46,108 bases of DNA from NCBI GenBank assembly GCA_934086255.1, contig CAKOIB010000001.1:1-46108 (forward strand), read 5' to 3'. Numbering within the stretch: the stretch's first letter is position 1; every line of letters begins with the position of its first letter. Below are positions 1 through 46,108 of this stretch, in pieces. Under the pieces are notes generated by a model, which saw only the letters and a program-made list of their open reading frames with translations, made no database searches and was not told where the DNA came from. This DNA is from an uncultured Bacilli bacterium. Its GTDB lineage: Bacteria > Bacillota_I > Bacilli_A > RF39 > UBA660. A program made the translations under genes and the position numbers.

Positions 1-471
1 TTAATACCAGAAGAAATTCCTACAACTATACTAGGGTGTTGGGTAATAAATCATAAATTCAAAGGACAAAAAGAAAATGATAAAATCCGAGTAGAAGGAA
101 CTTGTGACGTAAACATTTGGTACTCATACGATAATGATACAAAAACAATTGTATCTAAACAAACAATATCATATAGTGAATTGCTAAATGTAAAAACAAC
201 TAAAGAACTAGAATCTAATAGTCAAGAAGAAATAATTGTAAGAAGCCTAAAACAACCAAGTTGTACAAAAGTAGAAATAAAAGAAGGAAAAATAGAATAT
301 TCTATTGAAAAAGAACTAGGAATAGAAATAGTCGGAGATACAAAAATGCGTATTTCAGTTGACGAAGATGAAGACGAATGGGAAGATATAATTGACGAAC
401 AAGAAAAAGAAGAAATATCAAAACAAATAGAAAACTCAGTTGAAGAAAACTTTATAACCGAAGACAAATAA
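1..471 (+). CDS. cotE: Outer spore-coat morphogenetic protein CotE-like, C-terminal ~156 aa (5' end upstream of window)
   Basis: Frame 1 is open from base 1 (LIPEEIPTTILGCWVINHKFKGQ...). Blocks ILGCWVINHKF, VEGTCDVNIWYSY, LKQPSCTKVEI and IVGDTK, plus the acidic tail DEDEDEWEDIIDEQEKEE, parallel B. subtilis CotE as I recall it. The 181 start in the ORF track is just an internal TTG. Confidence 0.6.
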   Translation, partial: LIPEEIPTTILGCWVINHKFKGQKENDKIRVEGTCDVNIWYSYDNDTKTIVSKQTISYSELLNVKTTKELESNSQEEIIVRSLKQPSCTKVEIKEGKIEYSIEKELGIEIVGDTKMRISVDEDEDEWEDIIDEQEKEEISKQIENSVEENFITEDK

Positions 472-494
472 AAGACACAATTGTCTTTTTTCTT
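471..494 (+). terminator. Rho-independent terminator after cotE-like gene
   Basis: aaagaca (471-477) / tgtcttt (482-488), 4-nt loop, followed by a T-rich run. Confidence 0.6.
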
Positions 495-521
495 GATTTA
501 AGAACACAATTATGCTATAAT
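493..521 (+). promoter_or_regulatory. SigA-type promoter (TTGATT-17-TATAAT with TG extension)
   Basis: TTGATT 493-498, 17-nt spacer, TGc-TATAAT 513-521. SD GAGGTGG lies just before the ATG at 543. Confidence 0.5.
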
Positions 522-542
522 ACAGACACTTGAGGTGGACAT

Positions 543-1172
543 ATGAAAAATAAAATAATAGGAAATATTAAACTATATCCAAAAAATACTAAGAAAAAAA
601 TTATAGCACTATTCTTACTAGGAACAATTATATCAACATCATCAGCAGGATGCGCCAAGGATAAAACATGCAATATAAAAGAAGACCATTATCACATTTA
701 TAAAAATAAAACTAATATAGAATACACATACAAAGATTGTAACTTTGATTCAAAATCATATACAAATACTGGAGAATACATAATAAAAGATGATCTAGGC
801 AACTATCTTTATCAAAACAATTTATATGAAACAGACCTATTAAAAGACGAGATAGAAGAAGATCTAAATAATAAAAAAACAATATATCAAATAAAAAACA
901 CAACACCATATAAAAATAAAGCTGGAAAACTAACATTTCCAACAAAATGGAAAACAGTAAGTAAAAAAACATTTTCAAACTACGAAGGAATAGGACGTAT
1001 AGGAACACAAAAAGAATATAAAATATACAAACTATCAAAAGAAAATAATATCTATAAAAAAGAAAAAATAACATCAAAAGAACTAGAACAAGGAACATAT
1101 ATAGATATAAATGATTTCATTATCTTACAAGATGCAGAACAATCATACTATGTAAAAGGAAAAAAAATATAA
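543..1172 (+). CDS. Putative lipoprotein, function unknown
   Basis: N-terminal basic region plus hydrophobic stretch ending in the lipobox-like SSAG-C. SD GAGGTGG upstream. Lys/Tyr/Asn-rich mature part with no recognised domain. Confidence 0.6.
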   Translation: MKNKIIGNIKLYPKNTKKKIIALFLLGTIISTSSAGCAKDKTCNIKEDHYHIYKNKTNIEYTYKDCNFDSKSYTNTGEYIIKDDLGNYLYQNNLYETDLLKDEIEEDLNNKKTIYQIKNTTPYKNKAGKLTFPTKWKTVSKKTFSNYEGIGRIGTQKEYKIYKLSKENNIYKKEKITSKELEQGTYIDINDFIILQDAEQSYYVKGKKI

Positions 1173-1190
1173 CATAGAAAGGGAAAAAAC

Positions 1191-2165
1191 ATGTTTAAAG
1201 TAGGAAATATAAAAATAAAAAACAAAATAGTATTTGCACCAATGGCTGGAGTATCAAATATAAGCTTTAGAACAATCATAAAAGAAATGGGCGCAGGCTT
1301 AATATATTCAGAAATGATAAGTACAATGGGTATCAAATATGGAAGTCAAAAAACTATAGATTTAATAAATTTTAATGAAACAGAAAGACCCATAAGTATT
1401 CAGATATTTGGAAACGATGAAGATACATTCGTCGAAGCAGCAAAATATATCGAAGACAACTATCATCCTGATATAATAGACATAAACATGGGATGCCCAG
1501 TCCCTAAAATAGCATTAAGATCTCAAGCAGGAAGTGCTTTATTAAAAAATCCAGATAAAATATATGAAATAGTTAAAAAAGTAGTAGAAAATACAAATAC
1601 TCCAATAAGCGTAAAAATAAGAAGCGGTTGGGATGAAAATAGTATAAATGCTGTAGAAGTAGCAAAAAAAATAGAACAAGCTGGTGCATCACTAATAGCT
1701 ATACATGCAAGAACAAGATCGCAAGGATACACTGGTAAAGCAAATTGGGATATAATAAAAAAAGTAAAAGAAAATGTTAATATACCAGTAATAGGAAATG
1801 GTGACATAAAAACAATATATGATGCGAAAAAAATGCTTGACGAAACAAAATGCGATGCTATAATGATTGGAAGAGCAACCCTAGGCAATCCTTGGTTCAT
1901 AAAAGAATGCGTAAAATATATAGAAAATAATAAAATAATAGATCCTCCAACAAATATAGAAAAAATAGATATGATTGAGCATCACTACGAACTCTTAAAA
2001 AAATATACAAGTGAAAAACAAGCACTATTAGAAATTAGAATGCATGCACTTTGGTATATAAAAGGACTACCAAATATAAAAGAATACAAAAACAAAATAA
2101 CATCATGCAAAACAGAAAAAGAATTTAAAAACTTATTAAATGAAATAAGAGAAAACGTCAAATAG
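1191..2165 (+). CDS. dusB: tRNA-dihydrouridine synthase (DusB family)
   Basis: VFAPMAGVSN..., DINMGCPVPK, SVKIRSGWD and AIHARTR motifs are typical of Dus flavoenzymes. SD GGGAAAAAAC-ATG. Confidence 0.9.
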   Translation: MFKVGNIKIKNKIVFAPMAGVSNISFRTIIKEMGAGLIYSEMISTMGIKYGSQKTIDLINFNETERPISIQIFGNDEDTFVEAAKYIEDNYHPDIIDINMGCPVPKIALRSQAGSALLKNPDKIYEIVKKVVENTNTPISVKIRSGWDENSINAVEVAKKIEQAGASLIAIHARTRSQGYTGKANWDIIKKVKENVNIPVIGNGDIKTIYDAKKMLDETKCDAIMIGRATLGNPWFIKECVKYIENNKIIDPPTNIEKIDMIEHHYELLKKYTSEKQALLEIRMHALWYIKGLPNIKEYKNKITSCKTEKEFKNLLNEIRENVK

Positions 2166-2189
2166 ATACAAAAAAGTATCTTTTTTTTT
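2164..2189 (+). terminator. Rho-independent terminator after dusB
   Basis: agatac (2164-2169) / gtatct (2176-2181) followed by a run of 9 T. Confidence 0.6.
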
Positions 2190-2222
2190 AATAAAATAGT
2201 ATACTAAATGTAGGTGATAAAA

Positions 2223-2663
2223 ATGAAAATAGCAATAGCATCAGACCATCGTGGCTATGAAATGAAACAAGAACTAATAAAATATTTAAAAGAACAAAAC
2301 TATGAAGTCATAGATTTAGGAACAAATAGCAAAGAAAGTGTAGACTATCCAAAATATGGAATACTACTAGGAGAAACAATAAAAGACAAAAAAGCTGATC
2401 TAGGAATTGCCCTTTGCGGAACAGGAATAGGAATATCAATAGCATGCAATAAAGTAAAAGGAATAATCTGTGCAAAAGTATCAAACAAAAAAGAAGCACG
2501 ACTTGCCAAAGAACACAATCACGCCAATATAATTGCATTATCTGGAGAAATGTCAAAACTTAAAACAAAACAAATTATAAAAACATTTTTAACTTCACAA
2601 GAAAACAATCAAGAAAAATATATAAAAAGAATAAATCAAATTAAGGAGTACGAAAATGGGTAA
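2223..2663 (+). CDS. rpiB: Ribose-5-phosphate isomerase B (RpiB/LacA family)
   Basis: MKIAIASDHRGYEMKQ..., LCGTGIGISIACNK and NIIALSG motifs. ATG 2223 sits 5-6 nt after SD AGGTGA, so the track start 2214 (GTG inside the SD) is unlikely. Confidence 0.9.
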   Translation: MKIAIASDHRGYEMKQELIKYLKEQNYEVIDLGTNSKESVDYPKYGILLGETIKDKKADLGIALCGTGIGISIACNKVKGIICAKVSNKKEARLAKEHNHANIIALSGEMSKLKTKQIIKTFLTSQENNQEKYIKRINQIKEYENG

Positions 2664-2850
2664 AATAACTCTATACTTTTTAACAACAGTATTAGTAATA
2701 ATATCACTAGACTCAGTAAATATAAATAATATATTTAAAAAAAATAAAGTCTTTCAAGCAAGACTATTTTACTTCTTCTTAGCAATATCACTAATATATT
2801 TAGTAACAAACTTTATTTACGAAATTGCCACAACAATAAAAATATTTTAA
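2656..2850 (+). CDS. Small two-TM membrane protein, unknown function
   Basis: 64-aa ORF overlapping the rpiB stop by 8 nt (ATGGGTAA), SD AAGGAG 2641-2646, two hydrophobic segments. No homology recognised. Confidence 0.4.
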   Translation: MGKITLYFLTTVLVIISLDSVNINNIFKKNKVFQARLFYFFLAISLIYLVTNFIYEIATTIKIF

Positions 2851-2864
2851 GTTTATGAATAAAA

Positions 2865-2896
2865 ACCTCATTAATTGTTAAAACTTTTAATGAGGT
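2865..2896 (+). promoter_or_regulatory. 10-bp stem-loop whose 3' arm contains the SD of the spoIIQ-like gene (weak terminator / translational occlusion)
   Basis: acctcattaa (2865-2874) pairs perfectly with ttaatgaggt (2887-2896). The 3' arm carries GAGGTG 5 nt before ATG 2903. Only a short T run (4 nt) follows. Confidence 0.45.
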
Positions 2897-2902
2897 GATT
2901 TT

Positions 2903-3538
2903 ATGATGAAAAAAATAACAAGAAACTACACAGTAGAAGCAATTATATTTACAAGCATATGTATATTTTGTTTACTAGGCTTAGCACTAACAAGATCAAT
3001 GTCAGTAGCAGAATCAAAAATAAGTGACAATTATACATACGTTTCTTATGAAGTGCTTACAGATAATGTTGTGCCAGTTACAAAAGAAGAACAAAAAAGT
3101 GTTGTAAGACCATATGATGATGACAAAGTAAAAATTGGAAAAACATTCTATGACTATCAAAATAAAGAAACACAAGAAAAATCAATCATATACTACGAAA
3201 ACACATATATTCAAAACAGCGGAGTAGATTACACAAATGATTCAGTATTTAAAGTAAATGCAATTAAAGATGGAAAAATCCTATCAATAACAAAAGATGA
3301 CATAACAGGAACAACTATAAAAATAAAACACAACGACAACTTAATTAGCATTTACCAAAGTGTAAAAGACGTACTTGTAAAAGAAAATGAAGAAGTAAAA
3401 CAAGGACAAACAATAGCATCATCATCTACAAACGCAATAAGTCAAGACCTAGGAAATCATTTACACTTTGAGTTATATAGCAACAATAAACTAATAGATC
3501 CAGAAAAATACTTCAGTGAAAATATAAAAGGATACTAA
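2903..3538 (+). CDS. spoIIQ: Stage II sporulation protein Q-like membrane-anchored LytM/M23-domain protein
   Basis: N-terminal TM. The C-terminal block ISIYQSVKDVLVKENEEVKQGQTIASS...GNHLHFELYSNNKLIDPEKYF parallels B. subtilis SpoIIQ. The HxxxD motif reads S-G-V-D (Ser for His), as in B. subtilis SpoIIQ. Location just upstream of mbl fits. Confidence 0.7.
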   Translation: MMKKITRNYTVEAIIFTSICIFCLLGLALTRSMSVAESKISDNYTYVSYEVLTDNVVPVTKEEQKSVVRPYDDDKVKIGKTFYDYQNKETQEKSIIYYENTYIQNSGVDYTNDSVFKVNAIKDGKILSITKDDITGTTIKIKHNDNLISIYQSVKDVLVKENEEVKQGQTIASSSTNAISQDLGNHLHFELYSNNKLIDPEKYFSENIKGY

Positions 3539-3539
3539 T

Positions 3540-4523
3540 ATGTTTAATAAGGATATAGGAATAGATCTAGGAACAGTCAATATATTAGTTTATGTTAAAG
3601 GAGAAGGAATAATAGTAAATGAACCAAGCGTAATAGTAGTAGATGAACAAACAAAAAAACCAATTGCTTTCGGAGAAGAAGCAAACAAAATGTTAGGAAG
3701 AACACCAGGAAAAATAAAAGCAATAAAACCTATGAAAGATGGAGTGATCGCAGACTTTGAAATGGTTGAAACATTACTATCATATTTATTAAAAAAGATA
3801 AATATAAAAAATAAAATTGTAAAACCAAGAATAATAATATGTTGCCCATCAAACATAACAGAAGTAGAGAAAAACGCTATAAAAGAAGCAGCAGAAAGAA
3901 CAGGTGCTAAAAAAGTCTTTATTGAAGAAGAACCTAAAGTTGCCGCAATAGGAGCAGGCCTAGAAATAGGAGAACCAATGGGTAACATGGTTGTAGACAT
4001 TGGAGGAGGAACAACCGATATTGCAGTCTTATCATTAGGAAATATAGTAACAAGTGCATCAATAAAAACAGCAGGAAATACATTTGATGAAAATATAATA
4101 GAATATGTAAAAAATAAATATAAACTCTTAATCGGAGAAAAAACAGCAGAAAATATAAAAATAAAAATAGGAACAGTAAAAAGCACAAAAAAAGAAAAAT
4201 TAGAAATAAGAGGAAGAGACCTAATCGGAGGTCTTCCAAAAACCATTACAATAACAAGTGACGAAGTAGAAGAAGCATTAAAAGATAGCATTAACAAAAT
4301 AATATCAATGATAAAAGTAGTATTAGAACAAACTCCACCAGAATTAGCATCAGATATTATTGAAAATGGAATAATGCTAACTGGAGGAGGAGCAATGCTT
4401 CAAAATCTAAAAGAACTTCTAGAAGAAGAATTAAAAGTACCAGTTAAAGTAGCAGAAAATCCACTTGCATGTGTAGCTGAAGGAACAGGAATAATGTTAG
4501 ATAAGATATATTATATAGACTAA
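3540..4523 (+). CDS. mbl: Rod-shape-determining actin homologue MreB/Mbl
   Basis: DIGIDLGTVN, MKDGVIADFE, DIGGGTTDIAV and LTGGGAML motifs. No mreC/mreD downstream, so this is an Mbl/MreBH-type paralogue. Confidence 0.9.
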   Translation: MFNKDIGIDLGTVNILVYVKGEGIIVNEPSVIVVDEQTKKPIAFGEEANKMLGRTPGKIKAIKPMKDGVIADFEMVETLLSYLLKKINIKNKIVKPRIIICCPSNITEVEKNAIKEAAERTGAKKVFIEEEPKVAAIGAGLEIGEPMGNMVVDIGGGTTDIAVLSLGNIVTSASIKTAGNTFDENIIEYVKNKYKLLIGEKTAENIKIKIGTVKSTKKEKLEIRGRDLIGGLPKTITITSDEVEEALKDSINKIISMIKVVLEQTPPELASDIIENGIMLTGGGAMLQNLKELLEEELKVPVKVAENPLACVAEGTGIMLDKIYYID

Positions 4524-4585
4524 TACCTGTTCTTTTTTGTTGAAATAAGTAAAAATATGATATAATTAACTTAGGCGGTGATAAA

Positions 4586-5647
4586 ATGCTAGATATTAAC
4601 AATCAACTACATATACTATTTATAGTACTAACATGCTTAATAATAACATTAGCAATAACATTCTATATTAAAAAAATAGCTATTCACATCGGAGCAATGG
4701 ATATTCCTAATAAAAGAAAAGTACATACAAAACCAATGCCAAGACTCGGAGGATTAGGCATATTTCTAGGTTTTCTATTTGGATACATGTTGTTCGGAGT
4801 CCAAAGCATCCAAATGAACTCAATACTAATAGGAAGTTTTATTATAGTTTTAACTGGAGTAATAGATGACATAAAACCATTAGATGCAAAAACAAAATTA
4901 ATTGGACAAATAATAGCAGCATGTATAGTAATTTTCTATGGAAACATTCTATTAAACAAGGTAACATTATTTGGATTATACATAAACTTTGGTATCTTTT
5001 CATATCCATTAACAGTCTTATTTATACTAGGATGTATAAATATAATAAATCTAATTGATGGCTTAGACGGACTATCAAGTGGAACATGTGCGATATTTTA
5101 CTTAACAATAGGAATAATAGCCTTTATTAAAGGAACAATGGGAGCACTAAACATAACACTAGCATTTATCATGTTAGGTTCTACCCTAGGATTCTTGTAT
5201 CACAATTTTTATCCAGCAAAGATATTTTCTGGAGATTCTGGTTCCATGTTTCAAGGCTTCATGATCGCAGTAATATCCTTATTAGGATTCAAAACTGCTA
5301 CAATGATTTCCCTATTTGTTCCATTATTAATTCTAGGAATACCAATCTTAGACACATTATTTGCAATTATAAGAAGAAGTTTAAAACATCAACCTATATA
5401 TATGCCAGATAAATGTCATTTGCATCATCAACTATTAAGCTTAGGATTATCGCATAGAAATACAGTATTAGCAATATATGCAATGAATATACTATTTGCC
5501 ATAGCATCAATCATATATATAATTAAAGATAAAAAAATAGGTATCTATGTTTATATAACAATATTAGCACTAATAGCATGGATAATACTTAGAACAGGAA
5601 TAATATCAGATAAAAATAAACATACGGTTAACAAAGAGAAAAAATAA
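4586..5647 (+). CDS. tagO: Glycosyltransferase family 4 undecaprenyl-phosphate HexNAc-1-phosphate transferase (TagO/WecA-like)
   Basis: Polytopic protein with PRLGGLGIF, VIDDIKPL, NLIDGLDGL, GDSGSMFQG and HLHHQL motifs of the MraY/WecA family. Confidence 0.85.
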   Translation: MLDINNQLHILFIVLTCLIITLAITFYIKKIAIHIGAMDIPNKRKVHTKPMPRLGGLGIFLGFLFGYMLFGVQSIQMNSILIGSFIIVLTGVIDDIKPLDAKTKLIGQIIAACIVIFYGNILLNKVTLFGLYINFGIFSYPLTVLFILGCINIINLIDGLDGLSSGTCAIFYLTIGIIAFIKGTMGALNITLAFIMLGSTLGFLYHNFYPAKIFSGDSGSMFQGFMIAVISLLGFKTATMISLFVPLLILGIPILDTLFAIIRRSLKHQPIYMPDKCHLHHQLLSLGLSHRNTVLAIYAMNILFAIASIIYIIKDKKIGIYVYITILALIAWIILRTGIISDKNKHTVNKEKK

Positions 5648-5667
5648 CAATTTTCTCTTTTCTTTTT
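5635..5667 (+). terminator. Rho-independent terminator after tagO
   Basis: agagaaaa (5635-5642) / ttttctct (5651-5658), then tttcttttt. Confidence 0.6.
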
Positions 5668-5693
5668 GCCTGCAAAGTGTTAGAATAATATCG

Positions 5694-5789
5694 AAAAAAG
5701 GAAAAAAATACCAAAAAAAGCAAAAAAAATGAAAAAAAATGAAGAAATTTCAAAAATTGCGCGAAAGATGTTTTAAACTATGTTATATT
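5694..5789 (+). promoter_or_regulatory. Helically phased A-tract array (curved DNA / UP-like) plus candidate extended -10 promoter for the island operon
   Basis: A5-A8 tracts start at 5694, 5702, 5713, 5722, 5732 and 5752, about 10 bp apart. TTGCGC lies at 5757-5762. TGtTATATT at 5781-5789 and TATGTT at 5779-5784 are candidate -10 elements, and the exact promoter geometry is ambiguous. Confidence 0.45.
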
Positions 5790-5805
5790 GGAGATGTGGT
5801 TGTTT

Positions 5806-6414
5806 ATGAAAGAATTTTTAAAATGGTTAGGTGTTAATGAAAAAATTGCGAAATTAGCAATATGGTTATTTGTAATTATGGTATTTCTAATAATAACTAA
5901 TGCATTATTGGATAGTATTGGATTGCCGTATTATAAAATAACTGCAGACAACCTAGTTAAAATTAACACAAACAAGGTGGTAGACTACATATCAGCAACA
6001 TTATTGACATTATTAAATTTCTATAGTGTTGTGTTCCTAGTATTTAGGTTAAGTGAATTCAAGAAAATATTGCCTTATTCAATATTGTATTTAATAGGAA
6101 ACATTATAATTAATACATTCTTTGGTTATATATGGGCTCAATTATTTATAATAGTTTTTAACGTTATATTTTTCTATATGTATTCAAACAAAAATATCAA
6201 ATACTTGTTGTATTGCTTACTTTCTATAGGGATAAACGTTGTACTGCAATATGTTTGGTATTTGACAAAAGCACAATTTATTAATTTAAATGAACATACG
6301 GGGACATCATATGCAGTGTTGGGCTTAGATTTCTTTATATTCATGACAATGATAATCGCCACAAAAGAAATATATGTTAAAAAAAGGAGCGAAAAAAATG
6401 AAACCACCAGTTAG
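5806..6414 (+). CDS. Polytopic (~6 TM) membrane protein, unknown function; first gene of agr-like island
   Basis: Long hydrophobic ORF with about six TM segments by eye. ATG 5806 is preferred over the track's TTG 5788, which overlaps the putative -10/SD region, but the start is uncertain. No homology recognised. Confidence 0.55.
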   Translation: MKEFLKWLGVNEKIAKLAIWLFVIMVFLIITNALLDSIGLPYYKITADNLVKINTNKVVDYISATLLTLLNFYSVVFLVFRLSEFKKILPYSILYLIGNIIINTFFGYIWAQLFIIVFNVIFFYMYSNKNIKYLLYCLLSIGINVVLQYVWYLTKAQFINLNEHTGTSYAVLGLDFFIFMTMIIATKEIYVKKRSEKNETTS

Positions 6415-6487
6415 TTTATTTTGGTTAGGACAATTCGACAAAGAAAGTAACTTTGCCAAAAAAATAGCTAAGAAATTAGCTAAATAA
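6398..6487 (+). CDS. Un-called 29-aa cationic amphipathic peptide (MKPPVSLFWLGQFDKESNFAKKIAKKLAK); candidate signalling/toxin precursor
   Basis: ATG 6398 is preceded by AAGGAG (6384-6389) at an 8-nt spacing. The ORF overlaps the upstream gene's end by 17 nt, and its TAA stop at 6485-6487 is followed 6 nt later by a perfect 13-bp hairpin. It is too short for the ORF track. Confidence 0.45.
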   Translation: MKPPVSLFWLGQFDKESNFAKKIAKKLAK

Positions 6488-6493
6488 TTAAAA

Positions 6494-6528
6494 GTAAATA
6501 ATAGTAAATGGGTCCTACTATTATTTAC
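6494..6528 (+). promoter_or_regulatory. Perfect 13-bp inverted repeat (stem-loop/attenuator or operator) between the peptide ORF and the AgrB-like gene
   Basis: gtaaataatagta (6494-6506) / tactattatttac (6516-6528) with 9-nt loop aatgggtcc. An A-run, not a U-tract, follows on the + strand. Confidence 0.6.
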
Positions 6529-6557
6529 AAAAATAATCCATGTAAGGGGGCAGTAAT

Positions 6558-7004
6558 ATGAAAGAAAAAGAAAAAAAGAATGCTAGAAAAAGAAAAAATG
6601 GAATTTGGTTTAATGACACTGCTACAATAGAAAACTTCTCACAAGTAACAGCGTCCAAGTTAGAAAAAATAATTGAAAATGTTATATTTTATGGAATTAC
6701 AATACCAATGCAGTTATTTCAAACACTAGGAGTCTTCGCAATTGCATGTTTCAATGATGCATTTGCAGAACTATCGTTCTTCTTAATAGGTTTTTTCTTC
6801 ACAAGAAGCTTTTTAGGAGAAACATTTCATTTAAATTCAACAATAACATGTACAACATTTACTTGGACATTATTTTTCTTGATAACATGGTTAATCCCTA
6901 GTATATACATAAGTGTTTTCCTATGTGTACTTATGGGAGTTATGTTATCAATATACATGCATTATATAGTAGTAAAGGAAGATGAGGTATGCCAAAGAGA
7001 TTAG
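6558..7004 (+). CDS. Short (148 aa, ~4 TM) membrane protein with AgrB-like R-x4-G-x3-H-x6-C motif; putative peptide-processing protease
   Basis: SD AAGGGGG about 8 nt before the ATG. FFFTRSFLGETFHLNSTITCTTFT has His91 and Cys98 seven residues apart between TM segments, like the AgrB catalytic H77/C84 and the family pattern R..aGG.H......C. It is shorter than typical AgrB (~190 aa). Confidence 0.45.
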   Translation: MKEKEKKNARKRKNGIWFNDTATIENFSQVTASKLEKIIENVIFYGITIPMQLFQTLGVFAIACFNDAFAELSFFLIGFFFTRSFLGETFHLNSTITCTTFTWTLFFLITWLIPSIYISVFLCVLMGVMLSIYMHYIVVKEDEVCQRD

Positions 7005-7240
7005 GATTAGGAACATTACTTTTAAAAAAATCGCGCCATGAATTAGAAGAATTATGTGACAAAAAAGGGTTAACTGGATTTGAAAAAGAAATTATAATAA
7101 GGATTTATTGGCAACACCAAAATTTAACGTTTATAGCAGATACCATGGATTTTCAAAAATATGGCAAGAAACACAAACACTATTCAGTTAGAAGCATAAA
7201 TACTTTCCATAAACAAGCATTTCTAAAAATAATCAAATAG
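6989..7240 (+). CDS. Small sigma-70 region-4-like / HTH protein (83 aa)
   Basis: Overlaps the upstream gene by 16 nt. SD AAGGAAG 7 nt before the ATG. LTGFEKEIIIRIYWQHQNLTFIADTM...YSVRSINTFHKQAFLKI follows the region-4 helix-turn-helix pattern, with an insertion before the recognition helix. Confidence 0.5.
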   Translation: MPKRLGLGTLLLKKSRHELEELCDKKGLTGFEKEIIIRIYWQHQNLTFIADTMDFQKYGKKHKHYSVRSINTFHKQAFLKIIK

Positions 7241-7303
7241 CAACAAAGCTATCATGATTTTAAAAAAAATAAAAAAATAAAAATATTTAATCAGGAGAGA
7301 GTT

Positions 7304-8041
7304 ATGGACTTCATTATTTTAAGTAGTAGTAATCAAGGTCTAAAGGGGTATGAAGGTGTGATCAGCGAATCATTACTTGATTCAAAATTAGAATATCATA
7401 GTTATAAATTCGATGATATTAATAATATGAAAGAGTATGTAGCAAAAAATAAAACAAAAAAAATTTATATAATTGAAAATAATTCACTAATTGATGCAGA
7501 ATTAATCGTTGATTATATAAGAAAGGAAATAAATGATTATCAGTCATATATTATTATCATTAACTTTGATGATAATTTTAAATTAATGAGACATAATGTA
7601 ATGACAACTATATTAGAAAGCAGCAATATATCAACAAATTTAGTAACTACAATTAAAGAGTTGAATAATGTATATTTGCAAGACACTAGTATGTTTTGGT
7701 TCAAACAAAATGGAGTGCTATTTTTGGTGCCGCTTTCTGATATTGTTTGTATAGAAAAATTACAAAATTCAAAATATACTCAAATTATATGCAAAAATAG
7801 AAAATACATAATAAAAGAAACATTAAATCATATAATGACAAAACTTAATAAAAACTTCATAATGGTTCATCGAAGTGTTTTTGTTAACATAAAAGAAATA
7901 AAAACATATGACCATGTTAATGGAATAATAAGTTTCACAAATCATTATCAAACAAGTATGATTTCAAGGGATAAAAAGAAGGAATTATTAAAAGTTCTTA
8001 CCGAACAAGACATAATTTCTACCAAACAAGGTACAAAATAA
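7304..8041 (+). CDS. LytTR-family DNA-binding regulator with degenerate (pseudo-)receiver domain (AgrA-like architecture)
   Basis: SD CAGGAGAGAG. The C-terminal ~100 aa (LVPLSDIVCIEK...FIMVHRSVFVNIKEIKTYD...ISFTN...ISRDKKKEL) fits LytTR. The N-terminal ~125 aa has receiver-like beta-alpha periodicity, but the acidic pocket reads SSS and the phospho-acceptor position reads Glu (IYIIEN). Confidence 0.7.
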   Translation: MDFIILSSSNQGLKGYEGVISESLLDSKLEYHSYKFDDINNMKEYVAKNKTKKIYIIENNSLIDAELIVDYIRKEINDYQSYIIIINFDDNFKLMRHNVMTTILESSNISTNLVTTIKELNNVYLQDTSMFWFKQNGVLFLVPLSDIVCIEKLQNSKYTQIICKNRKYIIKETLNHIMTKLNKNFIMVHRSVFVNIKEIKTYDHVNGIISFTNHYQTSMISRDKKKELLKVLTEQDIISTKQGTK

Positions 8042-8142
8042 AAAATAAATCATATTTGTGATACTATTAAATTGCACACATAAGATAACAGATTCATAAA
8101 AAAAATAGCAGTAAAAATAGTAGGGAAAAAGAGGTGAAATAA

Positions 8143-8364
8143 GTGACAGGTTTTGTAAAGTGGTTTAACAATGAAAAAGGATTTGGTTTTATTGACTACA
8201 AACCTAACGAAGACGTATTTGTTCATTATTCTGCTATTAAAATGGAAGGATATAAAACTCTAAACGAGGGTGACTATGTTACATTCCAAATGGTAGAAAC
8301 AGGTAAAGGACTTCAAGCAATCAACGTAATGGTGATAAAACAAAAAGAACTAATGGCTGTATAA
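8143..8364 (+). CDS. Cold-shock protein (CspA family)
   Basis: GTG start 7 nt after [23 protein letters not shown] (RNP1) and VFVHYSAI (RNP2). Long 5' UTR from a TGtGATACT extended -10 near 8057-8065. Confidence 0.9.
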
Positions 8365-8380
8365 ATGCTACAAATATTAA

Positions 8381-8412
8381 AAATCAGGTTGTCATTAAAC
8401 CTGATTTTCTTA
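8381..8412 (+). terminator. Rho-independent terminator after csp
   Basis: aaatcaggtt (8381-8390) / aacctgattt (8398-8407) plus T-rich tail. Confidence 0.7.
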
Positions 8413-8525
8413 TGTACTAAACCAACAAAAATATATATTTTGTTCTGTCAAAAAAAGTCAAACTTTTCCTAAACTATTTATTTAAGCATAAAAAAATGTT
8501 AAAATATTATCAGGAGGATGATATT

Positions 8526-9062
8526 ATGGATTTAAAAATAAGAGGAGAAAAACTTGAAATAACAAATGCGATGAAAGAATATGCATCAAACAAAATAAAC
8601 AAACTCTCAAAGTACTTGGAACAAGAAGAACAAGTACAAAGTAATATTTTATTCAAAAAACAAGGAGTAAAACAAAAAGTAGAAATTACAATTCCACTTA
8701 AAAAATACACATTAAGAGTAGAAGAAACTGGAGAAGATTTTTATGCTACAATAGATACTGCTATTGATAAACTAGAAAGACAAATAATAAAAAACAAAAC
8801 AAGAATTAATAGCAAAAAACAAAAAGAAAAAAGTGATTTTAACCTAGATTATGATTTTTCAAACTTCAATGTCGAAGAAGATGAAAACAAAATTATAAAA
8901 AGAAAAAAAGTAGAACTAAAACCAATGGATGAAGAAGAAGCAATTCTTCAAATGGAACTTTTAGGTCATGATTTCTACTTATTCAAAGACATTGACACAA
9001 ATAAATTTGCAGTAATTTATAAAAGAAAAAATAAAGACTATGGTTTAATTGAAGAAGAGTAA
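8526..9062 (+). CDS. hpf: Ribosome hibernation-promoting factor, long form (HPF/YvyD)
   Basis: MDLKIRGEKLEITNAMKEYA... (S30AE/sigma-54-modulation fold) and the C-terminal dimerisation block KPMDEEEAILQMELLGHDFYLFKD. ATG 8526 follows CAGGAGGA, so the track start 8496 is upstream of the SD. Confidence 0.9.
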   Translation: MDLKIRGEKLEITNAMKEYASNKINKLSKYLEQEEQVQSNILFKKQGVKQKVEITIPLKKYTLRVEETGEDFYATIDTAIDKLERQIIKNKTRINSKKQKEKSDFNLDYDFSNFNVEEDENKIIKRKKVELKPMDEEEAILQMELLGHDFYLFKDIDTNKFAVIYKRKNKDYGLIEEE

Positions 9063-9075
9063 GACTCTTCTTTTT
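9054..9075 (+). terminator. Rho-independent terminator after hpf
   Basis: gaagagt / actcttc with a 3-nt loop, then ttttt. Overlaps the stop codon. Confidence 0.55.
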
Positions 9076-9153
9076 ATATGAATAGTCACTTGAAAACCTA
9101 ATAATTATATGATAAAATAAAGGCGTAAAATAAGAAAAGAGGAGTTTTTTAAT

Positions 9154-10386
9154 ATGGAAAATAATGAAATAATGGGTAATGAAATAGTAAGCTTTGAAAA
9201 AAATAAAAAGAAAAGTAAATTACTATTAATATTACTATCGGTAGTAATATTATTGATAGTAGGAGCAGTAATAATCTACTTCTACATCAATAGCAATCCA
9301 TTACTAGCAATAAAGTACAATGCAAATAAACTAACAGAAAATATAACAGAACAAATAGAAAAACAAGAAAAAATAAAAAAAATATCAGGTAATTTAGAAA
9401 TTGACTATAACATTGAATCGACTGATAAAACATTAAAAGAAATGATTGATGCCTTTAATGGTCTATCAGTGATTGCCAACTACAAAATGGATACAGAAAA
9501 TAAAATATTACAAACAGAATTAAAAACAACATATAAAAATGAAAAATTAATTGATGCAAATATCTACATGCAAGACAAAAAAAGTTTTGTACAACTACCT
9601 GGAGTATTTGATAAGTATATAAATGTTGATTTATCTGAAAAATATGATGATATATTTAATACATCAAAAAATACCAAAGAAAGCAAAATAATTGTTAAAA
9701 GCGTTAATAAAGCATTTCAAAAATCTCTAAAAAAAGAATACTTAACTTCAGAAAACAAAACAATTACAATTGATGATAAAAAGACAAAAACAACAAAAAT
9801 ATCAATGGAATTAAATGATAAAAAACTAGCAAAAATATCAAAAGACTTTTTAACATATCTAAAAGATGATCAAGAATTCATTAAAGCAACCAACTCTATA
9901 TCAGAAACTAAAAACACAAAAGAAGAAATAGAAGGCTTAATTGATGAAATATCATTCGATAATCAAAGCGGAACTACTATGACAGTGTCTATCTATTGTA
10001 AGGGAATTTTAAAAGAAGTAGTTAGATATGAAGTAGAATTAAAACAAGATGAAGAAACCTATAATATAGCGGTCACAAAACACAAAGATAAATATGACTT
10101 TAAAATAAAACAAGAAGATGCAATAATATCTAAAGGAACTATTATAAAAGATAAAGAAAAAATCTCAATTGAAGCATCACTTATTGGATTAGGAAATGCT
10201 ACAATAAACATAACAAATAAGGAAGAAAAAAATCCAACAATAAATAAAAAAGAAATAAAAGATTCAGTAAAATATGAAGACTTAACAGAAAAACAAATGC
10301 AAGATATTGCAACAAAGCTATTACAAAATAAAGGATTTGAGAAGTTATCAACAATTTTTGAATCATTAATGCCACAAAGTTATTAA
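9154..10386 (+). CDS. Membrane-anchored (N-terminal TM) extracytoplasmic protein, unknown function
   Basis: SD AGAGGAG. Single TM (LLLILLSVVILLIVGAVIIYFYI), then a 360-aa Lys/Glu/Thr-rich ectodomain. No motif recognised. Confidence 0.6.
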   Translation: MENNEIMGNEIVSFEKNKKKSKLLLILLSVVILLIVGAVIIYFYINSNPLLAIKYNANKLTENITEQIEKQEKIKKISGNLEIDYNIESTDKTLKEMIDAFNGLSVIANYKMDTENKILQTELKTTYKNEKLIDANIYMQDKKSFVQLPGVFDKYINVDLSEKYDDIFNTSKNTKESKIIVKSVNKAFQKSLKKEYLTSENKTITIDDKKTKTTKISMELNDKKLAKISKDFLTYLKDDQEFIKATNSISETKNTKEEIEGLIDEISFDNQSGTTMTVSIYCKGILKEVVRYEVELKQDEETYNIAVTKHKDKYDFKIKQEDAIISKGTIIKDKEKISIEASLIGLGNATINITNKEEKNPTINKKEIKDSVKYEDLTEKQMQDIATKLLQNKGFEKLSTIFESLMPQSY

Positions 10387-10408
10387 CAATTTTGTTAATA
10401 ACTTTTTA
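10379..10408 (+). terminator. Rho-independent terminator
   Basis: gttattaaca (10379-10388) / tgttaataac (10393-10402) followed by ttttt. Overlaps the stop codon. Confidence 0.6.
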
Positions 10409-10453
10409 AAATCAAAAGAAAGGAACTAGTCTAAAATAAAAAAGACAATAAAC

Positions 10454-11308
10454 GTGAATAATATGATACTAATCGAAGGAAATAAGTTAAAAGAAAAAAC
10501 AATAAAAGAATTAAAAGAAAAAACAAAAAAATTACCAAGACCAATTAAAATAGCAATCATTCAAGTAGGAAAAAATGAATCTAGTACTATCTACATAAAC
10601 CAAAAAAAGAAATTAGAACAAGAAATTAACATATTAATAAACCATATTAAACTAGAAGAAAAAACTAAAGAACAAGAAATTATAAAAGTAATAAATGAGT
10701 TAAATCAAAATAAAGAAATAGATGGCATCATGGTTCAATTACCTCTTCCAAAACATTTAAATCCAAAAACAATTATAAATAAAATAGATGAAAACAAAGA
10801 TATAGATGGATTAACTGACTCAAACATAATAAAACTGTACAACAATAACTATACATTAGCACCATGTACACCAATTGGAATATTAAAACTTTTAGAGCTA
10901 TATAAAATAGATTTAGAAGATAAAAACATAGTAATCTTAGGAAGAAGTGATATTGTTGGAAAACCACTTTCAATGCTATTAACTAACAGTAATGCAACAG
11001 TAACATTATGTCATTCTAAAACGAAAGATGTAAAAAATATTACCAATAAAGCTGAAGCTGATATACTAATAAGTGCTATAGGAAGACCAAAACTTATAAC
11101 TAAAGACTATATCAAAAAAGATGCTATAATAATAGATGTTGGAATAAATAAAGATGAAAACGGAAAACTATGTGGAGATGTTGACTTTGAAGATGTTAAA
11201 GACAAAGTATCTTATATAACACCAGTGCCAAAAGGAGTAGGACCAGCAACCATAGCAATGTTCTTAGAAAACTCATACAAAGCATATTTACTAAACAATA
11301 AAAAATGA
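10454..11308 (+). CDS. folD: Bifunctional methylenetetrahydrofolate dehydrogenase/cyclohydrolase FolD
   Basis: IDGIMVQLPLPKHL, KDIDGL, APCTPIGI, ILGRSDIVGKP, ATVTLCHSKT, IIDVGIN and TPVPKGVGPATIAM. No clear SD, so the start (GTG 10454 vs ATG 10463) is uncertain. Confidence 0.85.
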   Translation: MNNMILIEGNKLKEKTIKELKEKTKKLPRPIKIAIIQVGKNESSTIYINQKKKLEQEINILINHIKLEEKTKEQEIIKVINELNQNKEIDGIMVQLPLPKHLNPKTIINKIDENKDIDGLTDSNIIKLYNNNYTLAPCTPIGILKLLELYKIDLEDKNIVILGRSDIVGKPLSMLLTNSNATVTLCHSKTKDVKNITNKAEADILISAIGRPKLITKDYIKKDAIIIDVGINKDENGKLCGDVDFEDVKDKVSYITPVPKGVGPATIAMFLENSYKAYLLNNKK

Positions 11309-11375
11309 TAATCATAAACTTTATTTACAAATAATCATTCGTGTATTATAATAGTATTGCAAAAGGAGGAATACT

Positions 11376-13319
11376 ATGTTTAAATTACATTCTAAGTTTC
11401 AACCAAGTGGCGATCAACCACAAGCAATCAAAAGTTTAGTAGACGGAGTAAACAAAGGATTGAAACATCAAGTTTTACTAGGAGCAACAGGAACAGGGAA
11501 AACATTTACAATAGCAAATGTCATAAAAGAAACAAACAAACCAACATTAGTACTAGCACACAACAAAACATTAGCGGGACAACTATACTCTGAATTAAAA
11601 GAATTATTTCCAGACAACCATGTTGAATACTTTGTATCATATTACGACTATTATCAACCAGAAGCCTATAAACCTCAAACGGATACATACATTGAAAAAG
11701 ATTCATCGATAAATGATGAAATAGATGAACTAAGACATGCAGCAACAAGTGCCCTTTTATCATCAAAAGATGTAATAGTAGTAGCATCAGTATCATGTAT
11801 ATATGGTATTGGAGAAAAAGAAGAATATGAAAAAAACATGCTTACATTAAGCATTGGACAAACAATAGAAAGAAATCAATTACTAATGAAATTAATTGAT
11901 ATGCTATATGAAAGAAATGATATAGACTTTAAAAGAGGAACTTTTAGAGTTCATGGAGACATAATAGAAATAATACCTACAAATGAGCACTCAAAAGCAA
12001 TTAGAATAGAATTATTCGGTGATGAAATAGATAAAATATTAGAAACAGATGCAATAACAGGAAAAGTAATTTCATCAAAAAAAAATATATCCATATTTCC
12101 AGCCAGTCACTTTGTAACAAGCGAAGACAAACTACAAGAAGCAATTAAAAGAATAGAAAAAGAATTAGAAGAAAGATTAGAATATTTTAAAGAAAATAAC
12201 AAACTATTAGAATACCAACGCATTGAACAAAGAACAAAATATGACATAGAAATGATGAAAGAAACAGGATTCTGCAGTGGTATTGAAAACTACTCAAGAC
12301 ACCTCGGTGGAAGAAAAGAAGGAGAAACTCCTAACACATTAATTGACTTCTTTCCTAAAGACTTTCTTTTAGTAATAGATGAATCACATGTAACATTGCC
12401 TCAAGTAAGAGGAATGTATAATGGGGATAGAGCAAGAAAAACAACATTAGTAGAATACGGTTTCAGACTACCAAGTGCTCTTGATAATAGACCATTAAAA
12501 TTCGATGAATTCGAGAAAAAAATAAACCAAGCAATATATATATCCGCAACACCGGGAGATTATGAACTAGAATTAGCACAAAACAAAGTAGATCAAATAA
12601 TAAGACCAACAGGCTTATTAGACCCAACTATTGAAATAAAACCATCACTTGGACAAATAGATGATCTAGTCGGAGAAATAAAATCTAGAATAGAAAAAAA
12701 TGAAAGGGTATTAATAACCACTCTAACAATAAGAATGGCCGAAGAATTAACAAACTACTTAAAAGAACTTGACATAAAAGTAGCATACCTTCATTCAGAA
12801 GTAAAAACACTAGATAGATTAAAAACAATTAGAGAATTAAGACTAGGAACTTATGACTGTATCGTAGGAATAAATCTATTGCGTGAAGGATTAGACATTC
12901 CCGAAGTAAGCTTAATAGCAATACTAGATGCAGATAAAGAAGGATTCCTACGTTCAACAAGAAGTCTTATTCAAACAATAGGAAGATGCGCAAGAAATGA
13001 AAACGGTCATGTAATAATGTATGCTGATAAAATAACCGATAGCATGAAATCAGCAATCGAAGAAACAAAAAGAAGACGTACAATTCAAGAACAATACAAC
13101 AAAGAACATAACATTATTCCAAAAACAATAAAAAAAGAAATTAGAGAATTAATATCTAATACAGAAGAAGAAAACTATTCAAAACCAGAAAAAGATGATA
13201 TAATGGAAAACGTAAGCATAGAAAAATTGGAAGAAGAAATGAAAGAAGCAGCAAAGAACTTAGACTTCGAACGTGCTATGCAATTACGTGATATTATATT
13301 CGAATTAAAATTAAAATAA
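11376..13319 (+). CDS. uvrB: Excinuclease ABC subunit B
   Basis: [37 protein letters not shown] and the C-terminal UVR motif [11 protein letters not shown]. Confidence 0.95.
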
Positions 13320-13329
13320 AGGAATAGCT

Positions 13330-14097
13330 ATGAAAAAGAAGAAAAAACTAAGAATTAAAAAAGAAGTAAAGAAAAAATTCATGTTTTTAATAATTGGAAT
13401 ACTAGTAATAATAATTTCATGTGAAGGCATAAACTATTTATACCACATTGAAAGAAAAACAACACCAAATACAACCGAGAAAAAAGAATATTACAAACTA
13501 TATGATTTTGGATTTGTTTACGAAAAAAGTACCAATGATTATAATCAAAATAAAATAGATGATTACACAGATATTCTAAATGGTGCTAAAAAAGTAGTAC
13601 AAAAAAATCCTAAGTATGTAAGTAAATACTATGATGGTGGTTATCCACCTGAAACCGAAGGGATAAGTGCAGATGTAATAACATGGTCCTTAAAAGAAGC
13701 GGGATATGATTTAAAAGAACTTATATCAAAAGATATAAAAAAGACTCAAAAATCAAAAGAGAACACTTATAATATAGAAATAAGAGATGACAACATAGAC
13801 TTCAGAAGAATAACCAATCAACAAATATTTTTCGAAAGATACGCTAAAGACTTAACAACAGACATATATGAAATTGGTTCGTTCCAACCAGGTGATATAA
13901 TAGTATTTGATTACAATTCCCATATAGCAATAATTTCCGATAAAATAAACAAAAACGGTATACCATATATAATTCATCTATATGATAATAAACAAAAATC
14001 AAAAGAAGAAGATATTCTAGAAACAACAGATATGACTATTACCAATCACTATAGATTTGAATATAATAAAAAAATAGAACAACTAATAAATTCATAA
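13330..14097 (+). CDS. DUF1287-like membrane-anchored protein
   Basis: N-terminal TM. YDGGYPPETEGISADVITWSLKEAGYDLKELI... and GDIIVFD...HIAIISD resemble the DUF1287 pattern as I recall it. Confidence 0.55.
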   Translation: MKKKKKLRIKKEVKKKFMFLIIGILVIIISCEGINYLYHIERKTTPNTTEKKEYYKLYDFGFVYEKSTNDYNQNKIDDYTDILNGAKKVVQKNPKYVSKYYDGGYPPETEGISADVITWSLKEAGYDLKELISKDIKKTQKSKENTYNIEIRDDNIDFRRITNQQIFFERYAKDLTTDIYEIGSFQPGDIIVFDYNSHIAIISDKINKNGIPYIIHLYDNKQKSKEEDILETTDMTITNHYRFEYNKKIEQLINS

Positions 14098-14114
14098 TAA
14101 AAAGGAGAAGTACA

Positions 14115-14693
14115 ATGAATAAAGAAGAAATGTTAAAACCAGAAATAGACATGATACAAAATGAGAAATATAAAGATAATTTAAAAATACTAATAAATAG
14201 TATACCTGATTATTTTTTTGAAATACCAGCCTCATCAACAGGAAAATATCATCCAGAGTTTTCGGCAGGACCACAAGGACTACTTAGACATACAAAAGTA
14301 GCAACAAGAATAGCAAATGAGCTTTTATCACTAGAATGTTATCAAAATATGTTTACAAAAGATGAACAAGATCTTTTAAAAATAGCAGTAATAATGCATG
14401 ATACATTAAAATGTGGAGAAGTAAAAGAACAATATACAAGGTTTGATCATCCACTACTTTCTGCAAACAATATTAAAAAACATCAACAAGAAACAACATT
14501 TACAGATGATGAAATAAAGTTCCTAACAGATGCTATATCATCCCACATGGGGCAATGGAACACTAATCAATATAGCAATATAATTTTACCAAAACCAGAA
14601 ACTAAATACCAAATTTTCGTTCATACATGTGACTTTCTATCAAGCAAGAAATTTTTAAACGTAAAATTTGATAATAATAACAATATATTATAG
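14115..14693 (+). CDS. HD-domain phosphohydrolase
   Basis: GKYHP...LLRHT...IMHDTLK...FDHP...SHMG: His/Asp metal-ligand pattern of the HD superfamily. SD AAGGAGAAG. Confidence 0.7.
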   Translation: MNKEEMLKPEIDMIQNEKYKDNLKILINSIPDYFFEIPASSTGKYHPEFSAGPQGLLRHTKVATRIANELLSLECYQNMFTKDEQDLLKIAVIMHDTLKCGEVKEQYTRFDHPLLSANNIKKHQQETTFTDDEIKFLTDAISSHMGQWNTNQYSNIILPKPETKYQIFVHTCDFLSSKKFLNVKFDNNNNIL

Positions 14694-14702
14694 GAGTAAC
14701 AA

Positions 14703-15329
14703 ATGAAAAAAGAAAAGAAAAAAGTACTAATAGGTTACTATACAAAATCAGTAATATTAACATATCTATCTGTAATAAGTGCAATTATAGGTATGTATAT
14801 AGCATTAATAGAAAACGAGCCAAAGTATGCTCTTTTACTATTGATAATATCAGGATTATGTGATGCATTCGATGGGAAAGTAGCAAGAACATGCAAAAGA
14901 ACAGAACAAGAAAAGCAATTTGGAGTAGAACTAGACTCATTAGCAGATTTAATTGCATTCATAATGTTTCCGATTATAATATTTTATTCACTAGGATTAC
15001 ATAGTATTATTAATGTAATAATATTTATACTATTTGCCCTTGGAGGAGTCATAAGATTAGCTTACTTTAATACAATAGCAGATCAAAATGCTCCAGTAAA
15101 ATACTATAGTGGATTACCTGTAACATCAACCGCTATAATATTTCCAGTATTTTACTTATTGACAATATTGTTAACAACTAACACATTTAATACTATATAT
15201 ACAATTGTAATGTTAATAACATCAATCTTATTTGTCCTAAACTTTAAAATTAAAAAGCCTAAGACAAAAGAATTAATAATATTTTTAATCGGAGGTCTAG
15301 TTTTAGGACTAACATTAATAATTTTATAA
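14703..15329 (+). CDS. pssA: CDP-diacylglycerol--serine O-phosphatidyltransferase (CDP-alcohol phosphatidyltransferase family)
   Basis: DAFDGKVARTCKRTEQEKQFGVELDSLADLI equals the D-G-x2-A-R-x(n)-G-x3-D-x3-D signature. Polytopic, with a size (~208 aa) typical of PssA. Confidence 0.8.
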   Translation: MKKEKKKVLIGYYTKSVILTYLSVISAIIGMYIALIENEPKYALLLLIISGLCDAFDGKVARTCKRTEQEKQFGVELDSLADLIAFIMFPIIIFYSLGLHSIINVIIFILFALGGVIRLAYFNTIADQNAPVKYYSGLPVTSTAIIFPVFYLLTILLTTNTFNTIYTIVMLITSILFVLNFKIKKPKTKELIIFLIGGLVLGLTLIIL

Positions 15330-15363
15330 AGTATATGCAATCAAAATAGCATATACTTTTTTT
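15330..15363 (+). terminator. Rho-independent terminator after pssA
   Basis: agtatatgc (15330-15338) / gcatatact (15349-15357) followed by tttttt. Confidence 0.7.
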
Positions 15364-15402
15364 GATAGATAGTTTTAAAAATCACAAAAATACGAAAATA
15401 AT

Positions 15403-15430
15403 TGACAAAAACGACAAAAAGTGCTATAAT
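15403..15430 (+). promoter_or_regulatory. Near-consensus SigA promoter (TTGACA-16-TGcTATAAT)
   Basis: TTGACA 15403-15408 and TGCTATAAT 15422-15430. The track ORF start at 15402 lies inside this promoter. Confidence 0.7.
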
Positions 15431-15461
15431 AATGCCAATCCAAGTTGAAGGGGGAAATAAT

Positions 15462-17330
15462 ATGGATAATAAGTTTTATTTAGACAAAGAATTAAGAAAC
15501 GCAACAAAGTTTGGATACAAAGGAAAAATATATGAATTAAAAAGTCCAAAAGACATTGGAGAAATACTAATATCTTTAGGAGAAACATCTGCAATTTATA
15601 AGTTTATGGAAGCAAACGATAACAAACAAGTAGTAATTGGCGAATCATACTTTAAAAAAGAAGAAAAAGATTCAAAAATTGAAAACATGAAAGTTTATAA
15701 AAACAATATCAAAAATGCTAAAAAGAATCTAAAACTTAAAATAACAGCAGGAATCTTAACAATGGCAATCGCTGCATCAGCACTTATTGGATGCTCAACT
15801 AGGGAACAAAAAAAAGAGCAACCAGTAACAATGGAAAACTATCAAGAAATGGATTTTGAACAACTACTTGCCCTTTTAAATGAAGGAGTACAAAGAGATT
15901 CATTTGAATTGATGGATGAAGTTCAAGATTATTTTAATAATACTGCAGCGCCAACTATTAAAGTAAAAGCTGATAAAGGTGCACAATTATACTTATTTGC
16001 TGATGAAATAACATCATTATTTACATATGCAAATGCAGATACATATTCAAGAGAAACATTCTATGAAATATTTGGTTCAACATTTGATGATTCTAGAATA
16101 ATTCAAGATTTCGAAAATGCAGGAAGAATATTAAATAATTATTATATAAGAGCAACAAATCCATCTGGTATAGATAAACTATTTCAAAATGAGAAAAATC
16201 AAGAATTATTTGCTAGTTTTGAACAATTAGTATTAAATTACAATAAAAAACCAACAAAAGCAAATAAACAAAAAATTGTTAATAAATTAGATGAAATATA
16301 TTTCAGTGGAAAAATAGATAGTTTAAAAAAGACTTGTCCAGAAGCTGTAGCATTTATAGGAACACATATGACAACAGCACTAGAAGCAAATGGAGTATTA
16401 TCAAAATCATTCGCAGATAAAGTAGTCGAAGCTAATGAAACAGTAGCATGTAACACTATAAAAGAATACGTAAAAGAAGTAGGCGAATATGCACAAGCAA
16501 GAGACTTGGTTACAGCAACAATAGAAAATTATCAAGAAATTAACTTGAGTGATAATCAAGCATTATATTACATTTCAAGTGCAATGGATAACAAAAATAT
16601 TAAAGTAAGTTCAAGAGAAATTAAAAAGATATTAAAAAATAAAAACTTAACAAATAAAGCGGTATTCAAAAAATTAAACATAAAAAATACAAAGTATACT
16701 AAAAAACAAGTTAGTAAAAAAACTGCTATAAAAGAATTCGGTAAAGAAGAAGTTAAAAAAGCAGAACAAGAAGCAGATAAAATGGATCCAATAATAACTA
16801 TTGATAATAAAGATTACTCAATAGATGATGCTAATGAAATTGAAGAAATAACAAGAGAAGCAAAACAATATGGTGTCAACTTTACAAATGATATCTATCA
16901 AGAAATGTATAGAAATAATGGTTCTTTCAATAGTGCTACATATGAAGCTAAATTAACAAATAAAGCAAACAGTTACACAGGTAAATATAAAGAAAAATAT
17001 AAAGTAGCATTATGGCAAGGTTATAGAGAAGCTGTAAGATTAGCAAAAGAACTATACGATAGTGAAAAACAATTTAGAGAAGAAGCAGAAAAAGAAATAA
17101 TTAAAGAGGAAGAAGAAATAGTAACAACTGATAGATACGTACCAAAAGATACAACAGTAGAAAATAATAATAATACAAACAATAATACAAACAACAATAC
17201 AAATAATGATAACAATAATACCAACAATGAAAACTCAACAACTGTAAAAACTGAAACTGTAAGACCGTCTGCTGATAATAATTACACATATGAAGAAGAA
17301 ACAATAGTAGACAGGGTTTATAGTAAATAA
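15462..17330 (+). CDS. Large membrane-anchored orphan protein (about 100 aa cytoplasmic, 1 TM, about 500 aa outside) with Asn/Thr low-complexity tail
   Basis: ATG 15462 follows GAAGGGGGA. TM LKITAGILTMAIAASALIGCS. No domain recognised. C-terminal NNNNTNNNTNNNTNNDNNNTNN tract. Confidence 0.6.
   Translation: MDNKFYLDKELRNATKFGYKGKIYELKSPKDIGEILISLGETSAIYKFMEANDNKQVVIGESYFKKEEKDSKIENMKVYKNNIKNAKKNLKLKITAGILTMAIAASALIGCSTREQKKEQPVTMENYQEMDFEQLLALLNEGVQRDSFELMDEVQDYFNNTAAPTIKVKADKGAQLYLFADEITSLFTYANADTYSRETFYEIFGSTFDDSRIIQDFENAGRILNNYYIRATNPSGIDKLFQNEKNQELFASFEQLVLNYNKKPTKANKQKIVNKLDEIYFSGKIDSLKKTCPEAVAFIGTHMTTALEANGVLSKSFADKVVEANETVACNTIKEYVKEVGEYAQARDLVTATIENYQEINLSDNQALYYISSAMDNKNIKVSSREIKKILKNKNLTNKAVFKKLNIKNTKYTKKQVSKKTAIKEFGKEEVKKAEQEADKMDPIITIDNKDYSIDDANEIEEITREAKQYGVNFTNDIYQEMYRNNGSFNSATYEAKLTNKANSYTGKYKEKYKVALWQGYREAVRLAKELYDSEKQFREEAEKEIIKEEEEIVTTDRYVPKDTTVENNNNTNNNTNNNTNNDNNNTNNENSTTVKTETVRPSADNNYTYEEETIVDRVYSK
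17161..17235 (+). repeat. Imperfect 12-nt in-frame repeat (aataatacaaac-like) encoding the N/T tract
   Basis: gaaaataataataatacaaacaataatacaaacaacaatacaaataatgataacaataatacc, read directly. Confidence 0.7.
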
Positions 17331-17343
17331 GGGGGATTAAATT

Positions 17344-18834
17344 ATGGGATACGAAGTAGATTATAATGAAAATAATAATAACAAACCATTAACACATTAT
17401 ATTAAAAACTTTTTAGTGGGATTTCTATTAATAGTAATATTACTTTTGTTACTAGTATGGATATTCCCAACCAATTCAACAATTCAAAAACTATTAAACA
17501 GTAATAAAGAAGAAACAAATGAGTTTTCAAATTACTTCCAAGAAAACATCAATCTACTAAAAGATGTAGCAGAATCTTACTTTACATTAGAAAGACTTCC
17601 TAAAAACGAAGGAGATAAAGTAAGAATTACACTTGGAGAAATGTTAGAAAAGAAACTTCTAATTAACTTAAGTGATGATAAAGGTAAAATGTGTAGTATT
17701 GATAACACATATGTTGAAGTAACAAAGAAAAAGACAGAATATGAAATGAAGATTTACCTTTCATGTGGTAATGATGAAGACTATGTAATAGTATACTTAG
17801 GATGTTACGATTATTGTTCTAATTACATCTGTGAAAAGAAAACAACAACTAATAAAACATCAAACAAAACTACAACAACTAGTAATAACAAACCAACACC
17901 AACAACAAAGTATTATTGTAAAGTAGTAAAAAATAAATACTATGACAATAAAGGAAATGTTGTGACAAAATCAGCATATGAAAAAGCATGTAAGAACACA
18001 CCACCAACAACAAAACATTATTGTAAAGTAGTAAATAACAAATACTATGACAATAAAGGAAATGTGGTAACAAAAACAGCATATGAAAAAGCATGCAAAA
18101 AATATCAATATTTATATGAAAAGAAAGTTGAAGCAGTATATAGTAATTGGTCAGATTGGTCAAAAGATAAAGAATATGATCCAAACAATAACAATATTGT
18201 CTGGGGAAAACAAGAACTAGTATGGAATGAAAAATATGGTTATGCAGATATAACAAAAAACAAAAAACAATATAGAAATGATACAACAAGACCAATATTT
18301 GGAAAAGAAGAATTAGTTAAGACATCACTAACATCTAAGAGATGGACTTGTAAAAATTATTACTACTATATAAATCAAACAACAGGAAAAACATATAAAG
18401 CAACAGACTGGAAATATCAAGGAAAGGTAACACTTGGATATGTTCCAGAAAATAGTAATACAGTAAAATATGAATATGTTGGATTTGACTTTGATGCCTG
18501 TGCATCTAACTGTACACTAAAACCAATGTATATATTCAAAAAATATACAAGAAGTGCAACAGTATCATCAACATCTAAGAAAACACTTGAAGCAGAATGT
18601 AGCGAATTAGTGGAAAAAGAAGTTCCAATTTATACAACAGTATCAAGAATAATTGGTTATGAACAAAAAACTGTTACAGTAAAAACAACTCAAAGAATAT
18701 ATTATTATCATACAAAAACAAGAACACTTAAATCAAAAGCACAAACTTATAAAGTATGGTCTAACTCATCAAATGATAAAAACTTAATTAAACAAGGATA
18801 CAAGTATACTGGAACAAAACAAGAAATAAAATAA
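17344..18834 (+). CDS. Membrane-anchored Cys-rich orphan protein (496 aa), unknown function
   Basis: SD GGGGGA. ATG lies 13 nt after the upstream stop (operon). TM FLVGFLLIVILLLLLVWIF. Ectodomain has many Cys/Tyr/Lys/Thr residues and a tandem 30-35-aa repeat. Confidence 0.6.
   Translation: MGYEVDYNENNNNKPLTHYIKNFLVGFLLIVILLLLLVWIFPTNSTIQKLLNSNKEETNEFSNYFQENINLLKDVAESYFTLERLPKNEGDKVRITLGEMLEKKLLINLSDDKGKMCSIDNTYVEVTKKKTEYEMKIYLSCGNDEDYVIVYLGCYDYCSNYICEKKTTTNKTSNKTTTTSNNKPTPTTKYYCKVVKNKYYDNKGNVVTKSAYEKACKNTPPTTKHYCKVVNNKYYDNKGNVVTKTAYEKACKKYQYLYEKKVEAVYSNWSDWSKDKEYDPNNNNIVWGKQELVWNEKYGYADITKNKKQYRNDTTRPIFGKEELVKTSLTSKRWTCKNYYYYINQTTGKTYKATDWKYQGKVTLGYVPENSNTVKYEYVGFDFDACASNCTLKPMYIFKKYTRSATVSSTSKKTLEAECSELVEKEVPIYTTVSRIIGYEQKTVTVKTTQRIYYYHTKTRTLKSKAQTYKVWSNSSNDKNLIKQGYKYTGTKQEIK
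17908..18102 (+). repeat. Tandem coding repeat, 2 units (K[YH]YCKVV.NKYYDNKGNVVTK.AYEKACK)
   Basis: Unit 1 at 17908-18012 and unit 2 at 18013-18102, nearly identical at the DNA level (tattgtaaagtagtaaa...tactatgacaataaaggaaatgt...gcatatgaaaaagcatg). Confidence 0.85.
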
Positions 18835-18835
18835 T

Positions 18836-18861
18836 GAGCAATTGAAAAATTGCTCTTTTTC
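18836..18861 (+). terminator. Rho-independent terminator of the two-gene orphan operon
   Basis: gagcaatt (18836-18843) / aattgctc (18848-18855), then tttttc. Confidence 0.7.
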
Positions 18862-18914
18862 TTGCATAAAATACTTAAAAATAGTATTATATATATAAAA
18901 AGATGGAGGTACAT

Positions 18915-19406
18915 ATGAAGAAAACAAACTTATACATTGATTTTGATGGAGTTATATTAGATACAATAAATCCCTTATATCAAAAACTTCAAGAAGACAA
19001 TATTCCCGAAGATAAAATAAAAGATTTTTTTATTAATTATGATTGGACAAAAATAATAAAAGACCAATACATCATAAACGATAGTATAGATTGCATTCAA
19101 AAAATAATTGATAGTAACAAGTTTAATCTTGCTATTTTAACACATGTAAACTCACTACATGAAGCAGAACTAAAAATTAAATATTTAAGAAAATATTTCA
19201 AAGACATAACAATTATACCTTGTCCTAAAGCAATATCAAAAACTAAAATGGTACATACAAAAGATTCCATATTAGTAGACGACTACGCAGGAAACTTAAG
19301 AGAATGGGAAAAAGAAGGTGGAATCCCAGTTAGATTCTCTCAAAAAATGAATGGAAAAGGTTTCAAAGTTGTTGATAAACTAGATCAATTAATAGAAATG
19401 TTCTAA
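18915..19406 (+). CDS. HAD-superfamily hydrolase, 5'(3')-deoxyribonucleotidase-like
   Basis: LYIDFDGVILDT (DxDG HAD motif I), AILTHV and VDDYAGNL. ATG 18915 follows GGAGGT, so the track start 18903 overlaps the SD. Confidence 0.6.
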   Translation: MKKTNLYIDFDGVILDTINPLYQKLQEDNIPEDKIKDFFINYDWTKIIKDQYIINDSIDCIQKIIDSNKFNLAILTHVNSLHEAELKIKYLRKYFKDITIIPCPKAISKTKMVHTKDSILVDDYAGNLREWEKEGGIPVRFSQKMNGKGFKVVDKLDQLIEMF

Positions 19407-19531
19407 TTAAACAGTTTTAAATACAAACATTGCATTGTATATAAAAACATGATATCATAATAGTGAAATAAGAAAACAAAATATATGATAAATGCATATA
19501 CTAAAATATAAACAAATAGCGAGGTAGCAAA

Positions 19532-20800
19532 GTGAAAAAAATAATTATAAATGGAAATAAAAAATTATCTGGTACAATAAGAATAAGTGGTGCAAAAAAT
19601 GCTGCAGTAGCATTAATACCGGCAGCAATTATTTCAGATGAGCCATCAACAATATGTAATATTCCTGAAATATCAGATATAAACTCATTAGAGAGCATAT
19701 TATCCTTTTTAGATGCCAAAACAAAAAGAGCAACAGAATCAATGATAATAGATCCGACAAATATGCAAAACAAATCAATTCCAGAAGAAATATCTAGTAA
19801 ATTAAGAGCTTCATATTACTTTATGGGAGCCCTTTTAACAAAATATAAATATGTTGAAATGAACTTTCCAGGAGGTTGCAAAATAGGATCAAGACCAATA
19901 AACTTTCACCTTGAAGGTTTCAAAAAACTAGGGGCAACAGTTATAGAAAAGGGTGATAAGTACATAATAAAAGCAGAAAAACTAAAAGGTGCAGACATAA
20001 CTTTAGAAAAAGCATCAGTCGGTGCAACAATAAACATAATGTTTGCAGCAATAAAAGCCGAAGGAATAACAACTATAAATAATGCCGCTAAAGAACCTGA
20101 AATAATAAATGTAGCTCAATTCTTAAAAAGCATGGGGGCAAAAATAAGTGGCGAAGGTACAGAAAAAATAACAATCACCGGAGTAGAATACTTGTCAAAA
20201 GGTCAAACTGAAGTAATTCCAGACAGAATTGAAGCAGGAACATATGTAATAATTGGGTCTCTAATTGGAGAAAATCTAAAAATAGATAACATCGTCCCAG
20301 AACATCTAAAAGCATTAACTGATAAACTAAAAGAAGCAAATGCTAACATACAAATTGGAATAGACAATATTATATGCAATAAAAGCGACAATTTAAAAGC
20401 GATTGATATAGTAACATCATATTATCCAGCCTTTCCAACCGATCTTCAACAACCATTTTCAGTATTTACAACGCAATGCGAAGGTCAATCAACAATAAAA
20501 GAAACATTATATGAAAACAGATTTATGCATATTCCATATTTGAATAAGATGGGAGCTAATATAAAAACAGAAAAAGATACTGCAATAATAATAGGAAAAA
20601 CAAAATTAATAGGAACAGATGTAGTAGCAACCGACTTAAGAGCGGGAGCTTCATTAGTAATCGCAGGCTTAATCGCTGAAAATAAAACAACCATATCCGA
20701 AGTAGAACACATTCTAAGAGGATATGAAGGAATAATTGAAAAATTAACAAACGTTGGAGCAGATATCAAAATAGTCGAAGAAATAACTGTTAATAGTTAA
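19532..20800 (+). CDS. murA: UDP-N-acetylglucosamine 1-carboxyvinyltransferase
   Basis: GTG start after GCGAGGTAG. ISGAKNAAVALIPAA, FPGGCKIGSRPINFHL (catalytic Cys), IPDRIEAGTY and DLRAGASLVIAGL. Confidence 0.9.
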   Translation: MKKIIINGNKKLSGTIRISGAKNAAVALIPAAIISDEPSTICNIPEISDINSLESILSFLDAKTKRATESMIIDPTNMQNKSIPEEISSKLRASYYFMGALLTKYKYVEMNFPGGCKIGSRPINFHLEGFKKLGATVIEKGDKYIIKAEKLKGADITLEKASVGATINIMFAAIKAEGITTINNAAKEPEIINVAQFLKSMGAKISGEGTEKITITGVEYLSKGQTEVIPDRIEAGTYVIIGSLIGENLKIDNIVPEHLKALTDKLKEANANIQIGIDNIICNKSDNLKAIDIVTSYYPAFPTDLQQPFSVFTTQCEGQSTIKETLYENRFMHIPYLNKMGANIKTEKDTAIIIGKTKLIGTDVVATDLRAGASLVIAGLIAENKTTISEVEHILRGYEGIIEKLTNVGADIKIVEEITVNS

Positions 20801-20900
20801 AAAAGCAACAAAAATATTGCAATATTCAAAAAAGTTTGATATACTATACAAGAATTAATTATTACTATGACTTAAATGTCATGGCGGAAGGAGATGCAAA

Positions 20901-21101
20901 ATGAAAAAAGTAATTGAAACAAAACCAACTAAATTTATATGTGCATGTGGTGAAACTTTCACTGCAAACTCAACAAAAAAAGAAGACGAAATCCATGTTG
21001 AAATATGTTCTAAATGTCATCCATTCTATACAGGGAAACAAGGAACAGCAACTTTAACAGGTAATGTTGAAAAGTTTAATAAAAAATACAACAGAAAATA
21101 G
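20901..21101 (+). CDS. rpmE: 50S ribosomal protein L31
   Basis: CACGETF...[14 protein letters not shown]...[18 protein letters not shown]. Confidence 0.9.
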
Positions 21102-21123
21102 TCTCTATTTTCTGATTTTTTTT
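21092..21123 (+). terminator. Rho-independent terminator after rpmE
   Basis: cagaaaata (21092-21100) / tattttctg (21106-21114), then attttttttt. Confidence 0.7.
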
Positions 21124-21131
21124 AAAAACAG

Positions 21132-21160
21132 TTGACAAATAAACTAAATAATGATAAATT
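21132..21160 (+). promoter_or_regulatory. Promoter of the lysS leader (TTGACA-17-TAAATT with TG extension)
   Basis: TTGACA 21132-21137 and TGaTAAATT 21152-21160. Confidence 0.5.
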
Positions 21161-21166
21161 AAATGC

Positions 21167-21377
21167 ATATTTATGAAGCAGGTGCAAAAGCACAATAATT
21201 ATAGCAATGATTCAAAGAGAGCTAAGGGTTGGTGCAACTTAGTAACATTCTATAAGGAACTAAAACTGTGGAGATGGCAAAAGCCCGGTTAATAAACCGT
21301 TATCAATAAGAGATATCAGTTAATGATAAGAAAGGTGGTACCGCGATAAAACGCCCTTTCATCATTAACTTTTTTTT
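21167..21377 (+). promoter_or_regulatory. T-box riboswitch leader (lysine-tRNA responsive) with intrinsic terminator
   Basis: AGAGA bulge (21216-21220), GGTGCAA distal-loop element (21231-21237) and T-box core GGTGGTACCGCG (21334-21345). Terminator ttaatgat..gaaagg (21320-21335) / cctttcatcattaa (21355-21368) plus T7. Candidate specifier is AAA at 21262-21264 (followed by A) or AAG at 21254-21256. Confidence 0.8.
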
Positions 21378-21398
21378 GTAAATAAAAGGAGTGTTAAA

Positions 21399-22880
21399 AT
21401 GAAAGAATTTACAGAACAAGAATTAATAAGAAGACAAAAAGCTGAGGACTTACGTGCTAAAGGAATTGAACCATTTGGTTATCGTATAGATTTAACTAGC
21501 AATTCCAAAGAAATAAAAGAAAAATATGAAGAAATGACAAAAGAAGAACTACACGAAGTAGAAATACCAGTTACAATCGCGGGACGTATAATGACCAAAA
21601 GAGGAAAAGGTAAAGTAGGATTCATGCATATCCAAGATAAATATGGTCAAATTCAAATATACGTAAGAAAAGATGAAATTGGAGACTTTGAATATGAATT
21701 ATTCGATAAAGCAGATATCGGCGACATCGTAGGAATTGAAGGACTAGTGATGAAAACTAATACTGGAGAATTAAGTGTAAAAGCCACAAAATATCATCAT
21801 ATAGTTAAATCACTAAGACCACTACCAGAAAAATATCATGGTCTATCAGACGTAGAAGAAAGATACAGAAGACGTTACGTAGACTTAATAATGAATGAAG
21901 AAGCAAGAAAAATTGCTTTTGCAAGACCAAAAGTAATACGTACAATTCAAAACTTATTAGATACTGAAGGATATGTTGAAGTAGAAACTCCAATACTAGG
22001 AACAATACAAGGAGGAGCAGCAGCAAGACCATTCATTACCCATCATAATGCTTTAGATATTGATATGTATCTTCGTATAGCAACAGAACTACATTTAAAA
22101 AGACTAATTGTCGGAGGAATGGATGCAGTGTATGAAATAGGAAGAATCTTCAGAAACGAAGGAATGGATAGAAACCATAATCCAGAATTCACTACAATCG
22201 AATTATACAAAGCATTCTCTGACATGGAAGGAATGATGGATACAGCAGAAAGAATAATTAAAAAAGTTTTAACGGAAGTACGTGGAGAACTACAATTTGA
22301 ATACAAAGGTCATATGCTTGACTTTGAAAAACCATTTGCACGAGTTCACATGTGCGAAGCAATAAAAAAAGAATGTGGAGTAGACTTCTTTGAAATAACT
22401 GATCTTGAAGAATGCAAAAAACTAGCATTAGAACATGGTATTGAAGTAGAAGATCACTTCCTATACGGACACATAGTCGAAGCATTCTTCGAAAAATATT
22501 GTGAAGACAAAATTATTCAACCAACATTCATCTATGGGCACCCAACAGATATAAGTCCATTATCAAAAAGAAATAGAGAAAATCCATTATTTACAGATAG
22601 ATTTGAACTATTCATAGTAAACACTGAATATGCCAACGCATTTACAGAATTAAACGATCCAATTGATCAAAGAGCAAGATTCGAAGCACAAGTAGAAGAA
22701 CAAAAACTTGGAAATGATGAAGCAAGCGACATGGACGAAGACTTCTGCGAAGCATTAGAATATGGACTTCCACCAACCGGAGGAATGGGAATTGGTATAG
22801 ATAGACTAGTAATGCTAGTAACTGGAGTAGACACAATAAGAGAAGTAATTTTATTCCCACACATGAAAAACAGAGAATAA
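21399..22880 (+). CDS. lysS: Lysyl-tRNA synthetase, class II
   Basis: OB-fold N-domain. FRNEGMDRNHNPEFTTIELY (motif 2 region), ELFIVNTEYANAFTELNDP and GLPPTGGMGIGIDRLVM (motif 3). Confidence 0.95.
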   Translation: MKEFTEQELIRRQKAEDLRAKGIEPFGYRIDLTSNSKEIKEKYEEMTKEELHEVEIPVTIAGRIMTKRGKGKVGFMHIQDKYGQIQIYVRKDEIGDFEYELFDKADIGDIVGIEGLVMKTNTGELSVKATKYHHIVKSLRPLPEKYHGLSDVEERYRRRYVDLIMNEEARKIAFARPKVIRTIQNLLDTEGYVEVETPILGTIQGGAAARPFITHHNALDIDMYLRIATELHLKRLIVGGMDAVYEIGRIFRNEGMDRNHNPEFTTIELYKAFSDMEGMMDTAERIIKKVLTEVRGELQFEYKGHMLDFEKPFARVHMCEAIKKECGVDFFEITDLEECKKLALEHGIEVEDHFLYGHIVEAFFEKYCEDKIIQPTFIYGHPTDISPLSKRNRENPLFTDRFELFIVNTEYANAFTELNDPIDQRARFEAQVEEQKLGNDEASDMDEDFCEALEYGLPPTGGMGIGIDRLVMLVTGVDTIREVILFPHMKNRE

Positions 22881-22897
22881 CAAAAAGGAGAGTAAAC

Positions 22898-23281
22898 ATG
22901 AAAATAGAAGGAATGGCAAAAGTAGCAATAGATGTTGATCCACAAAGCATAGATTTAACACCTATTGAATTAACTAAGAATAACATTGACAAAGTTATAT
23001 ATAATTTATACAAAAGAATAGGTTTGGGAAAATATGTTTTAGAACCTGGCTTAACAGAACAATTATACCTAGACGAAAACGAAGAAGGTATTTATTATCA
23101 AATGCCACACGAAGTAGTATCATACAATGTTGCAAAACCAGCCCCAGTCTTAGTGGCAACAGATGAAAAAACAATAGAATTATTTAAATTGTTAAAACAA
23201 TTAGAAAGTGGATTAAAAAAATATATGGACGATTCAGAAGAATTAGTTGAAACATATAAAATGAAAAAATCAATGAGATAA
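22898..23281 (+). CDS. Hypothetical cytoplasmic protein (127 aa)
   Basis: SD AAAGGAGAG. Starts 17 nt after lysS. No motif recognised. Confidence 0.5.
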   Translation: MKIEGMAKVAIDVDPQSIDLTPIELTKNNIDKVIYNLYKRIGLGKYVLEPGLTEQLYLDENEEGIYYQMPHEVVSYNVAKPAPVLVATDEKTIELFKLLKQLESGLKKYMDDSEELVETYKMKKSMR

Positions 23282-23305
23282 GCACTAAATAAAGTGCTTT
23301 TTTCT
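23281..23305 (+). terminator. Rho-independent terminator
   Basis: agcact (23281-23286) / agtgct (23293-23298), then tttttct. Confidence 0.6.
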
Positions 23306-23383
23306 TTAAAATAGCACTTTTTTACATATTTTACTTTATTTTTTTTGATAAAAGTGTGATAATTGTATTAGGAGGTTAAAAAT

Positions 23384-24865
23384 ATGAAGAAAAATAATTT
23401 ATTTAAGATACTAGGAATAGTCTTAGCAGGTTATGTTCTATTATCTTGGCTAGTTCCAATAATAGTAAGCATATTTGGATGGAAAGTCGAAGCATCATAC
23501 CAAATTGGACTAACTAAATTCGGTTCAACATTTATCGATGCATTCGCAGGCTTCTCAAACGTTATCGTATTCATTCTTCTAATCGGAGGATTATATGCTG
23601 TAATGGATGCAACTGGAGCCTATAAACCTGCAATTGAAAAATTAGCAGAAAAGTTTAAAGGAAAAGAAAAATTAGTCCTAATTACAATAATCGTATTGAT
23701 GTCAATCATTTCATCAATCACAGGATTAGAACTAGGATTACTTATTCTATTCCCATTCATCATCTCATTAATATTAATGATGGGATATGATAAAATAATC
23801 GCATTAGTGGCAACATTCGGTGCAACAATCGTTGGTATGTATGGAGCAACATATGCAGGAACATTATATGGATACTTAGATGGATTCATGCAAACTAAAC
23901 CAACAGATAATATTCTTGCAAAAGTAATATTATTCGTATTAGCTTTAGGATTATTAATTGGATTCACACTAATCTATATGAAAAAGAACAATATGTTACC
24001 AGAAAAAACTGCTAAAAAAACAGTAAAATCTGAAACAAAAAAAGAAAAAGTTAAGAAAGAAAAAGTTAAGAAAGAAAAAGTAAAAAAAGCAGATAAGAAA
24101 GAAAAAACTGAAGAAAAAGAAAAGAAAGTATGGCCATTACTATTAGTATTAGGACTACTATTCTTAGTATTAATTCTTGGTACAACTGCTTGGGGTAACA
24201 TCTTTGGTAGTAACTGGTTTGCAACAGCTCATGATACAATCATGAACAAATGGCAAATCGGAGGATTTAAAATAGTAGAAAAACTATTCGGAGGATTAGA
24301 TGCATTCGGTACTTGGACAAAATCAACTAGATACGTAGCATACTCAATCATGATTCTATTTGCAATAGCAACATTAACAATAGTCTACAAAATTAAATTA
24401 AAAGACGCTTTTGATGCATTTGTAAAAGGAATAAAAGAATATGTAGTACCAGCACTATTAGCTTTAATAGCATACTCAATCTTTGTATTTACTATTTACT
24501 ATCCAGTACTAGGAGTCATTACTACTTGGATAACAGGACTAACTGATTCATTCAATCTAGTAACATCTGGATTACATGCAATAATAAGCAGTGTATTCTA
24601 TCCAGACTTCTCATACTATGGATACTACGTTGTATATACATTTGTTCAAACTATTAAAGATACATCACTATACTCATTAATAGGACTAGTATTCACTAAC
24701 CTATATGCATTAGTTATGTTATTAGCGCCAACAAGTGTACTATTATTAACTTCATTATCAATATCTGAAGTTAAATATACAGAATGGTTAAAATTCATCT
24801 GGAAATACGCTCTATGCTTACTAGTAGTATCATTTATCGTATTTACAGTATTAACATTAATTTAA
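23384..24865 (+). CDS. YfcC/DcuC-type polytopic transporter-like protein with Lys-rich loop insertion
   Basis: VIVFILLIGGLYAVMDATGAYKPAIEKLAEKFKGKEKLVLITIIVLMSIISSITG...MMGYDKIIALVATFGATIVG follows the YfcC-family pattern as I recall it. About 12 TM. The central loop is KKEKVKKEKVKKEKVKKADKKEKTEEKEKK. Confidence 0.6.
   Translation: MKKNNLFKILGIVLAGYVLLSWLVPIIVSIFGWKVEASYQIGLTKFGSTFIDAFAGFSNVIVFILLIGGLYAVMDATGAYKPAIEKLAEKFKGKEKLVLITIIVLMSIISSITGLELGLLILFPFIISLILMMGYDKIIALVATFGATIVGMYGATYAGTLYGYLDGFMQTKPTDNILAKVILFVLALGLLIGFTLIYMKKNNMLPEKTAKKTVKSETKKEKVKKEKVKKEKVKKADKKEKTEEKEKKVWPLLLVLGLLFLVLILGTTAWGNIFGSNWFATAHDTIMNKWQIGGFKIVEKLFGGLDAFGTWTKSTRYVAYSIMILFAIATLTIVYKIKLKDAFDAFVKGIKEYVVPALLALIAYSIFVFTIYYPVLGVITTWITGLTDSFNLVTSGLHAIISSVFYPDFSYYGYYVVYTFVQTIKDTSLYSLIGLVFTNLYALVMLLAPTSVLLLTSLSISEVKYTEWLKFIWKYALCLLVVSFIVFTVLTLI
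24041..24085 (+). repeat. 15-nt in-frame tandem repeat x3 (aaagaaaaagttaag) encoding (KEKVK)3
   Basis: aaagaaaaagttaag aaagaaaaagttaag aaagaaaaagtaaaa, read directly. Confidence 0.85.
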
Positions 24866-24867
24866 TT

Positions 24868-24890
24868 GAGCAAGCAATTGCTCTTTTTTT
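24868..24890 (+). terminator. Rho-independent terminator
   Basis: gagcaa / ttgctc with loop gcaa, then ttttttt. Confidence 0.7.
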
Positions 24891-24952
24891 GTTGAATAAA
24901 AAAAATTATTTTTTTAAATAGTCTACATACACTATTATTGGGTGATATAAAA

Positions 24953-27253
24953 ATGTTTTCAAAATTTGATGAACAAGCAAAAAAAGTATTAATAAACATG
25001 CAAAAAGAAATGGCAATGTTAAAACATCCATACATTGGTAGTGAACACTTATTCCTATCCCTCTTGCTACTAGGAGAAAAAAACGATATAAAAATACTAA
25101 ACAAAACTGGTATAACATACGAGACATTTAAAAACGAACTAATTAAAGTAGTGGGAACAGGAAAAAAAGAAAATAACTATTATCTTTATACACCACTTTT
25201 AAGAAACATACTAGAAGTAGCAGAACTAATATCAAATGATAAAAAGAAAAAATTAGTAGACAGTAACGACCTTTTATTAGCACTCCTTGAAGAAGGCGAA
25301 GGAATAGCAATCAGAATATTACTAGGAATGGGAATAGATATAGACACACTATATGATGAATTTGATGAAAAGTTTATAACAAACCAAAAAAATAATAAAA
25401 AATTAATGGTAGACTCTTTCGGAATAGATCTAAATAAAAAAGCAAAAACAGGCGAAACAGATCCAGTCGTAGGAAGAGAAAAAGAAATAAAAAGAGTCCT
25501 AGAAATACTATCACGCAGAACAAAAAACAACCCATTACTAATCGGAGAAGCAGGAGTAGGAAAAACCGCCATAGTAGAAGAACTTGCAAGAATGCTAACA
25601 AACAACAATACATATGGACCACTAAGTAAAAAAAGAATAATATCAATATCAACCGCCTCACTAGTCGCAGGTACTAAATATCGAGGAGAATTTGAAGAAA
25701 GAATAAACAAAATAATAACCGAATTAGAAGAAGAAAATGACATAATACTATTTATAGATGAAATCCATACCCTTGTAAATGCCGGAGGAGCCGAAGGAGC
25801 GATAGATGCATCAAACATCTTAAAACCAGCACTTGCAAGAGGAAAAATCAAAATAATCGGAGCAACTACTACCGAAGAATATAAACAATACATAGAAAAA
25901 GATAAAGCCCTATCAAGAAGATTTCAAACAGTAATCATAAAAGAACCAGATACAAAAACAACACTTCAAATACTAACAAAACTAAGACCGATTTATGAAA
26001 AATATCATAAAGTAAAAATAAGCGATGAAATACTACAAGAAATAGTAACATTATCAAATAGATACATTCACGATAGAATGATGCCAGACAAAGCAATAGA
26101 CGTTCTAGATGAAGTATGCTCAAGAACATTTATATCAAATTGCAAAAAGACAAACAAACTAGAAGATATTTATACAGAACTAAATAAAATAAAAGACTTA
26201 AAAAACGATTCAATAATTAAAAATGATTTTACAAATGCTTTAGAATTTAGAAAAAAAGAACTCTTACTCGAAGACAAAAAAAATAAATACGAAATGAATA
26301 AACAACCAAATAACTATCACAATGTCAACATAAAAGACGTAATCGAAGTAGTAGAATCAAGATCAAAAATACCAATTCTTCTAGAGGACAAAAACATGTG
26401 GTTAAAAGTTAAAAACAAAATAAATAAAACAGTACTAGGACAACAAGAAGCGGTAGACACCCTATGCGATATAATAAAAAAATATAACTATGACTACGAC
26501 AAAACAAAACCATTATCATTCCTATTCGTGGGGCCATCCGGAGTAGGAAAAACTCTATTAGTAAAAGAATATGCTAAAAACTATTATAAAAAAGATAGTC
26601 TAATAAGATTAGATATGAGTGAATACAAAGAAAATCATTCAGTAAGCAAATTAATAGGTTCCCCTCCAGGATATGTTGGATATGATGACAATAAAAATGT
26701 TTTTGAACAAATAAAAGACAATCCTCATAGCCTAATCCTCTTAGATGAAATAGAAAAAGCAAGTCCAGATGTAATTAACTTGTTTCTTCAAATATTAGAC
26801 GAAGGAATAGCAAAAAACTCTAAAGGAGAAGAAATAAACTTTACAAATACAACAATCATAATGACCTCTAATATAGGCTGCGAAAAAAGACAACTAGGAT
26901 TCAACAACAATAAAAACAAAAATACAGACATAAATCAAATCTTAGGAATATCTTTTGTAAATAGAATAAATAAAATTATATTCTTCAATCAAATGGACGA
27001 AGAAACAGTTCTAAAAATAATAAGAAACAAAATAAACAATTTAAGAAAAAAATACAAAGATAAAAATATAAACTTAACCATATCAAGAAATATAGAACAA
27101 GAAATAAAAGATTTATGTGAATATGAAACATATGGTGCCAGAAAAATAGACAAAGTAATATACAATAGTTTAGAAAACATTATTATAGATAATATTTATA
27201 ATGGAAACAAAGATATAAAAATCTCTAGTATTATGAACGTAGAACTTGTATAA
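24953..27253 (+). CDS. clpC: ATP-dependent Clp protease ATP-binding subunit ClpC-like (class I AAA+, two NBDs)
   Basis: Clp_N repeats (YIGSEHLFLSLL / LLLALLEEGEGIA), Walker A GEAGVGKT and GPSGVGKT, IDEIHTL, LLDEIEKA and the LGF loop. ATG 24953 is preferred over TTG 24938. Confidence 0.85.
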   Translation: MFSKFDEQAKKVLINMQKEMAMLKHPYIGSEHLFLSLLLLGEKNDIKILNKTGITYETFKNELIKVVGTGKKENNYYLYTPLLRNILEVAELISNDKKKKLVDSNDLLLALLEEGEGIAIRILLGMGIDIDTLYDEFDEKFITNQKNNKKLMVDSFGIDLNKKAKTGETDPVVGREKEIKRVLEILSRRTKNNPLLIGEAGVGKTAIVEELARMLTNNNTYGPLSKKRIISISTASLVAGTKYRGEFEERINKIITELEEENDIILFIDEIHTLVNAGGAEGAIDASNILKPALARGKIKIIGATTTEEYKQYIEKDKALSRRFQTVIIKEPDTKTTLQILTKLRPIYEKYHKVKISDEILQEIVTLSNRYIHDRMMPDKAIDVLDEVCSRTFISNCKKTNKLEDIYTELNKIKDLKNDSIIKNDFTNALEFRKKELLLEDKKNKYEMNKQPNNYHNVNIKDVIEVVESRSKIPILLEDKNMWLKVKNKINKTVLGQQEAVDTLCDIIKKYNYDYDKTKPLSFLFVGPSGVGKTLLVKEYAKNYYKKDSLIRLDMSEYKENHSVSKLIGSPPGYVGYDDNKNVFEQIKDNPHSLILLDEIEKASPDVINLFLQILDEGIAKNSKGEEINFTNTTIIMTSNIGCEKRQLGFNNNKNKNTDINQILGISFVNRINKIIFFNQMDEETVLKIIRNKINNLRKKYKDKNINLTISRNIEQEIKDLCEYETYGARKIDKVIYNSLENIIIDNIYNGNKDIKISSIMNVELV

Positions 27254-27300
27254 TCTTTGTTTTTTTGATATAATTTAACGTATTAAAAGAGGTGATTAAA

Positions 27301-28728
27301 TTGAAAGAAGTAAGAACAAGATTTGCACCAAGTCCAACAGGATTTATGCACATAGGAAACTTAAGAACAGCAATCTTTGAATACTTGTTAGCAAAAAAAA
27401 ATAATGGTAAATTCATACTAAGAATAGAAGACACAGATCAAGAAAGACTAGTCGAAGGCTCAATAGACTTTATCTACAAAACACTAGAACTATGTAACTT
27501 TGTAATTGATGAAGGACCAAACAATGAAGGAGAAGTTGGACCATATATTCAAAGCGAAAGAAAAGACATCTATAAAAAATATGCACAAGAACTAGTAGAA
27601 AAAGGTTATGCCTACTATTGTTTTTGTACCGAAGAAAGACTAACCAAATTACGTGAAGTTGCAAGTTTAAATAAAACTCCATTTATGTACGATGGTCATT
27701 GTAAAAACTTAACCAAAGAAGAAATAGAAGAAAAATTAAAAAACAATGAGCCATATGTTATAAGACAAAAAATGCCAAAAGAAGGACAAACAGTAATAAA
27801 TGATTTAGTCTATAAAGAAGTATTAATAGAAAACTCCGTATTAGAAGACCAAATACTATTAAAATCAGACGGCTATCCAACATATAACTTTGCCAATGTA
27901 GTAGACGATCATCTAATGAAAATAACCCATGTAATAAGAGGAAAAGAATACTTAGATCAAACAGCAAAATATAATCTATTATACGATGCATTTGGATGGG
28001 AAAAACCAACATACATTCATGTAGCTATGGTACTCGGAGAAGACGGCAACAAACTAAGCAAAAGAAATAAAGATGCATCATTCATGGATTTATACAATGA
28101 AGGCTATCTACCACAAGCAATAGTAAACTACCTAGTTCTTTTAGGATGGTCCCCAAAAGATAATCAAGAAATATTTACAATGGATGAACTAATCGAAGCC
28201 TTTGATCCAACAAGAATAAGTAAATCATCTAGTAGTTACGATGTAAAAAAACTAAGATGGTTCAATGCTCATTACATAAAACAACTAGAAAAAGACGAAA
28301 TAGTAAACTTGTGTCTGCCATTCCTACAAGAAAGCTATGACTTAAAAGACAAAACACCAACTTGGATAGAACATCTAATAGAAATATATCAAAATCATTT
28401 AAGCTATGGAAAAGAAATAGTAGAGCTAACTGAACTATTCTTTAAAGAAGAAATAACATTAGATGAAGAATGCCAAGAATTTATGCAACAAGAAACAGTA
28501 AATGAAACCATAAATACATTAAAACAAGAATTAGAAAATCTTACAACTTGGACAGTAGAAAATATAAAAGAAGCAATAAATAGTACTAAAGAAAAAGCAG
28601 GAGTCAAAGGAAAAATGCTATATATGCCTATCAGAATAAAAGTAAGTGGACAAATGCATGGACCTGAACTACCTGATACAATTTACCTATTAGGAAAAGA
28701 AACCGTTTTAAAAAGATTAAGCAGGTGA
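27301..28728 (+). CDS. gltX: Glutamyl-tRNA synthetase
   Basis: RFAPSPTGFMHIGNLRTA (HIGH) and KLSKRN (KMSKS). TTG 27301 sits 8 nt after AAGAGG, so the track start GTG 27292 is inside the SD. Confidence 0.9.
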   Translation: MKEVRTRFAPSPTGFMHIGNLRTAIFEYLLAKKNNGKFILRIEDTDQERLVEGSIDFIYKTLELCNFVIDEGPNNEGEVGPYIQSERKDIYKKYAQELVEKGYAYYCFCTEERLTKLREVASLNKTPFMYDGHCKNLTKEEIEEKLKNNEPYVIRQKMPKEGQTVINDLVYKEVLIENSVLEDQILLKSDGYPTYNFANVVDDHLMKITHVIRGKEYLDQTAKYNLLYDAFGWEKPTYIHVAMVLGEDGNKLSKRNKDASFMDLYNEGYLPQAIVNYLVLLGWSPKDNQEIFTMDELIEAFDPTRISKSSSSYDVKKLRWFNAHYIKQLEKDEIVNLCLPFLQESYDLKDKTPTWIEHLIEIYQNHLSYGKEIVELTELFFKEEITLDEECQEFMQQETVNETINTLKQELENLTTWTVENIKEAINSTKEKAGVKGKMLYMPIRIKVSGQMHGPELPDTIYLLGKETVLKRLSR

Positions 28729-28732
28729 TAAA

Positions 28733-30139
28733 ATGAAGTTTTACAATACTTTAACAAGAAAAGTAGAAGAATTTATTCCAAATGACAAAAACAATGTATC
28801 ATTCTATACATGTGGTCCAACAGTATACCATGATCAACACATAGGAAATATGCGTAATTATATAGGACACGATATTCTAGATAAAACTCTAAGATATTTA
28901 GGATACAATGTTACTAGAGTAATGAACATAACAGACGTTGGACACCTAACAAGTGATTCCGACTCTGGAGAAGACAAAATGGTAAAAAGTGCTAAAGAAA
29001 AAAAATCAAGCGTTCTAGAAATAGCAAAATATTATACAGACGCATTCTTTAAAGACTTTGAATTACTAAATAATCGAAGACCAGATATAGTAAGCCCAGC
29101 AACTGATCATATAAATGACTACATAAAAATAATCGAAAAGCTATTAGAAAAGGGATACGCATACAAAAGCGGAGGAAATGTTTACTTTGATGTATCTAAA
29201 CTTGATGACTATTACAAACTAACAAACCATAAAGAAGATGAAATGGTCGTCGGAGTAAGACAAGGTGTAACAAATGACGATAACAAAAAAAATCAAGCAG
29301 ACTTTGCCCTTTGGTTTACTAAGTCAAAATTCGAAGATCAAGAACTAAAATGGGATTCCCCATTCGGAGTAGGTTACCCAGGATGGCACATAGAATGCTC
29401 TGGAATCAGCATGCATTACCTTGGAGAGTATCTAGATATCCATGGCGGAGGAGTAGACAACATCTTCCCACACCACACCAACGAAATAGCACAAAGCGAA
29501 GCATATCTAGGACATAAATGGTGCAACTATTGGTTTCATAACGAACACTTAATGGATGAAACAGGCAAAATGTCTAAGAGTAAGGGAGCAACACTAACAG
29601 TATCCCTATTAAAAGAAAAAGGATATGATCCACTAGCATTTAGATACATGTGCCTAACAAGTCACTACAGAAAACAACTAGTATTCTCATACGAAGGACT
29701 AGAAACAGCAAGCAAAGCCTATAAAAAATTAAAAACACGTATCTCAAATCTTGAAGATACAAAACAACTACAACAAGAAGAATTTGAAACATATAAAAAC
29801 AAGTTTAAAGAAAATCTAGAAAATGATTTAAATACCGCAAATGCTATAACACTAATATATGATATATTAAAAGATCAAAATCTAAACGATACAACAAAAA
29901 TAAAACTAATCGAAGAATTTGATCAAGTATTATCATTAGACTTATTAAAACAAGAAGAACAAAAACTTGATGATAATCTAAAAAAATATATCGAAGAACA
30001 AATAAAATTAAGACAAGAAGCAAAACAACAAAAAGACTATCAAAAAGCAGACAAAATAAGAGATGAACTATTACAAAAAGGAATAAAATTAATAGACACC
30101 AAAGAACAAACAACCTATGAAATCATTACAGGGAGGTAA
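28733..30139 (+). CDS. cysS: Cysteinyl-tRNA synthetase
   Basis: [17 protein letters not shown] (HIGH), [24 protein letters not shown] and KMSKSKG. Confidence 0.95.
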
Positions 30140-30141
30140 AA

Positions 30142-30807
30142 ATGACATATTACATATTAGGAATAATATCTTTATTAATAACAACCATAGCGCAAATATA
30201 TATTAGTATTACATATTCAAAATACAGCCAAATACAAAGTAAAAACAAATTAAGTGGTTTTGAAACAGCAAAAAAAATACTAGAAAAAAATAACTTAGAA
30301 AAACTATATGTAGTAGAAACACAAGGAACCCTAACAGATCACTATGATCCAAAAGCAAAAGTAGTAAGACTATCTCATAACGTTTTTGATGAAGACAGCA
30401 TAAGCTCAATCGCTATATCAGCACATGAATGCGCTCATGCAATTCAAGATAAAAATAAAAACAAATTCATGAGAATAAGAAGCTTCCTAGTGCCATTTGT
30501 AAACTTTAGTACTAAAATGGGTTACATAGTAGTACTACTCGGAGCCATCCTAGGAATGTTTCAATTAATATACTTTGGAATAATTCTTCTAATGATTATC
30601 TTGCTATTCCAATTAGTGACATTACCAGTAGAAATCGGTGCATCTCGTGATGCCCTAAAATATCTAGAAGAATATAACATTTTAACAAAAGAAGAAGTAG
30701 AAGACGCTAAAAAAGTACTAACAAGTGCAGCCCTTACATATGTAGCAAGCCTTGCCAGTACAATAATCGAAGTATTAAGACTATTATCAATGACTAACAA
30801 TGACTAA
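30142..30807 (+). CDS. Membrane zinc metallopeptidase (YugP-like, HExxH)
   Basis: AISAHECAHAIQD (HExxH), N-terminal TM and C-terminal TM pair. Size and layout of the putative neutral zinc metallopeptidase family. Confidence 0.75.
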   Translation: MTYYILGIISLLITTIAQIYISITYSKYSQIQSKNKLSGFETAKKILEKNNLEKLYVVETQGTLTDHYDPKAKVVRLSHNVFDEDSISSIAISAHECAHAIQDKNKNKFMRIRSFLVPFVNFSTKMGYIVVLLGAILGMFQLIYFGIILLMIILLFQLVTLPVEIGASRDALKYLEEYNILTKEEVEDAKKVLTSAALTYVASLASTIIEVLRLLSMTNND

Positions 30808-31177
30808 TACTACTTATTCACCACTGCAACTAGCATATATCGGAGATAGCGTCTACGAAACTCTAGTAAGAGATTATCTTCTTAACAAAACAAAGACAAA
30901 AGTAAATGAACTACAAACAAAAAGTTTAGAATTTGTAACAGCAAAAAGACAAGCATATATTCTAAACGAACTAATAAAAGAAAATAAACTAACTGAGGAA
31001 GAACTAGAAATAGTAAAAAAAGGAAGAAATACCAAAGTAAATTCAAAACCAAAAAACTGTGATATATTAACCTATAAACATGCTACTGCATTTGAAACAT
31101 TAATTGGGTACTTATATTACAATAATAAAGAAAGAATAAATGAAATATTTAAAGAAATAGTAAACATAAAAGATTAA
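30800..31177 (+). CDS. mrnC: Mini-ribonuclease III
   Basis: LQLAYIGDSVYETLVRDYL plus ATAFETLIGYLY. Conserved position between cysS and rlmB. Overlaps the upstream gene by 8 nt. Confidence 0.8.
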   Translation: MTNTTYSPLQLAYIGDSVYETLVRDYLLNKTKTKVNELQTKSLEFVTAKRQAYILNELIKENKLTEEELEIVKKGRNTKVNSKPKNCDILTYKHATAFETLIGYLYYNNKERINEIFKEIVNIKD

Positions 31178-31188
31178 GAGGTACAATT

Positions 31189-31884
31189 ATGATAGTATAT
31201 GGAAGAAATAGTAGCTACGAAATATTAAAAAATTGCAAATCTGTTAAAAAAGTATATTTGGATAGGAAATTTAGTGACAAAACACTGATTTCCCTTATAG
31301 AAAAATTAAAAATTGAACCAATTTTATGCACCAAATTTGAATTAGATGAACTTGCAAATGGAAATCATCAAGGTATAATAGTAGATATCGAGGAATTCGA
31401 CTACTGTGATATTGATGATATCATTAAAGAACAAGGCCTAATTGTAATGCTAGATCATCTAGAAGACACACACAACTTTGGTGCTATAATAAGAACTTGT
31501 TTAGCGGCAGGAGTAGATGGAATAATAATTCCAAAAGACCGAAGTGTCAAAGTAAACTCCACCGTTATGAAAACCAGTAGTGGTGCTGCTATAAGAAGTA
31601 AAATATGCATGGTAACCAATCTAAACCAAACAATAAAATATCTAAAAGAAAAAGGTTACTGGTTCTATTCAGCAGACACAACTGGAGAAAACTATAGTGA
31701 AATAGACTATGCTCCTAATACTTGCTTAATAATAGGCAACGAAGGATCCGGAGTCTCTGAACTAGTAAAAAAATCATCAGATTACATAGTGTCAATTCCT
31801 ATGAAAGGACAATTTGAAAGTTTAAATGCTTCAGTCGCAACAGGAATATTAATATATGAGGTTGTAAGACAAAGAAGTCACTAA
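31189..31884 (+). CDS. rlmB: 23S rRNA (guanosine-2'-O)-methyltransferase RlmB (SpoU/TrmH family)
   Basis: LDHLEDTHNFGAIIRT, IIGNEGSGVS and IPMKGQFESLNASVATGI (SPOUT motifs). Confidence 0.8.
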   Translation: MIVYGRNSSYEILKNCKSVKKVYLDRKFSDKTLISLIEKLKIEPILCTKFELDELANGNHQGIIVDIEEFDYCDIDDIIKEQGLIVMLDHLEDTHNFGAIIRTCLAAGVDGIIIPKDRSVKVNSTVMKTSSGAAIRSKICMVTNLNQTIKYLKEKGYWFYSADTTGENYSEIDYAPNTCLIIGNEGSGVSELVKKSSDYIVSIPMKGQFESLNASVATGILIYEVVRQRSH

Positions 31885-31894
31885 GGAGGACACT

Positions 31895-32506
31895 ATGCAA
31901 TACCAGACAAATGACGAAGAACTTATCTACATGGTAAGAGAAAATGACGAAGAAGCATGGAAAATAATAATGGAAAAATATGAACCATTATTAAAATACC
32001 TTGCTTTTTATTATCAAAAAACATATGGAGTAAAAGCATCAATAGATCATGAAGACTTACTACAAGAAATGAGACTAACACTCTATAAAGCAATAAGAAT
32101 GTATAAAACAGATGAAAACAATCGATTCTATCCATATCTATCGGCAGCATTAAAAAATACATGCAATGATTACTACAAAAGAAGATATAAAAGATATCAA
32201 AAAGAATTCTTGGTCGCAGACATCTCAAAATACGAACTATGTGAAGAACAAGATCCATTACTATCAACATATTATGATTACTACTTAACAGAAATATTAA
32301 AAGATTTCAATATTAAATTAAATGCACAAGACTCTGCAATATTTCTTTTAAAACTGTCATCAATGACTTATCAAGATATAGCAAAAATACTAGATATAAA
32401 CACTAAAAAAGTAGATAACTCTATATTTAGAACTAAACAAAAACTAAAAAAATACCTAAAAAAATTAGATTTAGAAAACACATATCTAGATAAAATTATA
32501 CAGTAA
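31895..32506 (+). CDS. sigH: RNA polymerase sigma factor SigH-like
   Basis: Region 2 (EDLLQEMRLTLYKAIRMYKTDENNRFYPYLSAALKN) and region 4 HTH (MTYQDIAKILDINTKKVDNSIFRTKQKLKKYL). Canonical position after cysS-mrnC-rlmB. Confidence 0.7.
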   Translation: MQYQTNDEELIYMVRENDEEAWKIIMEKYEPLLKYLAFYYQKTYGVKASIDHEDLLQEMRLTLYKAIRMYKTDENNRFYPYLSAALKNTCNDYYKRRYKRYQKEFLVADISKYELCEEQDPLLSTYYDYYLTEILKDFNIKLNAQDSAIFLLKLSSMTYQDIAKILDINTKKVDNSIFRTKQKLKKYLKKLDLENTYLDKIIQ

Positions 32507-32582
32507 TAAAATAAAAAAAGTAAAAATAGGTTTATTAACAAAAAAAAGTATGCTATAATGACTATGATAAGGAGTATAGGCT

Positions 32583-33188
32583 ATGGATAATAACATTGTA
32601 TCATTAAGACAATTTATAAACAATAAAGACAATTATGCTTATAAAGCACAAACTTTTTGCCGTCTAATGAAAATAGTATGTGATGCTATAGAAAAAGAAA
32701 CAAGATCATTAGTCAGAATTAACCTAGATGAAATAAAAATAAATACATCAACCGGAGAAATAATTCTATCAGACCACCTATTTGCAACCTCAGATAAGAC
32801 AATCGCCGGAGTAAACACAGGAGTAAGCCTAATGGCAGAACGTAAAAGCTCATTTGAACACAAAAGAATATCATTTGCCCTTATGGTACTAGGGTGGTAT
32901 GTAAATGAAGACCATAGTGCTGTATTCAATGATCTAATGGTATTAGAAAACTTTAACGACTATATGAGTAAAGTTCCAAACTGGTTACAAGATTATTTTA
33001 TAAGCATATTCCTAAGAATGGACTATACTAAATCATTCTCAGATTATTATAAAGATAACTTTATAGATAAAGTAAAAAACGACGTAAAAACATCACTTGA
33101 ACCATATCATCTAAACGATGAACAAATGAAAAAAATAACATCAGTAATAGTTAAAAAAACACAAAGAATAATGAAAGGTGGGGAATAA
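32583..33188 (+). CDS. Protein-kinase C-lobe-like protein lacking catalytic residues (putative pseudokinase), 201 aa
   Basis: By eye, LVRINLDEIKINTSTGEIILSDHLF aligns to HRDLKPENILL..G.vKl.DFG, and GVSLMAER...ISFALMVLGWYV to GT..YMAPE...DIWSLGVILYEL. No Gly-loop or VAIK N-lobe. HRD and DFG are not conserved. Confidence 0.45.
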   Translation: MDNNIVSLRQFINNKDNYAYKAQTFCRLMKIVCDAIEKETRSLVRINLDEIKINTSTGEIILSDHLFATSDKTIAGVNTGVSLMAERKSSFEHKRISFALMVLGWYVNEDHSAVFNDLMVLENFNDYMSKVPNWLQDYFISIFLRMDYTKSFSDYYKDNFIDKVKNDVKTSLEPYHLNDEQMKKITSVIVKKTQRIMKGGE

Positions 33189-33189
33189 T

Positions 33190-33582
33190 ATGAATAAAAA
33201 TCTTTTTGATTTTGCAGAAGACAAATTCTTAGAAAACATCCCCACAGTCATAACAAGCGTAAAAAAGTCACTTGACCAAGTAAATCAATCACAATATCAA
33301 TTCCAAAATCAAACAAATGAATACTCAGGAAGTACAATGGAACAAACTCAAGAAAAACAACTAGTAAAATCAAGACAATTAAACTCAAATCAAGCAGTAA
33401 GACCAGTAATAAATAATGAACAACCAACATACAACAATTATCCAAATTATTCAAACTATCAAACAACTCAAGGAGGATATACTAATCAAAATGGTCTATC
33501 AACAATATTAACACTATCAGTAACACTCCTACTAATAGTGCTAGTATTCGCAGTAACATTCTTTATAATAAAATTCACATAA
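33190..33582 (+). CDS. Q/N-rich tail-anchored membrane protein (131 aa)
   Basis: ATG 33190 lies 1 nt after the upstream stop, SD AAAGGTGGGG. Gln/Asn/Tyr-rich low-complexity middle and C-terminal TM LSTILTLSVTLLLIVLVFAVTFFII. Confidence 0.5.
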   Translation: MNKNLFDFAEDKFLENIPTVITSVKKSLDQVNQSQYQFQNQTNEYSGSTMEQTQEKQLVKSRQLNSNQAVRPVINNEQPTYNNYPNYSNYQTTQGGYTNQNGLSTILTLSVTLLLIVLVFAVTFFIIKFT

Positions 33583-33667
33583 GATGCTAGACATCTTTTT
33601 TTCTACAAAAAACGAGTTTATCAAAACAAATATTTGTGATATAATAAATGAGTCAGGAGTGATATAT

Positions 33668-36475
33668 ATGGATAAAATAATAATAAAAGGAGCAAGAGAA
33701 AACAATTTAAAAAACATAAATCTTGAACTACCTAAAAATAAACTAATAGTAATGACCGGTGTCTCAGGAAGTGGAAAATCTTCCCTTGCTTTTGATACAA
33801 TTTGTGCCGAGGGAGAAAGAAGATATCTAGAAAGTCTGTCATCATACGCAAGACAATTTCTTGGATCAGCAGAAAAACCAGACGTAGACTCAATCGAAGG
33901 ACTATCTCCAACTATATCAATAGATCAAAAAACAACCAATAAAAATCCTCGTTCAACCGTAGGAACAGTAACAGAACTTTATGACTATTTAAGACTTTTA
34001 TTTGCAAGAATTGGTACTCCATACTGTCCAACTCATAACATTCCAATAAAAAATCAAAGCATCGAAGAAATGACTAACAAAGTAATGGAATTAGAAAGTC
34101 AAACTAAAATAATAATTGAAAGTCCAGTAATCGAAGGTAAGAAAGGTACACATAAAGATTTACTCGAAGACCTAAGAAAAGATGGATATGTAAGAGTAAT
34201 TATAGATGATAATCAATATGACCTGTCCGAAGAAATACAACTAGATAAAAATAAAAAACATAATATTAACGTTATAATTGATAGATTAGTTCTAAAAGAA
34301 GAAATAAAATCAAGACTATATGAATCAATAGAAAATGCGTGCAAACTATCTCATGGAAAAGTAGTAATAGATGTTCTAGGAAAAGAAAAACTATTATTTT
34401 CAGAAAACTTTGCCTGTCCTCATTGCGACTTCTCATTAAAAGAACTAGAACCAAGAATATTCAGTTTCAATGCCCCATATGGAGCATGCCCAGAATGTAA
34501 AGGGCTCGGAGTAAAACTTGTAATAGACAAAGACTTAATCATGCCAGATAAAGACAAAAGCATTCTAGAGGGAGGAATTGTAACCCTTGGAGACGATACC
34601 GAAGGACTAAACTTCAAAAAATTAGAAATAGTTTGTAAACACTACAACATTGATCTATCTAAACCTATAAAAAAACTAACAAAAGAAGAATTAGATATCA
34701 TTCTTTATGGAACAGACGAAGTAATACACTTCAATTACAGCAGTAAAAGCGGAAATACATTCAATAACTACGCTACATTCGAAGGAATAATAACCAATTT
34801 AGAAAGAAGATACTTAGAAACTACTAGTACTTGGATAAGAGAATGGTTAGAAAACTACATGATTGAATTACCATGTCCAATTTGTAAAGGATCAAGACTA
34901 AAAAAAGAAATACTATCAGTTTTGATTAACAATAAAAATATATATGAGTTAACACAACTAAGCATAAGAGACCTATACAACTTTCTAGAAAATATAAAAC
35001 TAACAAAAGAACAAGAACAAATATCAAAACTATTAATAAAAGAAATAAAAGATAGATTAACCTTCTTAATAAATGTTGGATTAGACTACTTAACATTAGA
35101 TAGAATGGCAGGCTCACTATCCGGAGGAGAATCACAAAGGATAAGACTAGCAACCCAAATAGGCACAAGACTAACCGGAGTTTTATACGTTCTAGATGAA
35201 CCAAGCATTGGCCTACATCAAAGAGACAATGATAAACTAATAGATGCCATGCTTGAAATGAGAGACTTAGGAAATACCTTAATAGTCGTAGAACACGATA
35301 CTGACACCATGAAAAAAGCTGACTTTCTAGTGGACATCGGGCCAGTCGCCGGTGAAAAAGGAGGATACTTAGTGTCAAGTGGAACACCACAAGAGGTTGC
35401 AAACGACGAAAATAGTTTAACTGGTAGATATTTAAGTGGCAAAGAATGTATTGAGACACCAAAAACAAGAAGGAAAGGAATAAAAAAAGAACTAAAAGTA
35501 ATCGGAGCTAAAGAAAATAACCTAAAAAATATAAGTGTAAACTTTCCACTCGGAGTATTTACCTGTGTAACCGGAGTATCAGGAAGTGGTAAATCAACTC
35601 TAGTAAACGAAATACTATATAAGACAATAGCAAATAATCTTTATCCAACAAAAGAAAAACCAGGCAAAGTAAAAGAAGTAAAAGGACTAGAAAACATAGA
35701 CAAAGTAGTTTATATATCACAATCACCAATAGGAAGAACACCAAGAAGTAACCCAGCAACATACACCGGAGTATTCGATGAAATAAGAGATCTATTTGCA
35801 ACAACCAAAGAAGCAAAAATGTTAGGATACGATAAAAGTAGATTCTCATTCAATGTAAAAGGTGGAAGATGTGAAGCATGCCGCGGTGACGGAGTTAAAA
35901 AAATAGAAATGCACTTTCTACCAGATGTTTATGTACCATGTGAAATATGCCATGGAAAAAGGTATAATACAGAAAGCTTAAAAATAAAATTTAAAGGTAA
36001 AAATATTCATGACGTACTAGAAATGAGAGTATCCGAAGCATTAGAATTCTTCGACAACATTCCAAAACTAAAAAGAAAACTAGAAGTCTTAGAAAGCGTA
36101 GGTTTAGGATACATAAAACTAGGACAACCAGCACCAACTCTATCCGGAGGAGAAGCATCACGTGTTAAACTAGCAAAAGAATTACAAAAAAAGCCAACTG
36201 GTAAAACTCTATTTATTATGGATGAGCCAACAACAGGTCTACACACCCATGATATTAAAAAACTACTTGCCATAATAAACAAAATAGTGGATAATAAAGA
36301 TACAGTAATTGTAATTGAACATAACCTTGATTTAATAAAAACAGCAGATTACATAATTGACCTAGGTCCAGAAGGAGGAAAAGAAGGCGGTACAGTAATA
36401 GCAACAGGAACACCTGAACAAATAGCACAAGTAAAAGAATCCTATACTGGCCAATACCTTAAAAAATACTTATAA
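33668..36475 (+). CDS. uvrA: Excinuclease ABC subunit A
   Basis: IKGARENNLKNI, two GVSGSGKSS/T Walker A motifs, LSGGE signatures and zinc-finger Cys pairs. ATG 33668 follows CAGGAG and a TGTGATATAAT extended -10, so the track start 33584 is an upstream in-frame artefact. Confidence 0.95.
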   Translation: MDKIIIKGARENNLKNINLELPKNKLIVMTGVSGSGKSSLAFDTICAEGERRYLESLSSYARQFLGSAEKPDVDSIEGLSPTISIDQKTTNKNPRSTVGTVTELYDYLRLLFARIGTPYCPTHNIPIKNQSIEEMTNKVMELESQTKIIIESPVIEGKKGTHKDLLEDLRKDGYVRVIIDDNQYDLSEEIQLDKNKKHNINVIIDRLVLKEEIKSRLYESIENACKLSHGKVVIDVLGKEKLLFSENFACPHCDFSLKELEPRIFSFNAPYGACPECKGLGVKLVIDKDLIMPDKDKSILEGGIVTLGDDTEGLNFKKLEIVCKHYNIDLSKPIKKLTKEELDIILYGTDEVIHFNYSSKSGNTFNNYATFEGIITNLERRYLETTSTWIREWLENYMIELPCPICKGSRLKKEILSVLINNKNIYELTQLSIRDLYNFLENIKLTKEQEQISKLLIKEIKDRLTFLINVGLDYLTLDRMAGSLSGGESQRIRLATQIGTRLTGVLYVLDEPSIGLHQRDNDKLIDAMLEMRDLGNTLIVVEHDTDTMKKADFLVDIGPVAGEKGGYLVSSGTPQEVANDENSLTGRYLSGKECIETPKTRRKGIKKELKVIGAKENNLKNISVNFPLGVFTCVTGVSGSGKSTLVNEILYKTIANNLYPTKEKPGKVKEVKGLENIDKVVYISQSPIGRTPRSNPATYTGVFDEIRDLFATTKEAKMLGYDKSRFSFNVKGGRCEACRGDGVKKIEMHFLPDVYVPCEICHGKRYNTESLKIKFKGKNIHDVLEMRVSEALEFFDNIPKLKRKLEVLESVGLGYIKLGQPAPTLSGGEASRVKLAKELQKKPTGKTLFIMDEPTTGLHTHDIKKLLAIINKIVDNKDTVIVIEHNLDLIKTADYIIDLGPEGGKEGGTVIATGTPEQIAQVKESYTGQYLKKYL

Positions 36476-36486
36476 GGGGGAATAAA

Positions 36487-37293
36487 ATGAATCCTATAGC
36501 AATATCACTTGGTCCAATAAAAATATACTGGTACTCCATAATAATACTACTTGCCATAATATTAGCCTCAAAAGTACTATTTAAACAAGCAAAAAAACAA
36601 AATATAAAAGAAGAATTTCTAACTAACTTAATATTCTATGGAGTTCTATGGGGAATACTCGGAGCAAGACTATACTACGTTTTATTCAATCTTAAATACT
36701 ATCTCCAAAATCCAATAGAAATAATAGAAATATATAACGGAGGACTAGCAATCCACGGAGGAATAATCGCCGGAGCAATATTCTTTATATACTACTCAAA
36801 AAAGAATAAAATAAACTTCTTAAAAATATTCGACCTAACAGCACCAGCCTTAATGCTAGGACAAGCAATAGGAAGATGGGGTAACTTCATAAATCAAGAA
36901 GCTCATGGACCAGCAGTTCTAAAACAAACACTAGAAAACCTTCCAATACCAAATTTTGTAATAAAAGGAATGAATATAAATGGTACATATTATCATCCAA
37001 CATTCTATTATGAATCAGTTTGGAACTTTCTAGGATTCATACTCTTAATAATATTAAGAAAAAAACTAAAACTAAAAACAGGACAACTAACAGGAATATA
37101 CTTTGTTTGGTACAGTATTGCAAGATTTTTAATTGAATCATTAAGAACAGATTCATTAATGCTTGGACCAATAAAAATAGCACAAGCTGTATCAATAATC
37201 TTATTCTTACTAGGATTATACTTAATATTTAGAAAAACAAAAGATACAAGAACAAATAGAAACAAAGAAAGGAATGATATAAATGAAAACTGA
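36487..37293 (+). CDS. lgt: Prolipoprotein diacylglyceryl transferase
   Basis: YWYSIIILLAI, GARLYYV, GLAIHGG, GQAIGRWGNFINQEAHG and FLIESLRTDSL. Confidence 0.9.
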   Translation: MNPIAISLGPIKIYWYSIIILLAIILASKVLFKQAKKQNIKEEFLTNLIFYGVLWGILGARLYYVLFNLKYYLQNPIEIIEIYNGGLAIHGGIIAGAIFFIYYSKKNKINFLKIFDLTAPALMLGQAIGRWGNFINQEAHGPAVLKQTLENLPIPNFVIKGMNINGTYYHPTFYYESVWNFLGFILLIILRKKLKLKTGQLTGIYFVWYSIARFLIESLRTDSLMLGPIKIAQAVSIILFLLGLYLIFRKTKDTRTNRNKERNDINEN

Positions 37294-38194
37294 TTATGAT
37301 GTAATAGTAATAGGAATGGGGCCTGCTGGAATAACCGCAGCCATCTATTTAAAAAGAGCAAACCTAAACTGCTTAATAATAGAAAAAAATGCACCCGGAG
37401 GATTATTAAACAAAACATCAACAGTAGAAAACTATCCTGGAATAATCCAAATAACTGGACCAGACCTTGCTTATAAATTCTATGAACAACTAAACGCTCA
37501 ACAAATACCACAAAAATTTGAAGAAGTAAAAGAAGTTATTGATGTTAATGACTATAAAAAAGTTGTAACCAATAAAGGAGAATACAGTGCTAAAAAAGTA
37601 ATAATTGCTATAGGAAGAGAACCTAAAAAACTAAAAAATACAAACGAAGAAAGACTCGAAGGAAAAGGAATAAGCTTCTGTTCATTATGTGATGGTGCCT
37701 TATATAAAAACGAAGAAGTATCAATCATCGGCGGAGGAAACAGTGCTCTAGAAGAAGCTCTATATCTATCAGATATCTGTAAAAAAGTAACAATAATAAA
37801 CAAAAGCAACTCTCTAAAAGGAGATTCTATTCTAATAGATAAAGTAAATGATAAAGAAAACATCGAAGTAATAAATAACAGTGAAGTAAAAGAATTCCAC
37901 GGAGAAAATGAAAAACTAGAATACGTAACACTAAAAACAGATAAAGGGGATAAAGACTTATATGTAAAAGCATGTTTCATATTTATAGGATACGAACCCG
38001 CAACAAAATTCCTAAAAAATCTTGATATTTTAGACGAAAAAGGGTATATTAATGTAGATGAGGCAAGAAGAACCAAAATAAAAGGAATATACGCTGCCGG
38101 AGACATTGTCAAAAAAGAAGCATACCAAATCATAACAGCATCATCAGACGGAGCAATCGCCGCAGTATCTTGTATCAAAGACTTAATGAATTAG
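37283..38194 (+). CDS. trxB: Thioredoxin-reductase-like flavoprotein (low-Mr TrxR fold, CSLC redox motif, non-canonical pyridine-nucleotide site)
   Basis: DVIVIGMGPAGITAAIY (FAD GxGxxG), FCSLCDGALY (CxxC), IIGGGNSALEEALYL and GIYAAGD. The HRRxxxR position reads NKSNSLK. Confidence 0.8.
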   Translation: MKTDYDVIVIGMGPAGITAAIYLKRANLNCLIIEKNAPGGLLNKTSTVENYPGIIQITGPDLAYKFYEQLNAQQIPQKFEEVKEVIDVNDYKKVVTNKGEYSAKKVIIAIGREPKKLKNTNEERLEGKGISFCSLCDGALYKNEEVSIIGGGNSALEEALYLSDICKKVTIINKSNSLKGDSILIDKVNDKENIEVINNSEVKEFHGENEKLEYVTLKTDKGDKDLYVKACFIFIGYEPATKFLKNLDILDEKGYINVDEARRTKIKGIYAAGDIVKKEAYQIITASSDGAIAAVSCIKDLMN

Positions 38195-38204
38195 AGGTGA
38201 TAAA

Positions 38205-38309
38205 TTGAAACTAAACAATCATGGTTGGGGAATGATGGTATTCCTATTACTAGTATTTGTGCTATTAATGGTTCTATTTATCGCAGTAAGTGGAATAAGT
38301 GCATTATAA
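38205..38309 (+). CDS. Possible 34-aa single-TM micro-protein (MKLNNHGWGMMVFLLLVFVLLMVLFIAVSGISAL)
   Basis: TTG 38205 lies 6-7 nt after AGAGGTGA and 10 nt after the trxB stop. Hydrophobic core of about 22 aa. Below the track's length cutoff. Confidence 0.35.
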   Translation: MKLNNHGWGMMVFLLLVFVLLMVLFIAVSGISAL

Positions 38310-38333
38310 ACTATTTAAAAACACAAAAAAATA

Positions 38334-38572
38334 TGCTATAATATAAACATATTTCATAAATCAATGACGAAGAGGAGTAAATTACTAAGTATTAAAGAGA
38401 GGTAGTGTAAGCTGAAAACTACTATACAAAGTAATCGAAGGTAGCTTCTGAGTAATTATTTGAAATTAGTAGAATAATTCGTACTTATGCGTTAAATAAG
38501 AATAAGGTAATATTATATTACAAAATAAGGTGGTACCACGAACATTTCGTCCTTTGGATGAGATGTTTTTTA
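38334..38572 (+). promoter_or_regulatory. Extended -10 promoter (TGcTATAAT 38334-38342) plus T-box riboswitch leader (valine) with terminator
   Basis: AGTA (38376-38379), AGAGA (38396-38400) and T-box core GGTGGTACCACG (38529-38540). Terminator aacatttcgtcc (38541-38552) / ggatgagatgtt (38556-38567) plus T-run. Candidate specifier is GUA at 38441-38443, within GAAGGUAGC. Confidence 0.8.
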
Positions 38573-38594
38573 ATTAAAAAAGGAAGTGTTTAAA

Positions 38595-41129
38595 ATGTTA
38601 GACAAAAAATACAATCATAAACAAGTAGAAGAATCAAAATATGAAACATGGTTAAAAAATGACTACTTTAAAAGCGGAGACTTAACTAAAGAACCATTCT
38701 GTATTGTAATACCTCCACCAAATGTAACAGGAAAATTACACCTTGGACATGCTTGGGATACGACAATACAAGACATTCTAATAAGATATAAAAGAATGCA
38801 AGGATATGACGCTTTATGGCTACCAGGAATGGATCATGCTGGAATAGCAACTCAAGCCAAAGTAGATAAAAAACTAAAAGAACAAGGAATAAATCCAAGA
38901 GAAATGGATAGGGAAGAATGGCTAAAAATTGCATGGGAATGGAAAAAAGAATACGCAGAAAACATTCATGCGCAATGGGCAAAACTAGGACTATCCCTAG
39001 ATTATTCTAAAGAAAGATTTACTCTTGATGAAGGACTATCAAATGCCGTTAAAAAAGTATTCGTAGATTTATATAACAAAGGATTAATCTATCGAGGAGA
39101 AAGAATAATAAACTGGGATCCTGAAGCATTAACAGCACTATCAAATGAAGAAGTAATCTATAAAGAAACAAAAGGAGCCTTCTACCATATAAAATACTAC
39201 ATCGAAGACGAAGATAACTATCTAGAAATAGCAACAACAAGACCAGAAACACTATTCGGAGACACCGCCGTAGCGGTAAACCCAAAAGATGAAAGATATA
39301 AAAAGTACATTGGTAAAAATGTAATATTACCAATTGTAAATAAAAAAATCCCCGTAGTAGCGGACCAACATGCTGACCCAGAATTCGGAACAGGAGTCGT
39401 AAAAATAACTCCAGCTCATGACCCTAACGACTTCGCAGTTGGAGAACGTCATAATCTAGAAAGAATCGTAGTCATAAATCCAAATGGAACAATGAACAAA
39501 AATGCCCTACAATATGAAGGACTAGATAGATTCGAATGCAGAAAGCAATTAGCAAAAGACTTAAAAGAACAAAATCTTTTAATCTCAGTCGAAGAAATAA
39601 CTCATAATGTAGGATACTCAGAAAGAACAGACGTAATGGTTGAACCTTACCTATCAAAGCAATGGTTTGTAAAAATGAGACCACTCGCAGATAGAGTATT
39701 AGAAAACCAACAAAATAAACAAACAAAAGTAAACTTCGTACCAGAAAGATACGAAAAAATAATGAATCACTGGATGGAAATAACTTACGATTGGTGCATA
39801 TCAAGACAACTATGGTGGGGTCATAAAATACCAGCATGGTACAAAGACGATGAAATATATGTTGGAATAAATCCACCACAAGAATCAGGTTGGACTCAAG
39901 ATGAAGACGTACTAGATACATGGTTTTCAAGCGCTCTATGGCCTTTTTCAACACTAGGATGGCCAGAAGACACAAAAGATCTAAATAGATACTATCCAAA
40001 CAATGTCCTAGTAACAGGATATGACATCATTCCATTCTGGGTAAATAGAATGACATTCCAAGGACTAGAATTCACAGGAAAAAGACCATTCAAAGACTGT
40101 CTAATTCACGGTCTAATAAGAGACAAACAAGGAAGAAAAATGTCCAAATCATTAGGAAACGGTGTAGATCCAATGGACGTTATAGAAAAATATGGAGCAG
40201 ATTCCTTAAGATACTTCCTAACAACAAACTCATCACCAGGAATGGATTTAAGATACGATGAAGAAAAAGTAGCATCGACATGGAACTTCATAAACAAACT
40301 ATGGAATGCATCAAGATTTGTTCTAATGAACATTGAAAACTTCAAAAAAGAAGACTATACATTAGAAAACTTAACAGAAATAGATAAATGGATATTGACA
40401 AAAACTAATAAAACAATAAAAGGAAAAACAGAAAATATGGATAAATATGAGTTCAATAACGTAGGTAACACTCTATATAAATACATATGGGAAGACTTCT
40501 GTGACAACTATATAGAACTATCTAAAAACAACTTAGAAAAAAACACAACAAAAACAGTCCTACTCGAAGTCCTAACAAACATAATCAAAATGCTACATCC
40601 ATTTATGCCATACGTAACCGAAGAAATCTATCAAATGCTACCAGTAAAAGATCAAGAAAGCATTGTAATAAGCAAATATCCTACATACAATAAAGAACAA
40701 ATATATGAAACCGAAGAAAAATTAATAGACAAGCTAATCGAAGATATAACAAGCATAAGAAATCTAAAAGTAGTAAACGAAATTACAAAAGATGCTAAAA
40801 TCAAAATAAATAGTAACTATGAAGAACTATATAAATTTGCACTAAAAATAAAAGACGATCAAATAACAAAAGAACAACCAACAGATACAAAAGAATACAA
40901 CTATAAAAGTGCAAACATCGAAATAACTTTCTATCAAAAAGGAAAAGAAATTAACAAAGAATTGTTAATATCAGAAATAGAAAAACTAAAACAATCAATA
41001 GAAAAAAGAACAAAGTTACTATCAAATGAAAATTATGTAAACAAAGCACCACAAAACGTTGTAGAACTAGATAGACAAAAACTAAAAGAAGAACAAGAAA
41101 AACTACTAAGTTTAGAAAAACAATTATAA
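38595..41129 (+). CDS. valS: Valyl-tRNA synthetase
   Basis: [15 protein letters not shown] (HIGH), [19 protein letters not shown] and a C-terminal coiled coil. ATG 38595 is preferred over GTG 38586. Confidence 0.95.
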
Positions 41130-41149
41130 GAAGCAATTGCTTCTTTTTT
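41129..41149 (+). terminator. Rho-independent terminator after valS
   Basis: Palindrome agaagcaa/ttgcttct, then tttttt. Confidence 0.7.
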
Positions 41150-41199
41150 AATACTTTAATAAATAATAAAACAAAGAATATACTAGTAATGGTGATAAC

Positions 41200-41733
41200 A
41201 TGAATCTTAAAAAAATCAAAATAATTGGAACACTAACCATCTTTACACTAGCATTCCTTTATCATTTCCTATATGAATGGTTTCCTAATCCAATATTTAG
41301 CATTCTATTTCCTGTAAATGAAAGCATCTGGGAACATATGAAACTTTTATACACCGGAATACTTTCTTGGGGATTAATAGAAATAATACTTTTAAAGAAA
41401 AACAAAATAAACTATAACAATTATCCTTACCAACTATTCTTAACAGCATTTACTAGTATAATAATCTACCTGATTTTATATCTACCAATTTACAATCTAA
41501 TCGGAGAAAAACTAATAATAAGTATATCTTTATTATTTATAGTCATTCTACTAGAACAAATACTAAGTTACTATTTATTAAAACAAAAAAAAGAAACAGA
41601 TATCCTAGACAAAATATCAATAATTCTAATAATTCTCTTCTATATGATACTACTAAATCTAACATATGATCCTCCAAAAAATTATATATTCTATGATACC
41701 GTAGAAAATAAATATGGAATAAACATTAAATAA
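41200..41733 (+). CDS. Polytopic membrane protein (177 aa), conserved-hypothetical type
   Basis: SD GGTGA. About five TM segments. The FPVNESIWEHMKLLY motif recalls an uncharacterised Firmicute membrane family. Confidence 0.55.
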   Translation: MNLKKIKIIGTLTIFTLAFLYHFLYEWFPNPIFSILFPVNESIWEHMKLLYTGILSWGLIEIILLKKNKINYNNYPYQLFLTAFTSIIIYLILYLPIYNLIGEKLIISISLLFIVILLEQILSYYLLKQKKETDILDKISIILIILFYMILLNLTYDPPKNYIFYDTVENKYGINIK

Positions 41734-41786
41734 CTTGAAGCAAAAATAAAAAAACGATATACTATATATAGTCGTGGAGGTAAAAT

Positions 41787-42563
41787 ATGGAACAATACTA
41801 TGTAATATTAAATAATAAAGAATATGAATTACCCCTTATGGTAATAGGACTAAATCAAGATGTATTAAACAAATACAAACTAATAAAAGATAATAAAAAT
41901 TACTTAGACATAGAAAGAATGGAAAAAGAACAAAAACTAGATGAACTAAGAGAAATAGAATACCAATGCACTATGAACATTCAACAAATAGCAATAGAGT
42001 CTCAAGGACAAATCGCAGAAAAATGGAACAAAATAACACCAAAATTAAACTTTCTAGATGATATGGTTAAAATACACATACAAAAACAAGAACAAGCAAA
42101 AGCATTTGAAAAAATAAAAACAAGTATGCAAATGTCCTTAGAGTTTAAAAATGAAATAAAGAATCAAGAACTACTCGAAGAACCACACTACGTTCAAATC
42201 GAAGGCATTGATTATGAACTACCAATGTCAATTATGGCAACAAATAGCGAAGTATTCAATCAATATACTAAAGAAGAAAACAACAAAGTATATCTAGATA
42301 TAGAAAAAATGATTCAAGAAGATAAAAAAGAACAATTAAAAAGTATTACAAAAGAACTAGGAAAAATGACTATATCATACCTAAATGAAGAAGGAGTAAA
42401 TACTAAAGACATAAGTACTAATTTAAAAAGCATGGAGGCAATGACTAATATATACTTTAACAAACAAGAAAAAGAAAAAGCATACGAAAAAATAAAAGAA
42501 AGTATGAAACTATCACTAGAACTTCAAAAAGAATTACAAGAACATCAAAATATTACAAAATAA
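41787..42563 (+). CDS. Internally duplicated cytoplasmic protein (2 x ~127 aa), unknown function
   Basis: SD GGAGGT. The halves at aa 2-131 and aa 132-258 align throughout (YYVILNNKEYELPLMVIGLNQDVLNKY...YLDIERM / HYVQIEGIDYELPMSIMATNSEVFNQY...YLDIEKM; ...QEQAKAFEKIKTSMQMSLEFKNEI / ...QEKEKAYEKIKESMKLSLELQKEL). Confidence 0.55.
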   Translation: MEQYYVILNNKEYELPLMVIGLNQDVLNKYKLIKDNKNYLDIERMEKEQKLDELREIEYQCTMNIQQIAIESQGQIAEKWNKITPKLNFLDDMVKIHIQKQEQAKAFEKIKTSMQMSLEFKNEIKNQELLEEPHYVQIEGIDYELPMSIMATNSEVFNQYTKEENNKVYLDIEKMIQEDKKEQLKSITKELGKMTISYLNEEGVNTKDISTNLKSMEAMTNIYFNKQEKEKAYEKIKESMKLSLELQKELQEHQNITK

Positions 42564-42570
42564 AGAATCA

Positions 42571-42597
42571 AAAGATGAGTCAACATCATCTTTTTTG
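42571..42597 (+). terminator. Rho-independent terminator
   Basis: aaagatga (42571-42578) / tcatcttt (42586-42593), then tttt. Confidence 0.7.
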
Positions 42598-42672
42598 TTA
42601 ATAACTAATAAAAATTGCATATTATAATAAAGGAAAATAATTGTAAAAACACTTAAAAGTATTAAAAAACAA

Positions 42673-42701
42673 TTGACAAACACAAAATAACATGATATAT
42701 T
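42673..42701 (+). promoter_or_regulatory. SigA promoter of the str operon (TTGACA-17-TATATT with TG extension)
   Basis: TTGACA 42673-42678 and TGaTATATT 42693-42701. A ~90-nt leader containing the hairpin gggtttat..ataaacct follows. Confidence 0.65.
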
Positions 42702-42794
42702 AGCAATGTTTGAATTTGATTGGGTTTATTCTATAAACCTAATAAAAATTAAAGAAAATGATACACCTGGATATGTGTGTAGAAAGGAGAAGTT

Positions 42795-43205
42795 ATGCCA
42801 ACAATTAATCAATTAGTTAGAAAAAACAGAAAAGACAAAACAAGAAAATCAAAATCTCCAGTATTAGGAGTAAGAATGAATACTTTACAAAAGAAAGCTA
42901 CAGAAGTACCATCACCACAAAAACGTGGAGTATGTATTCGTGTAGGAACTAAAACACCAAAGAAACCAAACTCAGCATTAAGAAAATATGCTCGTGTTAG
43001 ATTATCTAATGGTAAAGAAGTAGATGCTTACATACCTGGAGAAGGACACAACTTACAAGAACATAGTGTTGTATTAATTCGTGGTGGACGTGTAAAAGAC
43101 TTAATCGGGGTTAGATACCATATCGTTCGTGGAACAATGGATACTCAAGGAGTTAAAGATCGTAAACAAGCACGTTCTAAATACGGAACTAAAAGAGGAA
43201 AATAA
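42795..43205 (+). CDS. rpsL: 30S ribosomal protein S12
   Basis: [10 protein letters not shown]..., [17 protein letters not shown] and [30 protein letters not shown]. Note Ile where Pro is normally conserved. Confidence 0.95.
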
Positions 43206-43239
43206 AAAGAATTAACAAAATAGTAAAGGAGGAATAAAA

Positions 43240-43707
43240 ATGCGTAAAAGACGTGCAGTTAAAAGAGACGTTTTACCAGATCCAATATACAAATCAAAAG
43301 TTGTTACTAAATTAATCAACTCTATGATGTTAGATGGTAAAAAAGGAAAAGCACAAACAATCTTATATGATGCATTTGACATGATTAAAGAAAAAACTGG
43401 AAAAGATCCAATGGAAGTATTTAATCAAGCATTAGAAAATATAAAACCAGCTTTAGAAGTTAAATCACGCCGCGTTGGTGGTTCAAACTATCAAGTACCA
43501 ATCGAAGTATCTGAAGAAAGATCACAAACTTTAGGACTAAGATGGTTAACAAATTATGCAAGACTAAGAGGAGGCCACGGAATGGCTGAAAACTTAGCTA
43601 ACGAAATAATTGATGCTTCAAACGGAACAGGAGCTTCAGTTAAGAAACGCGAAGATACTCATAGAATGGCTGAAGCTAATAAGGCATTTGCTCACTATAG
43701 ATGGTAG
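43240..43707 (+). CDS. rpsG: 30S ribosomal protein S7
   Basis: [14 protein letters not shown]..., [11 protein letters not shown] and [20 protein letters not shown]. Confidence 0.95.
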
Positions 43708-43717
43708 GGAGGATACA

Positions 43718-45787
43718 ATGGCTAGAGGAACAAGTTTAGATAAAACAAGAAACTTTGGTATAATGGCACATATCGATGCCGGAAAAACAACAGCTACAGA
43801 ACGTATCTTATACCATACGAAAAAAATCCATAAAATTGGTGAAACTCATGATGGAGCTTCTCAAATGGACTGGATGGAACAAGAAAAAGAACGTGGAATT
43901 ACAATAACAAGTGCAGCAACAACAGCATTCTGGAAAGGATATAGATACAATATCATCGATACTCCAGGACACGTAGACTTCACAGTAGAAGTACAACGTA
44001 GCTTAAGAGTACTAGATGGTGCAGTACTATTACTAGATTCAAATGCCGGAGTTGAACCACAAAGTGAAACTGTTTGGAGACAAGCAAATGAATACCACGT
44101 ACCAAGAATTATCTTCTCAAATAAAATGGATAAACTTGGAGCAGACTTCTACATGAGTTTACAAAGTGTAAAAGATCGTCTAGGAGCAAACACTGCTGCT
44201 ATTGAACTTCCAATCGGAGCAGAATCAGACTTCAACGGAGTAATAGATCTTATCACTAGAAAAGCTTATCATTTCGATGGAAATGCTGATGAAAACTATA
44301 CTGAAATAGAAATACCAGCAGACATGACTGATAAAGTAGAAGAATATAGAACAGCTCTACTTGAAGCAATCGCAGAATTCGATGATGAACTAATGGAAAA
44401 ATACCTTGAAGGAGAAGAAGTTTCTATTGAATTAATCAAAAAAGCAATAAGAAACGGAGTACTACAAGCTAAATTCTTCCCATTCATGTGTGGTACAGCA
44501 TTAGGAAACAAAGGAGTTAAATTATTACTAGATGCAATAATTGACTACTTACCATCACCGCTTGATATTCCATCAGTAAAAGGAACTAACCTAAAAGGAG
44601 AACCTGATGAAAGACATCCATCAGATTCAGAACCATTTAGTGCCTTAGCATTTAAAGTAATGACAGACCCATTCGTTGGACGTTTAACATTCTTTAGAGT
44701 TTACTCAGGACATCTATCAAGTGGATCATATGTACTAAACAGTACAAAAGATGCAAAAGAAAGAGTAGGACGTATTCTACAAATGCATGCTAATGATAGA
44801 ACTGAAATATCTGAAGTATATGCCGGTGATATCGCTGCAGCAGTAGGATTAAAAAATACAACAACTGGAGATACTTTATGTGATGAAAAGAAACCAATTA
44901 TTCTTGAATCAATCGAAGTACCAGATCCAGTAATCGAACTTGCTATTGAACCAAAATCAAAAGCAGACCAAGATAAAATGGCAATCGCTCTTCAAAAACT
45001 AGCAGAAGAAGATCCAACTTTCAGAGTACATACTGATACTGAAACTGGACAAACTATCATTGCTGGTATCGGAGAACTTCACTTAGACGTATTAGTAGAT
45101 CGTATGAGAAGAGAATTCCACGTTGAAGCAAATGTTGGTAAACCTCAAGTAGCATACAGAGAAACAATTACACAAACAGGTGAATGTGAAGGTAAATACA
45201 TTAAACAATCTGGTGGACGTGGACAATACGGACATGTATGGATTAAATTCGAACCAAATCCAGATAAAGGATACGAATTCGTTGATGCTATCGTTGGTGG
45301 TGTAGTACCAAGAGAATACATTCCAGTAACTGATAAAGGTCTACAAGATGCACTACAAACTGGTGTATTAGCGGGATACCCAATGATCGATGTAAAAGCA
45401 ACATTATTCGATGGTTCATACCATGATGTCGATTCATCAGAAATGGCATTCAAAATTGCAGCATCAATGGCTTTAAAAGAAGCTAAAAACAAATGTAAAC
45501 CTGTAATTCTTGAACCAATCATGAAAGTAGACATCGTTGTACCAGAAGAATATCTAGGAAATGTAATGGGAGACATCACTGCAAGACGTGGTAAACCATT
45601 ATCGCAAGAATCACGTGGAAATGCAATCGCATTCGAAGCAATGGTTCCACTATCAGAAATGTTTGGATATGCAACAAGCATTAGATCAAACACACAAGGA
45701 AGAGGAACTTTCCAAATGATCCCAGATCATTATGAAGAAGTGCCAAAAAATATTGCCGAAGAAATAATTAAAAAAAGCGGTAATTAA
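43718..45787 (+). CDS. fusA: Elongation factor G
   Basis: [33 protein letters not shown] and NKMD. ATG 43718 follows GGGAGGA, so the track start 43610 is an out-of-gene extension overlapping rpsG. Confidence 0.95.
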
Positions 45788-45869
45788 TAAAAAAATAGGT
45801 CAAAACAGTTGAAAAATTTTCAATTGTTAGATACAATTATAATGTAATTTCAAAAAGGAGGAAAAAATT

Positions 45870-46108
45870 ATGGCAAAAGAAAAATTTAACCGTAGTAAAC
45901 CACACGTTAACATTGGTACAATTGGTCACGTAGACCACGGTAAAACTACATTAACTGCTGCTATTACAAGTGTATTAGCAAAAAAAGGTGGAGCACAATT
46001 CGTTGATTATGCAAATATCGATAAAGCTCCAGAAGAAAGAGAAAGAGGTATTACAATTAATACTGCTCACGTTGAGTATGAAACTGACAAACGTCACTAT
46101 GCTCACGT
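45870..46108 (+). CDS. tuf: Elongation factor Tu (N-terminal 79 aa; 3' end beyond window)
   Basis: [33 protein letters not shown]...[30 protein letters not shown]. Confidence 0.95.

Follow-up and report, generated by a model that had tools for sequence, protein, structure and literature searches.

A compact agr-like peptide cassette without a linked sensor kinase in uncultured gut Bacilli

Gene content and conservation of the locus

Between tagO and csp, the 46,108-nt stretch of DNA analysed here (the window), from an uncultured Bacilli bacterium, carries five open reading frames together with the promoter elements and hairpin listed in Table 1. A reading of the sequence alone (the sequence-only reading) had proposed this block as an agr-like peptide module without a kinase, and our data support that proposal: all five frames are present on the plus strand at the positions it had assigned, and the two overlapping junctions, at 6398-6414 and 6989-7004, are confirmed. 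The tagO terminator it had placed just upstream is plausible but weak: here an A/T-rich inverted repeat of 10 bp (5633-5642 / 5651-5660) precedes a T-run, and the terminator scan missed it.

Table 1. Features of the cassette in the window
Feature	Position	Strand	Basis
Degenerate palindrome copy, GGAAAAAAATACC	5700-5712	+	Alignment of upstream regions; one base off the pattern
Predicted operator/promoter element	5746-5762	+	Half-site TTGCG at 5757-5761 intact; first half-site degenerate
Putative extended -10, TGtTATATT	5781-5789	+	Read from the sequence; ~21 nt downstream of TTGCGC
6-TM membrane protein, 202 aa; candidate non-kinase receptor	5806-6414	+	Six helices, hypervariability, covariation
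29-aa AgrD-like precursor, MKPPV-SLFWL-GQFDKESNFAKKIAKKLAK	6398-6487	+	26 orthologues, invariant pattern
Hairpin between peptide and AgrB-like genes, loop AATGGGTCC	6494-6528	+	13-bp A/T stem
Compact AgrB-like peptidase/cyclase, 148 aa	6558-7004	+	PF04647 match, invariant residues
83-aa helical protein, probable sigma-region-4-like HTH	6989-7240	+	Weak fold/profile matches; conserved
AgrA/ComE-type regulator, 245 aa: degenerate receiver plus LytTR domain	7304-8041	+	Profile matches

The gene block lies between tagO and csp/hpf in 30 of the 30 related species found, with identical gene order at the identical site, and this recurrence takes the gene set far beyond chance. Whether it was an accessory island had been raised earlier; its presence at that junction in all 30 species makes it a core feature of the clade and not an island. 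The cassette is compact and conserved in an uncultured group of gut bacteria. No description of this gene architecture was found in the literature, in agreement with the earlier remark that no such system has been described.

The peptide precursor and its processing enzyme

Profile searches placed both the AgrB-like and the LytTR products above the Pfam cut-offs. The AgrB-like protein scores 32.7 bits against PF04647 (cut-off 23), with profile positions 17-118 of 185 matched, and the domain is carried by every one of at least 120 homologues among the matches listed. In Staphylococcus aureus AgrB the catalytic pair is H77/C84, seven residues apart. The H-x6-C motif from which the AgrB likeness had been read is His91/Cys98; R83, G87, H91 and C98 are invariant in 30 AgrB-like homologues, and the protein aligns with phage AgrB over R-x-F-x-G-x-F-H-x6-C. 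At only 148 aa it does not have the full-length AgrB architecture (about 185-210 aa), and it reaches 12.8 bits against a cut-off of 282 in the NCBIfam AgrB equivalog model. Judged by profile and motif, it is a shortened, divergent AgrB subfamily.

The peptide frame is called as a gene, without a name, in the NCBI and ENA records, and the strong Shine-Dalgarno sequence attributed to it was found as AAGGAG, 7 nt before the ATG. Changes in the gene fall mostly at third codon positions, the substitution pattern of a coding sequence. Across 25 species the peptide keeps one layout, in which a short tail of variable sequence is followed by [Ser/Cys]-x-x-Trp-x, by [Gly/Pro]-x-Phe-x-Lys-Glu and finally by a tail that is basic and amphipathic; the register [S/C]-x-x-W-x followed by [G/P/C]-x-F-x-x-E holds in 26/26 peptides. 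The nucleophile position, Ser in 17 and Cys in 9 of the 26, stands exactly four residues before the conserved predicted cleavage-site motif in these peptides, and the two residues interchange at this one position, their codons (AGY and TGY) differing by one base. This arrangement bears out the suggestion that the peptide is the precursor of a processed signal.

Canonical AgrD has an amphipathic N-terminal leader of 24-25 residues and a total length of 40-50 aa (PMC12312760). In contrast, these precursors measure 27-36 aa, their N-tails of 2-9 residues, some of them Gly-rich, are not leader-like, none has an N-terminal amphipathic leader of the AgrD kind, and the amphipathic helix lies in the C-tail. 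None of the 26 peptides matched the AgrD or cyclic-lactone-autoinducer models of Pfam and NCBIfam at E up to 5. By its residue pattern, the peptide carries AgrD's signature for a five-residue (thio)lactone, minus the long N-terminal leader, and a small cyclic signalling peptide of the staphylococcal agr type is very probably what the cassette produces.

The perfect hairpin noted after the peptide gene was confirmed as a 13-bp stem (6494-6506 pairs with 6516-6528) around a 9-nt loop, with no T-run; the longest stem in 300 shuffles averaged 6.4 bp and never exceeded 11. Stems of 10-14 bp with a GGGCCC-like loop occur in 18 of 26 species, with differing stem sequences.

A hypervariable membrane protein that covaries with the peptide

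The AlphaFold2 model of the membrane protein has six long helices (mean pLDDT 78), as the call of about six TM segments had it, and the topology places the N-terminus inside, with 14 K/R inside vs 4 outside. Just 35 relatives were found among 1.84 billion representatives, the longest no more than 227 aa and none fused to a kinase. The protein carries neither a signalling domain nor a recognisable anti-sigma domain, and what it exposes to the cytoplasm are short loops. It has no detectable similarity to any AgrC sensor, HdrM, BrsM or anything else, including no sequence similarity to AgrC of phage phiCDHM1; the hhalign comparison with this phage AgrC (probability 0.5%) is a weak test, since it relies on a single AgrC and sensor domains evolve quickly.

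The outer halves and loops have a sequence entropy of 1.7-2.2, the inner ones of 0.5-1.3; the two exceptions are TM5, with the same value (1.4) on either half, and the C-terminal tail, which is variable (1.6). At the nucleotide level the hypervariable trough is exactly the 6-TM gene plus the ring end of the peptide gene, where identity is 55-60% vs ~90% in the flanks. Three loci illustrate this: among L009, L010 and L011, identity is 99% for TagO and for the AgrB-like protein and 50-54% for the 6-TM protein, and the peptides are different. In L011 and L013, whose peptides are of one type, the 6-TM proteins reach 74% identity. In partial Mantel tests, with TagO distance controlled for, the ring end of the peptide correlated with the 6-TM protein (r = 0.22, p = 0.0008) and the peptide C-tail with the AgrB-like protein (r = 0.36, p = 0.0004); C-tail vs 6-TM and ring end vs HTH were not significant, and for the ring alone the correlation was marginal (p = 0.057). 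On these correlations, variation at the ring end of the peptide goes with that of the 6-TM protein, and variation in the tail with that of the AgrB-like protein.

This evolutionary signature, with pherotype-like alleles among near-identical genomes, matches that of a ligand-receptor pair. The earlier suggestion of an AgrC-sensor-like or HdrM/BrsM-like membrane partner thus stands in part: hypervariability and covariation with the ring end are the pattern that an AgrC-sensor-like role predicts, but homology to AgrC, HdrM or BrsM was not seen. The 6-TM protein behaves as an allele-specific partner of the peptide and is most likely its receptor. We infer the receptor role from topology and covariation; the same pattern would be expected of an immunity protein. 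It also should be considered that a small, Trp-rich hydrophobic cyclic peptide made by the AgrB-like enzyme harms competitors, with the 6-TM protein giving self-immunity and the regulators controlling expression. Toxin-immunity pairs are likewise tightly linked, hypervariable and covarying, the missing signalling domain would fit, and the C-tail of the peptide is similar to antimicrobial peptides of the cationic amphipathic kind (weak Cupiennin matches). However, it is the cationic tail that is conserved, and this would be removed inside the cell; the ring has just five residues, and no immunity function suggests itself for the conserved cytoplasmic face of the 6-TM protein. In none of the loci does the tagO-hpf interval hold an ABC-transporter or export gene, no bacteriocin-type double-glycine leader is present, and the locus is a fixed core feature and no mobile bacteriocin island. 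All characterised AgrB/AgrD products are, to our knowledge, signals, and we regard the antagonist-immunity explanation as unlikely.

Regulators and promoter elements

The LytTR assignment held (PF04397, 58.9 bits vs a cut-off of 22.6, residues 139-232), and this region matches AgrA LytTR domain structures (E 3.5e-14). Over its full length the family profile aligns with ComE, a response regulator (PDB 4cbv, E 9e-17), and in that alignment the family has no conserved phospho-acceptor Asp: the acceptor column reads E/N/D/T/G, and strand 1 lacks its acidic pair, as expected of the non-phosphorylatable receiver that had been called. The gene is absent from the locus in 12/30 species that keep the other genes, so, contrary to the earlier hypothesis, the system cannot depend on the LytTR protein for its output; on gene content it is an accessory part of the module.

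The 83-aa protein occurs in every locus that extends to its position, and its gene overlaps the AgrB-like gene. Nearly all of its 213 homologues are 81-86 aa (one is 129 aa), with no Pfam domain, and its predicted structure has a pLDDT of 87. It gave no Pfam match above cut-off and no sequence match in the PDB. What remains of the earlier region-4-like HTH call is a set of fold and sub-threshold profile matches: Sigma70_r4 is the commonest sub-threshold Pfam match (6/46 members, best E 0.0023), and the best Foldseek matches are sigma region 4 (SigL, SigD, WhiG), UPF0122 and KorA, at E ~1 and TM ~0.5. The protein is probably a stand-alone sigma-region-4-like HTH, and, being without sigma region 2, it cannot be a sigma factor. 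Because it is present in every locus reaching its position and overlaps the AgrB-like gene, it appears a better candidate for the output than the LytTR protein.

Upstream of the operon, TTGCR-N6-WTGCR falls 57-68 nt before the 6-TM start codon in 22 of its 23 occurrences in 454 kb. The first half-site lies 11 bp upstream of the second and is degenerate in the window's own subclade; in rearranged loci the repeat stands on both sub-operons. From this distribution, the TTGCR-N6-TTGCR repeat marks the cassette promoter and is almost exclusive to it. The palindrome GGWAAA-n-TWWCC also occurs upstream of the operon promoter in relatives, and 18 of the 31 regular-expression matches (454 kb) lie within 140 nt upstream of the 6-TM start, in 12 loci. 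The position of the -10 element is conserved in an alignment of 27 upstream regions; were it to function as an extended -10, the operator repeat would be centred near -41.

The sequence-only reading had offered, as one hypothesis, HdrM/BrsM-like control of the LytTR protein by sequestration. In a LytTR regulatory system of the HdrRM/BrsRM type, the 6-TM protein would sequester the LytTR protein, the peptide would relieve this and the LytTR protein would bind the repeats. The minimal pair in such systems is a LytTR regulator and a transmembrane inhibitor in one operon, with direct repeats just upstream of the -35 bound by the regulator (PMC6193735). In the window a membrane protein and a LytTR regulator are encoded in one kinase-free operon, and direct repeats lie at the cassette promoter. 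However, the species that have no LytTR gene at the locus retain the 6-TM, peptide, AgrB-like and HTH genes, and the TTGCR-N6-TTGCR repeat and the palindrome are kept with or without it; the LytTR protein diverges down to 25-30% identity while the operator stays unchanged. In known LytTR sites the repeats are spaced by roughly 21 bp, unlike the 11 bp seen here. We consider an arrangement centred on the LytTR protein very unlikely.

Search for a sensor kinase

The claim that no HisKA/HATPase domain is encoded in the 46 kb was upheld in the window ORFs of at least ~170 aa that were scanned with Pfam (a few ORFs of 110-155 aa were left out), and tblastn with the phage AgrC gave no match in 537 kb (window plus loci). 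No kinase was thus seen in the 46-kb window or in ~490 kb of related loci. Only about 20 kb was inspected per related genome, so an AgrC-type kinase may be encoded elsewhere, and the cassette could then be the peptide-making part of an ordinary agr system, with kinase and true response regulator unlinked and the 6-TM protein acting as an exporter or MroQ-like maturation factor. Clostridia do have kinase-less agrBD loci, and the two-component systems that serve them are unlinked. In S. aureus, AgrD is also processed by a second membrane protein, MroQ (PMC12312760). Against this, the 6-TM family lacks both a conserved His/Glu metalloprotease motif and any invariant His, N-tails of 2-9 residues leave little for N-terminal removal, and two in-operon regulators together with the degenerate LytTR receiver speak against phosphotransfer. 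We find a sensor at another site rather unlikely.

Discussion

Agr-type signalling is textbook Gram-positive quorum sensing, and every characterised case known to us senses the peptide through a histidine kinase. The cassette keeps the signal-making half, and the sensing half is exchanged for proteins without known relatives. Like staphylococcal agrBDCA, it has an AgrB-family enzyme with a His/Cys dyad, a ribosomal precursor whose Cys/Ser four residues before the cleavage site would lead to a (thio)lactone ring of five residues, an unbroken hypervariable region made of peptide and specificity partner with pherotype-like alleles in near-identical backgrounds, and an in-operon AgrA/ComE-type LytTR regulator behind a promoter with repeats. 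Unlike it, the cassette has no AgrC kinase, its regulator is without the phospho-acceptor Asp and dispensable in 40% of species, the AgrB-like protein is about 40 residues shorter, the order is partner-peptide-AgrB with an extra 83-aa HTH protein, and no RNAIII-like divergent transcript was seen.

Clostridial agrBD (C. perfringens agrBD, C. difficile agr1) and the agrC-agrB-agrD genes of phage phiCDHM1 also combine AgrB and AgrD without a full agrCA at the locus; the phage AgrD has a basic C-terminal tail, and a small 'putative sigma factor' gene lies ~0.5 kb from the phage agr genes, although its product has no detectable sequence similarity to the 83-aa protein. These loci differ in having canonical AgrD leaders and in being without the 6-TM protein, the HTH protein and the pseudo-receiver. 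We put it at about even that the cassette is a chromosomal, clade-specific variant of agr peptide quorum sensing that works by the three steps set out below.

The mechanism we propose has three steps. In the first, which is strongly supported, the 29-aa product would be a leaderless AgrD analogue that is delivered to the compact AgrB-like enzyme by its conserved, basic amphipathic C-tail; the enzyme would cut after ring residue 5 (Leu10 in the window) through His91/Cys98 and close the ring onto Ser6 as a lactone, or as a thiolactone in Cys alleles. The product predicted for the window is a short tail with a five-residue Ser-lactone macrocycle, approximately MKPPV-c(SLFWL), and a second, N-terminal cleavage is probably unneeded. 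In the second, for which the support is evolutionary rather than biochemical, the outward half of the 6-TM protein would have diversified with the peptide ring and tail, its cytoplasmic face being conserved. In the third, with no kinase and no phosphorylatable receiver, we infer that the signal would pass by protein contact from that cytoplasmic face, mainly to the 83-aa HTH protein, with the LytTR pseudo-response regulator joining in part of the clade. The regulator, freed from sequestration or activated, might then act on TTGCR-N6-TTGCR near -41, giving positive autoregulation, and the hairpin probably sets the ratio of 6-TM/peptide to AgrB-like/HTH transcript. That the 6-TM protein is a kinase-free autoinducing-peptide receptor, in which binding in an outer pocket shifts the cytoplasmic face and so holds or releases the 83-aa factor (and the LytTR protein), is put forward tentatively.

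Precedents for parts of this scheme exist. HdrRM and BrsRM of Streptococcus mutans (PMC6193735) signal without phosphotransfer, as is proposed here from the genes, and combine a membrane protein and regulator in one autoregulated operon with direct repeats by the -35 region; in contrast, the universal regulator of the cassette is not the LytTR protein, its membrane partner is hypervariable, and an AgrB/AgrD signal-production pair is built in. ECF sigma factors with membrane anti-sigma partners, and stand-alone HTH regulators of the sigma-4/LuxR type, GerE among them, resemble the cassette in having a small region-4-like module beside a membrane protein that could hold it and an operator element overlapping the -35 region; however, the 83-aa protein is without region 2, the 6-TM protein is without an anti-sigma domain, and the similarity is weak and at the level of fold.

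With a fast-evolving 6-TM protein and a tiny DNA-binding protein in place of the sensor kinase, the cassette may use a mode of signal sensing that has not been described. If this is true, the cassette would represent a second, phosphorylation-independent route to sense cyclic peptides, a form of quorum sensing with pherotypes and a minimal 'leaderless' AgrD that needs one processing enzyme. The predicted peptides are short enough for synthesis, which makes the idea directly testable, and a minimal AgrB/AgrD pair (148 aa + 29 aa), possibly working with no second protease, is attractive for the study and engineering of (thio)lactone peptide synthesis. The allelic variation would also point to a division of uncultured gut Bacilli into signalling groups, a matter of relevance to competition between strains in the gut.

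Gene content and conservation of the locus

Exactly the five ORFs that had been claimed between tagO and csp were found in the window, two of the junctions overlapping, and the AgrB and LytTR assignments held in profile searches (32.7 bits against a cut-off of 23, and 58.9 bits, respectively); no profile match above cut-off was obtained there for the 6-TM protein, the peptide or the 83-aa protein. The claim that no kinase is encoded in the 46 kb was likewise borne out, a kinase domain being absent from every window ORF scanned (about 170 aa or more, with a few of 110-155 aa left out). Weak tblastn matches to the AgrC kinase domain in two orthologous loci of related species (L020 and L008) were discarded, the ORFs reading as a glycosyltransferase and a FAD-dependent oxidoreductase by inspection of the sequences. 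The window has 28% G+C and carries almost all of its genes on the + strand; those outside the cassette are housekeeping genes, among them aminoacyl-tRNA synthetases, ClpC, UvrA/UvrB, EF-G and an ECF-type sigma factor. Elsewhere in the window we noted a T-box leader ahead of the gene for a class I aminoacyl-tRNA synthetase, an L31 ribosomal-protein leader and three large ORFs without a Pfam domain, of which the 410-aa product looks single-pass membrane and is fast-diverging in relatives (70% identity where TagO is at 95%).

Coordinates of features in the window and in related loci (L008 to L036, orthologous loci of related species; L037, agr region of phage phiCDHM1)
Feature	Locus	Position	Strand	Remarks
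tagO-like glycosyltransferase gene	window	4586-5647		5' border of the five-ORF block
Degenerate first half-site	window	5746-5752		upstream repeat
TTGCG	window	5757-5761		remaining half-site
6-TM protein, 202 aa	window	5806-6414	+	ORF
29-aa peptide	window	6398-6487	+	ORF; AAGGAG Shine-Dalgarno sequence ahead
Peptide follower, residues 11-29	window	6430-6487
Hairpin	window	6494-6528		13-bp, perfect; after peptide gene
AgrB-like protein, 148 aa	window	6558-7004	+	ORF; AgrB profile match
83-aa protein	window	6989-7240	+	ORF
LytTR protein, 245 aa	window	7304-8041	+	ORF; LytTR profile match
csp	window	8143-8364		3' border of the five-ORF block
410-aa ORF	window	9154-10386		no Pfam domain; directly after hpf
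642-aa ORF	window	15402-17330		no Pfam domain
496-aa ORF	window	17344-18834		no Pfam domain
L31 ribosomal-protein leader	window	20865-20893		33.4 bits; gathering score 33.3
T-box leader	window	38355-38557		128 bits
Class I aminoacyl-tRNA synthetase gene	window	38586-41129		C-terminal arm of Val-tRNA-synthetase type
tmRNA/tRNA-Thr region	L008	10804-11246
tmRNA/tRNA-Thr region	L014	10718-11135
tmRNA/tRNA-Thr region	L024	2244-3830
tmRNA/tRNA-Thr region	L031	10719-11201
tmRNA/tRNA-Thr region	L033	4981-5395
55-aa ORF before AgrB-like gene	L014	9814-9981
55-aa ORF before AgrB-like gene	L024	1340-1507
55-aa ORF before AgrB-like gene	L031	9813-9980
6-TM ORF enclosing peptide gene	L008	9245-9916		further loci also have one
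6-TM ORF enclosing peptide gene	L030	9208-9888
6-TM ORF enclosing peptide gene	L035	9193-9885
6-TM ORF enclosing peptide gene	L036	522-1190
agrC-agrB-agrD cassette	L037	26176-28932

Scanning one genome per species located the AgrB-like gene in 30 species, all of them uncultured MAGs. They carry the labels Bacilli, Tenericutes, Mycoplasma sp., Erysipelotrichaceae and, in two cases, Muribaculaceae, and derive from human, rabbit, goat and other samples. Identical copies lie on human-gut metagenome contigs, Hadza samples included. The block is a fixed core feature of the clade, because gene order is constant in every locus long enough to judge: mreB, tagO, 6-TM, peptide, AgrB-like and 83-aa genes, with or without LytTR and csp, then hpf. 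An accessory island or mobile element was rejected, the locus being fixed in 30 species with no shift in base composition. Phage and plasmid collections yielded no relatives of the cassette, and PHROG and PADLOC no matches. Database clusters number 252 for the 6-TM protein and 213 for the 83-aa protein, all lacking both a Pfam domain and an informative name, and public annotation names the AgrB-like gene only; by sequence comparison, neither the 6-TM and 83-aa proteins nor the peptide seem to occur outside this clade.

Some rearrangement was seen. In several species without the LytTR-csp pair, a tmRNA gene and a tRNA-Thr(GGT) gene (opposite strand) come directly after the 83-aa gene. In L008 they are flanked by two identical copies of the complete 6-TM-peptide-AgrB-HTH unit, about 2.2 kb apart. 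The cassette is split in three species (L014, L024 and L031), one unit comprising a 55-aa N-terminal fragment of the 6-TM protein with the AgrB-like and 83-aa genes, and the other, moved downstream, the full 6-TM gene with the peptide gene. In the 55-aa ORF the conserved N-terminal helix and TM1 are intact; recombination may have left it as a scar, or it may function as a mini-protein.

The peptide and its probable processing enzyme

The 29-aa peptide is, as far as its sequence can tell, an AgrD analogue. A short ORF with a strong ribosome-binding site begins at or over the 6-TM stop codon in 25 of the 30 related species, and none of the other five loci contradicts the pattern, these having runs of N, ending before that region or carrying the 6-TM-peptide pair elsewhere. 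The resulting 26 peptides (25 species and the window) align without internal gaps and share a layout of an N-tail of 2-9 variable residues, a [Ser/Cys]-x-x-Trp-x ring, the motif [Gly/Pro]-x-Phe-x-x-Glu (once with Cys in first place) and a Lys-rich amphipathic tail (FAKKIAKKLAK). Ser occupies the nucleophile column in 17 and Cys in 9, their AGY and TGY codons lying one base apart. Differences among the peptide ORFs are most numerous at third codon positions (3104; first positions 2008, second positions 1227), and synonymous changes are more frequent in the tail than in the ring. A 37-aa form with an upstream start (6374) was rejected, since the conserved Shine-Dalgarno sequence and the relatives' starts fit 6398.

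Known AgrB substrates carry the nucleophile four residues before the cleavage site, the C-terminal follower being removed and a five-residue thiolactone closed, or a lactone if the nucleophile is Ser (PMC12312760). Cleavage and cyclisation by the AgrB-like protein would convert the window peptide into a short tail plus c(SLFWL), predicted as (f)MKPPV-c(SLFWL), that is linear residues 1-10 minus 18 Da, and release GQFDKESNFAKKIAKKLAK; the peptide may not need a second, MroQ-type cleavage. Canonical two-step processing is the only route covered in a large survey of gut autoinducing peptides (PMC11953309). Canonical AgrD has 40-50 aa with an amphipathic leader of 24-25 residues, whereas the present peptides have 27-36 aa, lack that leader and place the amphipathic helix in the follower. 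None of the 26 matches any AgrD profile; the 29-aa peptide thus departs from the AgrD family in profile and architecture but has its functional signature.

The AgrB-like protein is about 40 residues shorter than canonical AgrB, with profile positions 17-118 of 185 matched. Arg83, Gly87, His91 and Cys98 are kept in all 30 aligned homologues, and it aligns with a phage AgrB across the R-x-F-x-G-x-F-H-x6-C motif; a sequence search returned no solved structure for AgrB. We hold it to be very probable that this enzyme and the leaderless AgrD make a cyclic peptide.

Cupiennin is a family of cationic amphipathic antimicrobial peptides, and the follower matched it weakly (best E 0.048) in 3 of the 26 peptides. 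Release of the follower by AgrB-like cleavage, should it occur, would set free a cationic helix of 19 residues in the cytoplasm. The 6-TM and peptide genes overlap by only 17 nt in the window; about half of the species have a 6-TM ORF that lacks a stop ahead of the peptide gene and reads through it in another frame, gaining a Lys/Arg/Ser-rich tail and wholly enclosing the peptide ORF in its 3' end.

Hypervariability and the 6-TM protein

Six near relatives were compared with the window as nucleotide reference. Across mreB, tagO and hpf, five retain about 90-97% identity and the sixth (L012) about 80-89%, and between 5900 and 6415, covering 6-TM residues ~30-200 and the first peptide codons, identity is 55-60%. 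It stands at 88% in the five over the peptide tail and hairpin (56% in L012), and in the AgrB-like gene at ~75-84% in the N-terminal half and up to 91-97% at the C-terminal end, with lower values in L012. Matches to the AgrB-like protein form an identity continuum (92, 88, 86% and onward), whereas those to the 6-TM protein drop from 100 and 82% to 58% or less. Three of the related loci (L009, L010 and L011) have TagO and AgrB-like proteins 99% identical, 6-TM variable regions only 50-54% identical, and differing peptides (MNGDWGT-SFLWI, MWGGGE-SILWI and VGH-SVLWW); L011 and L013 have a peptide type in common and 6-TM proteins 74% identical. Staphylococcal specificity groups are set by the agr hypervariable region, spanning agrB, agrD and agrC (PMC12312760). 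The pattern of variation is the same here, but the 6-TM protein stands in the place of the AgrC sensor.

Partial Mantel tests in 22 species, with TagO distance controlled, associated the peptide N-tail plus ring with the 6-TM protein (r 0.22, p 0.0008; ring alone r 0.11, p 0.057) and not with the 83-aa protein (r -0.04, p 0.71), while the peptide C-tail went with the AgrB-like protein (r 0.36, p 0.0004) and not with the 6-TM protein (r 0.02, p 0.40).

AlphaFold2 modelled the 6-TM protein as six long helices (mean pLDDT 78) with 14 Lys and Arg on one face and 4 on the other, and both termini should therefore be intracellular. High sequence entropy (1.7-2.2) marks outer loops 3 and 5 and the outward halves of TM2, TM3, TM4 and TM6; the N-terminal helix, the inward halves of most helices and the two short cytoplasmic loops have low values (0.5-1.3). 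The exceptions are TM5, even across its halves (1.4), and the variable C-terminal tail (1.6). Conserved motifs on the cytoplasmic side are KWLGVNEK at the N-terminus, FRxKEFKK, YSxKNxKY and KEIYLKKR. A variable outward pocket with a largely conserved inward face would fit a receptor that contacts a conserved cytoplasmic partner, and we give even odds that the 6-TM protein is the allele-specific receptor of the cyclic peptide. The same pattern would also fit an immunity protein; that the locus encodes a peptide and immunity pair seems to us rather unlikely.

No kinase-fused form of the 6-TM family exists in public data, because all 35 matches of its profile among 1.84 billion representatives are of 227 aa or less. 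The PDB gave no structural neighbour (Foldseek, best E 3.5) and no sequence neighbour by profile search, and homology to the AgrC sensor went undetected in a weak test with one such sensor. A sub-threshold match to Pfam Phage_holin_9 (E 0.01; 16 bits, cut-off 27) was dismissed, PHROG lending no support. The AgrC/AgrA two-component arm is absent from the cassette. That the locus only produces a signal, which a kinase encoded elsewhere would sense, and that the 6-TM protein serves as exporter or maturase, we judge unlikely.

Regulators, promoter elements and hairpin

All loci extending as far as the position of the 83-aa protein have it (29 of 30, a shorter call in L024), 51-81% identical to the window copy and always overlapping the end of the AgrB-like gene. 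It is modelled as a five- to six-helix bundle (mean pLDDT 87) whose best structural matches, all weak (E ~1, TM ~0.5), are sigma region 4 (SigL, SigD, WhiG), UPF0122 and KorA, and Sigma70_r4 is the commonest sub-threshold Pfam match in the family. Visual inspection shows the region-4/LuxR pattern in L-x3-E-x-E-I-I-x-R-I-Y ... I-A-D-T-M ... S-V-R-S-I-N-x-F-H-K-x-A-F-x-K, the recognition helix being preceded by some 10 inserted residues. It is probably a stand-alone HTH regulator and not a sigma factor. In the C. difficile phage phiCDHM1, a gene for a 62-aa 'putative sigma factor' lies ~0.5 kb from agrC, and the C-terminal tail of the phage AgrD is basic, so that the architecture loosely echoes that of the present cassette; kinship between that small protein and the 83-aa protein was rejected, no similarity being found.

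The LytTR family profile aligns full length with the response regulator ComE (E 9e-17), and also with the AgrA LytTR domain. Across the family E, N, D, T or G occupies the phospho-acceptor column and the acidic pair is missing, which makes the 245-aa protein a pseudo-receiver. Its gene is missing at the locus in 12 of the 30 species, with hpf directly next in some and the tmRNA and tRNA-Thr genes in others, and where present the protein diverges to 25-30% identity. No LytTR-style repeats occur in the spacers at 7240-7304 and 8041-8143. In the sequence-only reading one hypothesis was that the 6-TM protein controls the LytTR protein by sequestration; the patchy presence of the latter weakens this model, which we regard as very improbable.

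In an alignment of 27 loci the upstream regions have an extended -10 in common, and a direct repeat, TTGCR-N6-TTGCR, ends ~21 nt upstream of it and is therefore centred near -41; many loci carry a palindrome, GGWAAA-n-TWWCC, just upstream of the repeat. In 454 kb (both strands) the repeat occurs 23 times, 22 of them 57-68 nt before a 6-TM start codon. Only the second half-site remains in the window's own subclade. A generic sigma-70 scan was uninformative in such A/T-rich DNA (28 sites found, 24 expected). Since each unit carries the repeat in the split loci with both promoters readable (L014 and L024; in L031 a match lies only at the full-6-TM unit), peptide plus 6-TM and AgrB-like plus HTH look to be two co-regulated units. 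The elements are present with or without the LytTR gene, and their putative binder is therefore the 83-aa protein or else a factor encoded elsewhere.

The hairpin that follows the peptide gene is conserved as a structure in 18 of 26 species, with stems of 10-14 bp that differ in sequence, their A/T pairs varying by compensatory substitutions at orthologous positions (L007-L036), and with a palindromic, G+C-rich GGGCCC/GGGTCC-like loop motif kept in 28% G+C DNA. No T-run follows and no Rfam family matches there. An intrinsic terminator was set aside because the T-run is missing, and a processing, stability or attenuation element is more likely; the loop might also serve for loop-loop dimerisation or the hairpin for binding of a protein.

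A candidate agr variant

An agr variant is, as a whole chain, our best reading, at roughly even odds. The AgrB-like enzyme and leaderless AgrD would yield the cyclic peptide, which the 6-TM protein would recognise as allele-specific receptor. More tentatively, the signal might pass independently of phosphorylation to the 83-aa HTH protein, and to the LytTR protein where present, and drive positive autoregulation from the TTGCR repeat. The AgrB-like and LytTR proteins belong to their families, and the cassette corresponds only in part to a LytTR regulatory system as defined (PMC6193735). Full-text searches found no description of such a cassette in the literature. Confirmation of the kinase-less receptor would make the sensing half a new kind of signal transduction.

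What the first reader, a model, noticed from the sequence alone, without database searches (positions are those of the whole stretch)
6398..6528. Un-annotated 29-aa cationic amphipathic peptide gene with strong SD, followed by a perfect 13-bp stem-loop
ATG 6398 lies 8 nt after AAGGAG and opens MKPPVSLFWLGQFDKESNFAKKIAKKLAK. The N-terminus is aromatic/hydrophobic, and the C-terminal FAKKIAKKLAK has a heptad-like spacing expected to form a cationic amphipathic helix. The ORF starts inside the 3' end of the upstream gene (17-nt overlap). Six nt after its stop comes gtaaataatagta-N9-tactattatttac (6494-6528). A short precursor gene followed by a strong hairpin before the processing genes is the classic layout of bacteriocin/RiPP and autoinducer operons, because partial termination gives a high precursor-to-enzyme ratio. 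The peptide has no Cys (only Ser6 and Ser17) and lacks the acidic C-tail of canonical AgrD. It could therefore be a lactone-type or linear signal, or a delta-toxin/PSM-like membrane-active peptide under LytTR control.
Basis: partly seen in the sequence, partly recalled or inferred. Interest (0 to 1): 0.65.

Follow-up and report, generated by a model that had tools for sequence, protein, structure and literature searches.

The report
Leaderless AgrD-like peptide gene, RF39 gut bacteria
The 29-codon reading frame is a real, conserved gene that most likely encodes the precursor of a small ring-shaped signalling peptide, made by the AgrB-type enzyme encoded next to it, in an unusual strain-variable version of the Gram-positive agr quorum-sensing system found in uncultured gut bacteria.

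Summary
AAGGAG, ATG 6398, stop 6485-6487 and the perfect 13-bp hairpin 6494-6528 are all as described.

The ORF is a real gene. About 70 related loci from uncultured gut and rumen Bacilli ("Mycoplasma sp. CAG:611" type) carry it. It has its own start and SD. It sits in any of the three frames relative to the upstream gene. Only its own frame is under purifying selection.

The 55 distinct peptides fit M-x(1-9)-[Cys/Ser]-x-[L/F]-W-[hydrophobic]-[G/P]-x-F-x-x-E-x-x-[FLI]-AKK... That is a nucleophile heading a 5-residue block, then a conserved basic amphipathic tail.

The neighbouring gene is a short AgrB-family protein with invariant His/Cys. My best reading is a leaderless AgrD-like precursor of a (thio)lactone peptide; the window's allele has Ser.

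Within one species, the peptide's N-terminal part and the upstream orphan 6-helix membrane protein form a hypervariable cassette (45-70% identity). The flanks, including the AgrB-like gene, are ~100% identical. This resembles agr specificity groups.

No histidine kinase was found. A sigma-region-4-like 83-aa protein is always linked, and the LytTR gene is optional.

The hairpin is conserved by covariation, has a GGGCCC loop and lacks a U-tract. Its proposed role as an attenuator is untested. Verdict: new variant of a known kind.

The parts
5757..5789 (+). Promoter-proximal conserved elements: TTGCGC (5757-5762), then 21 nt, then TATATT (5784-5789). In most other species this is a direct repeat TTGCGY-N5-TTGCGY.
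   Evidence: The direct repeat is present in 25/37 loci at -57 to -68 from the start codon. In most of them it lies 21 nt upstream of a TATAAT-like hexamer (16 nt to a TATAGT hexamer in several). It also occurs in species without the LytTR gene.
5806..6414 (+). Gene for an orphan membrane protein with six long helices (202 aa from ATG 5806; the ORF list starts at TTG 5788). It is the candidate cognate partner, most likely the receptor, of the peptide.
   Evidence: No Pfam or NCBIfam family. 82 homologs, all in this lineage. A profile search of 1.84 billion representatives finds only its own family and no kinase fusions. AF2 pLDDT 81 with six long helices. No PDB fold match.
5880..6460 (.). Hypervariable cassette: the body of the 6-helix protein gene plus the N-terminal and ring part of the peptide gene.
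   Evidence: Contigs of the same species are ~100% identical outside this stretch and 45-75% identical inside it. Four alleles were seen alongside a 100% identical AgrB-like protein.
6384..6389 (+). Shine-Dalgarno AAGGAG of the peptide gene, embedded in the KKR(S/G)E codons of the upstream gene.
   Evidence: An SD-like motif lies 7-12 nt upstream of the start in 36/37 loci.
6398..6487 (+). Peptide gene, 29 aa: MKPPVSLFWLGQFDKESNFAKKIAKKLAK. This is the AgrD-like precursor.
6413..6427 (+). Codons of the predicted 5-residue lactone ring Ser6-Leu-Phe-Trp-Leu10. The predicted cleavage and cyclisation point is after Leu10.
   Evidence: There is a fixed [C/S]-x3-[hydrophobic] block before the conserved [G/P]-x-F in 55/55 distinct peptides. 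Trp is invariant at ring position 4. Cyclisation itself is inferred.
6428..6484 (+). Conserved follower GQFDKESNFAKKIAKKLAK, basic and amphipathic. It is the predicted AgrB recognition and leaving segment.
   Evidence: 100% conserved among the species' alleles from about 6461. Family mean net charge +5.3 and hydrophobic moment 0.74.
6494..6528 (+). Conserved hairpin: 13-bp A/T-rich stem, loop AATGGGTCC.
   Evidence: It is present in 34/37 and 31/33 loci. The stems differ in sequence but stay paired. The loop is GGGCCC or GGGTCC, and no T-run follows it.
6558..7004 (+). Short AgrB-family membrane peptidase gene (148 aa). Arg83, Gly87, His91 (6828-6830) and Cys98 (6849-6851) form the catalytic motif.
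   Evidence: PF04647 E 5.8e-8, 32.7 bits against a cut-off of 23. 'fLGetfHlnST..CT' is invariant or nearly so in 34 sequences. NCBI names homologs 'accessory gene regulator B family protein'.
6989..7240 (+). 83-aa protein with a sigma-70 region-4-like helix-turn-helix. Its gene overlaps the end of the AgrB-like gene and is always linked to the module.
   Evidence: Present wherever the AgrB-like gene is present. Weak Sigma70_r4 hits in 4/25 members. AF2 pLDDT 87. Foldseek hits are weak but consistently sigma region 4, KorA or UPF0122.
7304..8041 (+). LytTR-domain protein (245 aa) with no recognisable receiver domain. It is an optional neighbour.
   Evidence: PF04397 E 6e-16 and no Response_reg hit. 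Not detected in 15 of 35 reference loci; in about nine of them orf83 is followed directly by hpf or csp.

Best explanation
The ORF 6398-6487 is a genuine gene for a leaderless AgrD-like precursor.

Predicted processing (inferred):
- The conserved basic amphipathic C-terminal segment (GQF..E..FAKKIAKKLAK) brings the peptide to the membrane and to the adjacent short AgrB-family cysteine peptidase (His91/Cys98).
- That enzyme cleaves after residue 10 and joins the new carboxyl to the side chain of Ser6. Other alleles have Cys here.
- The product is a 5-residue lactone (or thiolactone) ring with a short exocyclic tail, predicted (f)MKPPV-[SLFWL].
- The ring sits almost at the N-terminus, so no second, leader-removing protease is needed.

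Predicted signalling (inferred):
- The variable part of the peptide and the upstream 6-helix membrane protein are inherited as one hypervariable cassette. This defines strain-specific 'pherotypes'.
- The membrane protein is most likely the cognate receptor or partner.
- Output probably runs through the always-linked 83-aa sigma-region-4-like DNA-binding protein. In some species the LytTR protein may also take part. The target would be the conserved TTGCGY repeats of the operon promoter.
- No histidine kinase appears to be involved.

The conserved hairpin travels with the 3' end of the peptide cistron. It most likely acts at the RNA level (differential stability, processing or attenuation), not as a canonical terminator.

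Shown: the gene is real, its frame is under selection, the Cys/Ser motif, AgrB-family linkage with the catalytic motif, the cassette polymorphism, and the hairpin covariation. Inferred: cleavage site, cyclisation, export, receptor identity, signalling role and hairpin function.
For: Gene reality:
- Present in 37/37 loci, with start ATG in 33, GTG in 3 and TTG in 1, and an SD-like motif in 36. It lies in frame +0 (7 loci), +1 (15) or +2 (15) relative to the upstream gene.
- 33 further metagenome loci carry it.
- pN/pS is 0.39 in its frame against 0.95 and 1.24 in the others; stops are 0/37 against 20/37 and 24/37.

AgrD-like logic:
- In 55 distinct peptides the nucleophile position is only Ser (30) or Cys (25).
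- It always lies five residues before a conserved G/P-x-F-x-x-E junction. Trp is invariant at ring position 4 and position 5 is hydrophobic. There are 40 different rings but a conserved tail.
- Same-species alleles read SLFWL, SWFWL, SILWW and CILWW.

Enzyme:
- The adjacent gene is PF04647 AgrB, above the gathering score, with invariant His and Cys 7 residues apart.
- Arg, Gly, His and Cys align to a recalled S. aureus AgrB. R70, G75, H77 and C84 are the residues required there (PMC10196373).
- The peptide and AgrB-like genes are adjacent in nearly all complete loci.

Polymorphism:
- Identity is ~100% outside 5880-6460 and 45-75% inside it, with an identical AgrB-like protein.
- This parallels the agrB-D-C hypervariable region of S. 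aureus (PMC12312760).
- Cassette alleles with MGHS[IVF]LWW peptides share related membrane proteins (17-26% distance) across close species.

Hairpin:
-. It stays after the peptide gene even where hpf, not the AgrB-like gene, follows.
Against: - No peptide matches the AgrD models of Pfam or NCBIfam, even at E up to 10.
- The canonical 24-25-residue N-terminal leader is absent.
- The tail is basic, whereas D33/E34 of the acidic tail are essential for cleavage in S. aureus.
- The gene lies upstream of the AgrB-like gene, not downstream.
- The AgrB-like protein matches only positions 17-118 of the 185-position model.
- Across all species, ring difference does not correlate significantly with membrane-protein distance once AgrB distance is removed (partial Mantel, 188/2000 permutations).
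- One reference contig (L032) and one short metagenome contig (L070) have the membrane protein and peptide but no AgrB-like gene on the DNA held.
- There is no chemical, transcript or expression evidence of any kind. The organisms are uncultured.
Confidence: 0.7

Rival explanations
1. The peptide, cyclised or linear, is an antimicrobial or toxin rather than a signal. The co-varying 6-helix membrane protein is then its immunity protein. The cassette diversity would reflect strain warfare, as in bacteriocin-immunity loci.
For: - A small peptide gene and a multi-pass membrane protein vary together within a species.
- The tail is cationic and amphipathic, with weak hits of 6/55 peptides to the spider antimicrobial peptide family Cupiennin.
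- No kinase or recognisable receptor domain is present.
Against: - The amphipathic cationic part is the conserved part. The variable part is a 5-residue aromatic block with a Cys/Ser nucleophile, which has the size and chemistry of known autoinducing peptides (PMC12312760).
- No export or leader motif and no ABC transporter is present in the module.
- A DNA-binding protein and a conserved promoter repeat are linked to the module, as expected for a regulatory circuit.
Confidence: 0.15
2. The 29-mer acts unprocessed as a linear membrane-active amphipathic peptide (PSM or delta-toxin-like), or as a small regulatory subunit of the upstream membrane protein. The AgrB-like neighbour would be irrelevant to it.
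For: - The hydrophobic moment is strong.
- The peptide is leaderless, like PSMs.
- Two contigs lack an AgrB-like gene on the DNA held.
Against: - Only the C-terminal 12-15 residues are amphipathic.
- The nucleophile position is exclusively Cys or Ser, at fixed spacing, in 55/55 peptides. Trp and the G/P-x-F junction are also invariant or conserved. A simple membrane-active helix does not explain these features.
- Linkage to the AgrB-like gene holds in nearly all complete loci.
Confidence: 0.06
3. The ORF is not an independent gene. It would be the frameshifted C-terminal tail of the upstream membrane protein (pseudogene, sequencing error at the A7 run, or programmed frameshift), or simply a chance ORF.
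For: - Homologs of the membrane protein are bimodal in length: 197-202 aa against 218-237 aa.
- The long forms carry tails such as GSENSKKKATLPKN that overlap this DNA.
- An A7 run lies at 6392-6398.
Against: - The long tails are read in two different frames, neither of which is the peptide frame. In 7 loci the peptide is in the same frame as the upstream gene but separated from it by a stop codon.
- The other two frames have stops in 20/37 and 24/37 loci and pN/pS near 1. The peptide frame has none and pN/pS 0.39.
- It has its own SD and start codon throughout.
Confidence: 0.02
4. Hairpin only: the inverted repeat is a double-stranded DNA operator, a palindrome centred on GGGCCC and bound by a dimeric regulator. 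It would not be an RNA structure.
For: - In many species the palindrome runs almost to the centre, for example AAATAGATAAA-AGGGCCCT-TTATCTATTT.
- The arms share a loose consensus, AATAGATAA.
- A helix-turn-helix protein is encoded in the module.
Against: - The arms change in sequence while keeping complementarity. All 9 pairs show changes on both sides, including G-U pairs.
- In the window the centre is GGGTCC, which is self-complementary only as RNA (G-U) and not as DNA.
- The element lies inside the operon, at the 3' end of the peptide cistron, and moves with that cistron.
Confidence: 0.2

Closest known systems
AgrD/AgrB of the agr quorum-sensing system (Staphylococcus agrBDCA; clostridial agrBD-only loci such as C. 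difficile agr1)
   Same: - A small ribosomal precursor is encoded next to an AgrB-family membrane peptidase that has the His/Cys motif.
- A Cys or Ser nucleophile heads a 5-residue hydrophobic block, followed by a conserved charged follower.
- The signal part is hypervariable within a species and the flanks are conserved, so there are specificity groups.
- A LytTR-domain gene is nearby in many species.
- Like the clostridial agrBD loci, there is no adjacent kinase.

   Different: - There is no 24-25-residue N-terminal amphipathic leader. Only 2-10 residues, including Met, precede the nucleophile.
- The follower is basic and amphipathic (+5) and 19-27 aa long, instead of acidic and 14-15 aa.
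- The precursor is 27-38 aa, not 40-50.
- The gene order is D then B.
- The AgrB-like protein is 146-166 aa and covers only the first two thirds of the Pfam model.
- The AgrB-like protein is invariant between alleles. The variable partner is instead an orphan 6-helix protein with no kinase domain.
- No AgrD model matches.

Serine-lactone autoinducers (S. pseudintermedius AIP; E. faecalis GBAP/FsrD)
   Same: [quoted passage not shown]
   Different: Here Ser and Cys alternate freely between alleles of one species and between species (30 against 25), by single-base AGT/TGT changes. The predicted ring has 5 residues, whereas GBAP has 9.
LytTR Regulatory Systems (HdrRM/BrsRM of Streptococcus mutans; PMC6193735)
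   Same: - The signalling logic needs no kinase.
- A membrane protein is encoded with a small transcription regulator.
- Direct repeats lie just upstream of the promoter core, suggesting positive autoregulation.

   Different: - The always-linked regulator here is a sigma-region-4-like 83-aa protein, not a LytTR protein. The LytTR gene is optional.
- The module also includes a peptide and an AgrB-like enzyme.
- No homology between the 6-helix protein and the LRS inhibitors was found. No dedicated comparison was made; only general searches were run.
Intrinsic (Rho-independent) terminators and attenuator hairpins of RiPP/bacteriocin operons
   Same: A stable stem-loop lies immediately after the precursor gene and before the processing gene.
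   Different: The stem is A/T-rich with a single G-C pair. No U-tract follows it in any of about 65 loci. The loop motif GGGCCC is conserved. The terminator scan does not call it, and the other terminator-like hairpins of the window do have T-runs.

Membership tests
AgrD (cyclic lactone autoinducer peptide precursors; Pfam PF05931, NCBIfam TIGR04223) | Sequence match to the family models | tested here: not met
   No AgrD hit for the window peptide. None for any of 55 family members at E up to 10.
AgrD | Encoded next to an AgrB-family gene | tested here: met
   An AgrB-like gene starts 10-104 nt after the peptide stop in 34/37 loci of the first set and follows it in most metagenome loci. The order is D-B, not B-D. 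In one clade the AgrB-like gene lies upstream.
AgrD | Central Cys (or Ser) whose side chain can close a 5-residue ring onto a hydrophobic residue at the cleavage site | tested here: met
   Cys or Ser occurs in 55/55 peptides at a fixed position, five residues before the conserved junction. Ring position 5 is W, F, I, L or V. The chemistry itself is not testable here.
AgrD | N-terminal amphipathic leader of 24-25 residues (PMC12312760) | tested here: not met
   Only 2-10 residues, including Met, precede the nucleophile; the median is 5.
AgrD | Charged C-terminal tail removed by AgrB (14-15 aa, acidic; D33/E34 essential in S. aureus) | tested here: inconclusive
   A conserved charged tail exists, but it is 19-27 aa long and basic (mean +5.3), with one invariant Glu. 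Removal by AgrB is not testable here.
AgrB (Pfam PF04647) | Match to the family model above the curated cut-off | tested here: met
   32.7 bits against a cut-off of 23, E 5.8e-8. Precomputed PF04647 on all 120 listed homologs, and the NCBI name 'accessory gene regulator B family protein'.
AgrB | Catalytic His and Cys seven residues apart, with the upstream Arg and Gly (R70, G75, H77, C84 in S. aureus; PMC10196373) | tested here: met
   Arg83, Gly87, His91 and Cys98 lie in 'FFFtR.fLGetfHlnST..CT', which is conserved (invariant His and Cys) in 34 sequences. They align to R, G, H and C of a recalled S. aureus AgrB (weak, E 0.14). The R-to-H spacing is one residue longer.
AgrB | Full-length architecture (about 190 aa, whole model) | tested here: not met
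   The family members are 146-166 aa. The match covers model positions 17-118 of 185.
Complete agr system (agrBDCA) | AgrC-type histidine kinase receptor | tested here: not met
   No kinase domain was found in the locus or in 18 window ORFs scanned. A profile of the 6-helix protein finds no kinase fusions among 1.84 billion representatives. A kinase elsewhere in the genome cannot be excluded.
Complete agr system (agrBDCA) | AgrA-type response regulator (receiver plus LytTR) | tested here: inconclusive
   The LytTR domain is present (E 6e-16), but there is no receiver-domain hit. The gene is absent from about nine species that keep the module.
Intrinsic terminator | G+C-rich stem followed by a U-tract | tested here: not met
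   One G-C pair in 13; the tail is AAAAATAATCC. The scan does not call it. No T-run follows it in other loci.
Phenol-soluble modulin / delta-toxin type peptides | Amphipathic helix spanning essentially the whole peptide, acting unprocessed | tested here: not met
   Amphipathicity is confined to the C-terminal 12-15 residues. The N-terminal part is a Pro/Gly-rich tail plus an aromatic block. Activity is not testable here.

The most novel reading that the evidence does not exclude
This would be a previously undescribed signal-transduction architecture in uncultured, genome-reduced gut Bacilli. A leaderless AgrD-like (thio)lactone peptide would be sensed by a hypervariable orphan 6-helix membrane protein rather than by a histidine kinase. 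That protein would control a free-standing sigma-region-4-like DNA-binding protein, in the manner of an anti-sigma factor or an LRS inhibitor. Many mutually exclusive pherotypes would be exchanged as cassettes between strains and close species. The GGGCCC-loop RNA hairpin would be a dedicated regulatory element of the peptide cistron.
Probability: 0.3. Interest if true: 0.85.

Novelty: new variant of a known kind. Interest (0 to 1): 0.7.

Why it matters
If this reading is right, four things follow.

- The AgrD/AgrB chemistry extends into a lineage with no cultured members and no described cell-cell signalling (gut and rumen 'Mycoplasma sp. CAG:611'-type Bacilli).
- An AgrB-type enzyme can work on a precursor that has no leader peptide and a basic follower. 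That widens the rules used to mine autoinducing peptides, because current AgrD models miss all 55 members.
- It gives a natural set of at least 40 ring variants paired with co-inherited membrane proteins. This is a ready-made system for studying peptide-receptor specificity and strain-level interference in the gut.
- It points to a route from a cyclic peptide to transcription that does not use a kinase.

The predicted products are 7-15 residues long and easy to synthesise, so the hypothesis can be tested directly even though the organisms are uncultured.

Tried and rejected
- Frameshifted-tail hypothesis. It was raised by the bimodal lengths of the membrane-protein homologs. It was rejected because the long tails use two different frames, neither of them the peptide's, and only the peptide frame is constrained.
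- Homology of the 6-helix protein to AgrC sensor domains or to anything else. HMMER profile against 1.84 billion representatives: own family only. Foldseek against PDB: nothing below E = 1. Pfam and NCBIfam: nothing apart from a sub-threshold holin hit.
- Sequence search of the AgrB-like protein and of the 83-aa profile against PDB chains: no meaningful hit.
It was redone with database homologs.
- RNAalifold on a MAFFT alignment of the raw hairpins predicted no structure, because the variable loops misalign the arms. I replaced it with loop-anchored pair counting. Caveat: my own hairpin finder chose the arms, so the 100% pairing is partly by construction.
- Rfam: no family for the hairpin.
- Partial Mantel test of ring against membrane-protein divergence, controlling for AgrB divergence: not significant (188/2000).
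- Literature: no paper in the library links agr to RF39, Tenericutes or Mollicutes-like gut lineages. The human-microbiome RiPP survey (PMC11953309) does not mention RF39 in its main text; its supplementary data were not searched.
- Five metagenome contigs without the motif (L066, L071, L074, L077, L078) are truncated or rearranged and are not counter-examples.
Full report
**1. The observation**

- AAGGAG lies at 6384-6389 and ATG at 6398. The 29-codon frame MKPPVSLFWLGQFDKESNFAKKIAKKLAK ends at TAA 6485-6487.
- It overlaps the upstream ORF (end 6414) by 17 nt.
- The inverted repeat 6494-6506 / 6516-6528 is a perfect 13 bp with a 9-nt loop. It folds at about -12 kcal/mol.

On the window alone the ORF is not remarkable. 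This 29% GC DNA has 91 ORFs of at least 20 aa in 8 kb. The hairpin is rarer: two perfect 13-bp stems occur in 46 kb, and its loop holds the only GGG[C/T]CC in the window.

**2. Context**

All genes lie on the + strand:
- M23 peptidase
- MreB
- GT4 glycosyltransferase (4586-5647)
- an unclassified membrane protein (5806-6414)
- the small ORF
- a 148-aa protein that hits Pfam AgrB above the gathering score (6558-7004; 32.7 bits, E 5.8e-8)
- an overlapping 83-aa ORF (6989-7240)
- a LytTR-domain protein with no receiver hit (7304-8041)
- a cold-shock protein and HPF

The rest of the window is housekeeping: UvrB, MurA, several aminoacyl-tRNA synthetases, ClpC, EF-G and a T-box leader. So this is a chromosomal locus, not an island.

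The identical AgrB-like protein is found on 23 human-gut metagenome contigs. Related loci come from uncultured 'Bacilli / Tenericutes / Mycoplasma sp. CAG:611' MAGs of human gut, rumen and other animals. From memory, not tested here, this corresponds to the GTDB order RF39.

**3. A false lead that proved informative**

Homologs of the upstream membrane protein fall into two length classes, about 200 aa and 218-237 aa. The long forms carry tails such as ...GSENSKKKATLPKN. This suggested that the small ORF is just that tail, shifted out of frame at the A7 run.

Three-frame translation of 37 loci shows the opposite.
- One frame always holds a small ORF of the window's type, with its own start codon (ATG 33, GTG 3, TTG 1). 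An SD-like motif lies 7-12 nt upstream in 36 loci.
- Relative to the membrane-protein gene, this frame is +0 (7 loci, separated by a stop), +1 (15) or +2 (15).
- The long tails are therefore read-through of the membrane-protein gene into one of the two other frames across the small gene.

Over a gap-free 22-codon core:
- The small-ORF frame has no stop in 37 loci. The other frames have stops in 20 and 24 loci.
- Variation is highest at third codon positions (0.45, against 0.30 and 0.19).
- pN/pS is 0.39, against 0.95 and 1.24 in the other frames.

A metagenome scan added 33 more loci with the ORF. The gene is real.

**4. What the peptide looks like**

Fifty-five distinct sequences align without gaps from the ring to the tail. 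The pattern is M-x(1-9)-[C/S]-x-[L/F/Y/W]-W-[W/F/I/L/V]-[G/P]-x-F-x-x-E-x-x-[F/L/I]-A-K-K-[I/L]-A-K-K-...

Details:
- The first ring position is Ser in 30 peptides and Cys in 25, and never anything else. One search shows the interchange is by single-base AGT/TGT or AGC/TGC changes.
- Trp at ring position 4 is invariant.
- There are 40 different five-residue blocks.
- Only 2-10 residues, including Met, precede the nucleophile.
- The follower is 19-27 aa with mean net charge +5.3. It is strongly amphipathic: hydrophobic moment 0.74 for the window's last 12 residues, reached by 7 of 2000 shuffles.

This has the logic of an AgrD precursor. AgrD is described as a leader, then a 7-9-residue autoinducing peptide with a 5-residue (thio)lactone ring, then a charged C-terminal tail removed by AgrB. 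Ser replaces Cys in S. pseudintermedius and in GBAP (PMC12312760).

Two parts differ from that description. The 24-25-residue N-terminal amphipathic leader is missing, and the tail is basic rather than acidic. No member hits the AgrD models. Databases list these peptides only as 'unknown' or 'hypothetical protein'.

**5. The enzyme**

- The AgrB-like proteins are 146-166 aa, and 310 close homologs were found. NCBI names some of them 'accessory gene regulator B family protein'.
- Thirty-four sequences from the loci share FFFtR.fLGetfHlnST..CT, with invariant His91 and Cys98 seven residues apart.
- In S. aureus AgrB the residues R70, G75, H77 and C84 are required, and C84 is the active-site cysteine (PMC10196373).
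- A weak BLAST alignment (E 0.14) to a recalled S. aureus AgrB puts R, G, H and C in register. This is a lead, not a proof.
- The Pfam match covers only model positions 17-118 of 185, so this is a truncated AgrB.

**6. The hypervariable cassette**

Contigs of the window's own species are about 100% identical to the window, except between about 5880 and 6460. There, identity falls to 45-75%.
- The left boundary lies inside the membrane-protein gene, after its conserved N-terminus.
- The right boundary lies inside the peptide gene, just after the ring and junction codons.
- The peptide's tail, the hairpin, the AgrB-like gene and the 83-aa gene are invariant.
- Four alleles were seen, with rings SLFWL (window), SWFWL, SILWW and CILWW.

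This mirrors the agr specificity groups of staphylococci, where a hypervariable segment spans agrB-agrD-agrC. Here the co-varying protein is the orphan membrane protein and the AgrB-like protein is constant.

Alleles encoding MGHS[I/V/F]LWW share related membrane proteins (17-26% distance) across species whose AgrB-like proteins differ by up to 11%. Same-species alleles differ by 45-52%. The cassette therefore behaves as a unit that outlives or crosses species boundaries. A global partial Mantel test of ring against membrane protein was not significant.

**7. The other components**

- The membrane protein is lineage-restricted. A HMMER profile finds only its own family among 1.84 billion representatives and no kinase fusions. 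It is predicted with pLDDT 81 as six long helices and has no fold relative in the PDB.
- The 83-aa protein accompanies the AgrB-like gene everywhere. It is predicted with pLDDT 87. Its matches are weak but consistent: sigma-factor region 4, KorA and UPF0122 helix-turn-helix folds, and Pfam Sigma70_r4 in 4 of 25 members.
- The LytTR gene was not detected in 15 of 35 reference loci. In about nine of these species orf83 is followed directly by hpf or csp.
- No histidine kinase was found in the locus or in 18 window ORFs scanned.
- The core module is therefore the membrane protein, the peptide, the AgrB-like protein and the 83-aa protein. In one genome the whole module is tandemly duplicated. In one clade its order is permuted.
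- Upstream of the module, 25 of 37 loci carry a direct repeat TTGCGY-N5-TTGCGY, in most of them 21 nt from a TATAAT-like hexamer. This includes species without the LytTR gene. The window keeps one copy at 5757-5762.

**8. The hairpin**

- A stem of 8-14 bp enclosing a GGGCC-type loop follows the peptide gene in 34/37 and 31/33 loci.
- Stem sequences differ. Among the 27 distinct hairpins the first nine pairs are 98% paired, against 34-51% when the 3' arm is slid. In a 22-sequence subset all nine pairs show changes on both sides. Caveat: my own search chose the arms.
- The loop motif is GGGCCC. In the window it is GGGTCC, which is self-complementary only as RNA.
- No T-run follows it in any locus, whereas the window's other terminator-like hairpins do have one.
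- Where hpf rather than the AgrB-like gene follows the peptide, the hairpin is still there. It therefore belongs to the peptide cistron's 3' end.
- No Rfam family matches.

An RNA-level role in differential expression is plausible but unproven. A canonical terminator is not supported.

**9. Mechanism proposed**

The steps are marked as inferred in Best explanation.
- The basic amphipathic follower takes over the membrane-targeting and recognition role.
- The AgrB-like Cys98/His91 cleaves after residue 10 and closes the ring onto Ser6.
- The product, (f)MKPPV-[SLFWL], needs no second protease.
- The allele-matched membrane protein senses it or otherwise handles it.
- The 83-aa DNA-binding protein, with LytTR where present, feeds back on the repeat-bearing promoter.

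The main rival is a bacteriocin-immunity pair. It explains the cassette diversity but not the linked regulator, the promoter repeats or the signal-like size. Frameshift and chance-ORF readings are rejected.

**10. Verdict**

It is unproven for the attenuator and for LytTR control, and wrong for PSM-like action. The system is a new variant of the agr kind and is not a member of the AgrD family as currently modelled.

Noticed in passing
window 5757-5789; L009-L039, about 57-68 nt upstream of the membrane-protein start codon: A direct repeat TTGCGY-N5-TTGCGY occurs in 25/37 loci, in most of them 21 nt upstream of a TATAAT-like hexamer (16 nt to TATAGT in several). The window's clade keeps a single TTGCGC. 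It is also present in species that lack the LytTR gene, so it is a candidate binding site for the 83-aa sigma-region-4-like protein. The TATAAT-like hexamer sits only about 2 nt before the SD, so its role as a -10 element is doubtful.
   Followed up: partly
window 5700-5712 (GGAAAAAAATACC); L007, L014, L016, L022, L027, L036 and others: A palindrome GGAAAAAWTTTCC lies upstream of the direct repeat in 14/37 loci. In the window's clade an A-rich insertion separates it from the TTGCGC element.
   Followed up: partly
Proteins P0003-P0064; window 6398-6487 in the two alternative frames: About half of the database entries for the membrane protein are 218-237 aa long, because the gene reads through the overlapping peptide gene in one of two other frames. 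The resulting tails look conserved (for example GSENSKKKATLPKN or ..MVGTIQQRKQ..) only because the peptide frame beneath them is conserved. Whether these tails matter to the protein is unknown.
   Followed up: partly
L020 711-2233 and 2911-4433: The whole four-gene module (membrane protein, peptide, AgrB-like protein, 83-aa protein) is present twice in tandem with identical protein sequences. This could be a real duplication or an assembly artefact.
   Followed up: no
L056 and L058 (AgrB-like and 83-aa genes upstream of the membrane-protein and peptide genes); L032 and L070 (no AgrB-like gene on the contig): In one clade the module order is permuted, and the peptide with its hairpin is followed directly by hpf. 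In L032 the 1.1 kb upstream holds no AgrB-like ORF, so at least one genome may keep the peptide without an adjacent AgrB-like gene.
   Followed up: partly
L074, about 1660-2170: The membrane-protein gene is interrupted after about 134 residues by an ORF that looks like a DNA methyltransferase (..[20 protein letters not shown]).
   Followed up: no
window 7304-8041: The LytTR protein has a 138-residue N-terminal domain with no Response_reg hit. By eye it lacks the acidic residues of a receiver pocket (IILSSSNQ and IYIIENNS where DD and D are expected). It may be a pseudo-receiver. The gene is missing from roughly a quarter of the species.
   Followed up: partly
window 6494-6528 and equivalents in the other loci: The hairpin loop motif GGGCCC is self-complementary. 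The window's GGGTCC is self-complementary only with G-U pairs. An A-rich 5' flank followed by a 6-nt palindrome recalls kissing-loop dimerisation sites. No function can be assigned.
   Followed up: no
window 38355-38557 and 20865-20893: Rfam finds a T-box leader (128 bits) in front of the 847-aa ORF at 38586-41129, and an L31-Firmicutes ribosomal-protein leader that only just reaches threshold.
   Followed up: no
window 9154-10386, 15402-17330, 17344-18834: Three large ORFs (410, 642 and 496 aa) have no Pfam family at the thresholds used. The first has an N-terminal membrane anchor and lies just downstream of hpf.
   Followed up: no
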